64,000 bases of DNA, taken from NCBI GenBank assembly GCA_951406725.2, contig OX597820.1:64604001-64668000 (forward strand), read 5' to 3'. This document shows, one piece after another, positions 1 to 64,000 of the stretch. The stretch's first letter is position 1. Each line of letters begins with the position of its first letter. The DNA is from Octopus vulgaris. Lineage: Eukaryota. The position numbers and the translations under genes were made by a program. The notes beneath the pieces are model-generated. The model saw only the letters and a program-made list of their open reading frames with translations. It did not search any database and was not told where the DNA came from.

Positions 1-3000
1 TATGTATGTATATATGTATGTATGTACGTGTGTGTGTGTGATTGTGTATGTATGTATGTATGTATATTTATGTGTATGTATACATTACAAAATTGCTATA
101 ATGAAGTTTTTTTATATATATATATATTTCACCAAAAATATTCTTGCTGCGAAAACAAGTTCACTAATTATTACAATGTCTCTCTGGCAAAACGTTCGTG
201 GATATTGAAATTACTGCAATTTCAGACATTGATGATATTCGTCATGATTTGCATAACTTCGCTCGCTGGGTTACCAGGAATAAATTACTTCCGACTTCAT
301 GTAGAAAACTAAAAGACCTCGTGCGATGTTATACATGGAACTTCATACAACCATGAATTATTCATTCTCCGCAAGATCGTTACTACAGTTCATCAAATAC
401 CGTCGAACGCATAATGATGGCCTACAATTTCACACGGTATCTTCTCCACAATGCCTAAATCTGTTAGGAACTGGTAAAAACAAAACAAAAAATCTCTCTA
501 TATTCCTGCCCTAACATGTTATAAAAAAAAAGGTCACTGGATACTGATATAGTGCTAAGGTGGTGAAAAAGTTAAGATGGCAGTTTCATGACGAGTGCAT
601 TCAGTCAATAGACCGCCCGTTCTGAATTGCAGATCAAGACTATTCTAACACTGTAATAGTTTCGATACACAGGTAATGCCAAAAATATTCTAACACTTTA
701 ATAGTCTCTATACATAGACAATGTCATGAATGTAGCATGAGATTAGATTTATAATCTACTAAATATTGTTTACTAAATGTATATCCTTGATTTCCAATCC
801 TGTACAAGGGAACTTCGCCTGTCATCATTCACGGGCCTGATTTCATTTTTTAAGTAGATGCTCAGCGCTTATCATCACGATCCTAAAGACCCATATGATC
901 TTGTATTTGACTTGTATTTCGAGCCAGATGAGCGATCAATCTTTGGTTATCTCATTCATTTGTCTGCTTTTGGTATTGCCAATTTTTGGCATTGCCATCG
1001 ATGATGTTGTCATTGTTTCTCCTGTTGTCAATGTTCTCTTAAACCGTATCCCATGCTAAAGAAGGACACAGAAGATATTATACTCCTAGATATTCTGCAT
1101 TTCTTCTGTGTTCTCTCTTTAAATGGTGTTTGCACTTTAGAGAAAACGTGTGTGAGAGAGAGAGAGAGAGAGAGAGGCAAAGAGAGATAGAGAGAGAGCG
1201 AGTGAGTTCGTGTATGTGTAAGTGAAGGAGAGTATACACGGGTTGCATAGAACTCTGAACGTAAAGAGACGGAAATGTTGCAGGTGAGATTTTCCAAACA
1301 GTCTAACGATTCGGCTAATCCACGTTGCTCTATAGTCTTCAATATATTGTACCTTAAATAAACAAAGACGAATGATACGGCAAGACTGACCGGGGGCGAT
1401 ATAATGCAGAACAATAGCGACAGTAACATCTAAAGTATATACGACTATTTGCTATAAATAGAAGCTAAATCTCCTTCAAAACATCCACTGCCGTGTTAAT
1501 AGTAGCCTATAATATTTTGAAGGGTTTGAAGTGTTGAATAAAACTGCTCGAATATTCTTGCAATTATGGCACAAGATTAAACCCAGCAGTTTACTGGTAC
1601 TTTATTTTATCTAGTTCAGAAGGACGGCAGGCAAACTTGAACTCGATAATATTTTCTTGAATCGAATGCCCCGAAACGTTCAACACTCACATGATTCTAT
1701 GATCTTATAATAATAGTGATAAGTACAATACTATACATTCTTACTTAAGGCGTAGCCGGTGCAATTGGAACAAATATTTTGGAGGTAATAACTAGAAGGA
1801 TGAAAGCAATGTTGATACATTTATCTAGTTATTGCACGCACTCATAGTATTCATATAAAAATAATTTCTAATATACGTGCAAGGTGAAGAAATTTTGAAA
1901 TAATCTTGCATTACCGACCTATGCATATTTTGAGGAATTCCGGAATGAACAAAGGCAAAACCAACGCAAGAAATATTGGGAAGTCAGATCATAAAGGAGC
2001 TTGAGTATAAATATTTCGCATGATATTTTACATGACTCTCTAGCGATTCTAGTAAAACATCAGACACAACTAACACTGTAGCTGCGTTAGCACTGCAACA
2101 ATACAAGCAAGATAAACCAAAAAAAAAAAAACCCCAAAAACAAACAAACAACACGACGCACACAACATAAACAAGAAAACACAGTCAAAAACAGTTGGCA
2201 TCAACAATAAATATAATAATATATAAAAATCATAAAACATCGTGTTGAATCGCTCACTTGATTCAAAAGTAAATTACTGAATTACACAACAGAAGACATA
2301 TGTCAAACATTATGTTAAACATTTGTAATTTATTCACTGTCGAGCGAGCGGTAAAGAGGCGGAGTGCGAGAAAGGATAGCGAGATATACATTATCAGCCA
2401 TTTTAAAAATTGGGGATAAGTCCCTTACTTCAACATGTTTTATGGCGGTGTTGGCTTCAGAAGTAGGAATGGCAGGAATAAATAACTATGTTGTTAGCTG
2501 TGGCGGAGGATAGTTTTACTCCTTGTTTTAAATCATCTAAATTTACTTCAATTTTTATTTTCTTGTTTTCGGTGTTTTTTTTTTTTTCTCTTTTACTTTT
2601 AAAAGCAAAATTACATTTCTGTTCTTGCCTCTCCTGTATGATGATATAGGGCGCGTCTGATTCAGTTAGCTGGTGGATGGCATATTTCGTTTGTTTTTTT
2701 ATTTCTTTATTTTCGAAAGCATGATTATGTTTACGCAATAGTAAAAAAAAAAAAAAAAGATATGGAAACCTGGAAAACGGGAACAAACATATAAAATAAA
2801 TTGCTACAAAAACAGAAAAAAATACGCACCGCTAACACTGCAACAGCAACACAAAAACAACAATAGCAACCCAAACCAAAGAAAATGTTAAATTTAAAGT
2901 ATTACCAGATGGAATGAATTATCCAGACTATTTCATTTCAAACATGTTAAATTTTTAAGTTCTAAAGACTTACAATAAAGCAAAAATATAAAACAAAATA

Positions 3001-3263
3001 TGCTTCCTATGTTACCTATAATGTATCGTGGCAGTACCAAAAATGCTTTCTGGTATTTCCCTTGGTTCCTTATGATACGTGTTCAAATCCCATTAAGTCA
3101 TCTCTTCATTTTCGCTAAAATACTTTGCCGATTAAGTATTTTGACCAATGTTTGTGACAATTCCCTCGACTCAAAACTGCTAAATATGGGGTAAAACTAG
3201 AAAACACTATACATACATACATATATATATGTGTATGCATGTATGTATGTATGTATGTATGCA

Positions 3264-3336
3264 TGTAGGTAGGTAGGTAGGTAGGTAGGTAGGTAGGTAG
3301 GTAGGTAGGTAGGTAGGTAGGTAGGTAGGTAGGTAG
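3264..3336. repeat. (GTAG)n tetranucleotide microsatellite
   Basis: Perfect GTAG run directly upstream of a SINE head. Confidence 0.95.
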
Positions 3337-3339
3337 CTA

Positions 3340-3474
3340 GGCGCAGGAGAGGCTGTGTGATAGGAAGCTTCCTTCCCAAGTATCATGGTCCCGGGTTCAG
3401 ACCCAACGTGTAGCTTCTTGACTAAGTATCTTGTGAGTGGATTTGGTTGAAGCAAATTAAAAGAAGCCCGTCGT

Positions 3475-3478
<4 letters not shown>
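3340..3478 (+). mobile_element. tRNA-derived SINE family B, 5' part, ending in (TA)n
   Basis: ggcgcaggagaggctgtgtgataggaagcttc...ccgggttcagaccc...gtgagtggatttggt...aagaagcccgtcgta matches the 5' half of the copies at 38700 and 45108. Confidence 0.8.
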
Positions 3479-3531
<53 letters not shown>

Positions 3532-3586
3532 CATGAATATATATAGATACGAAAACTATATATATATGTATATATGCATATATATA

Positions 3587-3621
<35 letters not shown>

Positions 3622-4039
3622 CATATATATATGTATATGCAGAGAGAGAGAGAGTGAGAGAGAGAGAGAGGGAGAGCACCCATTCTTAAAATCATCTGTA
3701 CCTTTAAATTATTCTGCACAATATACAAGCTTAGTAACTTTATTAATCGACAGTTATGCTTCACAACTGGTGACTGGGTACCTGACAGTTATCAACTATG
3801 AAGCACAACACTTTATTATCACTACTGCTGCATTATTCTGAAGATTGCAGAAAGTATGAAAGTATTTGTTTAATTATTATTACAGGTCTACTAGTCTTAT
3901 AGGGGGAGCAGTGAAGTGATATGCTATGTTCATATCTTTTTACCAAGACAGTGAAGATTTTCTCCACAGTACCTTCTGTGAATTTTCATTTCGAAGGTAA
4001 ATTATGCTACAATCATAACTTAAACTTCAGATATATACA

Positions 4040-4075
<36 letters not shown>

Positions 4076-4195
4076 GCGCATGGTTCCGGGTTCAGTGCCA
4101 CTGCATAGCACCTTGGGCAAGTGTTTCTACCATGATATCAGGTCGTATATATCTTAATATATATGTATATATTTGTGCCCTCCATCATCGCTGTT

Positions 4196-4405
4196 TGTCC
4201 ACGACCACCGCTGTGTTCTAAAGCAAAGGCAAATTCCAATACAGCTTGGCACCGGTGACTTTGAATCTCATTCCCAATTCCTACAGCTGAATGAACTGGA
4301 GAAATGTATGTATGTTGTATTCTTGCTCAAAAATACAACATAAATTCCAATCCGGAAATCGAACTCTCATCCTCACCATTTTAATCACTGAGCCATGCAC
4401 TTTCA
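4196..4405 (-). mobile_element. tRNA-derived SINE family C, degenerate copy
   Basis: Reverse complement gives gtgaaagtgcatggctcagtg...gagttcgatttccgga...ttgagcaag...ggtgccaagctgtatt, matching the copy at 40564. Confidence 0.7.
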
Positions 4406-4792
4406 CATTGAGTGGTTCTGTCAAAATTACTGGAGTTGTTCAATATTTATAAACCATTACATTTGCATGCATATTTGTGTACTTCTGTGAGAAATTTTAT
4501 ACTAGACTATATATATACATGTATATGCCCGTGTGAGAGTGTGAGCTTCTCTGCATAAGCATATGGCATGTGCAAATATTTGATATATGACTAAATAGAA
4601 AGGACCACCGTGTCATCTGTAAACACAGTATGTGGTGCATTCTGAGTGATTTAACGAGGCGTTCAAGTAGTGTAACAAACGGAAAGTAATGTCGTATGTT
4701 TGTATTTATGTAAGGGTGATATGATTGTAAGCATATTTACAAATGTATGTATGTATATATATATATATATATATATATAGACGTTTAAATAT

Positions 4793-4823
<31 letters not shown>

Positions 4824-4982
4824 TGTATATGTGCATGTGTCTGTTTGAGTAGGTTTGTTTGTGTGTCAATGGGTGGGTGTCTACACATTTATCATACAAA
4901 CACACACATATATATATCTCTCTCTATCTCTATCTCTCTCTCTCTATATATATATATATACATATATAAATATATATATATA

Positions 4983-5021
<39 letters not shown>

Positions 5022-5151
5022 ACTTCTTGATGTCCATATATATATATGTATATTCATTCACATGTATACCTATTCAGATAAACAACATATAAATATATAT
5101 ATATACATGTACATATATTCATTCGTATATATAGGTAAGTATATGTTTGTG

Positions 5152-5191
<40 letters not shown>

Positions 5192-6669
5192 CGTGTGTGT
5201 GTGTGTGTGTGTCTGTGTCTGTGTCTGTGTGTGGGTGTGTACGTATGTGACTGTGTGTGTTTGTGTGTACCTGTGCACATGTATAGGGTATATATATTTT
5301 GCGAGAACTATTTAAGGACATATTTTGTAACCTAATAAAAGAACGCTATCTACCAAACTGAATCTATTTCAATAAAATGTAGTGCGCATATAGTAGATAC
5401 ACTTCCATAAAAGATTATTTCATGAGTTCTTGTTTTGTTTCGACGACTGCATTAATGCTGTATTTCTCTACATCATTAAAACCTTCGACATTCATGCACT
5501 AAATGCATCTTATATAGAACAGACAGCTCCTCGACAACAACAGATTTCATAGAAGATACAGTATACTGAGGATTTCAATAAGTCAGCGTTTCAATAAGCC
5601 TCTAATTGTAGCAGTACATTGGATATAAATTCGATCACAATGGCGGCTACAATTTTCTTGTTACATGTCCGTAAAAGTTTACTGCTATACTTTCTTGGGT
5701 TACATGGGTGTTGTTAGAATCACGTTTGGCCCCACATTGCATACTTTATCTATCCCGGGCTTAATAACTACCTCCAGCAACTCAGCGAATCAGTAGCATT
5801 AATTCTAAGACCACGTGAAAATGTGTCAGTTGAAATTACAGACCTTCTTTACTCACCATTCCTAAAACATCAAGCTGTTGGGAACTTAGTGACCATCACT
5901 CTGTTGACATCAAATGGATCTGCACATAGCCATCTGTTATTTCTTCTGTTACAATTATGTCCTTAGTCGAATATTTTCTCAACAGTGAAAAAACAAAGTA
6001 TACCATGCTCGCGAAAGTTTTCAGCTTTGATATATAACTGCTTTACACGTATCAAAAGGTTTTCCGGTGTCTTTGCAAACATGAATTGGACTCTTATAAA
6101 TATATACGATGCTTAATGTGGCGAGCCGACAGAGTCTTTAGCATACTGGGAAAAACTGTGAGAAGCATTTTGTCCGTTTTTACATCCTGAGTTCAACTTT
6201 CATCGAGGTTGATCAATAATGCTCTGATACTTTGGATATGTCCCGTCCATTGTTTGGAGATGTTGATTCAACCGTGTCAGCCAAACATTGTCACTTGATA
6301 GCCACACACGGACGTGACGAGGAATCTACAAACATTTCTAAGACCAGTCACGTGACTATCCTCTACCAAACAAATTTTCAAAATATACGAGTTTGAGCCT
6401 TGAACTCCCTATAAAAATAAGGTAAGCTTCAAACACTAGTCAGAAGGAAGACAGCGGTGACATAAGCCACGTCTTTATATTTGAACTTCTTGAACATAAG
6501 TTTTAAGAGTGAAACCGGTGAAAGCTTTAAATATATTGATAAAAATATTTTAACTACCTTAGTGCATTTTCAACTTCTATATTCCCTATCACCCTACCGA
6601 TGTGGAATAAAATAACTTAGTTTTATATACATACATATCTATATACATACTTATATATGGATATACATA

Positions 6670-6729
<60 letters not shown>

Positions 6730-6830
6730 AAGATAGATAGATAAACTTAGATATGTTTCGACCAAAGATTGGTCCAGGCCATGTCTAACTTCATAGCACC
6801 ACCTGATTTAAAATATCAGTGCCCCGGGCA

Positions 6831-6873
6831 TAGATAGATAGATAGATAAATAGACAGATAGAGATAGATAGAT

Positions 6874-6953
<80 letters not shown>
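6831..6953. repeat. (GATA)n microsatellite
   Basis: Long GATA run abutting the truncated end of the Penelope-like fragment. Confidence 0.95.
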
Positions 6954-6954
6954 G

Positions 6955-7645
6955 TGACAATGTAAATATCGCTTTCCTAATGGTTTTAAACCAGTCAGCG
7001 ATTTCTATGCTATTAGATCATTGGACTAATCTAGTAGCAATTCTGACTTTCACATTGATATTTCCTAAAATTTCTTTATTAATAATACCAATTACTGATT
7101 TTGGTGGGTTAATAAGTTTACATTTAGGATTAGATAGGAAGTTCTTTTTCTGATCTTTAATAGTTATAAAGACCTCTGTTTGGGGGAGGACCTCAATTTT
7201 TTTCTCTAATTTAAGCCTAGCGGCTATGATGCTAGCTTCTTTACTATTGTCGTTATAAACTTGTGGCTTTGCTTTAGTGTAATTATTAATAGTGTTGTTA
7301 TGTAGCAGACGGGAGTATGTGCTGCTTTCTATAAGTTATAAATTCTTGGTTTTATCAGAAAAAAGTGTCGTTTTTTAAAAACTTTTTAATGCATTTAATG
7401 TAATTTTTCAGTTTCAGTTGGAAAGTGTTAAAAGTCTTACGAAGTCTTCTTGGTCCTTGATTTTACGAAATAATTTCTTTGATTTTTTCCCCATAAAATA
7501 TGTTCTCTGTACTAGCCTTTTCCATGTTGTAAAAGAAGAATTTCCATCTCATACACTTAATAATGTCTGTAATTTTCTCCACAAGTTTCCCTGGAGGTTA
7601 TAGGTATGTTTTTCATAGAATAATCGATAGTGTAGGCGTCCATAC
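6955..7645 (-). mobile_element. Penelope-like element (Naiad-type) N-terminal/reverse transcriptase relic, pseudogenised
   Basis: Minus-strand translation with frameshifts: MDAYTIDYSMKNIPI...IIKCMRWKFFFY...SDKTKNL*LIESSTYSRLLHNN...EVFITIKDQKKNFLSNPKCKLINPPKSVIGIINKEILGNIN...[14 protein letters not shown]. These match recalled PLE motifs YSxKNIP, RMRWKAFF, ADKT, FITLKDHK, PKCRLINPAKS and QW..VIDWF. Clade assignment is from memory. Confidence 0.85.
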
Positions 7646-7998
7646 TAAATTCTTCTGCGGGGAAGCGACTTAACCGATTTAAGGCAATTTTGCAAGCCAA
7701 GCTGTATAAACTTCAAGAGAAAAAGCTGCGGTATATGGGAGGTAATTTATTAATAATAATATGACACAATAATATATAAAATAGAGGAATTTATCCATAA
7801 ATATAATGTCACATGTTATATTTATAGATAAATTTCTCCATGTTATAATATTGAGGCCTACGGCTCAATCTATTGAGCGATTAAACTAAAGTATTAAAGT
7901 AGAAAGAGACAAAGAGAAAAATCAATAAAATTCACATGAAATAAAGACAACGCAGTAGAAAAGAGTAATAATACTCCTAAACCATTTGTCCTATTTCC

Positions 7999-8044
7999 CA
8001 ACTGTGAGGCTTCAATGCTAGATGGGGTCGAAACAGTTGTAGTG
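7999..8044 (+). ncRNA. Degenerate minimal hammerhead ribozyme in a Penelope-like pseudo-LTR
   Basis: CTGTGA (one base short of CTGATGA), stem II ggcttca/tggggtc, then GAAA-CAGTTG-TA; opposite orientation to the adjacent PLE ORF. Confidence 0.5.
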
Positions 8045-8167
8045 ATCAATAAACATCTTTTATCTTCCGTCTTCCGTCTCTCCGTTAAACCAAACGAACA
8101 CTGAAAGTAAACGTGACTTGCCGGTAAGCTACCAAGTGTGTATCTTACTATTCATTATCTAATAATG

Positions 8168-8203
<36 letters not shown>

Positions 8204-9354
8204 GATCCTTTTATTTCTTTTACCTGATTCAGTCATTTGACTGCGACCATGTTGGAGCAATATGTATATATATGTTGGAACAATATATATATATATATTG
8301 CATGAACCACATCAACGTATTGTTGTTTTTCTTGTCTTTTTCCTCATTTTTGTTAACTATATATATGTAAATACATACATACATACATACACACTCACAC
8401 ACATATATATATACACACACATATATATATACGTATGTATATATATAAATACACATATAGAGAAATAAATATATGTATATGTTTATATATATATATATAT
8501 ATATATATACATAGATAGATATAAATAAAATATATATATATATATATATATGGGGAGGTGAATATCTGTATCTCTTAGTAAGTAAAACCATTTTCCTGAA
8601 AATTCAAATAATCTTTTAAAAAAGTGTCAGTAAGTTAAGAAATTGTAGAATTCAACAACGAAAAAACTACTGCTAAGTTTCCCAAGAAGTGTGATATCAA
8701 TAATGCATTATATGGTGCGAAACATGGACTGACTTATGAAAAAAATTCGAAAGTATCGAAGATACCAGACGCGAAGTAGTATTTCAAAGTTTCCAATACG
8801 GCACAAGTAAAAATACAAATCAAAGTTTAGAAGATAACAAATATAGGAAATAAAGGAAAAACAGCGAAGTATCTTTGTATTTATTCACTACTTCGAATAT
8901 CCCGATGGAAATCACATTGCTAGTATTCAATAATTGTTTTTATTTTTATGTTTATCAGAGTTATTTCCGTTTGTTTTTATTTTAGTAAGGGTAAGTTTTT
9001 AAATTTCAAATATGACTTCATTTTTTAAGTGAAGCTTCTTAACCAAAAATTTGAAAGTTATGAAAATGGCAAGAATTATTTACATGAATTTTAATATTAA
9101 CTTTTCATTTAAATATACTCATTTTTTCTCTATCTGAAATATCCGTCTCAAAATTAGGGTGTGTGTTATACACTCATTGAAAGATATATAAGTAGGTTTG
9201 ATAGACAGGTAGATAACTAGATAGATAGCAGTCACACACAAAAACAGAATGACAGATAGTTACATAGATAGATAAACAGAAAGATTGTCAGACAGATACG
9301 ACAGGCAGTTAGATTATATACATATACATAAATGCATGCAAACATGTATCTACA

Positions 9355-9515
9355 CAAATGGATTCTCTGTTTCCGTCTACCAAATCTACTGAAAAGTCTA
9401 TGGTCGACCCGATGCTATAGTAGAAGACACTTGCTCACTGTTGGACTCAGTAGGTCTAAAACCAGAATCATACAGGTAAGAAGCAAACTTCTTACCTCAC
9501 ACCTTCGCCTGAACC
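9355..9515 (-). mobile_element. SINE family B, 5' part
   Basis: tttccgtctaccaaatc...tatagtagaagacacttgc is the reverse complement of the family B body. Confidence 0.75.
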
Positions 9516-9676
9516 TATAATATATGTTTATATAAATATGTATATGTGTGTGTGTGTATAACAGGTTCACAAAGCTCTACTTGGCATAAAGTTTGTTGAG
9601 CACATAAGACGGGTCCATCTCATCACACAGACAGACGCACAAACAGAAAAACAGCCAGACAGGAAGACAAGGAGAC

Positions 9677-9767
<91 letters not shown>
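9677..9767. repeat. (GATA)n microsatellite
   Basis: Perfect run. Confidence 0.95.
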
Positions 9768-10168
9768 TAATTCCAACAGACGGACAGATAGAAAGACAGT
9801 CATCTGATGAGCTGGATGCATTATACGCATCAAAGAAACTTTGAGTTATGTAACACTGAGTAGAACTATTAGTGAAATATATGTAACTGCTTCCAACGTG
9901 TTGAGTGCTAGTTGCTTTAATTTCCCCACTCACCCTGGTTTCCTCGCACATTACTGAGTGATACCCGTAACAAGTAAACGAATGAGTAGAAAAACCTTGC
10001 TGGATGCGCTAAAGGAGTCTATTTCATCGACACCAAGTTGATATCTGTGAAAACTGATCTTGTTAAGACTTAATGGCTCGAAGAACTTAGAGATACTACT
10101 GAACTCAGAATGTCAATTTTTATTGTTAATCTTGCGATTCCGCTCATTACGAATTATTTCTAACATAA

Positions 10169-10720
10169 GGCGGCGAGCTGGCAGAAACGTTAGCACGCCG
10201 GGCGAAATGCTTAGCCGTATTTCGTCTGCCGTTACGTTCTGAGTTCAAATTCCGCTGAGGTCGACTTTGCCTTTCATCCTTTCGGGGTCGATAAATTAAG
10301 TACCAGTTACGCACTAGGGTCGATATAATCGAATTAATGCGTTTGTCTCTCCTTGTCTGTCCTCTCTCTGTTTAGCCCCTTGTGGGTAGTAAAGAAATAT
10401 GTATTTTATCTGCCGCTATATTCTGAGTTCAAATTCCGCCGAGGTCGACTTTGCCTTTCATTCTTTCGGGGTCGATTAAATAAGTACCAGCTACGCACTG
10501 GGGTCGATAGAATCAACTTAATCCGTTTGTCTGTCCTTGTTTGTCCTATCTGAGTTTAGCCACCTGTGGGTAGTAAGGAAATGGGTATTTTGTCTGTCTT
10601 TAATATCTGAGTTCAAATTCCGCCGGAGTCGATAAAATAAGAGATAGTTGAGCACTGGGGTTGATTTAATCGACTTAGCTCCATCCCCGAAAACTCCTGG
10701 TTTTGTTTCAAAATTTAATG
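10169..10720 (+). mobile_element. tRNA-derived SINE family A with internally triplicated B-box/core module
   Basis: Head ggcggcgagctggcagaaacgttagc (A box); tctgagttcaaattccgc (B box) at ~10239, ~10423 and ~10607; core gcctttcatcctttcggggtcgataaattaagtacc repeated. Confidence 0.9.
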
Positions 10721-10971
10721 CTAATAAATATTTCCAATGTAGGCTCAAGGTTACAGATTTTGAGAACTGGGTATAGATGATTGCATGAAATGTTGTAGTT
10801 ATATATTAATTCGTTCCATCGACCTCGAAGTGATAAAAGTCAAAGTTTACTCTGGTGGAGTTTGAACTGAAAATCGAAAGAGACGTAATTAATCACTGGA
10901 AGAAATTTTCTTGTTACCACGTTTATTCCTTAAGAAACAATAAAAAAAAATCAGTTGAAGAGCAAGCGTAT

Positions 10972-11012
<41 letters not shown>

Positions 11013-12377
11013 TTCCGAGCGGGATCCAAGGGTTCTGTTAAAACGTGACGTCTTATGAAAGAAAAAATATCTTAAGAAGCATTTCAGCTTGATCATCCTA
11101 AAACGTGTGCAAAAATTATTCATGAAGAAATCGCCGTTCAGATACAATAATTGTCCTCAACGTTAAACCAAACACTTCAGCCAAACATAAAAAATGGCAG
11201 CAAATATAAATTTTTAAAAATCACGACTTGTGTTCAAGTACTTGACAAATGCACATAAAATATTTGCAAACCTTTTCATTGGATACTTTATTTTAATTAT
11301 TATTGTGCAAGAAGGGAAGTCAAGATGATGATTTCTCTTTTTGGGAAGAATGAATGCATCAACAGCTTAATCTGAAAAAAACCCACCATCTCTATCGAAT
11401 ATAGTTAACTTCTGAAATAATGTCGTGCAGAATAAATGTTTACCTGAGCGGGAGTGATGTATTATGAAGTAAACTGAAATAAATCAAAACCTTGATAGCA
11501 GACCATCTCCAGTGCTTTCTTTAGCTCCGTTGCCAAACATTTGGTTTCCGTTCACTTAATCTACTTTTTTCTGATCACTTTAAATTTATGTCAGCTCCAA
11601 CGTTAACCATGTCGATATCTCGGTGCTCTGTTTCTTATTGCAGCAACCTAACGGTCGTAGTTTCTTCGCTTCTTGTCTTCCCCACTTCGCTGTCGCCAAT
11701 ATTTAAGGCATTGTAAGGCCGTAGATCCTACAAGCTGCTTTTCTACCACTAACAAAGCCAACAATTCTACATTATGACTGTAATATGGTATAAATAAATG
11801 TATTACCAAAGATAGAAGAGAGAGTAAACGAAACTTAAGCATCGTATAGATCAGGCGTGGAGGTTCCTTATAACTATGAAAGACTGCACTGAATGAATCA
11901 AATTCCTCCCGACAACACCGCATTTCACAAACATTTTATATTGCCCAATCCATTAACTTATAAAATATTTATCATTAGATTTATCATTATAAAATATAGT
12001 TATATATAAAACTGTAGAGAGGTGAAGATTTGTAACATGGACACCTACTGTATTTCTTTAGAGTTTGTCGAAAATTTCCCCTAGATTTCTATGCTCTAAA
12101 CCTAGCTGTAATTACATCTATAAAGTAATTATTACTTTTCACAATTAGTTACAACGTGGATAAAGAAATAAAATAGGTTTTCCTAAAAAAATAATTTGTT
12201 TTAAAATCTGTCTATTCACTTACTTAAAATAAAACTAAAACAGCATAAATGTATTTAATACAATAAATGTTTCTTAAAACGATTTAATTCTTTCAGAACG
12301 CTGCAGGTTCTCGAAACTAATTTTTATTGACTAATGACTGACTATTTCAGATGGACTTTTGTTAAAGCACCGAGTGA

Positions 12378-12528
12378 CACTGGCGTAGCTGGGGTCCACC
12401 CCGAGCAGCAACTTTAAATTGGCGGCACATTTGGGTCTGATATAGGAAATATATGTTTCTTTTGTAGGGTCTGCGGGCAGCAAATGAAAAGGCCGGTCCG
12501 GGCGGCACGCACTCTAGCTACGATAGTA
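12378..12528. mobile_element. hAT-like MITE (151 bp)
   Basis: Imperfect TIRs cactggcgtagct / agctacgatagta; flanking 8-bp direct repeats CCGAGTGA (12370-12377) and CCGAGTAA (12529-12536). Confidence 0.6.
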
Positions 12529-12896
12529 CCGAGTAATCAATCAGAAAGCTGCAAGTAAGTCTTCCGTGAATAGTGCCGTCTTAGGCATATCACTAAAACA
12601 TTAAGATACAAGTATCCCGGTAGATATGTCAAACGATGCGATTTAGTGTCTGTTACTCTTTCAGACTTATTAGATAGAAGGAGCTAACGTGATCTTTTGA
12701 TCTTCGTAGGTTAAATTTCTGCAGAAGAAACGATACTGTAGTGCAACATACAAGTCTGTTATGATTTCAACGGAATAGACTGCTCTAAAGTACGTCAAAG
12801 ATCTATAATAGAAATTACGGCACGGTAATGGCTTATAGGAGGCTCACAAATAAACTAAATCGCTGAGCTAAAAATTAACAGTCAGTGTATTGAATG

Positions 12897-12977
<81 letters not shown>

Positions 12978-13403
12978 TGGAGATTCAGATATTCTCTGTA
13001 TAGAAGACACTTTGAATTCTGCATTTAGAAATGTAAGATCTTCTCTACCCTGATGGTGGAAGCTCGTCTCATCGTATGTTAAATGCACACACATGGCCAC
13101 ATTTTGTGATGGAATAAATTTAGCAACATTATTATGGATCATCGAACGAGTAGAAACAGCTGTTGGACTTATAATACTCATATTCCAACCCTTTGATTTC
13201 CTATGTCGTTTGTACTCAGTGTAAGTTGGACATATTAATATAAATATATATATTCCTACAAATAGATTCATCATTCATCATCTGAAGTTTCCAGCCTTTG
13301 CTTTCTCTCGGTTTACATGTATACATATATGCATATTGTATATTTGACGTGTTTAATATATTTAATATCTTTGATGTATCTAATTTGCTTACCCCCATAA
13401 TTG

Positions 13404-13513
<110 letters not shown>

Positions 13514-14126
13514 TTTGTATATATATAAATATATATATATACATACATACACAGATATATACACACATACACATATGGACAGACAGACAATTATGCATAC
13601 ATACCTACATTACGTTACTTTACGTTCAGATTTCAAATCTCTTTATTTGTGCATCTAATGCGTCTTGGATTGTTAAGGCGTATTCCGTTAAAACTGTTGT
13701 AGCCCATTTAATGGTGTATATATCAAAATACTCTTTGAACTCTAAATCAGTATATTTCTAATATCAAAAAAATATATTATATATTCAAAGACTTTTCTGA
13801 TTTATGTGTTGCAGACGACTTTAAGTTTGCTAATATGTATTTCCATTTTGTTATCAAGATGTTACTTTATGATTTACACTGATGTTTAGCTAGCTACTAA
13901 TTCTAGCCTATTTTATGACCACACCGTGGATCCTTGTTTGACTTACCTAGATTTTATGATTCTGTGACTGCTTTAACCGTCGTAACTTTTGTTGGTAAGT
14001 ATAATAATATCCGATTTGTAAAGGAGATTTTTCTTTTAAATCATTGGCTCGTTACAAGGTCCTAAGAGTTGTAAGAGGAAATAATTCAATGATGCAATGA
14101 ATCTGCACTATCGATCTTCGTCTATG

Positions 14127-14281
14127 ATAGATAAATAGATAGATAAATAGATAGATAGATACATACATACATACATGTATACACACATACGTACATACAT
14201 ACATATACATACATACATACATACATAAATACATACATACATACATACATACATACATACATACATACATACATACATACA

Positions 14282-14315
<34 letters not shown>

Positions 14316-14330
14316 GACAGACAGAGAGCG
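14127..14330. repeat. Compound (GATA)n/(CATA)n microsatellite
   Basis: Direct inspection. Confidence 0.9.
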
Positions 14331-14700
14331 AGATAAAGAAAGAGTGAGAGGTACATAGAGAAGCAGACAGATAGATGGTGCAAGATAGAAATTTATGATG
14401 AAAACAGAAGTAATACTGCTGGATATTATGCCCGAAATCATTATGCCAAAAGAGAAAATCCACTTCAGAATAGATTCAAATTCTCCATATTTTTTATGTA
14501 TTTTGTACCTATTTTCTTTTTTTCCTAAGGTAACTTAGTTTTTTCATCATTTCTTGTAGAGAGTTTTCTAATATATTTTTTGTCAGTTTATATTGTATGT
14601 ATGTATGTATGCATGTACGTATGTATGTATGCATGCATGTATGTATGTATGTACGTATTTATGAATGTACGCACATATGTATGAATGTATAGATAGATAT

Positions 14701-14815
<115 letters not shown>

Positions 14816-14858
14816 AGTTAGTATGTATAGATATACATATATATATATACACATTTAT

Positions 14859-16100
14859 ACACTGTGTCCACCAGAAAGAAGTTAATATACATCAAGAAAA
14901 AATACATGCAGAAAAACACACATTTATGCAGACATAGCGTGATTAACACATGTTACCTTTAACCTCTACAATTACAAAACGTGTTCAAAAATTAAGGCCA
15001 TTAGTTTCCAGACATTACTACGGCGAACCTCTGCCTGGCAAATATTAGGCAATTTGTCACATACAGCTTCAGTTTTTTTCTGAAGGACCGTCAGTGTAGC
15101 CAGTTTTCTGCGATACTTGATATCCTTTCAAGTACCCAGAAAGAAAGAGTCTGAGGGTGTTAAAACAAGAGAACGAGAGGCAATATCTTCTTCCTATCCG
15201 ATGTTCTCGCAAAATTTTCATCTAATCTCGCACGCTACGGTAATAATGCGGCTGTGCGTCATTTTGCTGAAAGAAAAAGTCCCCGTTTCTATAAAGTGAA
15301 TATATGGTAGATAAAATCCACGTAAGTAGCATTTTTCGGTACATTTCACTGGTAACAGTCATTTTCAAAGATAGATGGTACCTTAAACCATTTGACGGAA
15401 TCAACGCTAGACATTGATCGCCGGTAAGTTGATAGTTTTGTTCACTTACAAGCAAGGATTTTCTGGTCCCCTGTAATCAGAATTAGGTCGGTTTAATGTC
15501 CATTTTGCTGAAATTTTGCTACATCAAACCAAATATTCGTCTTCACAAACTCTTCATGTGCACCTACCATGTGTTGAAACTATTACAAAACTTGTTTGTT
15601 GTATGAGGATCGCCGTGGTTAACTGTATATAATAATCTTGCAATGTAGGCTTTCCTCTTAGCGCTTTGAAAATACGCCATATTCTTGTACTGCATATTCT
15701 TGTCTCGTGTGCATATTGTGCAGTAAACGTCTGTGTGATGTTCCAGCACCACAGGCGAGAAAGCCCTACCTATTACTATCTTAGTTTTGCAAGGTTTTTC
15801 CTTCTGCACATCACACACTGTACCATGTGTTTCGAACTCGTCATGAATCTGTAAAATTGTCAGACGTGTTAGAATTTCCGACCCAAATTGTCATCTCGAA
15901 TCTTGTTGGACACCACAAGCATTCTCAATCTTGAAATAACACTTTGGAAAGGACTAATGTTTCTTAAACGATAACCATACGGCTGCTGTTGTGTTACAGT
16001 TGCTCTCAGTAGCACCAGATAGTCATGAGTTTCCATTTTTATAAAATCTCAGAATAACACCCATTGAATATTTCATACGCTAACAATTTATCAAGACCTA
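14859..16100 (-). mobile_element. Tc1/mariner-superfamily transposase relic (maT/DD37D-like motifs)
   Basis: Minus strand: TVTSEMYRKML...FFFQQNDAQPHYYRSVRD and IASRSLVLTPSDSFF/GYLK, resembling FQQDGAPPH and WPPRSPDLTPLDFFLWGYLK; TA-CACTGTGTCC terminus at 14859; right boundary approximate. Confidence 0.8.
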
Positions 16101-16285
16101 TCCAACTTTTTCAGTTTCACACCTTACAAAAATTAGAAGATTAGAGTATTTTTCAAACGAAACAATGCTTTGAGGATTTTTCATTAAAATTGATTTTTCT
16201 TGAAATAGCCGAAAGGCCAAAATGGTTAAACATTGATTAAGCTGTGAATATCTGAGTAAATTTAGTATTAAAATATTTCAATATT

Positions 16286-16349
<64 letters not shown>

Positions 16350-16429
16350 TTATATATATATACACACATTTATATATATATATATATATATAGATATATA
16401 TATATACACATTTATATATATATATACAC

Positions 16430-16466
<37 letters not shown>

Positions 16467-16481
16467 TATGTATATAAATTA

Positions 16482-16642
16482 AGGCCGATGAGCTCTTTAT
16501 GTTCAGAGCCCAAATTCCACCGAGGTGGACTTTGCCTTTCATTATTTCGGGGTCGATAGATTAAGTACCAGTTGCATACAGGGGTCGATCCAATCGACTG
16601 GCCTCCTCGCCCCTACAAGAAATTTCGGCCCTTGTGCCTAGA

Positions 16643-16645
<3 letters not shown>
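16482..16645 (+). mobile_element. SINE family A, partial
   Basis: aaattccaccgaggtggactttgcctttcattatttcggggtcgatagattaagtaccag. Confidence 0.8.
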
Positions 16646-16693
<48 letters not shown>

Positions 16694-18159
16694 TATACAC
16701 AGTGGGAGATATATCTGTGTGTGTGTCTGTTTGCATATTTGCTTGTACTGATGTATATATTCTCTCAGAAATTTTAAGCAAACAGTTACAGGAAGACATA
16801 TTTCTTTTACGCAATTCTCACCAAAATACTCGCCCAAGCAAAAGGGAAAGGAAAAACGGTACTTCATTTCCTGTATGTTAATTCTTTCCGTTATCGTTTC
16901 CTTTCCTTTATTCCTTTTTTATTACAGTTTAGTTTTCTTTCTTTTTGTTTTTATTTTCAAAGTTGCACCTGGCTGTGTTTCGATGAATGGGGCTTCGCTG
17001 ACACTTCAACTTGGAGAATAATAGTACTATTTACGCATAACCAATTAATTTAATATTAGTCCTTTTCTTAGTGATGGGGAAGACAGAACTAGCTGCTTTA
17101 TTTGACGTAATAAATGAGATTTATAATGAAAATGAGGAAGAATCTGTGTTGCATAGTAAGTACATTTTTTTTTCACATTATTATCATTATTGCTGTTGTT
17201 AATAAAAATAATAGAGGTAATCTTACACATATATGAAAGCCAATCATAAAAGCAAACCTTACAGATGGAATTTCGTTATTCAAATATTACATTGCTAATA
17301 GTGTACGGGACAAAATCACCAAGCAATGAAGTGTAAAATTACAAACTTTCCACGGATTGATGTGCTGAAATAAAATTAAATTGTTACCTAGTTAATTCGC
17401 GTGCTTACACCTATCTACAACAAGAAATTTTCTCCATGACAGAATCTGGTGAATGCTTTTCTTCTAAGTTCAAATAAGTCTCATGCATAGTTGATCAGGT
17501 AATAAGTTTGTATTTATAGACCTCATTACTTAGCGCATTCGGTCGGTACTTTATTTACGGTGAGTTGATGACTAGCACAACTGGATATTGTATACAATGA
17601 TGGCAATATAATAAGAGCGATCTGTCTCTCTTGTCAGTTCGCAGCGTTTCCGTTTTCTGGTACTGAAGAAAAGATAATCACTCCGAAAAGCATGCATCCA
17701 TCAAGTCTGGCTAGAGAGTGCTGTGAGCTGACTGATACCGCTAGAGCGAGAAATGTTCTCCATAACAAAATACATTGAAAGACCTTCTAACGGATTTGAA
17801 TATGCCTCAACCATGAGTGAACTGGTAATTTTAATAGGATCAGGTTTGGAAGAGTTAAAAACTAAGAATTGCATCCTCGTGGATACAGACTACGTATTAT
17901 GTTATGCAATCTGAGTGAAATAAAAGTAAATCATACATAAATTTCAAAATTATTGTTTTAGTAAACATAAAGTGCGCATTACATTAGGTGGTGGTAAACA
18001 ATCTTCTGATATAAAATGAGATAAGTCACTGCTAATATGCATTTTATTCAATGGCTGCCTAATGAGGAATAACAGTGACGAAGCAAATAAGAAGCTAACA
18101 ATCGAGTCTGAAATCAATGATACATTTTTCTATTCTACGCAGAAATCTAATAATATTGA

Positions 18160-18740
18160 GGAGAGTGAAAAGTTGATTATATCGACTCCATTATTTAGCT
18201 GGTACTCATTTTATCTTCCACGAAGGGATGACAGAAAAATTCAGCTTTACTGGCATCAGAAGGTGAAAAGCCGGGAGAAATGCCTGTATTTTGTCTGGTG
18301 TAATAATTATCCTGCCAGTTTGTTGCCAATAATAATTTCTAATTTTTGTCACAAATACGCCAATTTAAAAGGGGAGACAGAGTTCAATAACATCAAACCC
18401 AACTGCTCAACATTTACTCAATGTATCATCACCAAAGGGGAAATTCGACCTCGGCAGAATGGGCTGGGAAAGAAAAAACCGCTAAGCATCTTTTCCGGCA
18501 AGGTAATTGCTCTGCCAACTCTTCACTAATAATATTTCCTACTATACCATAAGGCTTGAAATATTAGTGAGAGGGAAATCTTGTCGGTCACACGAACCCA
18601 GTGCTCGACTTTTCATTTGTCCACAAATGAAATGAAAAAACAAAGTCATTTTCTGCAGATTTTGAACTCGGAACGTAAAGCCGAAGAAATACCGCTTAGC
18701 CTTTTGTCAGACGCAGTAACAATTCTGTCACCTCCCTGCT
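18160..18740 (-). mobile_element. Cluster of degenerate SINE family A copies
   Basis: About three diverged reverse-complement cores (gacctcggcagaat, tttgaactcggaacgtaaag, ccgcttagc). Confidence 0.55.
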
Positions 18741-19113
18741 AATAGTAGAAATATATAAAGCAGCTGAATTGTTATAGGAAAATAAATGATAATGCACTTC
18801 AACAATATACTGATAGCATGGAGTCAATTAAAACATAATTGTTAAAGTATAACAGATACGAAATGTCGGCTACTGTCTAAATACAACGTTTTGTAATACA
18901 CTCATATGATATTACACTCACCGACACACATTTGTAAACAACTAAATAGAAAAAAATAAAGAATACGTATTTCCTGAGTTCCACTTCAGTCGCTATTATA
19001 ACGTTCCTTGATGAACACGGAAATGATTCTACTTAGCGCAATTGACTTTTGCACATTAATCAATCCACACACTCATTTTAAATGAATCCAAATGGGTCTA
19101 TTCTCACTTCCTC

Positions 19114-19166
<53 letters not shown>

Positions 19167-19773
19167 ATGTGTGTGTGTGTATGTTTGTACGTATGTATGT
19201 ATGTATACACCAAATTGCAGAGACATAGTTTTAAATGGCTATATAATTGCATGCGCTTAAACTCGTATAATGTTTATATAATGTTGATTTAGAAGTAACA
19301 TAATATGTGTGTATGTGTGTGTGTGAGAGAGAGAGAGAGAGTAATTGAGTGAGTGAATGTGTTAGTTAGTCAGTGTGTGTGTGTAGCTGTGTGAGGGGTA
19401 TCCTGCATGCGCATGCGTAACTGCTTTTAGATGTGTTGAGATAAACAAAGGATGGAGGAATGTATCCGGGAAACCAGGTGCGATAAAATATATTTAAAAT
19501 AATATATACACATATTGTTGTATTTGTGGATGGCCATATTGCCAGTTTAGCCAATAAAAACACACGCACTATGTATCTGGTGTTCACTTTCTTCAGCTTT
19601 ATTTTATATTAATTGTATTTCGGTCAGAATTCTTTCGTCACACTTATGACCTCATCAGTGGTCATTTGCTTTCTTCTTTCTGTGCGTCTCTCCTTACTAA
19701 TGATCTGCCATTTTGTATATATACATAAGTATACCTCTTTCAAATCGCGTTTTGTGACAGACACATATGCACA

Positions 19774-19847
<74 letters not shown>

Positions 19848-20473
19848 ATTGCTTCATATCTTCAAATCTCAGCATTTCCATAGACATTAATTTTCGAGAT
19901 GTTTTGTTTTGTATAGGGGTACAACATTCTGAAGTAGAATGGTCAAATCCATTCAACCGTGTGGTTAGACTTTAGCGACAACAATAGCCAAAAAACTGTC
20001 ATAACGTAGGAGTGGAATGTCAGGTACAAAGAGGTATTGACAGATAAAGAGAGGAGACCAAAGACAAGCAGCTTCATCCATTTTTAACAATGCTTAACTT
20101 CGAAGGTATTTTTAACGGGATGGGAAATGAGGTCAGAATAGAGCTCTCTTCAATAATCCAAGTAACGCCATGTTCATATTGCATCTCATCGTCTTCCTTT
20201 GAAGTCTTCTAGGTTTTGAAGAATTTTTGATGTAGTTACAAATAAATTATGCTAACAAATTTATTTTTGATATAGTTAAAAAAATAAATGGCCTTGCAAT
20301 GTATGGCTCGCATAGGTGGAGCGCACGCCACTGGTATTTACATATGTGTGCGTGTGTGCGTGTACATGTTTGCGTTTGTGTGTATATGTTTCAGCATATG
20401 TATTCGGGTGAACGAAATTTAAATATTCGGCTGAAATTTTAGGGAGAAATAGTGAAAATATTCACATCATCAC

Positions 20474-20504
<31 letters not shown>

Positions 20505-20917
20505 ACCCATACACACACTCACACACACATACATACATATATGCTTGTATAATGAGTTTACCTTTTATACATTGCCTTTTCATCCAAACTAAAGAACAGG
20601 TATTTACCCATGTGGTAAAATATTTGGCACTCATATAAAGCTCGTATTTATTCAACCATTTAAGGCTAAACTTATTTTATTTGTGAGGTTCATTTTAAGT
20701 ACCAGCAACATTAGTGTTCTATTGTGCGATGTAGTTCGATAAATCTTGTTAAGATTAGGTTTATTACACACCTTTGTCAGGTTTTGCTTTTCTCTTCGCG
20801 GGTCCAGAGCAATCAACATCAATTATTTCTCTAATGGACACCGGGTTTCAGGTTGCGTGTAGCACTCAAAATTGACATGATATTTTTTGAACACACACTC
20901 ATATACATATTTATGCA

Positions 20918-20959
<42 letters not shown>

Positions 20960-22004
20960 TGCATAAATATGTATACATCCATACATACGTACATATACAC
21001 ACATACAAATATATATATACATCTTGATAAATAACATGCATTATTACAAATATATATATCCACACACACACACACTCACAATATTATGCATATACACATG
21101 CATAGTCGCATATTCATGCATACACGATCACAAACACACATACACACACATATATATGAAAGACAGAGAGGGTGTGAAAGAACTTAAGAAATAAATTTAA
21201 CTCATTATATGATGCGGAAAAATCAGTAAGTATAAAGGAATCCAGTTATAAAACCCATCAGGTTTGTTTTGTTCGGCGCACCCTTGCAAGTGGGAGGATT
21301 GGAGGTTATGTTTCAACAGTTTTGTCACTGAGTTAATTTCGAACTTAAAGTGCTCCTAGTATATTATTTACTCTCAATAAAACACGAATGGAGAAATGGA
21401 AATCCTATCTTATAAAGGCAAATAGATAAGAAAACGGGCGAGTAAAAAAAGAAGGAAAAGACGAGAAGGAATGAGAAAGGAGGAAGAAAAGGGTATAAGA
21501 AAAGTAAAACACAAAACAATGGAAAATTGAAGTAATCCGATAGCGGAAACTATCGTTTATATTTATTACATATTACTGAAATAGGACTGATACAGAAATA
21601 TGAATATGGAATGGAAAATAAAAGTGTATATTAGAAGTGGTGTTGTCGAGTAGAAAGGTTTTGTAAAGAAATTGTGTTAGCTGGTCATATGTACTAGCTG
21701 TATAGTGTAAGAAATGCTAAGAATTGAACTTAAGGCGTTAAGATATATAAGTTAACATGTCTATATTTTATTGGTGTAGTAGAGTTAGATTAACGGAGAC
21801 GACTATCGGCAATTTCATAGCCGGTATAAATAACGATATATTCAGGCTTATCAATGAATATTCAAAATGGTTGCAATTCTGGTTTCTGAGAGAAACCGCG
21901 TCATGACACATACGAGCACACATACACAGACACACACATACACACGCATATATATATATGCGCGCAAGCAAGTTTGTATCTGTATTTATATACATATATA
22001 TATT

Positions 22005-22058
<54 letters not shown>

Positions 22059-22119
22059 GGTAAAAACATAAATCCGAAGGAAAGAGCACACTTAAGATAT
22101 GGTGAAGTACATACTAAAT

Positions 22120-22339
22120 ATGGCGAAGGCCGGTTTATGAGATTATATTAGGTTTCCCGTCCCTAAAGGATTTAGCTTTATGGCGTATCATCATTTCCCA
22201 AAACCTGTTGGCCCAATGCCTTTTAAGAATATGGATGTTTAAGAAACCTTGGACCAACAGGATTTGGGATCTCACGACACGCCACAGACACTCAATGGGC
22301 GGGAAGCCGATGGTAATCCCATAAAGCGGCCTTCTCCAT
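22120..22339. repeat. Diverged long inverted repeat (~220-nt hairpin) between (TA)n runs
   Basis: atggcgaaggccggtttatgagatta pairs with taatcccataaagcggccttctccat; inner cccaaaacctgttggcccaa pairs with ttggaccaacaggatttggg. Confidence 0.8.
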
Positions 22340-22358
22340 TATATATATATATATATAT

Positions 22359-22929
<571 letters not shown>

Positions 22930-23151
22930 ATCAGAGACCGAATGCTATATATACATATATCAAAAACTATGTATTCATCATTTTATACAGAAAATCTTCA
23001 CATGAACACACATATACATAGACATACATATCTGCACACTGATGTAAGTATGTGTATATGATTGTGTGTATGTATGTTTCTATATGTCTATCTATATGTG
23101 TGTACATATATATATATATATATATGTGTGTATATATCTACATATATATGC

Positions 23152-23182
<31 letters not shown>

Positions 23183-23989
23183 CGTATATATTCATATATA
23201 TGCATATATATACGCGTATATATATACACACATATATATGTATACATACATATATACAAATATATGTATACATATATATATATATATGTATATATGTATT
23301 TATGTATATATATACGTATATATATATATGTATATATATATATATACATACACATACACATACGTATGCATTAAATCATGCATATGCCTATATCTACCTA
23401 CACAGCCTCACATATAAACGCACACAATTATATAGCACATAAGTACGTCAACTTGACACATTTATATACTTAGATATGTGTGTGTGTATGTGTGTGCATG
23501 TATGTTTCACTGTGTGTGCCTGAATAAGTGTATGTGTGTATGTATGCACGTGCTTGTGTGTAGAATATATATATATATATATATATATACTTTAATTTTC
23601 AGATTCTGACAATGGTGAAACAACTCAACCGTCAAGACAATAAAATAATTATTGGAACATAGCTAATCTTATTAAAGTTTATTTTTGGATCTTAGTATCT
23701 AAAAACGGGCTTATACTAATCTAAAAATCATATTTGTATATTCAAATTTAATAAGCCACGGTGTATAGAAAAGCTATGTAAACTAAAATGAGAAAAAAAA
23801 ATAGCGGGTGACCGTGATAACTAGTGGTCCTAAATATTACTGCAAATAAACTTTGTGAAAAGGCAGCCAATGTGAATAGTAATAGAGAGAATGGAGAAAA
23901 CAAAAGGCATATGTATGTATGTATGGATGCATGTACATATATATATACATATGTATATAAGTATACATATATATGAATATATTTATATA

Positions 23990-24481
<492 letters not shown>

Positions 24482-24486
<5 letters not shown>

Positions 24487-24781
24487 GAAATGAGGTAATC
24501 AGAAGATCGGATGGTTTATATTTACAGATATTTATTTATATATTACATTTTTTATATATATATCATATCACTTAGATCATTAGCGCTTTCTCCCATTCTA
24601 GTGGGGTTTTCAAATCAAACCCCACTAGAATGGGAGAAGGCGCTAATGATCTTAGTGATATGATATATATATATAAAAATGTAATATATAAATAAATATC
24701 TGTAAATATAAACCATCCGATCTTCTGATTACCTCATTTCTTCTAATATATAATACTTGTACATCATCTTCAGACCTTCCA
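24482..24781. mobile_element. Near-perfect 264-bp palindrome plus ~36-nt tail, inserted in (TA)n
   Basis: Arms 24482-24609 and 24617-24745, 7-nt loop tcaaatc, only a few arm differences; tail ...tacttgtacatcatcttcagaccttcca. Confidence 0.85.
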
Positions 24782-24796
24782 ATATATATATGTGTA

Positions 24797-24990
<194 letters not shown>

Positions 24991-25029
24991 CGTATGTGTG
25001 TGTGTATATATATATGCATGTATGTATGC

Positions 25030-25410
25030 CGGCTACATCGGCTAGAGTACTGGACTAGTACTTAATTTATCGACCCTTCGACCACGATAGTTGACATCGA
25101 TATTGGCAGAATTTTAGCTCAGGAATGCAAAGACGGACGAAATGCTCCTAAGCTTTCTATCCGACATCTTTACGTTTATGCCTTCTCGCAGCATTAATAA
25201 ATATAATAAATATAGGCACAATACCTTAAATTTTAGGGTTGGGATATAATCAATAAAATCGACCCCAGTGCTCACCTGTTACTTATTTCGTCGACCCCGA
25301 AATGGTGAAAGGCAAAGCTGACGGTGGCGAATTGAGCTCTGAACGGTAAGACGGACGAAATGCCGCGAAGCATTCTCCCCGGCGTGTTAACGATTGTACT
25401 AGCTTGCTGC
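25030..25410 (-). mobile_element. Two tandem SINE family A copies
   Basis: ttatcgaccc...ggcagaattttagctcagg and tcgaccccgaaatggtgaaaggcaaagctgacggtggcgaattgagctctgaacg. Confidence 0.75.
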
Positions 25411-25999
25411 TTTTAGTTATACTAGTAATGAGGTATATTGTTATATACAATTGTAGATAATTACAAAAATAAAACATAGGAAAGATATGATATAGCCGTA
25501 AAAAAAAAGCAGAGTTAAATTTTCATGAAGACCACCGTGGCTTATGCAAACTAAAAGAAAAGTATTTTATTTTCCAACCTTTTGAAATGAAATGATAAAT
25601 GTATACAAACTCTTTGTGATTGAACTTAGTGGAAAAAAGGAGATGATACTTATTCATGTTAGTGTATTAGATTAATTTAGTAGGTTTTATGTTGTTTTAT
25701 TGCTTTGTGTGTGATTATCAGTTCTTTCTGGTTTCAAAGAATAACATCGAGTACGTAAACAAATAATAGTTAGGCTGGCGTTGCCTGTGTCGCCAACCCA
25801 TATCTTATCTGTTGACGAATTATCTATCAAAAAAAAATTGGCGAAAGTAATCTTTCCGAACGGATAACAATATGCCAGTTTAACTAAAAACAAAACTTAT
25901 AGATAAGTAGATATAAATTTGGAGAAGTTAATTATGGCAACAATGAGATAATGAGCAATAAATGAAAAAGTGTGTATGCGAGCGTTGATAAGATTTGAA

Positions 26000-26800
26000 A
26001 AAAAATCTTGCGCTGACATAATCTGAAAGTGCGATTTAAGACCACTAAATAAATTGCACATCGCAATATAAATTCGATATAAGATAGATTAGAAGTATTG
26101 GAATGGTTTGAAAATTGTGTGCTTCTAAGAAATTAATCCTTCGAAATGTCTGTTGAATAGGATTTTCTTGGTATCTATAATTCTCAAGGTATTTGTAGTA
26201 GAAAATGAGGAAGGCTGTAGTTACTTATTAAGTATTTAGCCAAACCAATATTACTCTAGTGTTGTTTTTAGTGCATGATTTATTCTTACAATCCCAAATA
26301 TTGATGGAAAGAGTTGTAGCCTTTAATTTTAGTAAGATGAGTGTTTCGAAATTTTGAGGGACGAGGAACGAAGCCCCGCCGTTCGATTTTATAGCTTTCA
26401 TATTTTGTAATTTGCATAAGTGGGTTTACATTTACTTCAACAGTTTCGAGTCAAAGGAAACAATAGTGAGAGTTGCAATTGGAAGAATTTTAACAATTAA
26501 AGATACAATTAATTCGATTAGATTTATGTTAGAGATAGTAAAGATTAGTCACATTGGTCAAGTCTGAGTAAGGTATTTTTACAGTTCATTTATATGTAAA
26601 TGCTTTAATATATAATTTTGAAGGACATAAAGCAATATTGACGGGAAATTGTATTTTGAATTGCGGATTGGATTATGCAAGGCATTTATATTATTGGAAA
26701 TAATCTACTTATATTAATAACTAGAAACCTGAGGAACAACTTAAGTGCTAACATGTTGTGTAATCCAATTAAAACATTCTTAACTCCTAAGATTCATTCA
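26000..26800 (-). mobile_element. Highly degraded Penelope-like element C-terminal region (thumb/linker/GIY-YIG)
   Basis: Minus strand TVKIPYSDLTNV (26541-26585; cf. TVKISYSCMPN), NCN..C.PL..NC linker, ATTLSINIWDCKN (26282-26320; cf. ATTLSKYIWELK); boundaries approximate. Confidence 0.55.
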
Positions 26801-26989
26801 TATATGTACGACTTTTGACCTCATAACTATATCTCTACATTGTCTCTCTCTCTCATACACACACACAAATACACACACATGCACACACACATATATAGAC
26901 TTACACGCGCAAACACACGTAACTTAAGAGTATTTTCAGAAAATGCAGATTCACACAGGTGTATATCAGTATACTTTCTTCAGTTCCTT

Positions 26990-27180
26990 TGATTCAGTGT
27001 GGAGCAGTATGCCAAGAATTAGAACTCCGTTTATTTCGCCCTTTGGTAATGGGTTGCAGGTCAACACAGCTTTAATCATCAACCACTCGGACTTTCAAAT
27101 GTCTTTGCATTACTTCGTACGCATTCTCTCAGGACTGCTTCCCCGTATCAGGACATGTTTCATATTTTCTCTTGTTGGCG
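26990..27180 (-). repeat. Diverged dispersed repeat, probable LINE (RTE-like) 3' end; second copy at ~28880-29070
   Basis: Shared blocks tttcgc(c/t)ctttggtaatgg(g/a)ttgcaggt, ttgcattacttc, aggact, tatcaggac in the same order at both sites. Confidence 0.5.
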
Positions 27181-27193
27181 TATAACTATGTAG

Positions 27194-27357
27194 GCGTAGA
27201 CGTGGCTGTATAGTAAGAAGGTTGTTTCCTAACCACATGGTTCCGGGTTCAGTCCCACTGTGTGGCATATTAGACATGTACCATCTGTTATAGATTCGGG
27301 TGGATCAAAACTTTGTGAGTGGATTTGGTAGACGGAAACTGAAAACCCATCGTGTAT

Positions 27358-27410
<53 letters not shown>

Positions 27411-27565
27411 TGAACGCCTTTGTTCGGCAAAGAAGAGTTCGATAGAATAAGTATTAGGCTTCAAAATTAAGACCTGAGGTCGATTTGTAAGACTAAAAAC
27501 CATTGAAGGCAGTCCTCCAACATGGCTGCAGTCAGATGACTGATACATGTAAAAGAATAAGAGGA
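27194..27565 (+). mobile_element. SINE family B with internal (CA)n(TA)n microsatellite
   Basis: Head ggcgtagacgtggctgta..., ccgggttcagtcccactg, and 3' part ttcggcaaaag...ctccaacatggctgcagtcagatgactga. Confidence 0.85.
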
Positions 27566-27979
27566 TATAACAATAAACACACACAAACGCATACACACAC
27601 ACCACACACATCTAGTATATATGAAGCCCAGTATGCATGTGTATAATGATTAATACATATTTTATCCAAACGTTACAAACGCATCACTTATGTCCCAAGG
27701 ATGGTCATGCACTATGACATTTTGTACAGAGCACCCACGTAAATTAACGTAAATGGACATAGTTTTTATACGTAGGATCTTCCATACTTTTTAAATCTTT
27801 TTATAAAAGTGAAAGGATTTTGTCTATTTATTTATTTCGACTGTCCAACTGCGCAGTGACCCAGTCAGGAAACGGGATTTAGAAGCTGTCATTTTTTTTT
27901 CATGTAAATAAATGTTTGTGTTAATTTAAATGATTTATTCAAAAAAATCTTATTTAGATGTTATTTTTAGGTACTTCTC

Positions 27980-28098
27980 ACTTTTGCCAGCTGAGTAAAC
28001 TGGAGCAACGTGAAATAAAGTATCTTGCTTAACACAACGGTCCGCCAGGTATTGAACTCATGACTATAAGCCATAACCACTTAGCCACGCGTCTTCAC
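27980..28098 (-). mobile_element. SINE family C, 5' fragment
   Basis: Reverse complement gtgaagacgcgtggctaagtggtta...gagttcaatacc...atttcacgttgctccagtttactcagctggc. Confidence 0.7.
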
Positions 28099-28132
28099 TA
28101 GACGCATATATACAAAGAACTATGTAATGGCT

Positions 28133-28580
28133 ATGTGAGGTATACTTGCCATCTCAATATGGCTAACCACTAAGGGTGGGTGTTACTGTAGCTTTTAGCC
28201 CAAGGAGAACATCGCCTCCAGCTGGCTTTAGGCACACTTTCTGTGTCCTTATGGTATTTGCAAAGGGAGGTCACCCTTCCCTCGTCAACCTAAGTGATAC
28301 GCACGGACTGCAGTTTCTAGGTGATTGTCGTGCGCTGATGACAGGTCAAAACCTAGAAACTGCAGTCCGTGAGTATCACTTAGGTTGACGAGGGAAGGGT
28401 GACCTGCCTTTGCAAATACCATAAGGGCACAGAAAGTTTGCCTAAAGCCAGCAGGAGACGATGTTCTCCTGGGGCTACAAACTACAGTAACACCCACCCT
28501 TATTGGTTAGCCATATTGAGATGACAGGTATACCTCATATTGTCGGGCAGTTACTGTTTATACCTCGTTCAGAGATTTAT
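28133..28580 (+). mobile_element. Non-autonomous palindromic element with apical hammerhead ribozyme, 40-nt tail and 12-bp target-site duplication
   Basis: Arms 28136-28322 and 28351-28537 (12 mismatches in ~187 nt), 28-nt loop, tail 28541-28580, direct repeats TATGTAATGGCT at 28121-28132 and 28581-28592. Confidence 0.9.
28331..28371 (+). ncRNA. Minimal type-I hammerhead ribozyme (Penelope-type)
   Basis: tgcg-CTGATGA-c-aggt-caaa-acct-a-GAAA-CTGCAG-TC-cgtg: intact core, stem II aggt/acct, palindromic stem III CTGCAG, GUC triplet with predicted cut after 28367, short stem I tgcg/cgtg. Confidence 0.8.
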
Positions 28581-29616
28581 TATGTAATGGCTGATTTCTC
28601 AGAAAGCATATTCTGCTCCTCATCTATTTTCTTGAACACATTTCTACACTGACAACTTTTGAACATCATGTACGATATTTGAGTTTCAAAACATTGATTC
28701 GGTGGGTGGAAGTTACAGATTGCTGACGGTTATGTATTCTTTCTATGCTACGTTGCAGACGACAGTGTACTGACGTTGCCTGAGTGCTTTTACATCATTT
28801 TTGATGATCCACCTCACCAAGGTACCGATATAGACCTCTTCTCTTATACCTATTAAAGCTTTCTTTCTACAACTCCTTTGACTCCATGGGAAGCATAGTG
28901 TGCTAAAAAGAGAACGCCATCTGTTTCGCTCTTTGGTAATGGATTGCAGGTATATTCAAGTTTGACCACCAGTCACAGGTCCTTTCTAGATTCCTTGCAT
29001 TACTTCATACCAAATCTCTGAGGACTACATCCCCTTATCAGGACCTGTTTCTTATTTCTTGTTGATACTGCTGGTCTGCTAACCATAATCTACAGAACTC
29101 TTTTTCTCTCAGACAAACGTGGGAACGACTACGGCAAAATTGACACGAGATTTGCTTACGCATTTTGTAGATGTGTGCCGTTGCTTCTATTATAATTTAA
29201 TTTCAGCGAATTCCTTACCGTTTAATAAATAGGGTACCGATTGGCGATAGCTGGAAGCCTTTTCATGAAAATTCACAATTTTGGCTCTGATAGCAGCAGA
29301 AATGGTAACTGTAGACATGTTCATAACTTTCAGAGAAGATTAAATTTGAGAGAAGACAAACAAAATACTGGTTAATATAGGACGACTATCATTTCTATCG
29401 GATTGTTGAAAATTATGCATCTAAAGCACAGGTTTCCTGTTTATTGCCGTTCCATTATTCCTAATTAATACAAAAACGGTATTAACCTTCGAAATGTGTT
29501 ATGAAAGATAAATAAATGAAGGCTAATAATTGCATATAAATATGTTTGTGTTGGTGTATGCGTCCGAGGTGCCTGTGAGTGAATGTGTATTTGTGTGTGT
29601 GTGAATAAATATATAG

Positions 29617-29659
<43 letters not shown>

Positions 29660-29693
29660 CACACACACACATATAGAGGTGAATGAATATATG

Positions 29694-29735
<42 letters not shown>

Positions 29736-29776
29736 TATATATATACATACATACATATATATATATACACACACAC

Positions 29777-29809
<33 letters not shown>

Positions 29810-29820
29810 TACACACACAC

Positions 29821-29903
<83 letters not shown>

Positions 29904-30559
29904 CATATATATATATACCTACATGTACTTTTATAAACGTATACACATTCAGTCACATACATGCATGCTTGTGTATATGTGTAGTACATATACATGAATT
30001 AATCGCTCTATTTATTTATCTATCTATGTAGATGGATAGACAGACATTGATAGATAGAGAGTTAGATAGAGAGAGAGATATGATACATACATGCATGCAT
30101 ACATAACAAATCGCCTCATCATTTCATTTAAGCATTTCATAGTAAATACAAAACAGTTATCTCAAATTTCTGGGAACTTTCCATTCGTGTGTACGTATAT
30201 ATATCTGTGTGTATGTGTGGTACGTACTAGTGTATACATCACTAAATCTGAAAATGCTTATATTTCCTGCAATGGGTTTATCTCCACATTACACAACAAA
30301 TCAATGAATCGAAAATGTAATAACTTATATTTGAAATGAGAACAGACTTTACCTTTTGAATTTCAATGTATTTGTCCCAGTACAAATATTTAAACTCCGA
30401 ATATTAGATTTAAGCCCGGTAATAAATGCTGGCTAACCTGATCCAATAAACTACCGCTATAATAATATCAACAACAACAATAACAACCATCAACAACAAC
30501 AACAACAACAACAATAATAATAATAATAATAACAATAATAATGATGATGATTTCCAATT

Positions 30560-30673
30560 ATTCCGCAAGGGTAGCAATTTGTTGTGGGGATGAGTCGATG
30601 ACATCGGAATCATTTTCAACTTGTACTTCTTTTATCGACCCCGAGAGGATGAAAGGCAAAGGCGATCTCGACG

Positions 30674-30727
<54 letters not shown>

Positions 30728-30940
30728 TAATAATAATAATAATCCTTAAGTAATATAGTCATAAGGCATGAAATTTGCCGGGAGTGGGTAAGTCGATCAC
30801 ATCGACCCTAGAATTCAACTGATACTTAATTTATCGAATCTGAAAGTATGAACGGTTAAGTCGACCTCGGTGACATTTGAACACACAGGAAGACGGATGA
30901 AATGTCTCTAAGCCTGACGCGGTAATGATTCAGTCAGCAC
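30560..30940 (-). mobile_element. Two SINE family A fragments separated by (AAT)n
   Basis: ttatcgaccccgagaggatgaaaggcaaaggcgatctcg and gtcgacctcggtgacatttgaac. Confidence 0.75.
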
Positions 30941-30941
30941 T

Positions 30942-31008
<67 letters not shown>

Positions 31009-31040
31009 TGTAGTTGTAGTAGTAGTAGTGGTAGTAGTAG

Positions 31041-31360
31041 TTAAGGTGGAAACATGTCAAAAATGGAACTTGTAAAACTGTCGAAATATAGGGACTTTGA
31101 GATTGAGATATATAGGAGGTGGCAATTAAACTTCAAAACCATCCATGTTGTTGTGGGTGCCCTGGGAATGATCGTAGTGACACATTTTTGACCAGATCCT
31201 TGTGAAACCGAAAATGTATGAAACTCAAAAACTCGTATTGACGTCAACCGCCCACATTCTCAGGAAGTTTCTCTTCCACGTAACAGATACGTGCCTAAGG
31301 TCTATGATTGTGACCCGTTCAGAAGATATAATTTAAAATGCAAATCAATCAGAAAATAGT
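31041..31360 (+). mobile_element. R4/Dong-type non-LTR retrotransposon 3' end (restriction-like endonuclease C-terminus)
   Basis: NMSKMELVKLSKYRDFEIEIYRRWQLNFKTIHVVVGALGMIV resembles EKxxKYxDLxxEIxRxW..VPVVVGALG; flanked by (TAG)n and (GAT)n. Confidence 0.75.
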
Positions 31361-31370
31361 AATAATCATA

Positions 31371-31415
<45 letters not shown>

Positions 31416-32174
31416 GTGATTATGATGACTGTCATTCGACCCGAGAAAGACGGTTTGTGTAACTTCTTGCTAAACAACCTGCGCATGTAATTTGTTTATC
31501 GTGATGAAATATTTCTTGTACGTTATTTCACTCTGTTTATCAAGGCAACATTTCCTGAAGAGGTGAACGGTGTACCACACGTCAAATGTCGAAGTCTTCG
31601 CAGAGCAATGTGAGATGAAATGCTTTACTCAAGAACACAACGCTCCGAGCGATGGCTCTATCGTGTGCACAACACACTAACCACCTAGCCGTGCACCGCC
31701 AAACAGCGTTCATACCCTATGTTTATTAAAGAGATATAGCTCTGAAAAATCTCTTAAATTATTTGCTATTTATACATATCCGTCAGTCGTTGTTGAATAT
31801 GATTTAGTAGTATATACTGTCGCTTTGCTAATTGTATTAGCTGGTTATATAGTTGCGAAAGAAGCATAAACATTCATTCATTGCTGAAGTAAGAGAGGGT
31901 TCTACCAACACTTGACTGCTATTCATCTTAATTTCAAGAGCAACCTAAAATAAAGACTTTTGCGGAAGGACACAATGCACCGTTCGTCGATATATCGAAA
32001 CTACGATCCGACAACTGGGAGTCCATCCCTATTACCACTAGGCCAGGCACTTTCACATGCTCCATTACACACTTTAAATAAAAGAAACGTCGTATTGGAC
32101 AATTTATTGTTGAAAAGATTATATCATATTATATCAAATACTGAATGGCCATAGCGGGAATATTTAAAATAATA

Positions 32175-32585
32175 TTCTTTTCTGCTCTATGCACAAGAGC
32201 CCGAAATTTTGGGGAAGGGGGGCAGTCGATTAGATGGACCCCTGTACGCAACTGGTACTTAATTTATCGACCCCGAAAGGATGAAAGGCAAAGTTAACCT
32301 CGGCGGAATTTGAACTCAGGACGTAAAGACAGACGTAATACCATAAGCGTTTCGCCCAGCATACTAACGTTTCTTATTTCTTTATTGCCCACAAGGGGCT
32401 AAACATAGAGGGGATTAAGTCGATTAAATCGACCCCAGTGCGTAACTGGTGCTTAATTTATTGAGCCCGAAAGAATGAAATACAATGTCGACGTCGGCGG
32501 AATTTGAACTCAGAACGTAACGGCAGACGAAACACTGCTAAACATTTCGCCCGCTGTGCTAACCTTTCTGCCAGCTCACCGCCCT
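32175..32585 (-). mobile_element. SINE family A, dimeric form
   Basis: Two reverse-complement cores ggcggaatttgaactcag; head ctgccagctcaccgcc at the right end. Confidence 0.9.
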
Positions 32586-32729
32586 AATGTACTAAATCAC
32601 ATTCATCTGATTTAGAGCTGATTCGGCGTTAAACAATAAGAATAACAGCTTTTATCTAAACATGATAGAAATAATGAATAAATTTCTCTCGCATCCCTCT
32701 GATTTTCAGGAACAGCTGTTATACCGAGT

Positions 32730-33056
32730 GAAAGCGCATGGCTCAGTGTTTAGAAAGCGTATGGCTCAGTGTTTAAAATAGTGAGTTCAATTCTCGGACT
32801 GAGCTGTGAGTTGTGTCCTTGAGCAAGACACTTTATTATTTCACGTTGCTCCATATCTACGACGACACTGGTGCCTAGCTGTATCGTCTTTTGTCTTTTC
32901 CTTGGATAAAATCGGTGGGGTGGAGAGGGTAGGCTGGTATGCATAGGTGATTTCTGGTCTTCTATAAAAAAACCTTGCACGGACATGTGCCTCGGAGGAG
33001 AACTTTCTAGGTGCAATTCCATGGTCATTCATGACGAAAGGGTATGTTTACCCTTT
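32730..33056 (+). mobile_element. SINE family C, near full length, with duplicated head
   Basis: gaaagcgcatggctcagtgttta occurs twice, then gagttcaattctc, gtgtccttgagcaagacac, ggtgcaattccatggtcattcatgacgaaag. Confidence 0.85.
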
Positions 33057-34224
33057 ACACCGTTATACCAGATAGACTCAGGCGTAGTTGCGTGTTAAAA
33101 AGCGCGCTTTGAAAACACGTGTATTTGTGTTCGGTTCCACTGCGAAGAACATTTTGCAAGTGTCTTCTACCACAGCCCCGGGTCAAACAATTCCTTTTAT
33201 ATGAATTTGCGTACAGCTTGGTGAGGGGATATGGGTTCGTTCAGCTAAGCCCGTCAAGGTGGTGCCCAAGCTCACTCGCTAACCAATGTGTGAAGCAAAT
33301 AGAAGACAAAAGAAATATATTCCTATGTGCAGTTTTGGTTGAAGTGACATTCAGGACAGGTGAGGTTTGAAGTGCGTTAAGTAACTATAGCAACATATGA
33401 AAGAACACCCACAAAATTATTTGAAATGAAAGAAAGAGCAGCCAGCTTTCTCTAACACATTTCATTATAGAATGAGGGCGCATCTAGTTTATATCGCAGG
33501 AAAAATGAAAACTTAAATATAAGAATAATTGTTTTAAATGTTAACTAAGTTAAACTGAAAAATCAAGATGCACAAAAGACAAAGGTCTGCTTCACTCAGG
33601 TTGGCCGTGGGTTAAACTACATCGCCAGTACAACCAATACTGTAGCTTTATGAAATTTATCTTCACTGTTGTGGTTCAAATTTCCAGTCCAGAGAAAATT
33701 ACATAAATGCTAAAAATAGCAGTCAAATTTCCATAAAATCAAAAATTAATATTCAAATTTTATACACTTTTCCTGAAACACTCACACTGCAAAACTAAGT
33801 AAATAAGTAACCATATATGAATAAATTACAGCTAAACCAAACAAACAGAAGAACATACTTGAGGATAGAGTCCGAGATATACAGTGTCTAGAAGTATGCA
33901 CTCGCTAAATATGTTATAGTACTTGAGGGAAATGAGTTCATAATGGATCTGGCATGAGATAGTTCTATGTTTTCCCTGGGGGAAATAATGCATTGTGGTA
34001 CGGTTTTAAAATTACGTCACTCATTTTCTTGTCTTATAGTTTTACCCCTGTTGCGCTTTATAATTGGTGTATAAATTAAGCAACAGAAAAAAACTATACG
34101 TTAATACATCAACTATCTCGAGTGTCACGTTCAAAAACGCCCTGCGATAGTTGAAAATCCGCGAAGTAGAAGCAGTACTGTACTGTATTATTATTATTTA
34201 TTATTATAATTTGCACACACACGC

Positions 34225-34290
<66 letters not shown>

Positions 34291-34339
34291 TTATATATCT
34301 ATTATAAAATGCAAAACAGCTTCTCAGCTTCGGGCAGCC

Positions 34340-34728
34340 AATGTTTCTCCGTAGGGCGGAGAAACATTGGCCGCCCGAAGCTGAGGTACAGGGACTGTGC
34401 AGGAGCGATAGGAAGGGACTTGGCATCAACACCAATTCCTGGCAGGATCTCGCAGCCGACTGAACCAGCTGGAGAGGCACTCTTCACAAACAACTACAGA
34501 CCGAAGAGAATTTCAGGGTGGCAGCAGCTGACAACCGAGCCAACAGAATAGAAATGACAGCCAACAGACCAGATTCAACGTATAGGTGTGACCTCTGCAA
34601 ATGTGACAGCCACTCTCGCACCGGTTTCTACAGCCACAGGAGGCGTTGCAAAAACTGAATAGACAACTCAACGGACGGATGACATCATCCATGGTCAGCC
34701 ATGACCGACGGAGGCCTAAGAGAAGAGA
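34340..34728 (+). mobile_element. RTE-clade LINE 3' end with C2H2 zinc knuckle
   Basis: GRRNIGRPKLRYRD...LGINTNSWQDLAAD..WRGTLHKQL...YRCDLCKCDSHSRTGFYSHRRRC*; short 3' UTR ending catggtcagccatgaccgacggaggcct(aagag)n. Confidence 0.85.
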
Positions 34729-34854
34729 AATGCAAAGCAACACCACGGAGGAATTGACGTAAGCAAACATAATAAACCGCAATAGATGAACCGTGATATG
34801 TGAACCACAATAAGGCGAGGGATTACTGCAACAGATTTTCATTGATATAATCCT

Positions 34855-35065
34855 TTCTGCAACAGGCACAAGGCCCGAAATTTAGGGGAGGGGGATAATC
34901 GATTACATCGACACCAGTGTTTTATTGCTACTTAATTTAGTGACCCCGAAAGGATGAAATACAAAGTCGACCTAGGCGGAATTTGAACTCACAATATTGT
35001 GACAGGCGCAATACCATTAAGCACTTCGTTTAGCGTGCTGACGACTCTGCTAGCTCGCTGCCTTG
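34855..35065 (-). mobile_element. SINE family A, monomer
   Basis: gaccccgaaaggatgaaatacaaagtcgacctaggcggaatttgaactc...tgctagctcgctgcc. Confidence 0.85.
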
Positions 35066-35430
35066 ATTTTCATGGATATAATGCCTTCAGATTGTGCCTG
35101 ATGGTAAATAGCATTACAACTATTTCTATGTTACTCGAGACGAATGAATGTTTACAGTATTGGCCTGAGTAAAAGTACATTTTATTTAATTCGGAGTCTC
35201 TGTGATCTACTACTGATACTATAACATAAATTATGCAGTTATATACGTAATCCTGTTCATAGTTGTACTATTTTCAAAACACACACACACAAACACATAC
35301 ACGCACAGAGACATTAAAAGTATTACTAGTAACCTAAATAGAGAATACGAAAAACGGAATTGTCTGAAGTAGTTGAAAAAGAAAAAAGTAAATACACAAA
35401 GATTTCGAAACAGAAATACACAAACACCCA

Positions 35431-35474
<44 letters not shown>

Positions 35475-35568
35475 GATATGAATATATATATACATATATG
35501 TATAGACATATGTATGTTTATATATATATATATATATTCATATATATGTGTATGCATGTATATATATA

Positions 35569-35617
<49 letters not shown>

Positions 35618-35743
35618 ATGTATATATGGTTGTACATTTTGTATGTATCCATGCATGCATCGGTATTTGGTTAGTGTTTGATTTTGGATACAAAATATGT
35701 GTGTTTGTATTTGTGTGTATGTGTGTGTATGTATGTATATATT

Positions 35744-35786
<43 letters not shown>

Positions 35787-36867
35787 GTATGTCACCTTGT
35801 TTTATTTTGTTTGCATGTATTCTTAATGCCAGATTTGAATCGTATCTGTATTTCCCAAAACGATGACCGTATGTTTAAATGGTCCTATAAGGATAGTTTG
35901 TACTTTTTTATTATCTAATATCTAAGGAATGTTTTGATTCGAGTTATTTGTAAAAACATCGTAGGAAAACATTGTCGCTAGAAGATTCTAAGATAAGCTA
36001 AATGCATGTCGCAACATACACACGAAAAAACATCAAATAAATGTTAAACCGAAATATATCCACGGTTGGTACACGTTATCTTTAAACACAGAGTAACCAA
36101 GAATCTGGATGCATAAATGCCTATTCTTATTTATATCACTGAACTCCACCAAAAATAATATTTTATAGGGAAGAGGAAGAATTTGCAATAAACTGAAACT
36201 TCTATATAGCCATAGTGTTCCCGGAGTGGATTTTTGTATTGATAATAGTTTGACATGTTAATAATCCAAAGTTTCATATCCAGTGAAAAAAACTCAAAAT
36301 GGATGCTCTATCCGCCAGAAATAGCTACCAAATATTCATCGGATCCTTCCATGTTCAGAAACTGTAAAAATCAAGAAATGACATATTGGCTGAAATAATT
36401 CATGCACCCTGTCTCTTATTCCTCTGAAATGGATTTCAAAAACACTGTGAATATGGTTCAAAGGCACCGTCAGTAAATTCTCTAAAAAATTGTACATTTA
36501 GAGCCTGAGATGATTTTTTTTTATAAATAGAAGTATAATTGAAACCTTCCATCACATATTCCATATATCATTCACAAATATATTAAGAGGTACAACAAAA
36601 CTGAAAGTATTCTTTTGATTTGATTTGGTTCCTTTTTATAGCAGTAGGGTGCATTATGAGTAATATTTCACTGTTATTTCTAGCGGAAGGCGTGAACATG
36701 GTGAAACCTCTTCATTGGCTCAATAATAGCGGAGTATATCGAATTGATGAAATATTTGTCCATGGTACATGAGCATTAGTTACCTAGATTCCTAATAAAA
36801 CTAATCTGGGCAACAAAACAACGACACCTTTTTACAGATAGATAGAAATAGACAGAAAGACAGGCAT

Positions 36868-36957
<90 letters not shown>

Positions 36958-36970
36958 TGATTGATTGATT
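36868..36970. repeat. (GATA)n microsatellite
   Basis: Direct inspection. Confidence 0.95.
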
Positions 36971-37629
36971 CACGACTAGATAGACAGAATAGTGGCTATG
37001 AATGTGTATTCGCTGTATACACACCTAACAAGTCTATTATTTTATCATTCTATGGAGAATTATCGATTATTGGTTGATAGGTGATTCTGTTAGCGATGGT
37101 GAGAAGAGAAAACATTGGAAATGCAATAAATGCTTTCAAATGAATTAACAAGGTAGAATGGTTGGCACAGAGGAATATCAAACAGCATAGCTGTTGAACT
37201 CTTCAACAGAAATGTCGAGTTACATCATCACACTTGTGGATATATAAAGGAATACAAAAATATAAATAGACACGGTCGCATACAAAACACTCTTATGTAT
37301 GCTCACATAGGTATATGCATACAAATGTGTGTGTATACATATATATAAATATGTATGTGTGTGTGTGTATGTATGTATATATATTTATGTACAGATATAT
37401 ATGTGTCTGTGTGTCTATATGTGAAGTACATATTTATAATTACACATATATGTCAACTCAATATGGAGATATAAAAAATTACTGACGCATATATAGCTAC
37501 ACATACAAAGAAACACACACTCGCACACGTATATATTTATGTATAATTACATACATTTATATACCAAATGCGCATGCAGATGTATGTATATGAATCAATG
37601 TACTTACACACCATACATACATATATATG

Positions 37630-37672
<43 letters not shown>

Positions 37673-37775
37673 GGGTATGTATAGATACACATTTATATAT
37701 ATATATATGCATATAGATGTACATATGCGTACATATATATATATATATATATGTATATAACAGACACAACACACG

Positions 37776-37811
<36 letters not shown>

Positions 37812-38175
37812 TATATATTCATATATATACAAAAAGAGAAACAGATAGAGTTATTGTGTATGGAACACATTAACACTTAACCACAAAGAGGCGTGCATAA
37901 AATTTAGTCCAGCATCATACCCTTAGGAAGGGCGAATTAGAACAAATTAAGAGATATGCTTTAATCTCATCATCAGCATATCAATAGTTAATCTCAATTG
38001 AATATATTCATGTGTCCAGGGTAGAAAGCTGGCTACTGTTACGAGATAATGGTACTTTGAAAGATAATTTATGACGCCTGAAAAATGCTGAGTGTAGTAA
38101 ACGTTAGTATTTTAGTAGCGTTATAACTAATGTCTCTGGCAAGGATCTGCCGCAATAAACGCGTCTGAATGAATG

Positions 38176-38219
<44 letters not shown>

Positions 38220-38271
38220 TGTAATGTGTAGATATGTATTAAATTCTGCATGCAAGTATGCATGTGTATAC

Positions 38272-38325
<54 letters not shown>

Positions 38326-38699
38326 GTATGTATGTATGTATGCACACTCACACAGACGCGCAATTCTTTTTTCTTGGGTGTATGTGATCGTGAATATGCT
38401 GATTAGATGTAATGTATTCGGTTGGCCAAAAGGAATGGACAAAATGGTTTGAGACATTTGTTCCGGTTCGTTATATTAAGAGCTCAAATCCTGCCGAAAG
38501 TAACTATGCTCTCCAACGCTTCGCGCTCCAGAGGATAAAGCATCAATTCTGAACTGAGATTGACGGTGTCCCCCGACACACCTCCGCTCATAACTTCTGG
38601 ACTTATATCTAAGTTAGAAATAATTATCATTGTTGTTGTTATTGATGTAGTACTCGTGATGTTAATTGGGATAATATATCTAAAAATAATCATATACAT

Positions 38700-39115
38700 A
38701 TGGAGTGGTTGAGTGGTAAGTAGCTTGGTTACCAACCGTATCGTTCCGGGTTCAGCCCCACTGCGTGACACCTTGGGCAAGTGTTTACTACTTTAGCCTC
38801 GGGCCGACCAAAGCCTTCTGAGTGGATTTGATACACGGAAACTGAAATAAACCCGTATATATGTGTGTGTGGGTGTGTGTGTGTGTATATATATGTATGT
38901 GTGTGTGTGTCTGCCCCCCCCCCCCCCAGCATCACTTGACAACCGATGCTGGTGTGTTTATGTCCCTGTAACTTAGCAGTTTAGCAAAAGCGACCGATAT
39001 AATATGTACTACGCTTACAAAGAATAAGTCCTGGGATCGACTTGCTCGACTAACAGGCGGTGCTCCAGCATGGCCGCAGTCACATGACTGAAAGACGTAA
39101 AAGAGAGTAAAGAGT
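38700..39115 (+). mobile_element. SINE family B, full length, internal (TG)n
   Basis: ggagtggttgagtggtaagtagc...ccgggttcagccccactgcgtgacaccttgggcaagtg (CORE-like)...ggcggtgctccagcatggccgcagtc...(gtaaaagag)n tail. Confidence 0.9.
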
Positions 39116-39172
39116 ATATTTACATACATACATACACACAAACATGCAGACACACATATATAGATAAAAATG

Positions 39173-39309
39173 AAAATAAGCAACAGGATATCAAGTAGTG
39201 ATGCAGTGCGACCGTTTCAAGCGGCTTCATTTAATTCAACAATGATGTCATTACATCAATTTAAATGGTTGTACTGCATCCCTAATTGATATATCCTGTT
39301 GCTTATTTT
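39173..39309. repeat. Imperfect inverted repeat (~45-bp arms)
   Basis: aaaataagcaacaggatatcaagtagtgatgcagtgcgaccgttt versus aaatggttgtactgcatccctaattgatatatcctgttgcttatttt. Confidence 0.8.
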
Positions 39310-40501
39310 GATATTATTCACCTAACTTCGAGCTACACAGATAATACCAGACTGACTTGGTGCTTCAACTTAAGTACCTAATTCAACAGAAACTCAATTA
39401 TTTCTTGTGTGTGTGTGTGTGTATGTGCGTGTGTGTGTGTGCGTGTGTGTGTGTGTGTGTGTGTATGTGTGTGTGTGTGCAGGCGTGTCTGTGTGATAAG
39501 AAGCTTTCTTTACGAGCACATAGTTCTGGGTGCAGTCCGACTATATTGCCTTTTGCGGAAGTGTCAGCTACTATAACCTTGCATCGACCAAAGTTTTGTG
39601 AGTGGATTTGTGGATTTAGACCCCACCACCACCACCACCACCTCACAACCTCTGTTAGTGTGTTAACATCTCCCTCGTTAAGCAGTTTGTGAAATGTTTT
39701 CGAGAGAATCAGCAGAAGGCTTTTAAAAATTATTGTGGACGAATCATTCGGCTGAAAATTCTACAAAGGCAGTGTAATGATTGAAACAAGTAATATATAA
39801 GAGATATTTCATGTGATTACTCGCTTTACTATTCATATATTCACACACATATATATTCATACGTACGCATACTCACTACTAGAATTGCTTTAATAACTAC
39901 ATTATCGTATCGGTCTTCACATACGAACAATAAGAATTTGAATGTACTTATCCTTTTCTTATATAGACGAGTACATCATGTCTTCTCGTGTTGCAACCTG
40001 CGTATGGGTGAAAGTTTTTTTCTGTCGTATGCTGCTTCACGATCGCTAAGGGCGGCATTTGAAATGGGGAAGAACATCTACCAAGCCGACATCAAATCTG
40101 GACGACATTTTCAAAGGAAAGACCTACGTTCACGTTGCGACGTTGCAGAGCATGATCTTTGGAAATTTTCGCTGGTTGTCTGAGAAGAATTTCTGAAGTA
40201 GTAAACATGTGCGAATACTTTTATTTTGTTTCAGAAGGGAAATCGCAAAATTGATTCGTTTTGTCACAAAATCACCTACTGAGAGATAAGCTGCAATAAA
40301 ACCGATCCGCTGTAGGAAGCTGTATCATCGTATGAAACTTAAGTAATCTTTTTGAAATACCATAACAGGTGACGAAAAACGTGCTACATGACTTTACGGT
40401 TCAAAGAAAAGTTCATTGTTGTAGTGGGGTGACGCATTTTCTGTGTGACCTATATAAACATATCATAATCATACAAATATAGTAGCAGCAGCAGTAGCAG
40501 C

Positions 40502-40562
<61 letters not shown>

Positions 40563-40563
40563 T

Positions 40564-40899
40564 GAAGGCGCATGGCTCAGTGGTTAGAACGTCGAGCTTA
40601 CGATCGTGAGGTTGTGAGTTCGATTCCCTGACTGGGCTGCGTGTTATGTTCTTGAGCAAGGCACTATATTTCACGTTGTTCCGGTTAACTCAGCTGTAGA
40701 AATGAGTTGCGACATCACTGGTGCCAAGCTGAATCGGCCTTTGCCTTCCCTTTGAATAACATCAGTGGTGTGGAGGGGGGAGGCTGGTAAACCTGGGCGA
40801 CTGATGGCCTTCCGCAAAAAACCTTGCTCGAATTTGTGCCTCGAAGGGTAACTTTCTACGTGCAATCCCATGGTCATTCGTGACCGAAGGAGTTCTCCT
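40564..40899 (+). mobile_element. tRNA-derived SINE family C, full length, inserted in (TAG)n
   Basis: A box tggctcagtggttag, B box gagttcgattccc, then ttcttgagcaaggcac; (TAG)n on both sides. Confidence 0.9.
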
Positions 40900-40903
40900 C
40901 CTC

Positions 40904-40952
<49 letters not shown>

Positions 40953-42777
40953 TTGGTGTTGATTGTTAATATTTCGTTGGAGACTCTTCTTCCTTGAGTT
41001 TGTTTTGCTTGTTAGTAAATCAGTTATGAGCTTCATTTGGGAAAATTATTTCTTTGATTTGATGCACTTAGCAAAGGTAGGATCAAGGCAGAAGCCCTTG
41101 TCAGTGACATCGAATTGTTGCTGCACAATATGTACAAACATTAGTCTTTAATTGTGATATAATTCAGGCAAAGAATGAAATTAATATCGTAGTACTGAAT
41201 TCTGAATTTGGCTTCTTCAAACTTATATAACTTCCTAAAGTTCATATCTACCCTCTAAAGTCACCGATATCAAACGATAGAGGGGACTGTAGAAATTGAT
41301 TACAGCACCTGCTTCCTAATCCTGAAAACGCGATGCAGATCGTCTTCCAAATTTAGAGAAACAAAAAGTTTAATCCATGCGACTGATGTTGATAATGCGC
41401 TGATGGGAAAGCGGTCGAATATGTACATTGCATTATATTGCTGGCGATATAACAGGTTTGATGTTTATTAAATGTGGATTGTCTTTATTTCTCCATTTTT
41501 TTTACCTTTTAGGCTTTTACTTGCTTTCATAATATACCATTGGCGTTAGTTTATTGCTTGGTATAATGCAATTCGCGTTTTGTTGTATGAGACTTTCCTT
41601 AATATATTCAGATTTTCTAGCGTTGATGTATATCTGTGTCATGTCGTAGCAATTCATTTGTAGAAAATAAATCAATGTGGTACGGATTGTCTGGGGAAAG
41701 ATATTAAACTAAGTGTGGTGTGATACACCAGCCTTGGGCGGAGAAGATTTAGGGGGTTATAAATCACCGCTACTCTCAGGCTACTCTCGTTGCTGGTATT
41801 ATAGCACTTGTCAAATGCTGCACTTATGGTTCAAATAGCAGAAAATGTTCTTTTGATTAACTCATGGTGCTGGTTGTTTGGTATGTCATACGTGTATACA
41901 CCAGTTAATGGACATAGCTTAATGTCAGCTGACATTAAACTATGGCTTATTCTTAAGAACCGAATAAGCCCAGTGCCTCAGGGACATACACAGAAGCGTA
42001 GAAGACTAGGAATGCAAATCGAAAATAAACCGGTAGAAGATAAGGACTCATTGCTCTCTGATTCCCAAGAAAAGAAGCATAAATGTCCTTAATTACCATT
42101 GCATATAAAACAGGCGTATGACATTTGGAGGAAAAGAAGTAATCGATGTACCACATAGGGATGTGTATCCCTTTTTACCAATATGAAGGTCAAGCGAGTT
42201 GTGTGTGTGTAATTTGTCTATTACCTATTATACAATGCTATGTGCTTAGAGTATCATATTTCCTTCTATGTTGCTCTGCGGTTTGTTCTAACAGTTTGTT
42301 TCAATCTCTGTGAGCATGTTTGGCTTATTTTGTAGCCTTTATAAACCTTTCCATCAAAAACCTATAAGTCCTGGTAAACAAAAATGAAGAGGAATCAGAT
42401 TATCTCTCCTTATTACAATGTGGATGATATACGTGCTTACATCTCTTCGTCATAAAGCTGAGAGCGACAAACTGATGAAACACCAATGAGAAGTTTAGGA
42501 AATTCATTCTTCTATTAAAGGCTCAGGAGATCATATTTCATAATAAAATATGTATTGGGAAATATCATGGCCATTTTTGCGATGCAATGGATATGTGCAT
42601 GTGCGTGCGAGAGTATATATATATATGTATGTATGTATATATGTATGTATGCATGCATCCAACTTTGTACACACACAATCACACACACAGGCACACACAA
42701 ACACACAAACACACAAACACACACACGCATACGCACACACACACATATACACACAGAGGCACAAATACACACACACA

Positions 42778-42843
<66 letters not shown>

Positions 42844-43291
42844 TATAATATTCTTGTCAATGAATAAATTTGTTCTCAAAAGTATGGAGTAATCCTTCAG
42901 ATTAATGTAAAATTGTTTTTATTATAACATAAAAACAGCACATATTTGTGTGTGTATCTGCATACTTAGGTGTGTGTGTTTGAGTGTGTGAGTGTATGTG
43001 TGTGTGTGCGTTTTTACGTGCCTGTGTGCCTGTGTGTGTGTGTGTGTGCTTGTATGCGTCTGTGTGCGTTTGTGTGTGTTTGCGCATATATGTGGTAGGT
43101 TCCACAGACAGTAGAATTAAGGCAAGATAAGCGGATTATTAATGGTTAGCCTCCCATTCTATAAACAATAGCACTCGTTCCCACACACACACACACGCAC
43201 ACACGCACACATACACAGACTAATGACTTTAACCGGATTCATTGATGACGTATGAAGAGAAATAAGGAGAGTTGGATTTGTAAATTACTCT

Positions 43292-43343
<52 letters not shown>

Positions 43344-44141
43344 TTCCCTCACTCTCATTTCCTTATGCGTATACACACACGTCAAGAACACATCCAGGCT
43401 TGAAATCAACCGACGAAGAAATGGAAAAGAGGACTATGTATGCTTGTGCATGTGGGTATTGTGTGCTTCTGAATATCAATTTTAGAACATGTGTGATTGC
43501 ATAAAATAATTGTATGTTTTGGGAATCAATGAAACTCGAAATGTTGATTGTTTCAAAGTCAGTTCAGTGTTGAAAACGTAATATGAAAGCGGTGTACAAA
43601 CGGTAAAAGCATACAAAGTCAATGGTTTGCGAAATGAAACCTGATTTTACACTCCACTTAAAACTGACTCCGGAAAATGCATTTGCGCCTGATTTTCACA
43701 TTGAATATTCTATTTTCAAAATTTGGAACCAGCTGAAAAGAATCAAAAAAGACATTGTAAATTTAGTACAATGCCCTCTATTGCCGTGATTAGGTTATCT
43801 ACCTGTTTCTACGAACAGAAACCCAATCAATCCCACTCGTATCTTTTGGCGTTCTCCCTCTTAAAGGCATTTTCTTCAGATATCATAGATATCATTATCA
43901 AAAGCTTTCTCATTCCCAATACACAGAAATACACACCCTTTTGAAGTGAAGGAACATGCTGACCAACTGAATTAGAACTGAACGCGTGAAAAGACAGAGA
44001 AGCCAAACTGAAACAGGCCATCAGCAAGCAACATGGAGAAGAAGCACTGCTTACTGTACATCTCACTCTTCTCTTTCTCTTTCTACACACATACACATGC
44101 GCACACAAACACACACATACATGCATACATATGTGTATACA

Positions 44142-44185
<44 letters not shown>

Positions 44186-44340
44186 ACACGACATATAACT
44201 AATTCTTTACGACACAAAATATTACATTTCACACCAATACTTCGACTCAAACAATGAATCCATGGACACATCAGCACATTCCTATAACGTAGGAGTATAT
44301 TGGCTACAACAACAATAGAAGATACTCGTTCACACACACA

Positions 44341-44417
<77 letters not shown>

Positions 44418-45107
44418 GGGGTGGTGGTTATTCCTGGGATCTTTGCAAGGGACTGCGTTCACCATGGATTGGTTAATATCATAATCATTTTATATGAGAA
44501 TGCTTGTACATCTACAAATTTGTTGATATAAATATACATGTATATGAATACGAAATGCATGTTTATATTACATATATATATAAATAAATTGAATTTGGAC
44601 ATTAACTTACTAAATGTTGCGAAAAAACACTGAAGTAATGTTATCTATTTAATATCATATAATATAATTTCAGCAAGTAACCACTTGTGCAATGGAGATG
44701 AAACAATAGCAGTATTATGTGATAAAACGTGTTTGCTCAATCAGATATCTCGGTTACACAAACACATACACACACACAAACACACACACACACACACACT
44801 TACACATATATACATACATGCATACATATAAATATACACATACGTACGTACATATATGCGTACGTACGTCTGTAAACCTATATGCTAATATGTAGGTATG
44901 GTTTATATGTGTTTGGGTTTCAATTCGGATGAAGAAATTGTTACTCAGTAGAACTGTTTAGCATCAGTCTAGTTTTGGGTGGCGTGTATAAGAGGGTTGG
45001 CTGTAAAGCTCATCGGTGGACTGTGAATGTATGATCCTAGAGCGTCGCATCTTGTATACATTAACTTAAAATTTTCTTATTAATAATTATATTGTTTTTT
45101 TTCCATA

Positions 45108-45574
<467 letters not shown>

Positions 45575-45581
45575 TATACTA

Positions 45582-46714
45582 CCATATGTCTGTTCAAAGA
45601 AGTCTTCAAATGTTACTAGTAGCTAATTCTCTTGAAAATTGATATAATTTTGGTAACATGATGTTACAATAAGTACCAGCACGAAAGGGTTTATACCCCA
45701 AGCACATTCATGCTTACATGCTTGCTACACGAGGAGATGACGCTCCAGCATTAACAACAATGCAAATTGAGGCAGCTGACTTGAATATCACACAAGGTCT
45801 GGACGTCCTGCAACTGCTAAAACTAAGGAAAACATTAGTTGCGTTCACCACATGGTGATGGATAACAGGCGATTGATTATAAATCAAATGGCCAATGTTA
45901 TTAGCTAATCTTGGTAGGGAGATTATAATATTCTAGGTTTTGAACTTGGCATGGTGATGGTTTGTGCTCGGTGGTCACCACGTATCTGACATCTGATCAA
46001 AAAGGCGCTAGGCTAAACATATCAGGGGAAATATGACAGTGTTTGAGGTTTCCTTAAACGATTCCTGACCGAAGATGAGTAATAGGTTCATCATACCGAG
46101 CTAGAAGCAAAGAGACAATGCATGTAGAGGAAACACCTCGTCTTAACTGCTCCAAAGATGGAGCAGGTAAGATATGCAGGGAAAATGATGACCTCAATAT
46201 TTTGGGATGCAAAATGCATTGTGTTTATGGATTATCATCAAAGGTGTCATACCATCAATGGAAATTTGTACCCCAACAAGCTGAGGTAGTTACAAAAGGC
46301 TATTAAAACCAAAGAACCATGAAAAATAATGAAAAGTGGTATTGTTTCTTGAAGACAATGTTCGAATACATACATTCTTGGTTTCAATGGTTGCTGTGCA
46401 TTCCTGTGGCTTTGAAGTTGTCGACCACCTATCCCATTCTGATGATATGGCTCCGTCTAGCTATCATCTGTTCCCAACATGAAAAAAACATTTGGCTGGG
46501 GAACAGTATCGTAGTAATGATGAAGTCATATATGCTGTTGATGACATTTTTGTCCAACAGGATGAAAGCTTCTCCATATATAGGACCCAAGCACTGTAAC
46601 ACGGATTAAAGTAATGTGTGAATCGCAAGGGGGACTATGTTGATGAAAACCAATTTCGTCATATTCAATGAGAATATTTTGTTCAGCGTATGAACTATTC
46701 TTCCGACACTCATA
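45582..46714 (+). mobile_element. mariner (DD34D-type) transposon relic
   Basis: Frame-broken KGLYPKHIHAYMLATRGDDAPALTT, RSGRPATAKTKENI..VHHMVMDNRRL, FLTEDE..VHH, EDNV, PHSDDMAPSSYHLFPNMKK (cf. YSPDLAPSDYHLF); ends ...ccgacactcaTA. Confidence 0.88.
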
Positions 46715-47208
46715 TACATTAATTTACAAATAATTGCAATTCACAATGCCTGAATCGGCGTGTTTATAGGATCTGGCTTGATGGCTAGACACATTTTACG
46801 ATGCTACTTCAACACAGCATTTCCTCTGCTCTTGTCTGAAATGTTTTGCTATAATACTTGATATGCTTGCGCAAGCATCAGAAGTTATAGATGAATGAGA
46901 GTATTTTAAAAGGATGCTGGAAGATAAGAGAGAGAACCCCGCCTGCAGGTGTGGGTAAAGAGTATGAGAGAAAGGTAGCGCAATCAAAGATCTGATCTAA
47001 CCGGATTACAGGGTCCACAAACAATCGGCTGTACAAGGTTTTAGGAAATAAATTTCACGTTTTCTCACATCGAGATTCAAAATCCGAATCTATTATTACA
47101 CTCGTACAAAAAGCATAAACATATGCACGTACGTTTGTGTGTATCTGTATTGATATAAATGCAATATATACATACATACATACATACATACATACATACA
47201 TACATACA

Positions 47209-47240
<32 letters not shown>

Positions 47241-47244
47241 ATAA

Positions 47245-47602
47245 TTGGCCCTTTTCGTCTATGCAGACGGTCAATTTAGCTTAGAGGTTACTTAATCGAA
47301 CATAGTAGAGGCTCCCTTTCTTGCAGCTTCTTTCATGGCTGATTTTCCCTCTGATTGAAGCGCAGCTTGTCACAGTACTTGCATACCAAGTGGGTGGCTC
47401 AGTGCTCTTCATGTCTGTTGTTTTCCTTTCGCCGCTGACGCTTCTCAACTTGTTTGTTTCTGTAGCTGCTCTCTAGCGAAGCATTTCATTCCTTCACCAC
47501 CGTCCTCCATGTTGTTCTGTTCTCAGCCTTCTCTTCCCATGTGCTGACATCCACCTCACACTTGGACAAACTAGTTTTGCAAGTGTCCTTATACCTCAGT
47601 TT
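47245..47602 (-). mobile_element. RTE-clade LINE 3' end
   Basis: Minus strand KLRYKDTCKTSLSKCEVDVSTWEEKAENRTTWRTVVKE...; 3' terminus gaccgtctgcatagacgaaaagggcc. Confidence 0.8.
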
Positions 47603-48180
47603 GTCGATCTGACAAAGGCATTTGATACAGTCAGCAGATCAGGACTGTAAATAGTTCTTGGAAAATGTAGCTGTCTCCCAGTATTATTGCAGCTAATTGT
47701 TTGGTTCCATGATGATATGAAGGCCACCATTCAGTCTGAGAGTTTAATATCAGATAGCTTCAAAATGAACAGCGGAGTGAAACAAGGATGTGTCTTAGCA
47801 CCAATCCTTTCCAGCATTTACATTGCTGTATTGCTGCAGTATGCATTTCAAGCGTTGCCGAGAGATGTCTACCTTTGTTGGAGAACTGATGGGTCACCCT
47901 TTGGTTTTTTACACTTCGGGCCAAGACTAAGATCAATAGAGAAACAATAAGAGACTTTCTCTTCGCCGACGATGCTCACAGTGAATTAATTCTACATATA
48001 ACAATGGCCCACCTACCATCAGCATGCAGGACCTTCGATTTGGTCATCAGTGTAAAGAAGACAGAGTTGGCCAGGGCATGTCAGGAGAATGGATGACCAT
48101 CGAATCCCGAAGAAACTGCTTGTGGAGATTTGGCCCAGGGCAAGAGACCAAGAGGAACTCCAAAACTAAGGTATAAAGAT
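47600..48180 (+). mobile_element. RTE-clade LINE reverse transcriptase fragment, inverted relative to the adjacent 3' end
   Basis: FVDLTKAFDTVSRSGL...FHDDMKATI...SGVKQGCVLAPIL...FLFADDA...VKKTE, then a deletion, then GHVRRMDDHRIPKKLL..GKRPRGTPKLRYKD. Confidence 0.9.
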
Positions 48181-48199
48181 ATACACACATACATACATG

Positions 48200-48245
<46 letters not shown>

Positions 48246-48253
48246 CCTATATG

Positions 48254-48500
48254 TGGAGGCGCGTGGCTTAGTGGTTAGTGTGTCAGCACCATGATCGTAA
48301 GATTGTCGTTTCGATTCCTGGACCGGGAGACGCGTTGTGTTGTTCAGCAAAGCACTCCATTTCACGTTTCTCCAGTCCACTCAGCCGGCAAAAATGAGTA
48401 ACGCTGCGATGGACTGGCGTCCCATCCAGATGGGGAACACATATGCCATAGAAACCGGGATACCGGGCCCATGAACCTGGCTAGGCTTTAAAAGGGCGTA
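48254..48500 (+). mobile_element. tRNA-derived SINE related to family C with V-domain-like core
   Basis: Head ggcgcgtggcttagtggttag...ttcgattcc; core ctgcgatggactggcgtcccatccag...catagaaaccgggata resembles V-SINE central domains (from memory). Confidence 0.8.
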
Positions 48501-48563
48501 TTTAATGTATATACATATATACACACACATACATACATACATACATATATACATACATACAAA

Positions 48564-48598
<35 letters not shown>

Positions 48599-49231
48599 GT
48601 GTGTTTCTGAGTGCATACTTATATGTAGGTATGTCCGTGTGTGCATATACATATTGATAGATGTATGTATCTATGTATTGTATTACTTTACATGACTGTA
48701 TAGATATACTTCCTTATATATATGCCGTAGTCATGCAGATACATTTTCCCATTCTCTTATACATACACCAAAGACCTGTAACATTGATGTAGAGCGGTGT
48801 ATTTTTTAAACATATAAAAATATTCCATGTATGTATACAAATAAAACAAATGTATATTTTATGCATTGTATATTTGTTTCAAATGTTTGCATTCTGTTGC
48901 TTCTCTGATTATACAAATTTATATCTACACACACATGTTCACATGTGCATACGTGCACACACAGACACACACACGCACACACAAACACACACCCACCCAC
49001 ACACACACACACACACCTAATCATATACATCGATATATGCATGAAAATTAGAATAAGAAAGATTGATCAGTGTGTGTGAGTGTGCCTATGTCACTGATTG
49101 TGTGAGTGTATCTGTATGTGTATGTGTGTGTATGTGTGTGTATGTGTCTGAGTGTATGTGTGTATTTACAACACTGATCTGTACATATACACACATACAT
49201 ATATCAGCCTCTTGATCTATCTATCTGTCTG

Positions 49232-49336
<105 letters not shown>

Positions 49337-50219
49337 GAGTGTATGTTTGTGTGTGCGTGTTTATGTGTGTGCGAATGTGTATATGTGTATATATGCATGT
49401 ATGTATGTATATGTAACTGTTTGTAAATGCTATATGTAAGCATTTACTCTATCGATCGTTCAATATATCTGCATTAGCTTTTGTGCGTGTATTTATGCTG
49501 TAGTCATTTGACTAAGAAGTTCACTACGGAAGCGTAAATTCCCATTCGCTGGTTCGATCACAATGTATGAATCCTTGGTTACGTATTGTGAATGATATTA
49601 GGTACTCAGAACTTTATAGACCCTCCAGTGATCTACACTTGTGATACAAGAGCAGGTCTACTTATACGAAGTCGTGCTTATACTGCTTAATAATTACATT
49701 AATAAAAGAGTCTATAGACTTCCCAATGAAATACACCCAATTTGAAGGAGTAGCCAATTAAATTCATTGGACTAGTGTAATATTCATTGACGAAGTCGAC
49801 AAATAATTTGCTTTACATTTCCTAACACGCGCACACTCTCACGCACACGCATATACACACGCTCATATACACATACACAGAGAAACACACACAGACATCT
49901 ATAGATCTAATGTACACACACGATGTAATATATATATATATAAATTTATATACTAACGTACATAGGCACACACACACACAAACACACACACACGAACGTA
50001 CACACATATACACATCCATCCATCCATATATATATATATATATATATATACATAAACGCGCAGAAACTCATCATCTTGCTTTATATTATGCGTGTTCATA
50101 TAATTATACGAACGGCCATGAACGCAGGAATTTGTATATTTTTTTATATATGTGTATACATATATCTATACATGTATGCATACATGCGTGTGTGTATGTA
50201 TGTCGTATATATACATATA

Positions 50220-50267
<48 letters not shown>

Positions 50268-50734
50268 TATATATGTACATATATATAAGTATATATATGC
50301 ATATATATGTATATATGTGTATATGTGTGTATGTATGTGTATTTTTGTTTATGTATATGCATACATACACGTCAAGAGGGAGTAAACGTGAATTTCCTCT
50401 ATCAGGTCTCCATTCAATCGAATGTTAGAAATATGAGAATAAGAATGAGAAAGAAAAGAAAAAAAAGAGTAAAATCAGAATAGAATCTAATTAAAGTAAC
50501 ATCTGAATGTGTACGTCACTTCCGGCTATAGTTGTTTACCGCTTGACTAACAAAGGAACATTGTTAAGAACATTGTCAACAACAACAACAACATCATATA
50601 TAACAAAAGACAACAAATATATCGAGAAACAACAAATATCTCATGTGATGAAGAAAGTACCAATAACATCAAGAACATCGACATCAACTGATGCAAATAG
50701 TTAAAGAATTGCAACAAAAGCAGCAAGGACTACG

Positions 50735-50970
50735 GCGTCGTCGTCATCATCATCATCATCATCGTCATCAACAACAACAACAACAATAAAAGCAGTAACC
50801 AGAAAATCAGGAGGTGTAGTAGCTGCAGCATCATCAAGAGTAGTAGCAACAACATCATCAACCACAACAAAGACCTCAACAGCAGCAGCAGCAATAATAA
50901 TAATAGCAACAACAACAGCAGCAACAACAATAACGACAACGACAGCAAAGACATCAGCAATAATTTCGAA

Positions 50971-51066
<96 letters not shown>

Positions 51067-51069
51067 AAA

Positions 51070-51142
<73 letters not shown>

Positions 51143-51152
51143 ATTACTACTA
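50735..51152. repeat. Compound trinucleotide repeat region (CAT/CAA/CAG/ACT/GCT)
   Basis: Direct inspection; source of the spurious poly-V and poly-L ORFs. Confidence 0.9.
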
Positions 51153-52029
51153 CAGAGGATTCAGTGATAGCAACGGTGATAACTTCAGCAGAATGCACAC
51201 CAATGATACTCTTGGGAGACTCTCATAAAATAGTTTTGCTAGAAATATAATCCAAATTACTCTAAACTAGCATCCTTCTAACTTAAAATCAGGATGACAA
51301 AATCGGTAATGTAATATGTATATTCAATACAATATTAGTCTGTCAAATATATAATGATGTGATGGTCGTGGTTGGAATATTTTTGATTAATGCTGATTTG
51401 GTGATATGGAAAATGATAACGACAAGCAGAACTCAACTACCCAACGCGAAAATCTGTATGCAGGCGCTGATGCTGCTAAAAGTAACAGCTAATCTTTCCG
51501 AAACTTCACATTATGCCTTCCTGAAATACGAAGCACGCAGCATATCTGGTGTAACTCTAGGCTCTCAAACGGGAATAAATTTGCACTTCTCATGAGTTAC
51601 AAATGGATCATAAGAATAGCATTTGAGTAAACTGATGTACAATGTAATTGCATCGTTAGAATTTAGCTTACAAAAGCAATCAGTCCAGCAGCTGACTATT
51701 CTTCTTGCTTTCATACTAATAAATTATATATAAGTTATATTCAAGGCCACCATATGTAAATCAGTGATTACGTCAAGCGGTTAATGAATCTATATAACCG
51801 GTTAATGATATAGATTCATTAATCGGTTGACGTAAATGACATGCAATTTCTTACTTCTGAATGAACCAGTACCTTACCTAATTGATACATTTATGTTCTA
51901 AATATACTAAAACAGATCCTTAAATGAAGAGGTGAATTTGGGCATGAGTTCAGGGCATATGTCACAAAGTACTGCTCATGCAAAGAAAATACTCTTGGTT
52001 GAGTTTCGTGACATCTTTAAAATCAGAAT

Positions 52030-52670
52030 ACAAACTCTAACAATAACTAGAGGGAGAAGAATACTACTTATGAAAGACAAAAACAAGGGTAATACAGCTA
52101 GCAATTAGAGACCAATCGTTTGCTTGCCATTAGTGTGGAAGCTGTTAACAGGAATGCTTTCAGAAAGCATTTTCTAGCAACTTCACAGCCAGAATTTACT
52201 GACAAAAGAACAGAAAGGTTGCAGGAAGAATGCTATTATACATAGACAAAACAGTTCTAAATGAAACAAAATATAGAAGGATAAATATAACAATAGCATC
52301 GACAGATTACAAGAAATCCAACGGCATGATACAACGCTCGTAGATAAGTGAATGTTTGAGTATATTCAATATTGCAGATAGCATAAGTTAATTAATTAGC
52401 TTTAGCATGAAGAAATGGAAAGTAGAGTTCTACTCAGATGACATAGTCTTAGGGAAAGTTAATATCAAGAGGGGAATTTTCCAAAGAGACTTGTTACCCT
52501 CATAAAATGTTTGTTCCCCCTTAATCTAGTATTAATAGGAATTCAATATGAATGGAAGTTTCCACCCAAGGGCAAGAGACGAAGGATTATACATACCTAG
52601 AAAGGAAAGTAGAAGAGGGTTAATATCAGTAGAAGGTTGCGTGGAGTTAGCTAGAGTAGATATAGCATGA
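52030..52670 (+). mobile_element. R4/Dong-type non-LTR retrotransposon RT relic
   Basis: [37 protein letters not shown]...EQKGCRKN...DYKK...SMKKWKV...VNIKRGIFQRDLL...FHP, then R.LISVEGCVE. Confidence 0.85.
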
Positions 52671-53924
52671 AACAAGTTACTGAATCATCTGTAACGGGTA
52701 TTTTTCTCAAAAGAGCCGGAACAGTATCTATGAAAAAGGAGCATTAAGATTACCTTGACAATACAACAAGCTGGTATGATCTGGTATCCCCGTACAATAT
52801 CAGAAGCTAAAATAGTAAAGACATGTCCAAAAATATTTTCTGTTGTGCTCACATCATACATTATTTTGAACGCATGTGAGACGTTACATTTTGGAGAATT
52901 TTGTATTCTCATAAAGAACAATGACCACCAAAAAATATTGAAAATACTGATAGAGATAGACAATATGAAACTGAGGTTTTGCCAATGGTAACAATGAACA
53001 GATTTCTGGTGTATCGCTGCAAACTATATTTCGTTTGCTGCCGGCGGAATACTAAAAATACACTACAGCTCTGATTGCCTTCCACTTATATTGCTGGAAT
53101 ATGGTGCATCGAATAGGGGCAGTGAAATTCTTCGGTATTTCATGAGGAGCGATGCATCGATATTTCTGGCGGAGGAATTTTCAGTGGGTGACAGTCTATC
53201 GATGTGATTATAACATATAGTCTGTCAACCGAAGTTCATTGGATTTCTGATTCTATTTTCTTCTCCTCGATTAGCTCACCATCTAATGCTTCTTCTTTCC
53301 ATTGCATCTATCAATATCACATTTGTTTGCTTCATAAAACCATAAACTTCTCATACTGTGTGTTGTATACATCTTGGCATTTGCTCATATATTTTCATTT
53401 GTGTTTTGTTATATCATCTTGGCGTTCATAGCAATTTATCACACCTCTCCAGCCTCCATTTGTTGCTTAATATCGGAAGAAGACAATGAAGCAGTACAGC
53501 TGGAAGGCGAACTATCATGCCATAACCCTGCTATGCTTTGTATTAATTCAAGATTTACCTAATTCCTGAGTAAATGTACGCGCAGGCAACATATTTATAA
53601 TGATAACAAATTAGATAAATTGTGCAGAGCCAGGGCTCTTATTAGAAATGCAATGATGTGTTAATAACGTAATAACACGAATGGAAATGGCGTCAAATTG
53701 AAAATAAATTGGGATCGTAGAGGCAAAGCACTGCAAGCGGTTTGGATTCTAGGACTCTCAGCACTGCTTTTCATCATAATGTTTTGTTAGATTAGGATAC
53801 GGCCTCTCATTTGTAGAAAAAGCAACGTTAGATATTTCGACGTTCTTCATAGGTTTCCTATAACGTAATGAAAGTATAATAGCTATAAGCAGGTTCTTAA
53901 GCATTAGCAGTAAGTAGTATACAC

Positions 53925-54425
<501 letters not shown>

Positions 54426-54870
54426 TGTGATGAAAACTCACCTTATTTTACTTGGAGGATGGATAGTGTCAGCCGTGCACATCCACCAGATTGAGGTGAC
54501 ACTTGTTTACTAGTCATGCTTCAAGAACCCTTCGAAGAATACTTACCTTTCCAAGCAATACTGATTTCTGCAGGTGTTCTACCTTTACGCATGAACCAAT
54601 GTTTTTCAGCCATGTTAGTTGTTGAGTGCTGAACTTCCAAGTGCACCAATTACTATTGATATCACGTCTACTCTCCTCATTGACCACATCCAAGTTATTT
54701 CCCATTTCAAAGCATCATAGTTGTTTATTTTTTTCTTCTTCTTTCTCATCGATTCTGTTCTCACCGGGGCATGCTATTTCGATTATCAAACATGTTCTTT
54801 CTTATTTATTCACTACAACAATGTCCATTTTCCGGTGATTGGTCAGGTGAACACACTGAATCATTACATC
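54426..54870 (-). mobile_element. R4/Dong-type 3' end embedded in (TAA)n
   Basis: Minus strand ...VKVEHLQKSVLLGKVSILRRVLEA* (cf. LQKAALLGTARILRKVL); PDIVVVNK and IIEIACP resemble the PD..D endonuclease motif. Confidence 0.8.
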
Positions 54871-54889
54871 TGTTGTTGTTATTTTTATT

Positions 54890-54952
<63 letters not shown>

Positions 54953-54989
54953 GGTGTTGTTGTTGTCGTTGTTCTTATCATTATTATTA

Positions 54990-55050
<61 letters not shown>

Positions 55051-55074
55051 CATTAATATTATCATTATTATTAA

Positions 55075-55105
<31 letters not shown>

Positions 55106-55137
55106 GTTATTATTATTATTATTGTTATCATTTTTAC

Positions 55138-55188
<51 letters not shown>

Positions 55189-55570
55189 AGGCGGCGGCGA
55201 GCTGGCAGAAACGTTAGCACGCCGGGCGAAATGCTTATTGGCATTTCGTCTGTCGCTACGTTCTGAGTTCAAATTCCGCCGAGGTTGAATTTAAGTTTCA
55301 TCCTTTCTTGGTCAGTTAAATAACTACCAGTTACGCACTGGGGTCGATATAATCGACTTAATCCGATTGTCTCTCCCTGTTTGTCCTCTCTGTATTTAGC
55401 CCCTTGTGGGTAGTAAAAAAATAGGTATTTCGTCTGTCTTTACGTTCTTAGTTCAAATTCCTCCGAGGTCGACTCTGCCTTTCATCCTTTCGGGGTCCAG
55501 AAATTAAGGTCGATCCAATCGACTTGCGCCCTCCCCCAAATGTTCGGGCATTATGACTAGAGTAGAAAAG
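55189..55570 (+). mobile_element. SINE family A, dimeric form
   Basis: ggcggcggcgagctggcagaaacgttagcacgccgggcgaaatgc with two B-box/core modules. Confidence 0.9.
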
Positions 55571-55597
55571 ATTATTATTATTATCGTCGTCATCATT

Positions 55598-55662
<65 letters not shown>

Positions 55663-55679
55663 AACCATCATCATCATTA

Positions 55680-56245
55680 TGGTTCTCGCACAGTATACAA
55701 TATCGTGAGGTTGTTGATTGAAGATATTTTGTCTACCAGGGGTTTGTTCTGTTTGTCAAGTCACAACAAGTACCTCTGACCGACAGTACTTTACGCAATA
55801 TGCGTGCAGTTCCAAGTAATGCCGACTGTTGCAATATATCTAAATTGTCGGATATTTCTAATGTTTTCGGACGTTTCTTTCAGCTTGTGTGGTATTGAAC
55901 CTAATGCTCCGATGACAATAGGTGTAACTTTTAATCTTAGCGATCTCAATTCTCAGGTCTCCATATTTATCAATCTTTTCTCTTTCTTTCATGATGTGCT
56001 CACCTCTTGTCACTGCCAGATCAATTATTAGGCACTCTTGGTTGTCCCTCCCAAAGATTACCTTTTCAGGCCTTCTGGGGTCTAATTTCTTCTTGTCAGA
56101 AAATCTGAAAGTCCCTAATGTTTTTTGTCTTCCCTTTTTCGTCCATTACCTTTTCTGGTATATGTTGGTACCAAACACCCGTAACTTCATATCCATACCT
56201 ACAGCATAGTAGCTAGTCGAGGTTTTGGGCTACCTTGTCGTCCAT
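55680..56245 (-). mobile_element. R4/Dong-type endonuclease domain and 3' end
   Basis: Minus strand DKVAQN..WYQHIPEKVM..RDFQI...VTPIVIGALGSIP...LDILQQSALLGTARILRKVLS; tail runs into (GAT)n. Confidence 0.82.
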
Positions 56246-56331
56246 TTATAGGCCTCGGAAAAGGTTCAACCCAAACCAAAGGTAAGTGATTGATTCTTCT
56301 TTTCTTTCTTTCTTTCTTTCTCTCCTTCTGA

Positions 56332-56920
56332 ATGGTAATTCTAAGAATAGGTTGCATAAATGTTCGTAGCAGCGTAGTAAATGTATCACCTGCTTAAATT
56401 TCGGTCACTATGTCTGGATGTAGTAGCCATTAGTGAAACAAGTATTTCCAAAACACAATAGCTTGTTCTTAGCCTGGACGACTACGAGGTTTATACGTCC
56501 TCTGGTTGGCCTGGATGAAATGGTGTTGCGGTGCTCTTTCAGAAAGGCCTTGACTTGAAGGTGAATACGGTTTTCCTCGACTCAGTCGGTAGCACGGTGG
56601 TCTTGGACTTAAGCAGCAAAGAAGGTAACCGTGGAGCATTCAGATTAGTGGAAGTCTATGCTCTAAAAGTAGCTGGACGACCAGATTTATTTAGACGTTA
56701 TGAGACCTTCCTTGGGACATCTCGCTCATTAGTGTTAGTGGGCAACTGAAACCGGATCTTTAACACAAGCAAAGACTATGAAGATGCAGCAGATAGGAGA
56801 ATGGGTTCCAAACGCCTCCTCAGGCTTTTCCAACTCTATAACAGGCTCTCCTCGATCATCCGAAAAGAACACACTGGCGGGGATGTTACAGGTCATACTC
56901 TGATAGGGTTATTCTTAGGC
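56332..56920 (+). mobile_element. L1/Tx1-type LINE ORF2 apurinic-like endonuclease relic
   Basis: MVILRIGCINVRS...LDVVAISET...GVAVLFQKGLDL...FRLVEVYA...LVLVGN*N correspond to APE motifs NVRG, D(I/V)xxxQET, GVA, VYAP and GDFN. Confidence 0.8.
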
Positions 56921-56923
56921 TAG

Positions 56924-57194
56924 CAGACTTACTCCCCGGCAATCAACCGGCCGCATAACTCGGCGCACTCGTGCACTCGACCGAGAACTCTTGAAAGTAA
57001 AATCGCCGCTTCGTTCCTCGTCGATAACACACGGACACACACACACTCGTGGTCTTCGTCGTACTCAGACTTACTCCCTGACAATCAATCGGCAGCATAA
57101 CTCGGCGCACTCGTGCACTCGACCGAGAACTCTTGAAAGTAAAATCGCCGCTTCGTGCCTCATCGATAACAGACGGACACACACACACTTGTGG
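56924..57194. repeat. GC/CpG-rich tandem repeat, 142-bp period, ~1.9 copies
   Basis: cagacttactccc...gcataactcggcgcactcgtgcactcgaccgagaactcttgaaagtaaaatcgccgcttcgt starts at 56924 and again at 57066. Confidence 0.9.
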
Positions 57195-57710
57195 CATAAT
57201 ATGAGTCGCTTTTTCAGATCATTGGCTATTGAATTCACAAATTAGGGATTTTTACTGTCAGTTTAGGAAAAACAATCAGACTCGGATTCGGTTACTAGAA
57301 GATGAACGAGTTCTTCTCGGCTCGGGAAGATTTTAGGGACCTGATTAGTAGACTACTTTTCAAATTTATGTTTCACCACATTTGTGTTTCCCATTCACTT
57401 CATCTCTCTGGCTCACTCTGGCTTTTTCTCGATATTCTCAATTTTTTTGGTATCCTCACCATTATCTTATGCTACTGCAAAATCTATGATATTGCATCAT
57501 CTTTGTTTTTACATTGAAATTTTGTTTTATCTCCTTGCTGCTAATGTATGGCTAGTCTTCACGGAGAAATGTCATAAAGTCCTGTTGTTATTCAGAACAC
57601 CTGCCTCGTCTGGACAACCTGAGCCGCTGGACAACAGGTTGTTGTCTCCTCCTACAGAGTTAGCCAGAGCAAGTGAAGTCTAGAGGTCTGAGAAATGAAA
57701 TTACAACACG

Positions 57711-57897
<187 letters not shown>

Positions 57898-58577
57898 TGA
57901 ACAGTAACTAACTCACGTATATATGCCTATATATTACACACGTTTATATGCTTATGGTATATGTGTATGCGTGTTTCTGTTTGTATGTGTGTATGTGTGT
58001 ATGTGTTTGTGTTTGTGTGTGTGTATGTGTGTGTGTGTGTGTATTTGCGGACAGACAGGTATACTCGTAAGCAGGCAGGCAAATAATCATATATTCAAGA
58101 TTTATTGGGTCATTACGTTCCTTTCTCAACAATGAACCAACATTGTCTTCTTTTCCCCGATGACATAACATAAGGACATAAATTCGAGACGTACTAAATG
58201 GGTTTTATTTTTTTTTTTTCCTCTAAGTATGTTGCTGACGTGAAATCTTCTCCGTTGTTTTCCGTATAGTTACATGACACAGCGTGTTATCAATGTTTCT
58301 CTCTTTTATTTTATTTTATTTTATTTTATTTTTTTCACTTTCTTGCACTTTCTGTCTTTAATTATATTTATTAACTCTCTTTTTTCTCGTCATCCTTTTC
58401 TTCTCTCTGTTTCTCCTTTCTTAACTTTACGACTAATTTCTTTTCTTATTTCCGTTTTGTACCCCCCATAAACATATAAACACATCCACCGAACTCAAAT
58501 TCGTAATAATGTAATAATGTAATAATCATATATATACGCATACATTCATACATATATATATATACACACATGCATAA

Positions 58578-58646
<69 letters not shown>

Positions 58647-58739
58647 CACATACAGACACATACATATATATGCACATCTAACTATCTATCTCTCTTTCTC
58701 TCCCCGCGTTCTCTCTCTTTCACTAAACGATGATGATGA

Positions 58740-58789
<50 letters not shown>

Positions 58790-60430
58790 AGTGACAGACA
58801 GAGTTACTCGTTGACACAGTGATACAAATGTGCGGTCACGTACAGATTGATATATGCACGTACATATACTTATGTGGCACATCTTTCTTTCTCTTCCTGA
58901 TAGGTTATGTATTTCATTATCTCACTCCCTATATCTAGCTAAGTAATCTATCTTATCCCTTCCTCCATCTTTCACGCTCTCTACCTATCTATTAATAATT
59001 TCTTGAAGCATCTGTAAGACTAATCATCCATTGTTAAAATTCTGCTGGTTGATTACAACAAAGACGATTTTTTTCCCCTTTCTATTGTTTGTCTATGTAT
59101 ATTATACAAGTATGAGCTGAAAATAAATCATTAATTAAATAAATAAACGAATGAATAAGTGAATAAATAAATAAATAGCAAAATATTGATCATGTGTCGT
59201 CGCTAGCCGATTAGAGATGTTGACACATTATCAGCATTTTCAATTTTTGAGTCTACCATTCTTCTATAACCCTTTGCATAATCAACTGAATTAAATGAAC
59301 CAGCCAGCCTGTGTATCAGTACTTTACGTGCACAAAATAGCAGGTCAACCTTATACGTTTCACCGTACCCACAATGCCAGATATTTTTTTAGGAGAGGTT
59401 TAAGAACATGTAACGATTATATAGTCATGATGTTTATTTCTGGTATTAATTTTTTTTTTTTCGTTTCAGATAGACCAGTGGCAAAAACAAGCGAGTTATT
59501 TGGGCTCAGAAATGTCCGTTAAATGATATACTCTTTGTAGTTATTTCGGTATCATATTCTTTCTATTATATCACAATTTAAAATTATGGAAAAAGCAATT
59601 TGATTTAGCGTATATACAAAGATATAATCAGATACTCCATATAATCGAGATCGTATGTGACTTTCATTTGTTGAATCTGGTTGCACGATAAAGCTTATAT
59701 TAGGTGTCTGAGTTCGATACAATTTAACTGAAAATTTCCGTTGCAACGAAGCATAGGAATTATAGGTTCAATAACTGATGTTAGTTAAATCAGACCACGG
59801 CTAATAATTGACAACTTATAACTTAACTAAACTTAACTCTGGGGTTTTCATAACTTTGATAGTCCACAATATACATACGAGTGATAACCTGAAATTATTT
59901 AAAATGTATTTTTATGCATACGTATTGTCCGTGGTTGAAAAAAAAAACTGAGTGTGTATACTACAAGCCTATTATATGTAGGTCTAGAGCAAGCGTTTAA
60001 TACATTTTAATAATTTTCTCTAATTAAAAACGTTGTCGCGAAGGATTTAGCAGGACTTTGAAGACCTATGAAACCGAAGTGATTAACGTTCAGGCTTATG
60101 GTTTGGTATTTTGTAGGTGTTCTAAGGATATTTTGGTGGGAAATGCCAGATGAAATTTAAGTGTACGATGTGAAGTGGACACAATATCTATAAAGACAGT
60201 AGAAGAGAGGTATTAGAATGGTGGCTCAGAATGAGAGTAGCGGTTGAAGAGTAGCAGTCACAGTCGTAGGATTTAAAAAATATAAAGTGAGTAGACGACA
60301 CGTTTGTTGGTTACAGATTAGAACAGGTTCAAGAGGGAGTCATAACAATCAATTGGCACGCGTATTTATTTATTTATGTATTTATTTATTTACTTACTTA
60401 TATATTTATGGGATTCCCCTGGGATTTCCT

Positions 60431-60955
60431 TATTACCTCCACCTTACTGAAGGCAGAGGTATTGTTTCCAGTCGCATTTGTTTGCTTGTTTGTCCGTGGA
60501 CAAGATATCGCAGGAACCGCTGGATGGATTAAGATGAAACTTTTAAGGATGTTTGGCCTCGTGACTGACACGGACTGATTAGATTTGGGGATCGATCCGG
60601 GACTGGACAAGGATTCTGGATTATTTGTTATATTTACTTTACAAGGTTACGATCTTACGTTAACTTTCAAGTCTTTCTGAATTATCTCCATTTAGGCTCT
60701 AACTATTTTGAATGGTGAATTTGTTTTCTTTAGCTTGTATAAGATAAGGAGAAACTATTCATTACTATTGCTAAATTTTCTACAACCCGCTTAACATTCC
60801 ATGACTGCCGGACAAAGTTTCTGGATTATTTTTCCAGATTTTTTACAAAATTTTTGAGAGCGGTCGGGTTCATTTTAAAAATCACCCCCGACTAATCGTT
60901 GAGAGGACGTTAGTATTGCCTTGGTGGAGGTTTTCTCCCTTTTAGTGCTCTTGTT
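60431..60955 (+). mobile_element. Helentron-associated interspersed element (HINE/DINE-1-like)
   Basis: 5' tattacctccacc...ggcagaggt hairpin, (GTTT/GTCC) microsatellite, ggatggattaagatgaaactttt core, 3' subterminal inverted repeat ggtggaggt, ending ...agtgctcttgtt. Confidence 0.75.
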
Positions 60956-63292
60956 CTAAATACTCCAGATCATTTTAAAGTATTTCTCTAGAATAGGTGC
61001 ATTAAAGTTGGTAAAATTTACTCCAGTTTCTCATAGACTTGGCGTTGATTGTGATTTATTACTGCGGTAGCGGATAGGATGCTGAAGAAAGTGAAAATTG
61101 CAAATAGCTCGACTGGTCATTTAGGATGTTTGAAAGAGTTAAGTTTTATCTAACATGATTCTTTGAATTTAACGAGGAAGGGGATTATATCCCAATATTT
61201 AATGAGGGTTTACATTGGAGGACGGTTGAATCACTAGTGCTGTAGATAAACTAGCTAGCCTTCTTTCGATTCAATGTTCAAATCCTACACGGGTTGATGT
61301 CTATCATCCATCTTCGATAGTATCAGAAAATAGATATTAGTGAAGTCAGGTTTTGGAGTATGATTACATCAATATCAGTTTCTCACAAAACTGTGGGCCC
61401 TATACCATATTTACAAAGCACTATTTCAAATGATATTTTAAGTTCTTATCTCATATACTTCGAGTTCCAAATTCTCATTTACTTATGATGCTCTGATGAC
61501 TTCATGTAACCATAGGTCATCACTAATCAAGCAAGCCTATCATCAAAGGTTGATATTTACATCCAATTTTGAGGTATGTAATATGATATTACCTAAAGTT
61601 TCCTACTTTTATCTAACATGTAGAGTGTAGTTTCAATTGCTATTCCTACTCGGCAGAATACCTGCATGCACGCACTCTTGTCAGCTTGTTCCCTTTTCAG
61701 GTTTTGTTTTTTCACTGCGCTTCAAAAAAGGGAGACGATGCCTATGACTTTTTCCAGAAACTACAACACCAGTAAGATCGACGGGATTAATGCTCCTCTT
61801 AAACAGCTACAAGTCGACGATTTCAGGAGGAACATAGGCAAGCAACCCAGACAACTTTGAAACTGAAGGTACAGACATAATTGTTAGGGTTAAACTGTAT
61901 GTGACTTAATATAGATAACGAGAGAGGGAAGATGAATGAGATAAGAATGAAATATGAATAAATGGGAGGAGTGATAATATCAACCTGCAAGAAATAAAAT
62001 CAACAACAGAAATGTAGATATACCGTATGATAACTCTATGATATGTATATTTGCAATGTGTAATATCATGCCCACAAAATGTATGGCTTTCTGTCCGAAT
62101 TAGAAATGATTGTTTGAACAGGGTACAGTAACTTTCCAATTCTCCCATCCTATCAATGAATCACGTTTTCCTCTACTGATTACATTATTAGTAGAAATTT
62201 GCGAAAACAATATTATCGATCACATATGAACAGAGATAACTATTGATATTAATAAGAAGAAAAACATTAATAGCTTTGTTTGATTAGAAACTTATAAACT
62301 GCTGACTGATTATTTGACTTGTGGTTTCGATACCCATCATCGATCGCAAATGTGTCTGTTAACGGAGAAGAGAGACATTTACTAAAGGAACTTCATTTGG
62401 TATGGCTTCACAGAATGGTCAATCAAATTATGGAACTATTTTCAGGACTAATTCTTTTCAAGACATCGTGTATGATGTTTCCTTGAGCAAGCCATAGACG
62501 CAATTTGTAGATATGGGAGGGGAAAATGTGGAAATGGAGTTTCCCGTTGATGAACATAATACTAGGGTAGGGTTTCCTAATTATGATATCTATATTTACT
62601 GTTGTTTGAGTGAGAGAGATACAGACATTTCGACTGTAGTTATTTAACATTTCTTTATTCTATAATAGTATTAATACAACTTCAACCACTACAGTATCTT
62701 GTGTACCAGATATCTGGTGTCTTGTTCTGTGCACAAAACTAAGGAATTCATAAATAAGTCAATGAGAGAGCATTGATCCAGTCCCTTAGACTTGTCGAAA
62801 TAACAACCAAATCTCTCTTAAAGCTACACTCTAACGTCTTAAAAGAGAAGGCAGAAGATATTGGATAATGAAGACGTGAATACATTACGGTTTAAAACCT
62901 AAAGAAATGACGGTGATGCCTTCGTAGTTACTTTTGATCATTGGTCTTAGTTTACTATTTGCAAAGCAGAAAAGGAGATTGCTTCACTGCATTAACAGAA
63001 CAGGAAATTTTATAAAAGAAGCAGAGCAATATTTTCGGTTGAATTGACTTAAAGTATATGAAGCGTTTGAGTGATAGACAGAGCAATATATATAATTTAC
63101 GACTGAGGTATATCCTTTTCCCCTCAGCTCTGACATCCGTTTTGCTAACGAGTGCATTCTGGATGACAGATAATAATCAACTGGATGAAATGGAAAGGAA
63201 GAGTGAAGATGACATATTTGTGGAGAGTCCTACTATGCAGCAGCTCGTACAAAAGTTTTCTTTAAATTATATTAAAATGCCATATAGACATA

Positions 63293-63439
63293 CAGTTCTA
63301 TATCTAAGAGATTAGGAATTGTGTACATTATTTACAATATTTACATTCGACAGATATTTGTCCACTAACCCCAAGATTCCGAGTTCGATTCCAAGCAGTG
63401 ACCTGAACAACAACAACAACAATAATAATAATAATAATG

Positions 63440-63518
<79 letters not shown>

Positions 63519-63631
63519 CAACATCGAAAAATACCTTAGGAATGAGAACCCAGGTTCGAAATTTCCCCAATACACCTGAAGAAGATGAGGATAAATATCC
63601 GTCGAATGTAAATAACGTAAATAACGTCCAT
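63293..63631. mobile_element. Inverted-repeat element enclosing (AAC/AAT)n; probable Penelope-like pseudo-LTR derivative
   Basis: 43-bp arms 63321-63363 and 63589-63631; interior has a B-box-like gagttcgattcc, a microsatellite and an orphan CTGAAGA at 63576-63582. Confidence 0.6.
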
Positions 63632-64000
63632 ATAGACATATTTTAAAACTGCTAATTTCCTATGAGTTTATATTGTTTTTCAGTATATTGTATAATATGT
63701 TTACCCTTCCTTCATTGTTTACATATATACTTTTGTATCGTTTACCGAAGCATATTTTAAAATTAACTCTGTGTCCATCGTTTGTTTACGAATGTATAAG
63801 TTTTGGAGGCAAGCTTTCAGAATCAGTAGACATATTTTTGCCTTCCTCATCCATACATAATGTGCAGTTACTTAATGTATTCCTCTTCATTATATCCTTT
63901 TCCTCGTTTCTGGAGGTGAGGCCCTGACGTTGTGCCATTTTTCAAGAAAACGTCTTCTTGGAGTCATGCCAGTTTCTGTAAATGTTCAAATCTCTCTTTG

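What the first reader, a model, noticed from the sequence alone, without database searches (positions are those of the whole stretch)
28121..28592. Palindromic mobile element with a hammerhead ribozyme at the hairpin apex, a tail and a 12-bp TSD
Seen in the sequence: a 448-bp unit sits between perfect direct repeats TATGTAATGGCT, and the palindrome starts at the first base after the left repeat. It folds into a ~408-nt rod (two ~187-nt arms) followed by a 40-nt unpaired tail. The loop and the start of the right arm spell a complete minimal hammerhead: CUGAUGA, stem II, GAAA, palindromic CUGCAG stem III and GUC. Established: minimal type-I hammerheads with palindromic stem III, inverted pseudo-LTRs and short 3' tails are hallmarks of Penelope-like elements, and retrozymes are non-autonomous hammerhead-bearing retroelements. 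Inference: this is a non-coding, self-cleaving hairpin retroelement mobilised in trans by a Penelope-like RT/GIY-YIG protein, and annotation pipelines would likely mislabel it as a MITE.
Basis: partly seen in the sequence, partly recalled or inferred. Interest (0 to 1): 0.9.

Follow-up and report, generated by a model that had tools for sequence, protein, structure and literature searches.

The report
Retrozyme insertion with Penelope-type mirror ends
The palindrome is one landing scar of a small non-coding, ribozyme-carrying parasite RNA (a retrozyme) that is abundant in this animal genome, and the shape of its many insertions suggests that Penelope-like retrotransposons copy it into DNA from both sides of the cut at once.

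Summary
The hairpin, 40-nt tail, 12-bp direct repeat and hammerhead motif are real. The hairpin is not the mobile unit: its apex junction occurs once in the genome, the motif beside it 1605 times. The unit is a 354-355-nt non-coding head-to-tail monomer with a type I hammerhead, a non-LTR retrozyme, with three sister families of 350-360 nt, each with its own palindromic stem III. The window copy is two 5'-truncated copies joined head to head. Across copies the outer ends are fixed about 45 nt apart, the junction varies, and TSDs are mostly 11-15 bp of variable AT-rich sequence: the Penelope-like (PLE) footprint. Both arms carry the same variant, and in 24 of 49 copies neither arm could be copied from the other, which favours priming from both target nicks on one circular or uncleaved RNA. 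Intact RT/GIY-YIG PLEs are abundant here, but no partner matched by sequence. Cleavage, expression and an empty site are unshown; this copy's ribozyme is probably dead. The scan noted similar PLE-type footprints in other genomes. Interest 0.55.

The parts
28121..28132 (+). Left target-site duplication (9-12 bp)
   Evidence: family TSDs
28133..28322 (-). Inverted, 5'-truncated copy of the monomer (m126-m315, L032 numbering); its outer end is the family's 'short' end
   Evidence: (96% to monomer L032)
28320..28322 (.). 3-nt microhomology (GGT) joining the two copies; junction unique in the genome
   Evidence: (overlap -3)
28320..28583 (+). Forward, 5'-truncated copy of the monomer (m95-m358); reads across the ribozyme cleavage site
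   Evidence: (94% identity)
28320..28380 (+). Type I hammerhead: stem I 28320-28334/28368-28380, core 28335-28341, stem II 28343-28354 closed by a C.A mismatch, GAAA 28356-28359, self-complementary octamer 28359-28366, predicted cut after 28367; stem I weakened by two private changes
   Evidence: activity not tested
28541..28583 (+). Tail: the 40-43 nt between the family's two fixed outer ends
   Evidence: motif inside it has 1452 exact hits, control 0
28581..28592 (+). Right target-site duplication (first 3 nt shared with the element end)

Best explanation
The locus is one insertion of a non-LTR retrozyme. SHOWN: the unit is a 354-355-nt non-coding monomer that occurs head to tail, with a conserved type I hammerhead at the tip of a long rod; insertions are typically two 5'-truncated copies head to head, with outer ends fixed near m313 and m358, a variable junction and a variable AT-rich TSD; both arms are the same sequence variant; many arms read across the cleavage site. 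INFERRED: multimeric source loci are transcribed; two hammerheads pair through their self-complementary octamers and cut out monomers that may be circularised; a PLE RT/GIY-YIG protein binds the RNA in trans, nicks both target strands about 12 bp apart, and primes one cDNA from each nick at two internal start sites about 45 nt apart (which defines the tail); the cDNAs grow towards each other, stop at variable points (or roll round the circle to give multimers) and are joined by microhomology, then filled in. The window copy is a dead-end product about 3-5% diverged from consensus. Odds: retrozyme with PLE-type insertion about 0.85; twin priming as the source of the mirror arm about 0.6; circular rather than uncleaved linear template about 0.5.
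For: Monomer and tandems. Copy number: 1452 exact tail-motif hits, 428 exact family-A cores, controls 0. Unique apex. In 64 distinct family A/C insertions taken by position on contig C1, 38 were inverted and 26 direct. One short (m300-323) and one long (m350-367) end in 49 of 64 inverted loci, 30 of 40 in the position-based sample. Non-microsatellite TSD in 27 of 62 inverted against 4 of 37 direct loci and 5 of 250 mismatched flank pairs; 27 of 31 are 11-15 bp. Arms differ at 25 of 459 segregating cells (5.4%) against 35% when shuffled and 3.3% background; tandem neighbours 12 of 204 against 21%. Short-end arm reaches further 5' in 24 of 49. 32 of 64 insertions cross the cleavage site; 2 of 102 truncations lie at it. 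Family B: 9 inverted plus 3 forward near-identical units in one insertion (L187), 6.5 plus 2.4 in L147. Core kept in 54 of 71 units spanning it; four different palindromic octamers in four families, 61 of 80 motifs palindromic; rod 93% paired with 11 of 39 pairs changed on both sides. Intact 781-aa RT/GIY-YIG frames; their insertions show the same inverted arms and alternative ends; the PLE at L086 has a hammerhead with the same kind of 10.1/11.1 mismatch. PMC11167929 (parts 1-2 read): a purified PLE cuts and extends both strands and starts RT at two internal sites that bound the tail.
Against: No autonomous PLE with a matching end was found among 75 PLE-bearing loci, so the partner is inferred from shape only. 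The G10.1-C11.1 pair, called highly conserved in PLE hammerheads (PMC4209133), is absent. No cleavage or expression data; 8 of 9 Xenopus retrozyme dimers did not cleave in vitro (10.64898/2026.07.22.740005). Long palindromes lose their centres (recalled), which could mimic the asymmetry used to argue twin priming. Arm concordance could also come from one master locus dominating the RNA pool. L031 has discordant tandem units (6 of 24 sites), and 6 of the 23 tandem pairs come from one local 119-bp array (L188; 12 of 156 without them). 15 of 64 inverted loci lack the canonical end pair. The rod structure was derived from the same 6 sequences it was counted on, and most double changes come from one family-B row.
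Confidence: 0.75

Rival explanations
1. Same retrozyme and PLE protein, but the mirror arm is made by fold-back self-priming of one cDNA (or self-priming on an antisense template, as proposed for PLEs in PMC3846280), with later loss at the centre.
For: Arms share variants, as a copy of a copy would; 1-6-nt overlaps at 16 of 49 junctions; in the window the tail arm is the longer one, which fits fold-back.
Against: In 24 of 49 loci each arm holds sequence the other lacks, including near-identical young arrays (L187, L147); a fixed short end needs a second start or stop site, which PMC11167929 found as an RT start; TSDs go with two-armed insertions.
Confidence: 0.25
2. The 355-nt unit is the pseudo-LTR of an autonomous PLE not yet found, and these are its truncated stumps rather than an independent retrozyme.
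For: PLE insertions are usually 5'-truncated and most minimal hammerheads lie in such fragments (PMC8557442, PMC4209133); only 150 of 6136 GIY-YIG candidates were scored.
Against: Copies that extend upstream continue into another monomer, never into an ORF; longest stop-free frame in tripled monomers 73-98 aa, no PLE protein match below E 0.3; the PLE fragments near L145 and L014 belong to a family with a different end.
Confidence: 0.08
3. The retrozyme is mobilised by a LINE (AP- or REL-endonuclease) rather than a PLE.
For: LINEs are named as candidates in PMC7229834; TSDs of 11-15 bp and microsatellite targets are not PLE-exclusive (recalled); no PLE partner matched.
Against: No poly(A) or repeat tail of its own; the inverted arm duplicates the 3' end, whereas LINE twin priming inverts without duplicating (recalled); two fixed ends with a 30-50-nt tail are described as PLE-specific (PMC8557442, PMC11167929).
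Confidence: 0.06
4. One reading: a fixed 448-nt hairpin RNA with an apical ribozyme transposes as a unit.
For: The top genome hits are hairpins of similar length with the same outer ends.
Against: Those hits were ranked by likeness to the query; their junctions all differ; the window's junction has 1 hit with up to 2 mismatches; the rod buries the ribozyme.
Confidence: 0.03
5. MITE or fold-back DNA transposon.
For: Long inverted repeats inside a direct repeat.
Against: Asymmetric ends, variable TSD length and sequence, 5'-truncation series, head-to-tail multimers, conserved ribozyme.
Confidence: 0.01

Closest known systems
Metazoan non-LTR retrozymes (Cervera and de la Pena 2020, PMC7229834, passages and Discussion read; Li, Clavereau and Pollet 2026, 10.64898/2026.07.22.740005, parts 1-3 of 5 read)
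   Same: Non-coding head-to-tail units of 150-450 bp (mussel 350-390) with a type I hammerhead, GC below 50%, no LTR, TSD longer than 4 bp, co-occurring with PLEs.
   Different: Most family A/C copies are shorter than one unit and arranged head to head with two fixed ends and a tail; neither main text describes this ('inverted' 0 times in PMC7229834, once in a reference title in the preprint, 'tail' 0; their supplements could not be read). Hammerhead lacks G10.1-C11.1 and has an 8-nt palindrome. No pLTR homologue found here, unlike 24 of 57 Xenopus families.
Insertions of endonuclease-bearing Penelope-like elements (PMC3846280, PMC8557442: passages; PMC11167929: parts 1-2)
   Same: Inverted 5'-truncated copy at the 5' end, optional 30-40-nt tail, partial tandems, 8-10-bp TSDs, AT-rich and microsatellite targets, hammerhead upstream of the tail.
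   Different: No ORF; the unit is a closed circularly permuted monomer; tail 40-45 nt (about 50 in family D); TSD mostly 11-15 bp.
Minimal PLE hammerheads (PMC4209133, parts 1-2 and 2 supplement files searched)
   Same: Type I, palindromic stem III suited to dimer cleavage, extra base after A9.
   Different: Extra base on both sides of stem II (a 1x1 mismatch: C.A, U.U or A.G), long extended stem I.

Membership tests
Non-LTR retrozyme | Head-to-tail repeats of a 150-450-bp unit | tested here: met
   354-355 nt (A, C), 360 (B), 350 (D)
Non-LTR retrozyme | Type I hammerhead motif in each unit | tested here: met
   Core in 54 of 71 spanning units; covarying stems; no Rfam model listed
Non-LTR retrozyme | Non-coding, GC below 50%, no LTR | tested here: met
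   Longest frame 73-98 aa; GC 0.44-0.47; no tRNA gene in 4 loci
Non-LTR retrozyme | Dispersed with TSDs longer than 4 bp | tested here: met
Non-LTR retrozyme | Self-cleavage | not testable with these tools
   Needs in vitro assay
Non-LTR retrozyme | Expressed as linear and circular monomer RNA | tested here: inconclusive
   Searches give only contigs of runs not on record as RNA; 32 of 64 insertions cross the cut site, which fits a circle or an uncleaved RNA
PLE-type insertion | Inverted 5'-truncated copy next to the forward copy | tested here: met
   38 of 64 position-sampled insertions
PLE-type insertion | 30-40-nt tail on one side | tested here: met
   Ends near m313 and m358 in 49 of 64 inverted loci
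PLE-type insertion | AT-rich or microsatellite target | tested here: met
   Right flank 77% AT; (TA)5 within 30 nt in 26 of 66; window-wide GC is about 0.34, no shuffled control
Autonomous PLE | RT plus GIY-YIG ORF in the element | tested here: not met
Non-autonomous derivative of a specific PLE | Sequence shared with that PLE's pLTR or tail | tested here: inconclusive
   No match in 75 PLE-bearing loci from about four families; most PLE candidates not examined
Minimal PLE hammerhead (Cervera 2014 consensus) | G10.1-C11.1 pair next to the core | tested here: not met
   C.A, U.U or A.G at that place
Minimal PLE hammerhead (Cervera 2014 consensus) | Palindromic stem III | tested here: met
   61 of 80 motifs, four different octamers
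MITE | Symmetric fixed ends and fixed short TSD | tested here: not met

The most novel reading that the evidence does not exclude
A superfamily of four or more circular-RNA retrozymes is integrated by a PLE dimer that primes two cDNAs from both target nicks on one RNA circle, at two start sites that bound the tail. This would be genomic proof that PLE machinery moves retrozymes, and would explain the PLE inverted-repeat-plus-tail structure by twin priming instead of self-priming; the ribozyme would be a dimer-acting variant without the G10.1-C11.1 pair, recognised by a partner through RNA shape, not sequence.
Probability: 0.4. Interest if true: 0.75.

Novelty: new variant of a known kind. Interest (0 to 1): 0.55.

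Why it matters
Which retrotransposon moves animal retrozymes, and how PLEs make their inverted repeats and tails, are both stated as open in the papers read (PMC7229834, the 2026 preprint, PMC8557442, PMC3846280). This family gives over a thousand short insertions in which both ends, the junction, the TSD and the template variant can be read at once, plus intact PLE ORFs in the same genome, so the question can be tested with one 355-nt RNA and a few proteins. Side effects if true: hundreds of long perfect hairpins seeded in the genome (possible dsRNA sources; speculation), and a repeat class that MITE finders and Rfam would mislabel or miss. The window locus itself is an old, probably inert copy.

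Tried and rejected
Fixed hairpin element: rejected. My own first idea that the two arms come from two different RNA molecules: not supported, arms are concordant. Linear cleaved monomer as main template: no pile-up of truncations at the cut site. Candidate partners: the family-C-like match downstream of the PLE in L086 and the one at L145/L189 are separate insertions behind microsatellite; L068 and L098 matches were judged separate by position and strand only. Rfam: only miRNA-like chance hits. tRNA/Pol III origin: no tRNA in 4 loci. Expression: no RNA holder listed; laying one RNA-guess run and three unlabelled runs (4 of 24 listed) gave contigs only. Empty site: no such joint among the 15 of 46 joints shown; unique right-flank contigs in three runs reach 21 letters into the tail, under the 31 needed to count as bridging, with 16-17 differences in 441 letters in two of them, a weak hint that the insertion is old and shared. 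No relatives' genomes are held. A first pair count used a structure string one column off, redone; one script failed midway and was redone. The automatic direct/inverted call undercounts inverted copies in diverged family C (e.g. L112, L141, L170, L027 show an inverted arm). L149 and L150 duplicate L148 and were dropped but are still in the counts; five family-B-like loci of the 71 sampled were left out of A/C counts. Literature searches; none listed a paper on this family or on twin priming in PLEs; an octopus repeat annotation (PMC13282606, passages) has no mention of hammerheads or retrozymes. Lunse et al. 2017 was not held, and Repbase/Dfam could not be searched, so prior annotation is not excluded.

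Full report
1. Observation. Identical 12-mers flank a 448-bp unit; arms 28133-28322 and 28351-28540 match at 177 of 190 positions; 40 nt remain as tail; CUGAUGA is at 28335, GAAA at 28356 and the predicted cut follows 28367. The RNA folds at -359.6 kcal/mol, z -35.9. The window holds no other copy and no PLE protein fragment; its ORFs are microsatellite artefacts by inspection. The genome is 2.8 Gb in 227 contigs; its microsatellite load reminds me of octopus genomes, which is recall and was not tested.

2. The unit is not the hairpin. The genome search gave 3597 candidates, 40 scored. Many hits began at unit position 188 and continued upstream into sequence absent from the window. Fetching 20 of them showed a head-to-tail monomer of 354-355 nt. 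In its numbering the window copy is an inverted piece m315 to m126 followed by a forward piece m95 to about m358, overlapping by 3 nt. Every hairpin examined has its own junction. The window's 24-nt junction has one hit in the genome with up to two mismatches; the motif just right of it has 1605. A 22-nt tail motif has 1452 exact hits and the family-A ribozyme core 428, controls 0; these count motifs, not insertions.

3. Insertion anatomy. To avoid ranking bias I took the first 100 listed tail-motif places on contig C1, which gave 71 loci: 66 of families A/C and 5 family-B-like. After dropping two duplicates, 38 of 64 were head-to-head and 26 direct (inverted ones are undercounted in diverged copies). 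Adding the 35 ranked loci, 49 of 64 inverted insertions have one outer end at m300-323 (mostly 307-315) and the other at m350-367 (mostly 357-359). Inner ends are spread over the whole monomer and beyond. Non-microsatellite TSDs were found in 27 of 62 inverted and 4 of 37 direct insertions, against 5 of 250 mismatched flank pairs; 27 of 31 are 11-15 bp and all differ in sequence. Flanks are 77% AT and 26 of 66 have a TA run within 30 nt. This is the structure described for PLE insertions: inverted truncated copy, 30-40-nt tail, partial tandems, 8-10-bp TSDs (PMC8557442; PMC3846280; passages read).

4. A superfamily. Family C is 83% identical to A, B (360 nt) 64%, D (350 nt) 60%. B forms near-identical multimers, with 9 inverted plus 3 forward units in L187 and 6.5 plus 2.4 in L147. 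D shows the same two ends, about 50 nt apart, and inverted arms in 6 of 7 loci. None has a frame above 98 aa.

5. The ribozyme. The core is kept in 54 of 71 units that span it. Stem II varies as A-U against G-C among family-A copies (100 of 428 listed). Stem III is a different self-complementary octamer in each family (A ACUGCAGU, B ACCAUGGU, C ACCCGGGU, D AUCGCGAU); 61 of 80 motifs are palindromic, which fits dimer cleavage as proposed in PMC4209133. The hammerhead caps a long rod: 93% of cells paired, 11 of 39 pairs changed on both sides, 0 of 500 shuffles as high (six related sequences, structure taken from them). Circular monomers fold at z -3.4 to -5.8 (40 shuffles). Against: G10.1-C11.1 is replaced by a mismatch in all four families, and Rfam lists no hammerhead. 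An autonomous PLE here (L086) has the same kind of mismatch. The window copy has two private changes in stem I, and in the full hairpin RNA the ribozyme fold costs about 51 kcal/mol, so it is probably inactive.

6. Mechanism. Shown: the arms of one insertion carry the same variant (25 of 459 segregating cells differ, 35% when shuffled, background 3.3%), which sank my first idea of two different templates. Tandem neighbours are also concordant (12 of 204 against 21%; 12 of 156 without one local array; L031 is an exception). Half of the insertions (32 of 64) read across the cleavage site and only 2 of 102 truncations fall at it, so the template was circular or uncleaved. In 24 of 49 canonical insertions the short-end arm reaches further 5' than the tail arm, so each arm has sequence the other lacks. 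Inferred: a PLE protein nicks both target strands and primes a cDNA from each, at two internal start sites that bound the tail; the cDNAs are joined by microhomology (1-6-nt overlaps at 16 of 49 junctions) or short fillers. PMC11167929 shows in vitro that a PLE cuts and extends both strands, starts at two internal sites bounding the tail, prefers AT-rich targets and uses mainly uncleaved RNA. The rival is self-priming (PMC3846280) plus later loss at the palindrome centre, which I cannot exclude; nor can I tell one RNA circle from two RNAs of one master locus.

7. The partner. GIY-YIG matches are abundant (6136 candidates, 150 scored; 16 rows by my count lie in a 781-aa open frame). That protein has RT (28.9 bits, just under the Pfam cut-off) and GIY-YIG (30.6 bits) with a cysteine motif between them, which points to the Neptune or Nematis clades as described in PMC8557442; no tree was built. 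These PLEs leave the same marks: a 766-bp identical inverted arm in L086, two alternative ends about 70 nt apart in another family, palindromic hammerheads near their ends. But no PLE end in 75 loci matched any monomer; all hits were separate retrozyme insertions. The partner is therefore inferred, not found.

8. Comparison and novelty. The unit meets every sequence-level feature of non-LTR retrozymes (PMC7229834; 2026 preprint); cleavage and circular RNA are untested. Both papers propose PLEs as the mobilisers from co-occurrence, shared hammerheads and pLTR similarity, and leave the mechanism open; neither main text describes inverted arms or tails for retrozymes, though their supplements were unreadable (bioRxiv supplements closed) and may bear on this. 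Seven paper searches listed nothing on this family; Repbase and Dfam were not searchable. Earlier notes of this scan report similar footprints in other genomes (unchecked), none on this sequence or genome.

9. Verdict. Real feature, partly misread. A new variant of a known kind: ordinary as a single locus, useful as a family because it records how PLE-type integration treats a small ribozyme RNA. Interest 0.55.

Noticed in passing
L187 (G000:C1:31008644-31015144), L147, L091:7954-9171: Young family B (360 nt): near-identical multimers arranged as inverted plus forward arrays inside TA microsatellite; the best candidate for a still active family.
   Followed up: partly
L214-L219, L092:305-790: Family D (350 nt, 60% to A; 2239 first-look candidates) with its own palindromic stem III, an AUA cut site and an A.G mismatch next to the core.
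   Followed up: partly
L080-L085 (e.g. L080:2449-4791): Young autonomous PLE family with many intact 781-aa frames, 456-bp direct pLTRs, a long upstream reading frame region and a U3-A8 core hammerhead variant.
   Followed up: partly
L189-L213: Second PLE family with two 3' ends about 70 nt apart, many inverted insertions and a very short U3-A8 hammerhead with a palindromic stem III.
   Followed up: partly
L188: Family-A insertion containing a local tandem array of a 119-bp piece that includes the tail, inside one 14-bp TSD.
   Followed up: no
family A/C monomer m195-m205: 15 of 102 5' truncations cluster just 3' of the long rod, as if RT stalls there; part may be alignment drop-off in family C.
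   Followed up: no
L148, L149, L150; L142, L143: Identical insertions with shared flanks at separate places on C1, probably segmental duplications; L142/L143 carry a small B-like palindrome with two short ends and no tail.
   Followed up: no
window 27964-28051: A different, very high-copy repeat lies about 80 bp left of the insertion (greatest depth); SINE-like by appearance, not identified.
   Followed up: no
L014, L145: Retrozyme copies sit within a few hundred bases behind the 3' end of a PLE copy; may reflect shared targeting of AT-rich PLE ends or chance.
   Followed up: partly

What the first reader, a model, noticed from the sequence alone, without database searches (positions are those of the whole stretch)
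28302..28371. The ribozyme is sequestered by its own antisense arm: a built-in conformational switch
Seen in the sequence: the 3' half of the hammerhead (28351-28371) is perfectly complementary to the left arm (28302-28322). The 28-nt loop can also self-pair (tgattgtcgt with atgacaggtca), covering much of CUGAUGA. The minus strand has the GAAA-CUGCAG-UC half but no CUGANGA, so activity would be strand-specific. Inference: the full-length RNA is an inactive rod. Cleavage would require a transcript lacking the left arm, dimerisation through the palindromic stem III, or unwinding, similar to the alternative folds that silence viroid hammerheads.
Basis: partly seen in the sequence, partly recalled or inferred. 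Interest (0 to 1): 0.7.

Follow-up and report, generated by a model that had tools for sequence, protein, structure and literature searches.

The report
Decayed ribozyme copy locked in hairpin
This is one aged copy of an abundant non-coding jumping repeat that carries a hammerhead self-cutting RNA motif; its mirror-image arm is the ordinary inverted piece such repeats leave when they insert, so the RNA is predicted to be permanently locked in a hairpin and is likely not an evolved on/off switch.

Summary
The sequence facts hold: 28351-28371 is the exact complement of 28302-28322, the minus strand lacks CUGANGA, and the rod is predicted to bury the ribozyme. The 'built-in switch' reading does not hold. 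28133-28580 is one insertion (12-bp target duplication) of a 355-nt hammerhead retrozyme family, laid down in the standard Penelope pattern: a tail-bearing direct copy and a tail-less inverted copy joined at their truncated 5' ends. All 49 simple head-to-head insertions examined have different junctions. Only 5, this one included, leave the core in the loop, and the tight fold-back occurs once in the genome against 129 exact cores. The arms carry 13 private, uncompensated changes. The two folds differ by hundreds of kcal/mol, so the RNA is not bistable. Two private changes also wreck stem I without the arm (predicted pairing 0.03; family median 0.73). The scan already reported this kind of element and insertion pattern on other DNA of this genome. 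Cleavage and expression are untested.

The parts
28121..28132 (+). Left copy of a 12-bp target-site duplication
   Evidence: Identical to 28581-28592 (D16)
28133..28322 (-). Inverted, 5'-truncated, tail-less copy of the unit (unit positions q29-218, q1 = 28323); holds the GAAA / stem III / cut-site half of the ribozyme but no CUGANGA
28320..28322 (.). 3-nt microhomology at the head-to-head junction, shared by both arms
   Evidence: Overlap of 3; overlaps of 1-6 nt in 21 of 49 junctions (BLAST ends, approximate)
28320..28580 (+). Direct, 5'-truncated copy of the 355-nt unit (q-2 to about q258-261); lacks the ~92-nt linker that precedes the ribozyme in tandem copies
28321..28379 (+). Type I hammerhead motif: stem I 28321-25/28375-79 and 28329-34/28368-73; CUGAUGA 28335-41; stem II 28343-46/28351-54; GAAA 28356-59; loopless palindromic stem III 28359-66; C17 = 28367
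   Evidence: not detected by Rfam
28323..28350 (+). 28-nt loop = the difference between the two truncation points; can self-pair weakly
   Evidence: start differences in 49 insertions range from 0 to 630 nt
28332..28372 (+). Two private stem I substitutions (28332 G for family A; 28372 A for family C, giving a G.A mismatch); the left arm keeps the family base opposite 28372
28541..28580 (+). ~40-nt tail present on the direct copy only
   Evidence: 3' ends of family segments: 94 at q208-223, 83 at q255-266, 16 elsewhere, of 193
28581..28592 (+). Right copy of the 12-bp target-site duplication
   Evidence: D16

Best explanation
28133-28580 is a single aged insertion of a 355-nt hammerhead-bearing repeat, made of a direct and an inverted truncated copy joined head to head, likely written by a Penelope-like reverse transcriptase, and any RNA read through it is predicted to be a permanently inactive hairpin rather than a switch. 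Shown: family membership, target duplication, two fixed 3' ends, variable junctions, uncompensated decay. Inferred mechanism: the enzyme nicks both target strands and primes at two fixed sites of one multimeric or circular RNA (q~218 and q~262); both cDNAs stop at variable points and are joined by microhomology. Here they stopped at q29 and q-2, which by chance puts the 5' half of the ribozyme in the loop. The control that is likely built into the family is the loopless palindromic stem III, which allows the active fold only between two ribozymes of a tandem transcript.
For: Family: 2337 first-look candidates, 40 scored, 92-95% identical; 129 exact cores, control 0; natural tandems with a 354-355-nt period. 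Junctions: of 129 distinct loci, 66 have an adjacent head-to-head pair and 49 are simple tail + tail-less pairs, with 49 different junctions. In 15 both arms carry the core, in 17 the other arm does not reach the ribozyme, 11 have no complete ribozyme, 1 covers only the stem I 3' strand, and 5 (window included) resemble the window. Without the window: 4 of 37 loci with a complete ribozyme, flat expectation 3.2. The tight fold-back pattern matches this locus only. Decay: 13 arm differences, all departures from the family base in one arm (4 left, 9 right), none compensatory; 3 keep G.U on the plus RNA and 3 on the minus RNA; arm divergence 12 of 183 sites, 36th of 41 loci, pooled 4.0%. ON state: stem I pairing 0.028 against a median 0.73 in 117 core-intact copies; the window's dimer MFE is not a double hammerhead, whereas it is in 57 of 117 copies and in L017. 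A natural tandem (L005) folds with stem III formed between its two ribozymes, P 0.53-0.76. The two arms of one insertion share family polymorphisms at 281 of 316 sites (0.89) against 0.65 when shuffled, 0 of 2000 shuffles reaching it. The architecture is described as typical of Penelope-like elements in PMC8557442 (passages) and PMC3846280 (passages); two internal priming sites and both-strand cleavage are shown in vitro in PMC11167929.
Against: No autonomous partner was tied to this unit: no pLTR-level similarity in 30 GIY-YIG loci (best hit 35 nt, E 0.015), and Penelope ORF remnants in only 2 of 137 family loci. The window-like class is slightly above a permutation null (5 of 49, P = 0.035 with the ascertained window; 4 of 48, P = 0.077 without). 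Folding is nearest-neighbour only, without Mg2+, tertiary contacts or protein; the Anolis Penelope ribozyme cuts only with its protein, so a protein could rescue a fold. The catalytic core of this copy is intact. The locus sample is not random (picked by BLAST rank and by an exact core pattern).
Confidence: 0.88

Rival explanations
1. The arm is an evolved or co-opted conformational switch: a long transcript is silent, and a short transcript, a helicase or a partner ribozyme releases cleavage at 28367/28368.
For: The core is intact and the arm covers exactly the GAAA / stem III / cut-site half. The window-like class is mildly above permutation (P 0.035-0.077).
Against: Junction unique; uncompensated, strand-symmetric decay; nine or more nt of arm already abolish the ribozyme fold, and the rod forms as soon as the 3' half is made; the arm-less RNA misfolds; the copy lacks the upstream linker of the unit.
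Confidence: 0.04
2. The hairpin arose as a by-product but acts as a long double-stranded RNA when read through, feeding small-RNA silencing of the family or A-to-I editing.
For: 190-bp, 93% stem, -350 kcal/mol; such head-to-head pairs are common (66 of 129 loci); Penelope copies give antisense small RNAs in a rotifer (PMC3846280, passages).
Against: No direct evidence; this would be a general property of dozens of loci, is compatible with the best explanation, and does not involve the ribozyme.
Confidence: 0.15
3. The palindrome is an assembly or library fold-back artefact.
For: No listed public contig bridged the junction, which is uninformative for a high-copy repeat.
Against: 13 differences between the arms, a 12-bp target duplication, and outer ends at the family's two fixed positions.
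Confidence: 0.01

Closest known systems
Metazoan non-LTR retrozymes (Cervera and de la Pena 2020, PMC7229834: passages and section 14 read; Li, Clavereau and Pollet 2026, 10.64898/2026.07.22.740005: part 1 of 5 read)
   Same: Non-coding unit of 355 nt (mussel 350-390 bp, axolotl 330/350), one type I hammerhead per unit, tandem copies, target duplications longer than 4 bp, weak palindromic helix III needing dimers as in axolotl.
   Different: Most copies here are dispersed, 5'-truncated and often inverted rather than long tandems; this copy is below unit length; circular RNA and cleavage are not shown.
Penelope-like element insertions with inverted pLTR and tail (Craig et al. 2021, PMC8557442, passages; Arkhipova et al. 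2013, PMC3846280, passages; Frangieh et al. 2024, PMC11167929, parts 1-2 of 4)
   Same: Inverted 5'-truncated copy abutting the direct copy head to head, tail at one end only, 9-12-bp target duplication, junction overlap, AT-rich or (TA)n targets, hammerhead in the repeat.
   Different: No RT or GIY-YIG ORF in the unit; tail about 40-44 nt, slightly above the 30-40 quoted; the mobilising element was not identified.
Dimeric hammerheads with palindromic helix III (Cervera and de la Pena 2014, PMC4209133, parts 1-2 of 4, citing Forster 1988 for the double hammerhead and its regulatory reading in small RNA pathogens)
   Same: Stem III has no loop and is a palindrome, so the active fold needs two ribozymes; predicted here for L017 and the L005 tandem.
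   Different: Stem II is 4 bp with a C.A pair at 10.1/11.1 instead of G-C, and stem I is long with an internal loop, closer to canonical than to minimal motifs. Viroid-type silencing is a conserved property of the replicon; the antisense arm here is not conserved.

Membership tests
Type I hammerhead ribozyme | CUGANGA, GAAA and UH core boxes in order | tested here: met
   28335-41, 28356-59, 28366-67; position 7 is the most variable column in 50 BLAST-picked copies (T26 G13 C6 A5)
Type I hammerhead ribozyme | Stems I and II formed, with covariation | tested here: inconclusive
   Family: stem I pairs in 78 of 117 copies (P > 0.5); one stem II pair A-U 45 / G-C 5 of 50, the 5 from 4 loci and possibly one event; 95.5% cells paired in 13 rows. 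Window copy: stem I not met (0.028)
Type I hammerhead ribozyme | Stem III | tested here: met
   Only between two ribozymes: 8-bp palindrome, -11.1 kcal/mol homoduplex; formed in a natural tandem; prediction only
Type I hammerhead ribozyme | Self-cleavage | not testable with these tools
   No assay; public data were contigs only
Non-LTR retrozyme | 150-450-bp non-coding unit with one type I hammerhead, in tandem | tested here: met
   354-355-nt period in L005 and L006; the window copy is a sub-unit fragment
Non-LTR retrozyme | Linear and circular unit-length RNAs | not testable with these tools
   No holder on record as RNA
Penelope-type insertion | Inverted 5'-truncated copy next to the direct copy, tail on one end, target duplication | tested here: met
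   (candidate duplications of 7 nt or more in 34 of 49, several inside TA repeats)
Autonomous Penelope-like element | RT plus GIY-YIG ORF between pLTRs | tested here: not met
   No ORF in the unit; no shared ORF-bearing Penelope flank among family loci. Non-autonomous.
Conformational RNA switch | Two folds of similar stability, one active | tested here: not met
   Rod -350 against -75 kcal/mol arm-less; stem I pairing 0.000 in the rod and 0.01-0.03 without the arm
Conformational RNA switch | Conservation of the regulatory strand and its register | tested here: not met
   49 of 49 junctions differ; 13 uncompensated changes; cross-species conservation could not be read

The most novel reading that the evidence does not exclude
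A chance inversion was co-opted as a cis-antisense lock on a genomic hammerhead: the long transcript is a silent rod, while a transcript starting inside the loop, helped by protein and by a partner ribozyme from another copy, cuts at 28367/28368. It would be a natural, insertion-born on/off ribozyme in an animal genome.
Probability: 0.04. Interest if true: 0.7.

Novelty: new member of a known kind. Interest (0 to 1): 0.15.

Why it matters
As it stands it is ordinary: a decayed copy among hundreds to thousands. It is useful as a caution, since head-to-head Penelope-type insertions make long hairpins that look like designed antisense switches. The family-level data (two fixed 3' ends, both arms sharing one template's variants, variable microhomology junctions) fit two-site priming by a Penelope enzyme and could help test how these inversions form; earlier notes of this scan say the same for this genome. 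If the switch were real it would be a rare natural case of a regulated genomic hammerhead.

Tried and rejected
Rfam found no hammerhead at gathering threshold in the window nor among 72 matches up to E 5 in L017, L005 and L001; the loopless stem III probably defeats the models, and the miRNA hits are generic hairpin or microsatellite matches below threshold. No RNA holder listed for 28000-28700; this says nothing on expression. Contigs of six runs were laid: no listed piece bridges the junction or an empty site; in two runs a right-flank contig reaches 21 letters into the tail, below the 31 needed, so sharing across samples is only a hint. Autonomous partner: 30 of 150 scored GIY-YIG loci compared, no link; flank all-against-all gave no Penelope flank. 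No host gene was identified: 61 open frames of 110 aa or more in the window are mostly simple repeats (not scanned against Pfam), so the direction of any read-through is unknown. A pile-up of 5' ends at the cut site was sought and not seen (three ends within q40-52, none at q44-48), but the sample is biased towards complete ribozymes. Rows dropped before counts: 8 of 137 loci as duplicates (7 same place; L107 same structure as L025 at another place), 63 without an adjacent head-to-head pair, 17 complex pairs; 29 of the 129 exact cores were not listed and not fetched. Literature searches listed no paper on an antisense-arm switch in a genomic hammerhead nor on this family; the library lacks most subscription papers and no supplements were read, and supplements of PMC7229834 or PMC4209133 may list this family.

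Full report
Observation. 28302-28322 and 28351-28371 are exact reverse complements, the inner end of a 190-nt, 93% inverted repeat with a 28-nt loop. The 21-nt perfect run is what 13 scattered mismatches would give one time in five (P = 0.21). The loop self-pairs at -7.9 kcal/mol, matched by 7.1% of 1000 shuffles, and does so also in a family copy with no arm. The minus strand has no CUGANGA. The ribozyme really begins at 28321.

What the element is. 28133-28580 is bounded by a 12-bp direct repeat (28121-28132, 28581-28592), so it is one insertion. It belongs to a repeat family of this 2.8-Gb genome: 2337 first-look candidates, of which 40 were scored at 92-95% identity, and 129 exact matches to the ribozyme core with none in the control. 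Natural tandems give a unit of 354-355 nt. With q1 = 28323, the window holds a direct copy q-2 to about q260 and an inverted copy q29-218 that overlap by 3 nt. Earlier scan notes call the animal an octopus; I did not check this.

The ribozyme. It is a type I hammerhead with an intact core, a 4-bp stem II, a two-part stem I and a loopless palindromic stem III. In 50 copies picked by BLAST, core position 7 is the most variable column and one stem II pair switches from A-U to G-C (45 and 5), both as expected of a motif under selection in the source elements (the freedom of position 7 is recalled knowledge). A typical copy (L017) folds as a double hammerhead when paired with itself, and a natural tandem (L005) forms stem III between its two ribozymes (P 0.53-0.76). 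This is the monomer/dimer control described in PMC4209133 (parts 1-2 of 4 read) and, for axolotl retrozymes, in PMC7229834 (passages).

Is the arm built in? No. I mapped 137 loci (30 by the ribozyme-containing query, 1 by the fold-back pattern, 30 by the 3' end, 76 by the exact core) and removed 8 duplicates. Of 129, 66 have an adjacent head-to-head pair, and 49 are simple pairs of one tail-bearing and one tail-less arm; the other 17 are complex and were left out. The outer (3') ends are fixed: 94 at q208-223, 83 at q255-266, 16 elsewhere, of 193 segments. The inner (5') ends are not: all 49 junctions differ and the two starts are uncorrelated (rho -0.07). In 15 both arms carry the core, in 17 the second arm stops short of the ribozyme, in 11 there is no complete ribozyme, in 1 only the stem I 3' strand is covered, and 5, the window included, leave the 5' half unpaired by the arm. 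Leaving out the window, that is 4 of 37 loci with a complete ribozyme, against 3.2 for a flat distribution. A permutation test gives P = 0.035 with the window and 0.077 without, so a slight excess is not excluded; the sample is biased towards complete ribozymes. The tight fold-back itself matches only this locus (exact match). This layout is the textbook Penelope insertion: an inverted 5'-truncated copy next to the direct copy and a 30-40-bp tail on one end (PMC8557442, passages; PMC3846280, passages).

Is the rod maintained? No sign of it. All 13 differences between the arms are departures from the family base in one arm, 4 left and 9 right, none compensatory. Three keep a G.U pair on the plus RNA and three on the minus RNA. 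Arm divergence is 12 of 183 sites, 36th of 41 measurable loci (pooled 4.0%), so this copy is among the more decayed.

Is it a switch? The rod is -350 kcal/mol against -75 for 28323-28580. Stem I pairing is 0.000 in the rod; nine nucleotides of arm already impose the rod; and because the arm lies 5', it pairs as soon as the 3' half is made. The arm-less state is not predicted to be active either: two private changes (28332, 28372) shift stem I into a register that buries the core. Stem I pairing is 0.028 against a median of 0.73 in 117 core-intact copies (27 of 117 are as low or lower), and the dimer MFE is not a double hammerhead, while it is in 57 of 117 copies. Setting 28372 to the family base returns 0.73 and the double fold. 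The left arm keeps the family base at that site, so the damage came after insertion. These are nearest-neighbour predictions; a protein-assisted fold, as for the Anolis Penelope ribozyme (PMC11167929), is not excluded.

Mechanism (inferred). The two arms of one insertion agree at 281 of 316 polymorphic sites, against 0.65 for shuffled pairs (0 of 2000), so they likely come from one source RNA. The two fixed 3' ends match the two internal priming sites and both-strand nicking shown in vitro for a Penelope enzyme (PMC11167929, parts 1-2 of 4). I infer priming from both nicks, variable 5' truncation and joining by microhomology (overlaps of 1-6 nt in 21 of 49). PMC3846280 proposes self-priming on an antisense template instead; my data do not decide between them. 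The genome has young Penelope-type elements with 781-aa open frames, but I could not tie one to this unit.

Expression could not be assessed: no holder on record as RNA, and the contigs laid did not bridge the junction.

Verdict. Observation confirmed; switch interpretation not supported beyond the trivial prediction that a read-through RNA is an inactive rod. A decayed member of a retrozyme family with a Penelope-type inversion; the scan has reported the same kind of element and pattern elsewhere in this genome, and had no note near this place or on the switch idea. Interest 0.15.

Noticed in passing
   Followed up: partly
Family positions q-16 to q-15, e.g. L008, L017, L019, L021, L108, L114, L116, L120: 12 of 193 segment 5' ends fall on these two positions, perhaps the transcription start. 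The linker upstream holds an octamer-like and a TATA-like motif (motifs recalled, untested). The window copy lacks this linker on both arms.
   Followed up: partly
G000:C1:11168450-11169125: Six matches to the unit's 3' end spaced 119 nt apart: a short tandem of the tail region without the ribozyme.
   Followed up: no
L025 (C14:73.35 Mb) and L107 (C14:74.68 Mb): The same complex four-piece insertion occurs at two places 1.3 Mb apart: segmental duplication or assembly duplicate.
   Followed up: no
L144, L149 and other GIY-YIG loci: A young Penelope-type family with many intact 781-aa frames; no similarity to this unit found.
   Followed up: partly
window 27021-27174 and 28911-29064; 27958-28029: A 154-nt direct repeat at 75% identity, and a very high-copy short repeat left of the insertion; both look like unrelated older repeats.
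   Followed up: no
window 50705-51250 +: Threonine/serine-rich open frame of 181 aa, largely a trinucleotide repeat.
   Followed up: no
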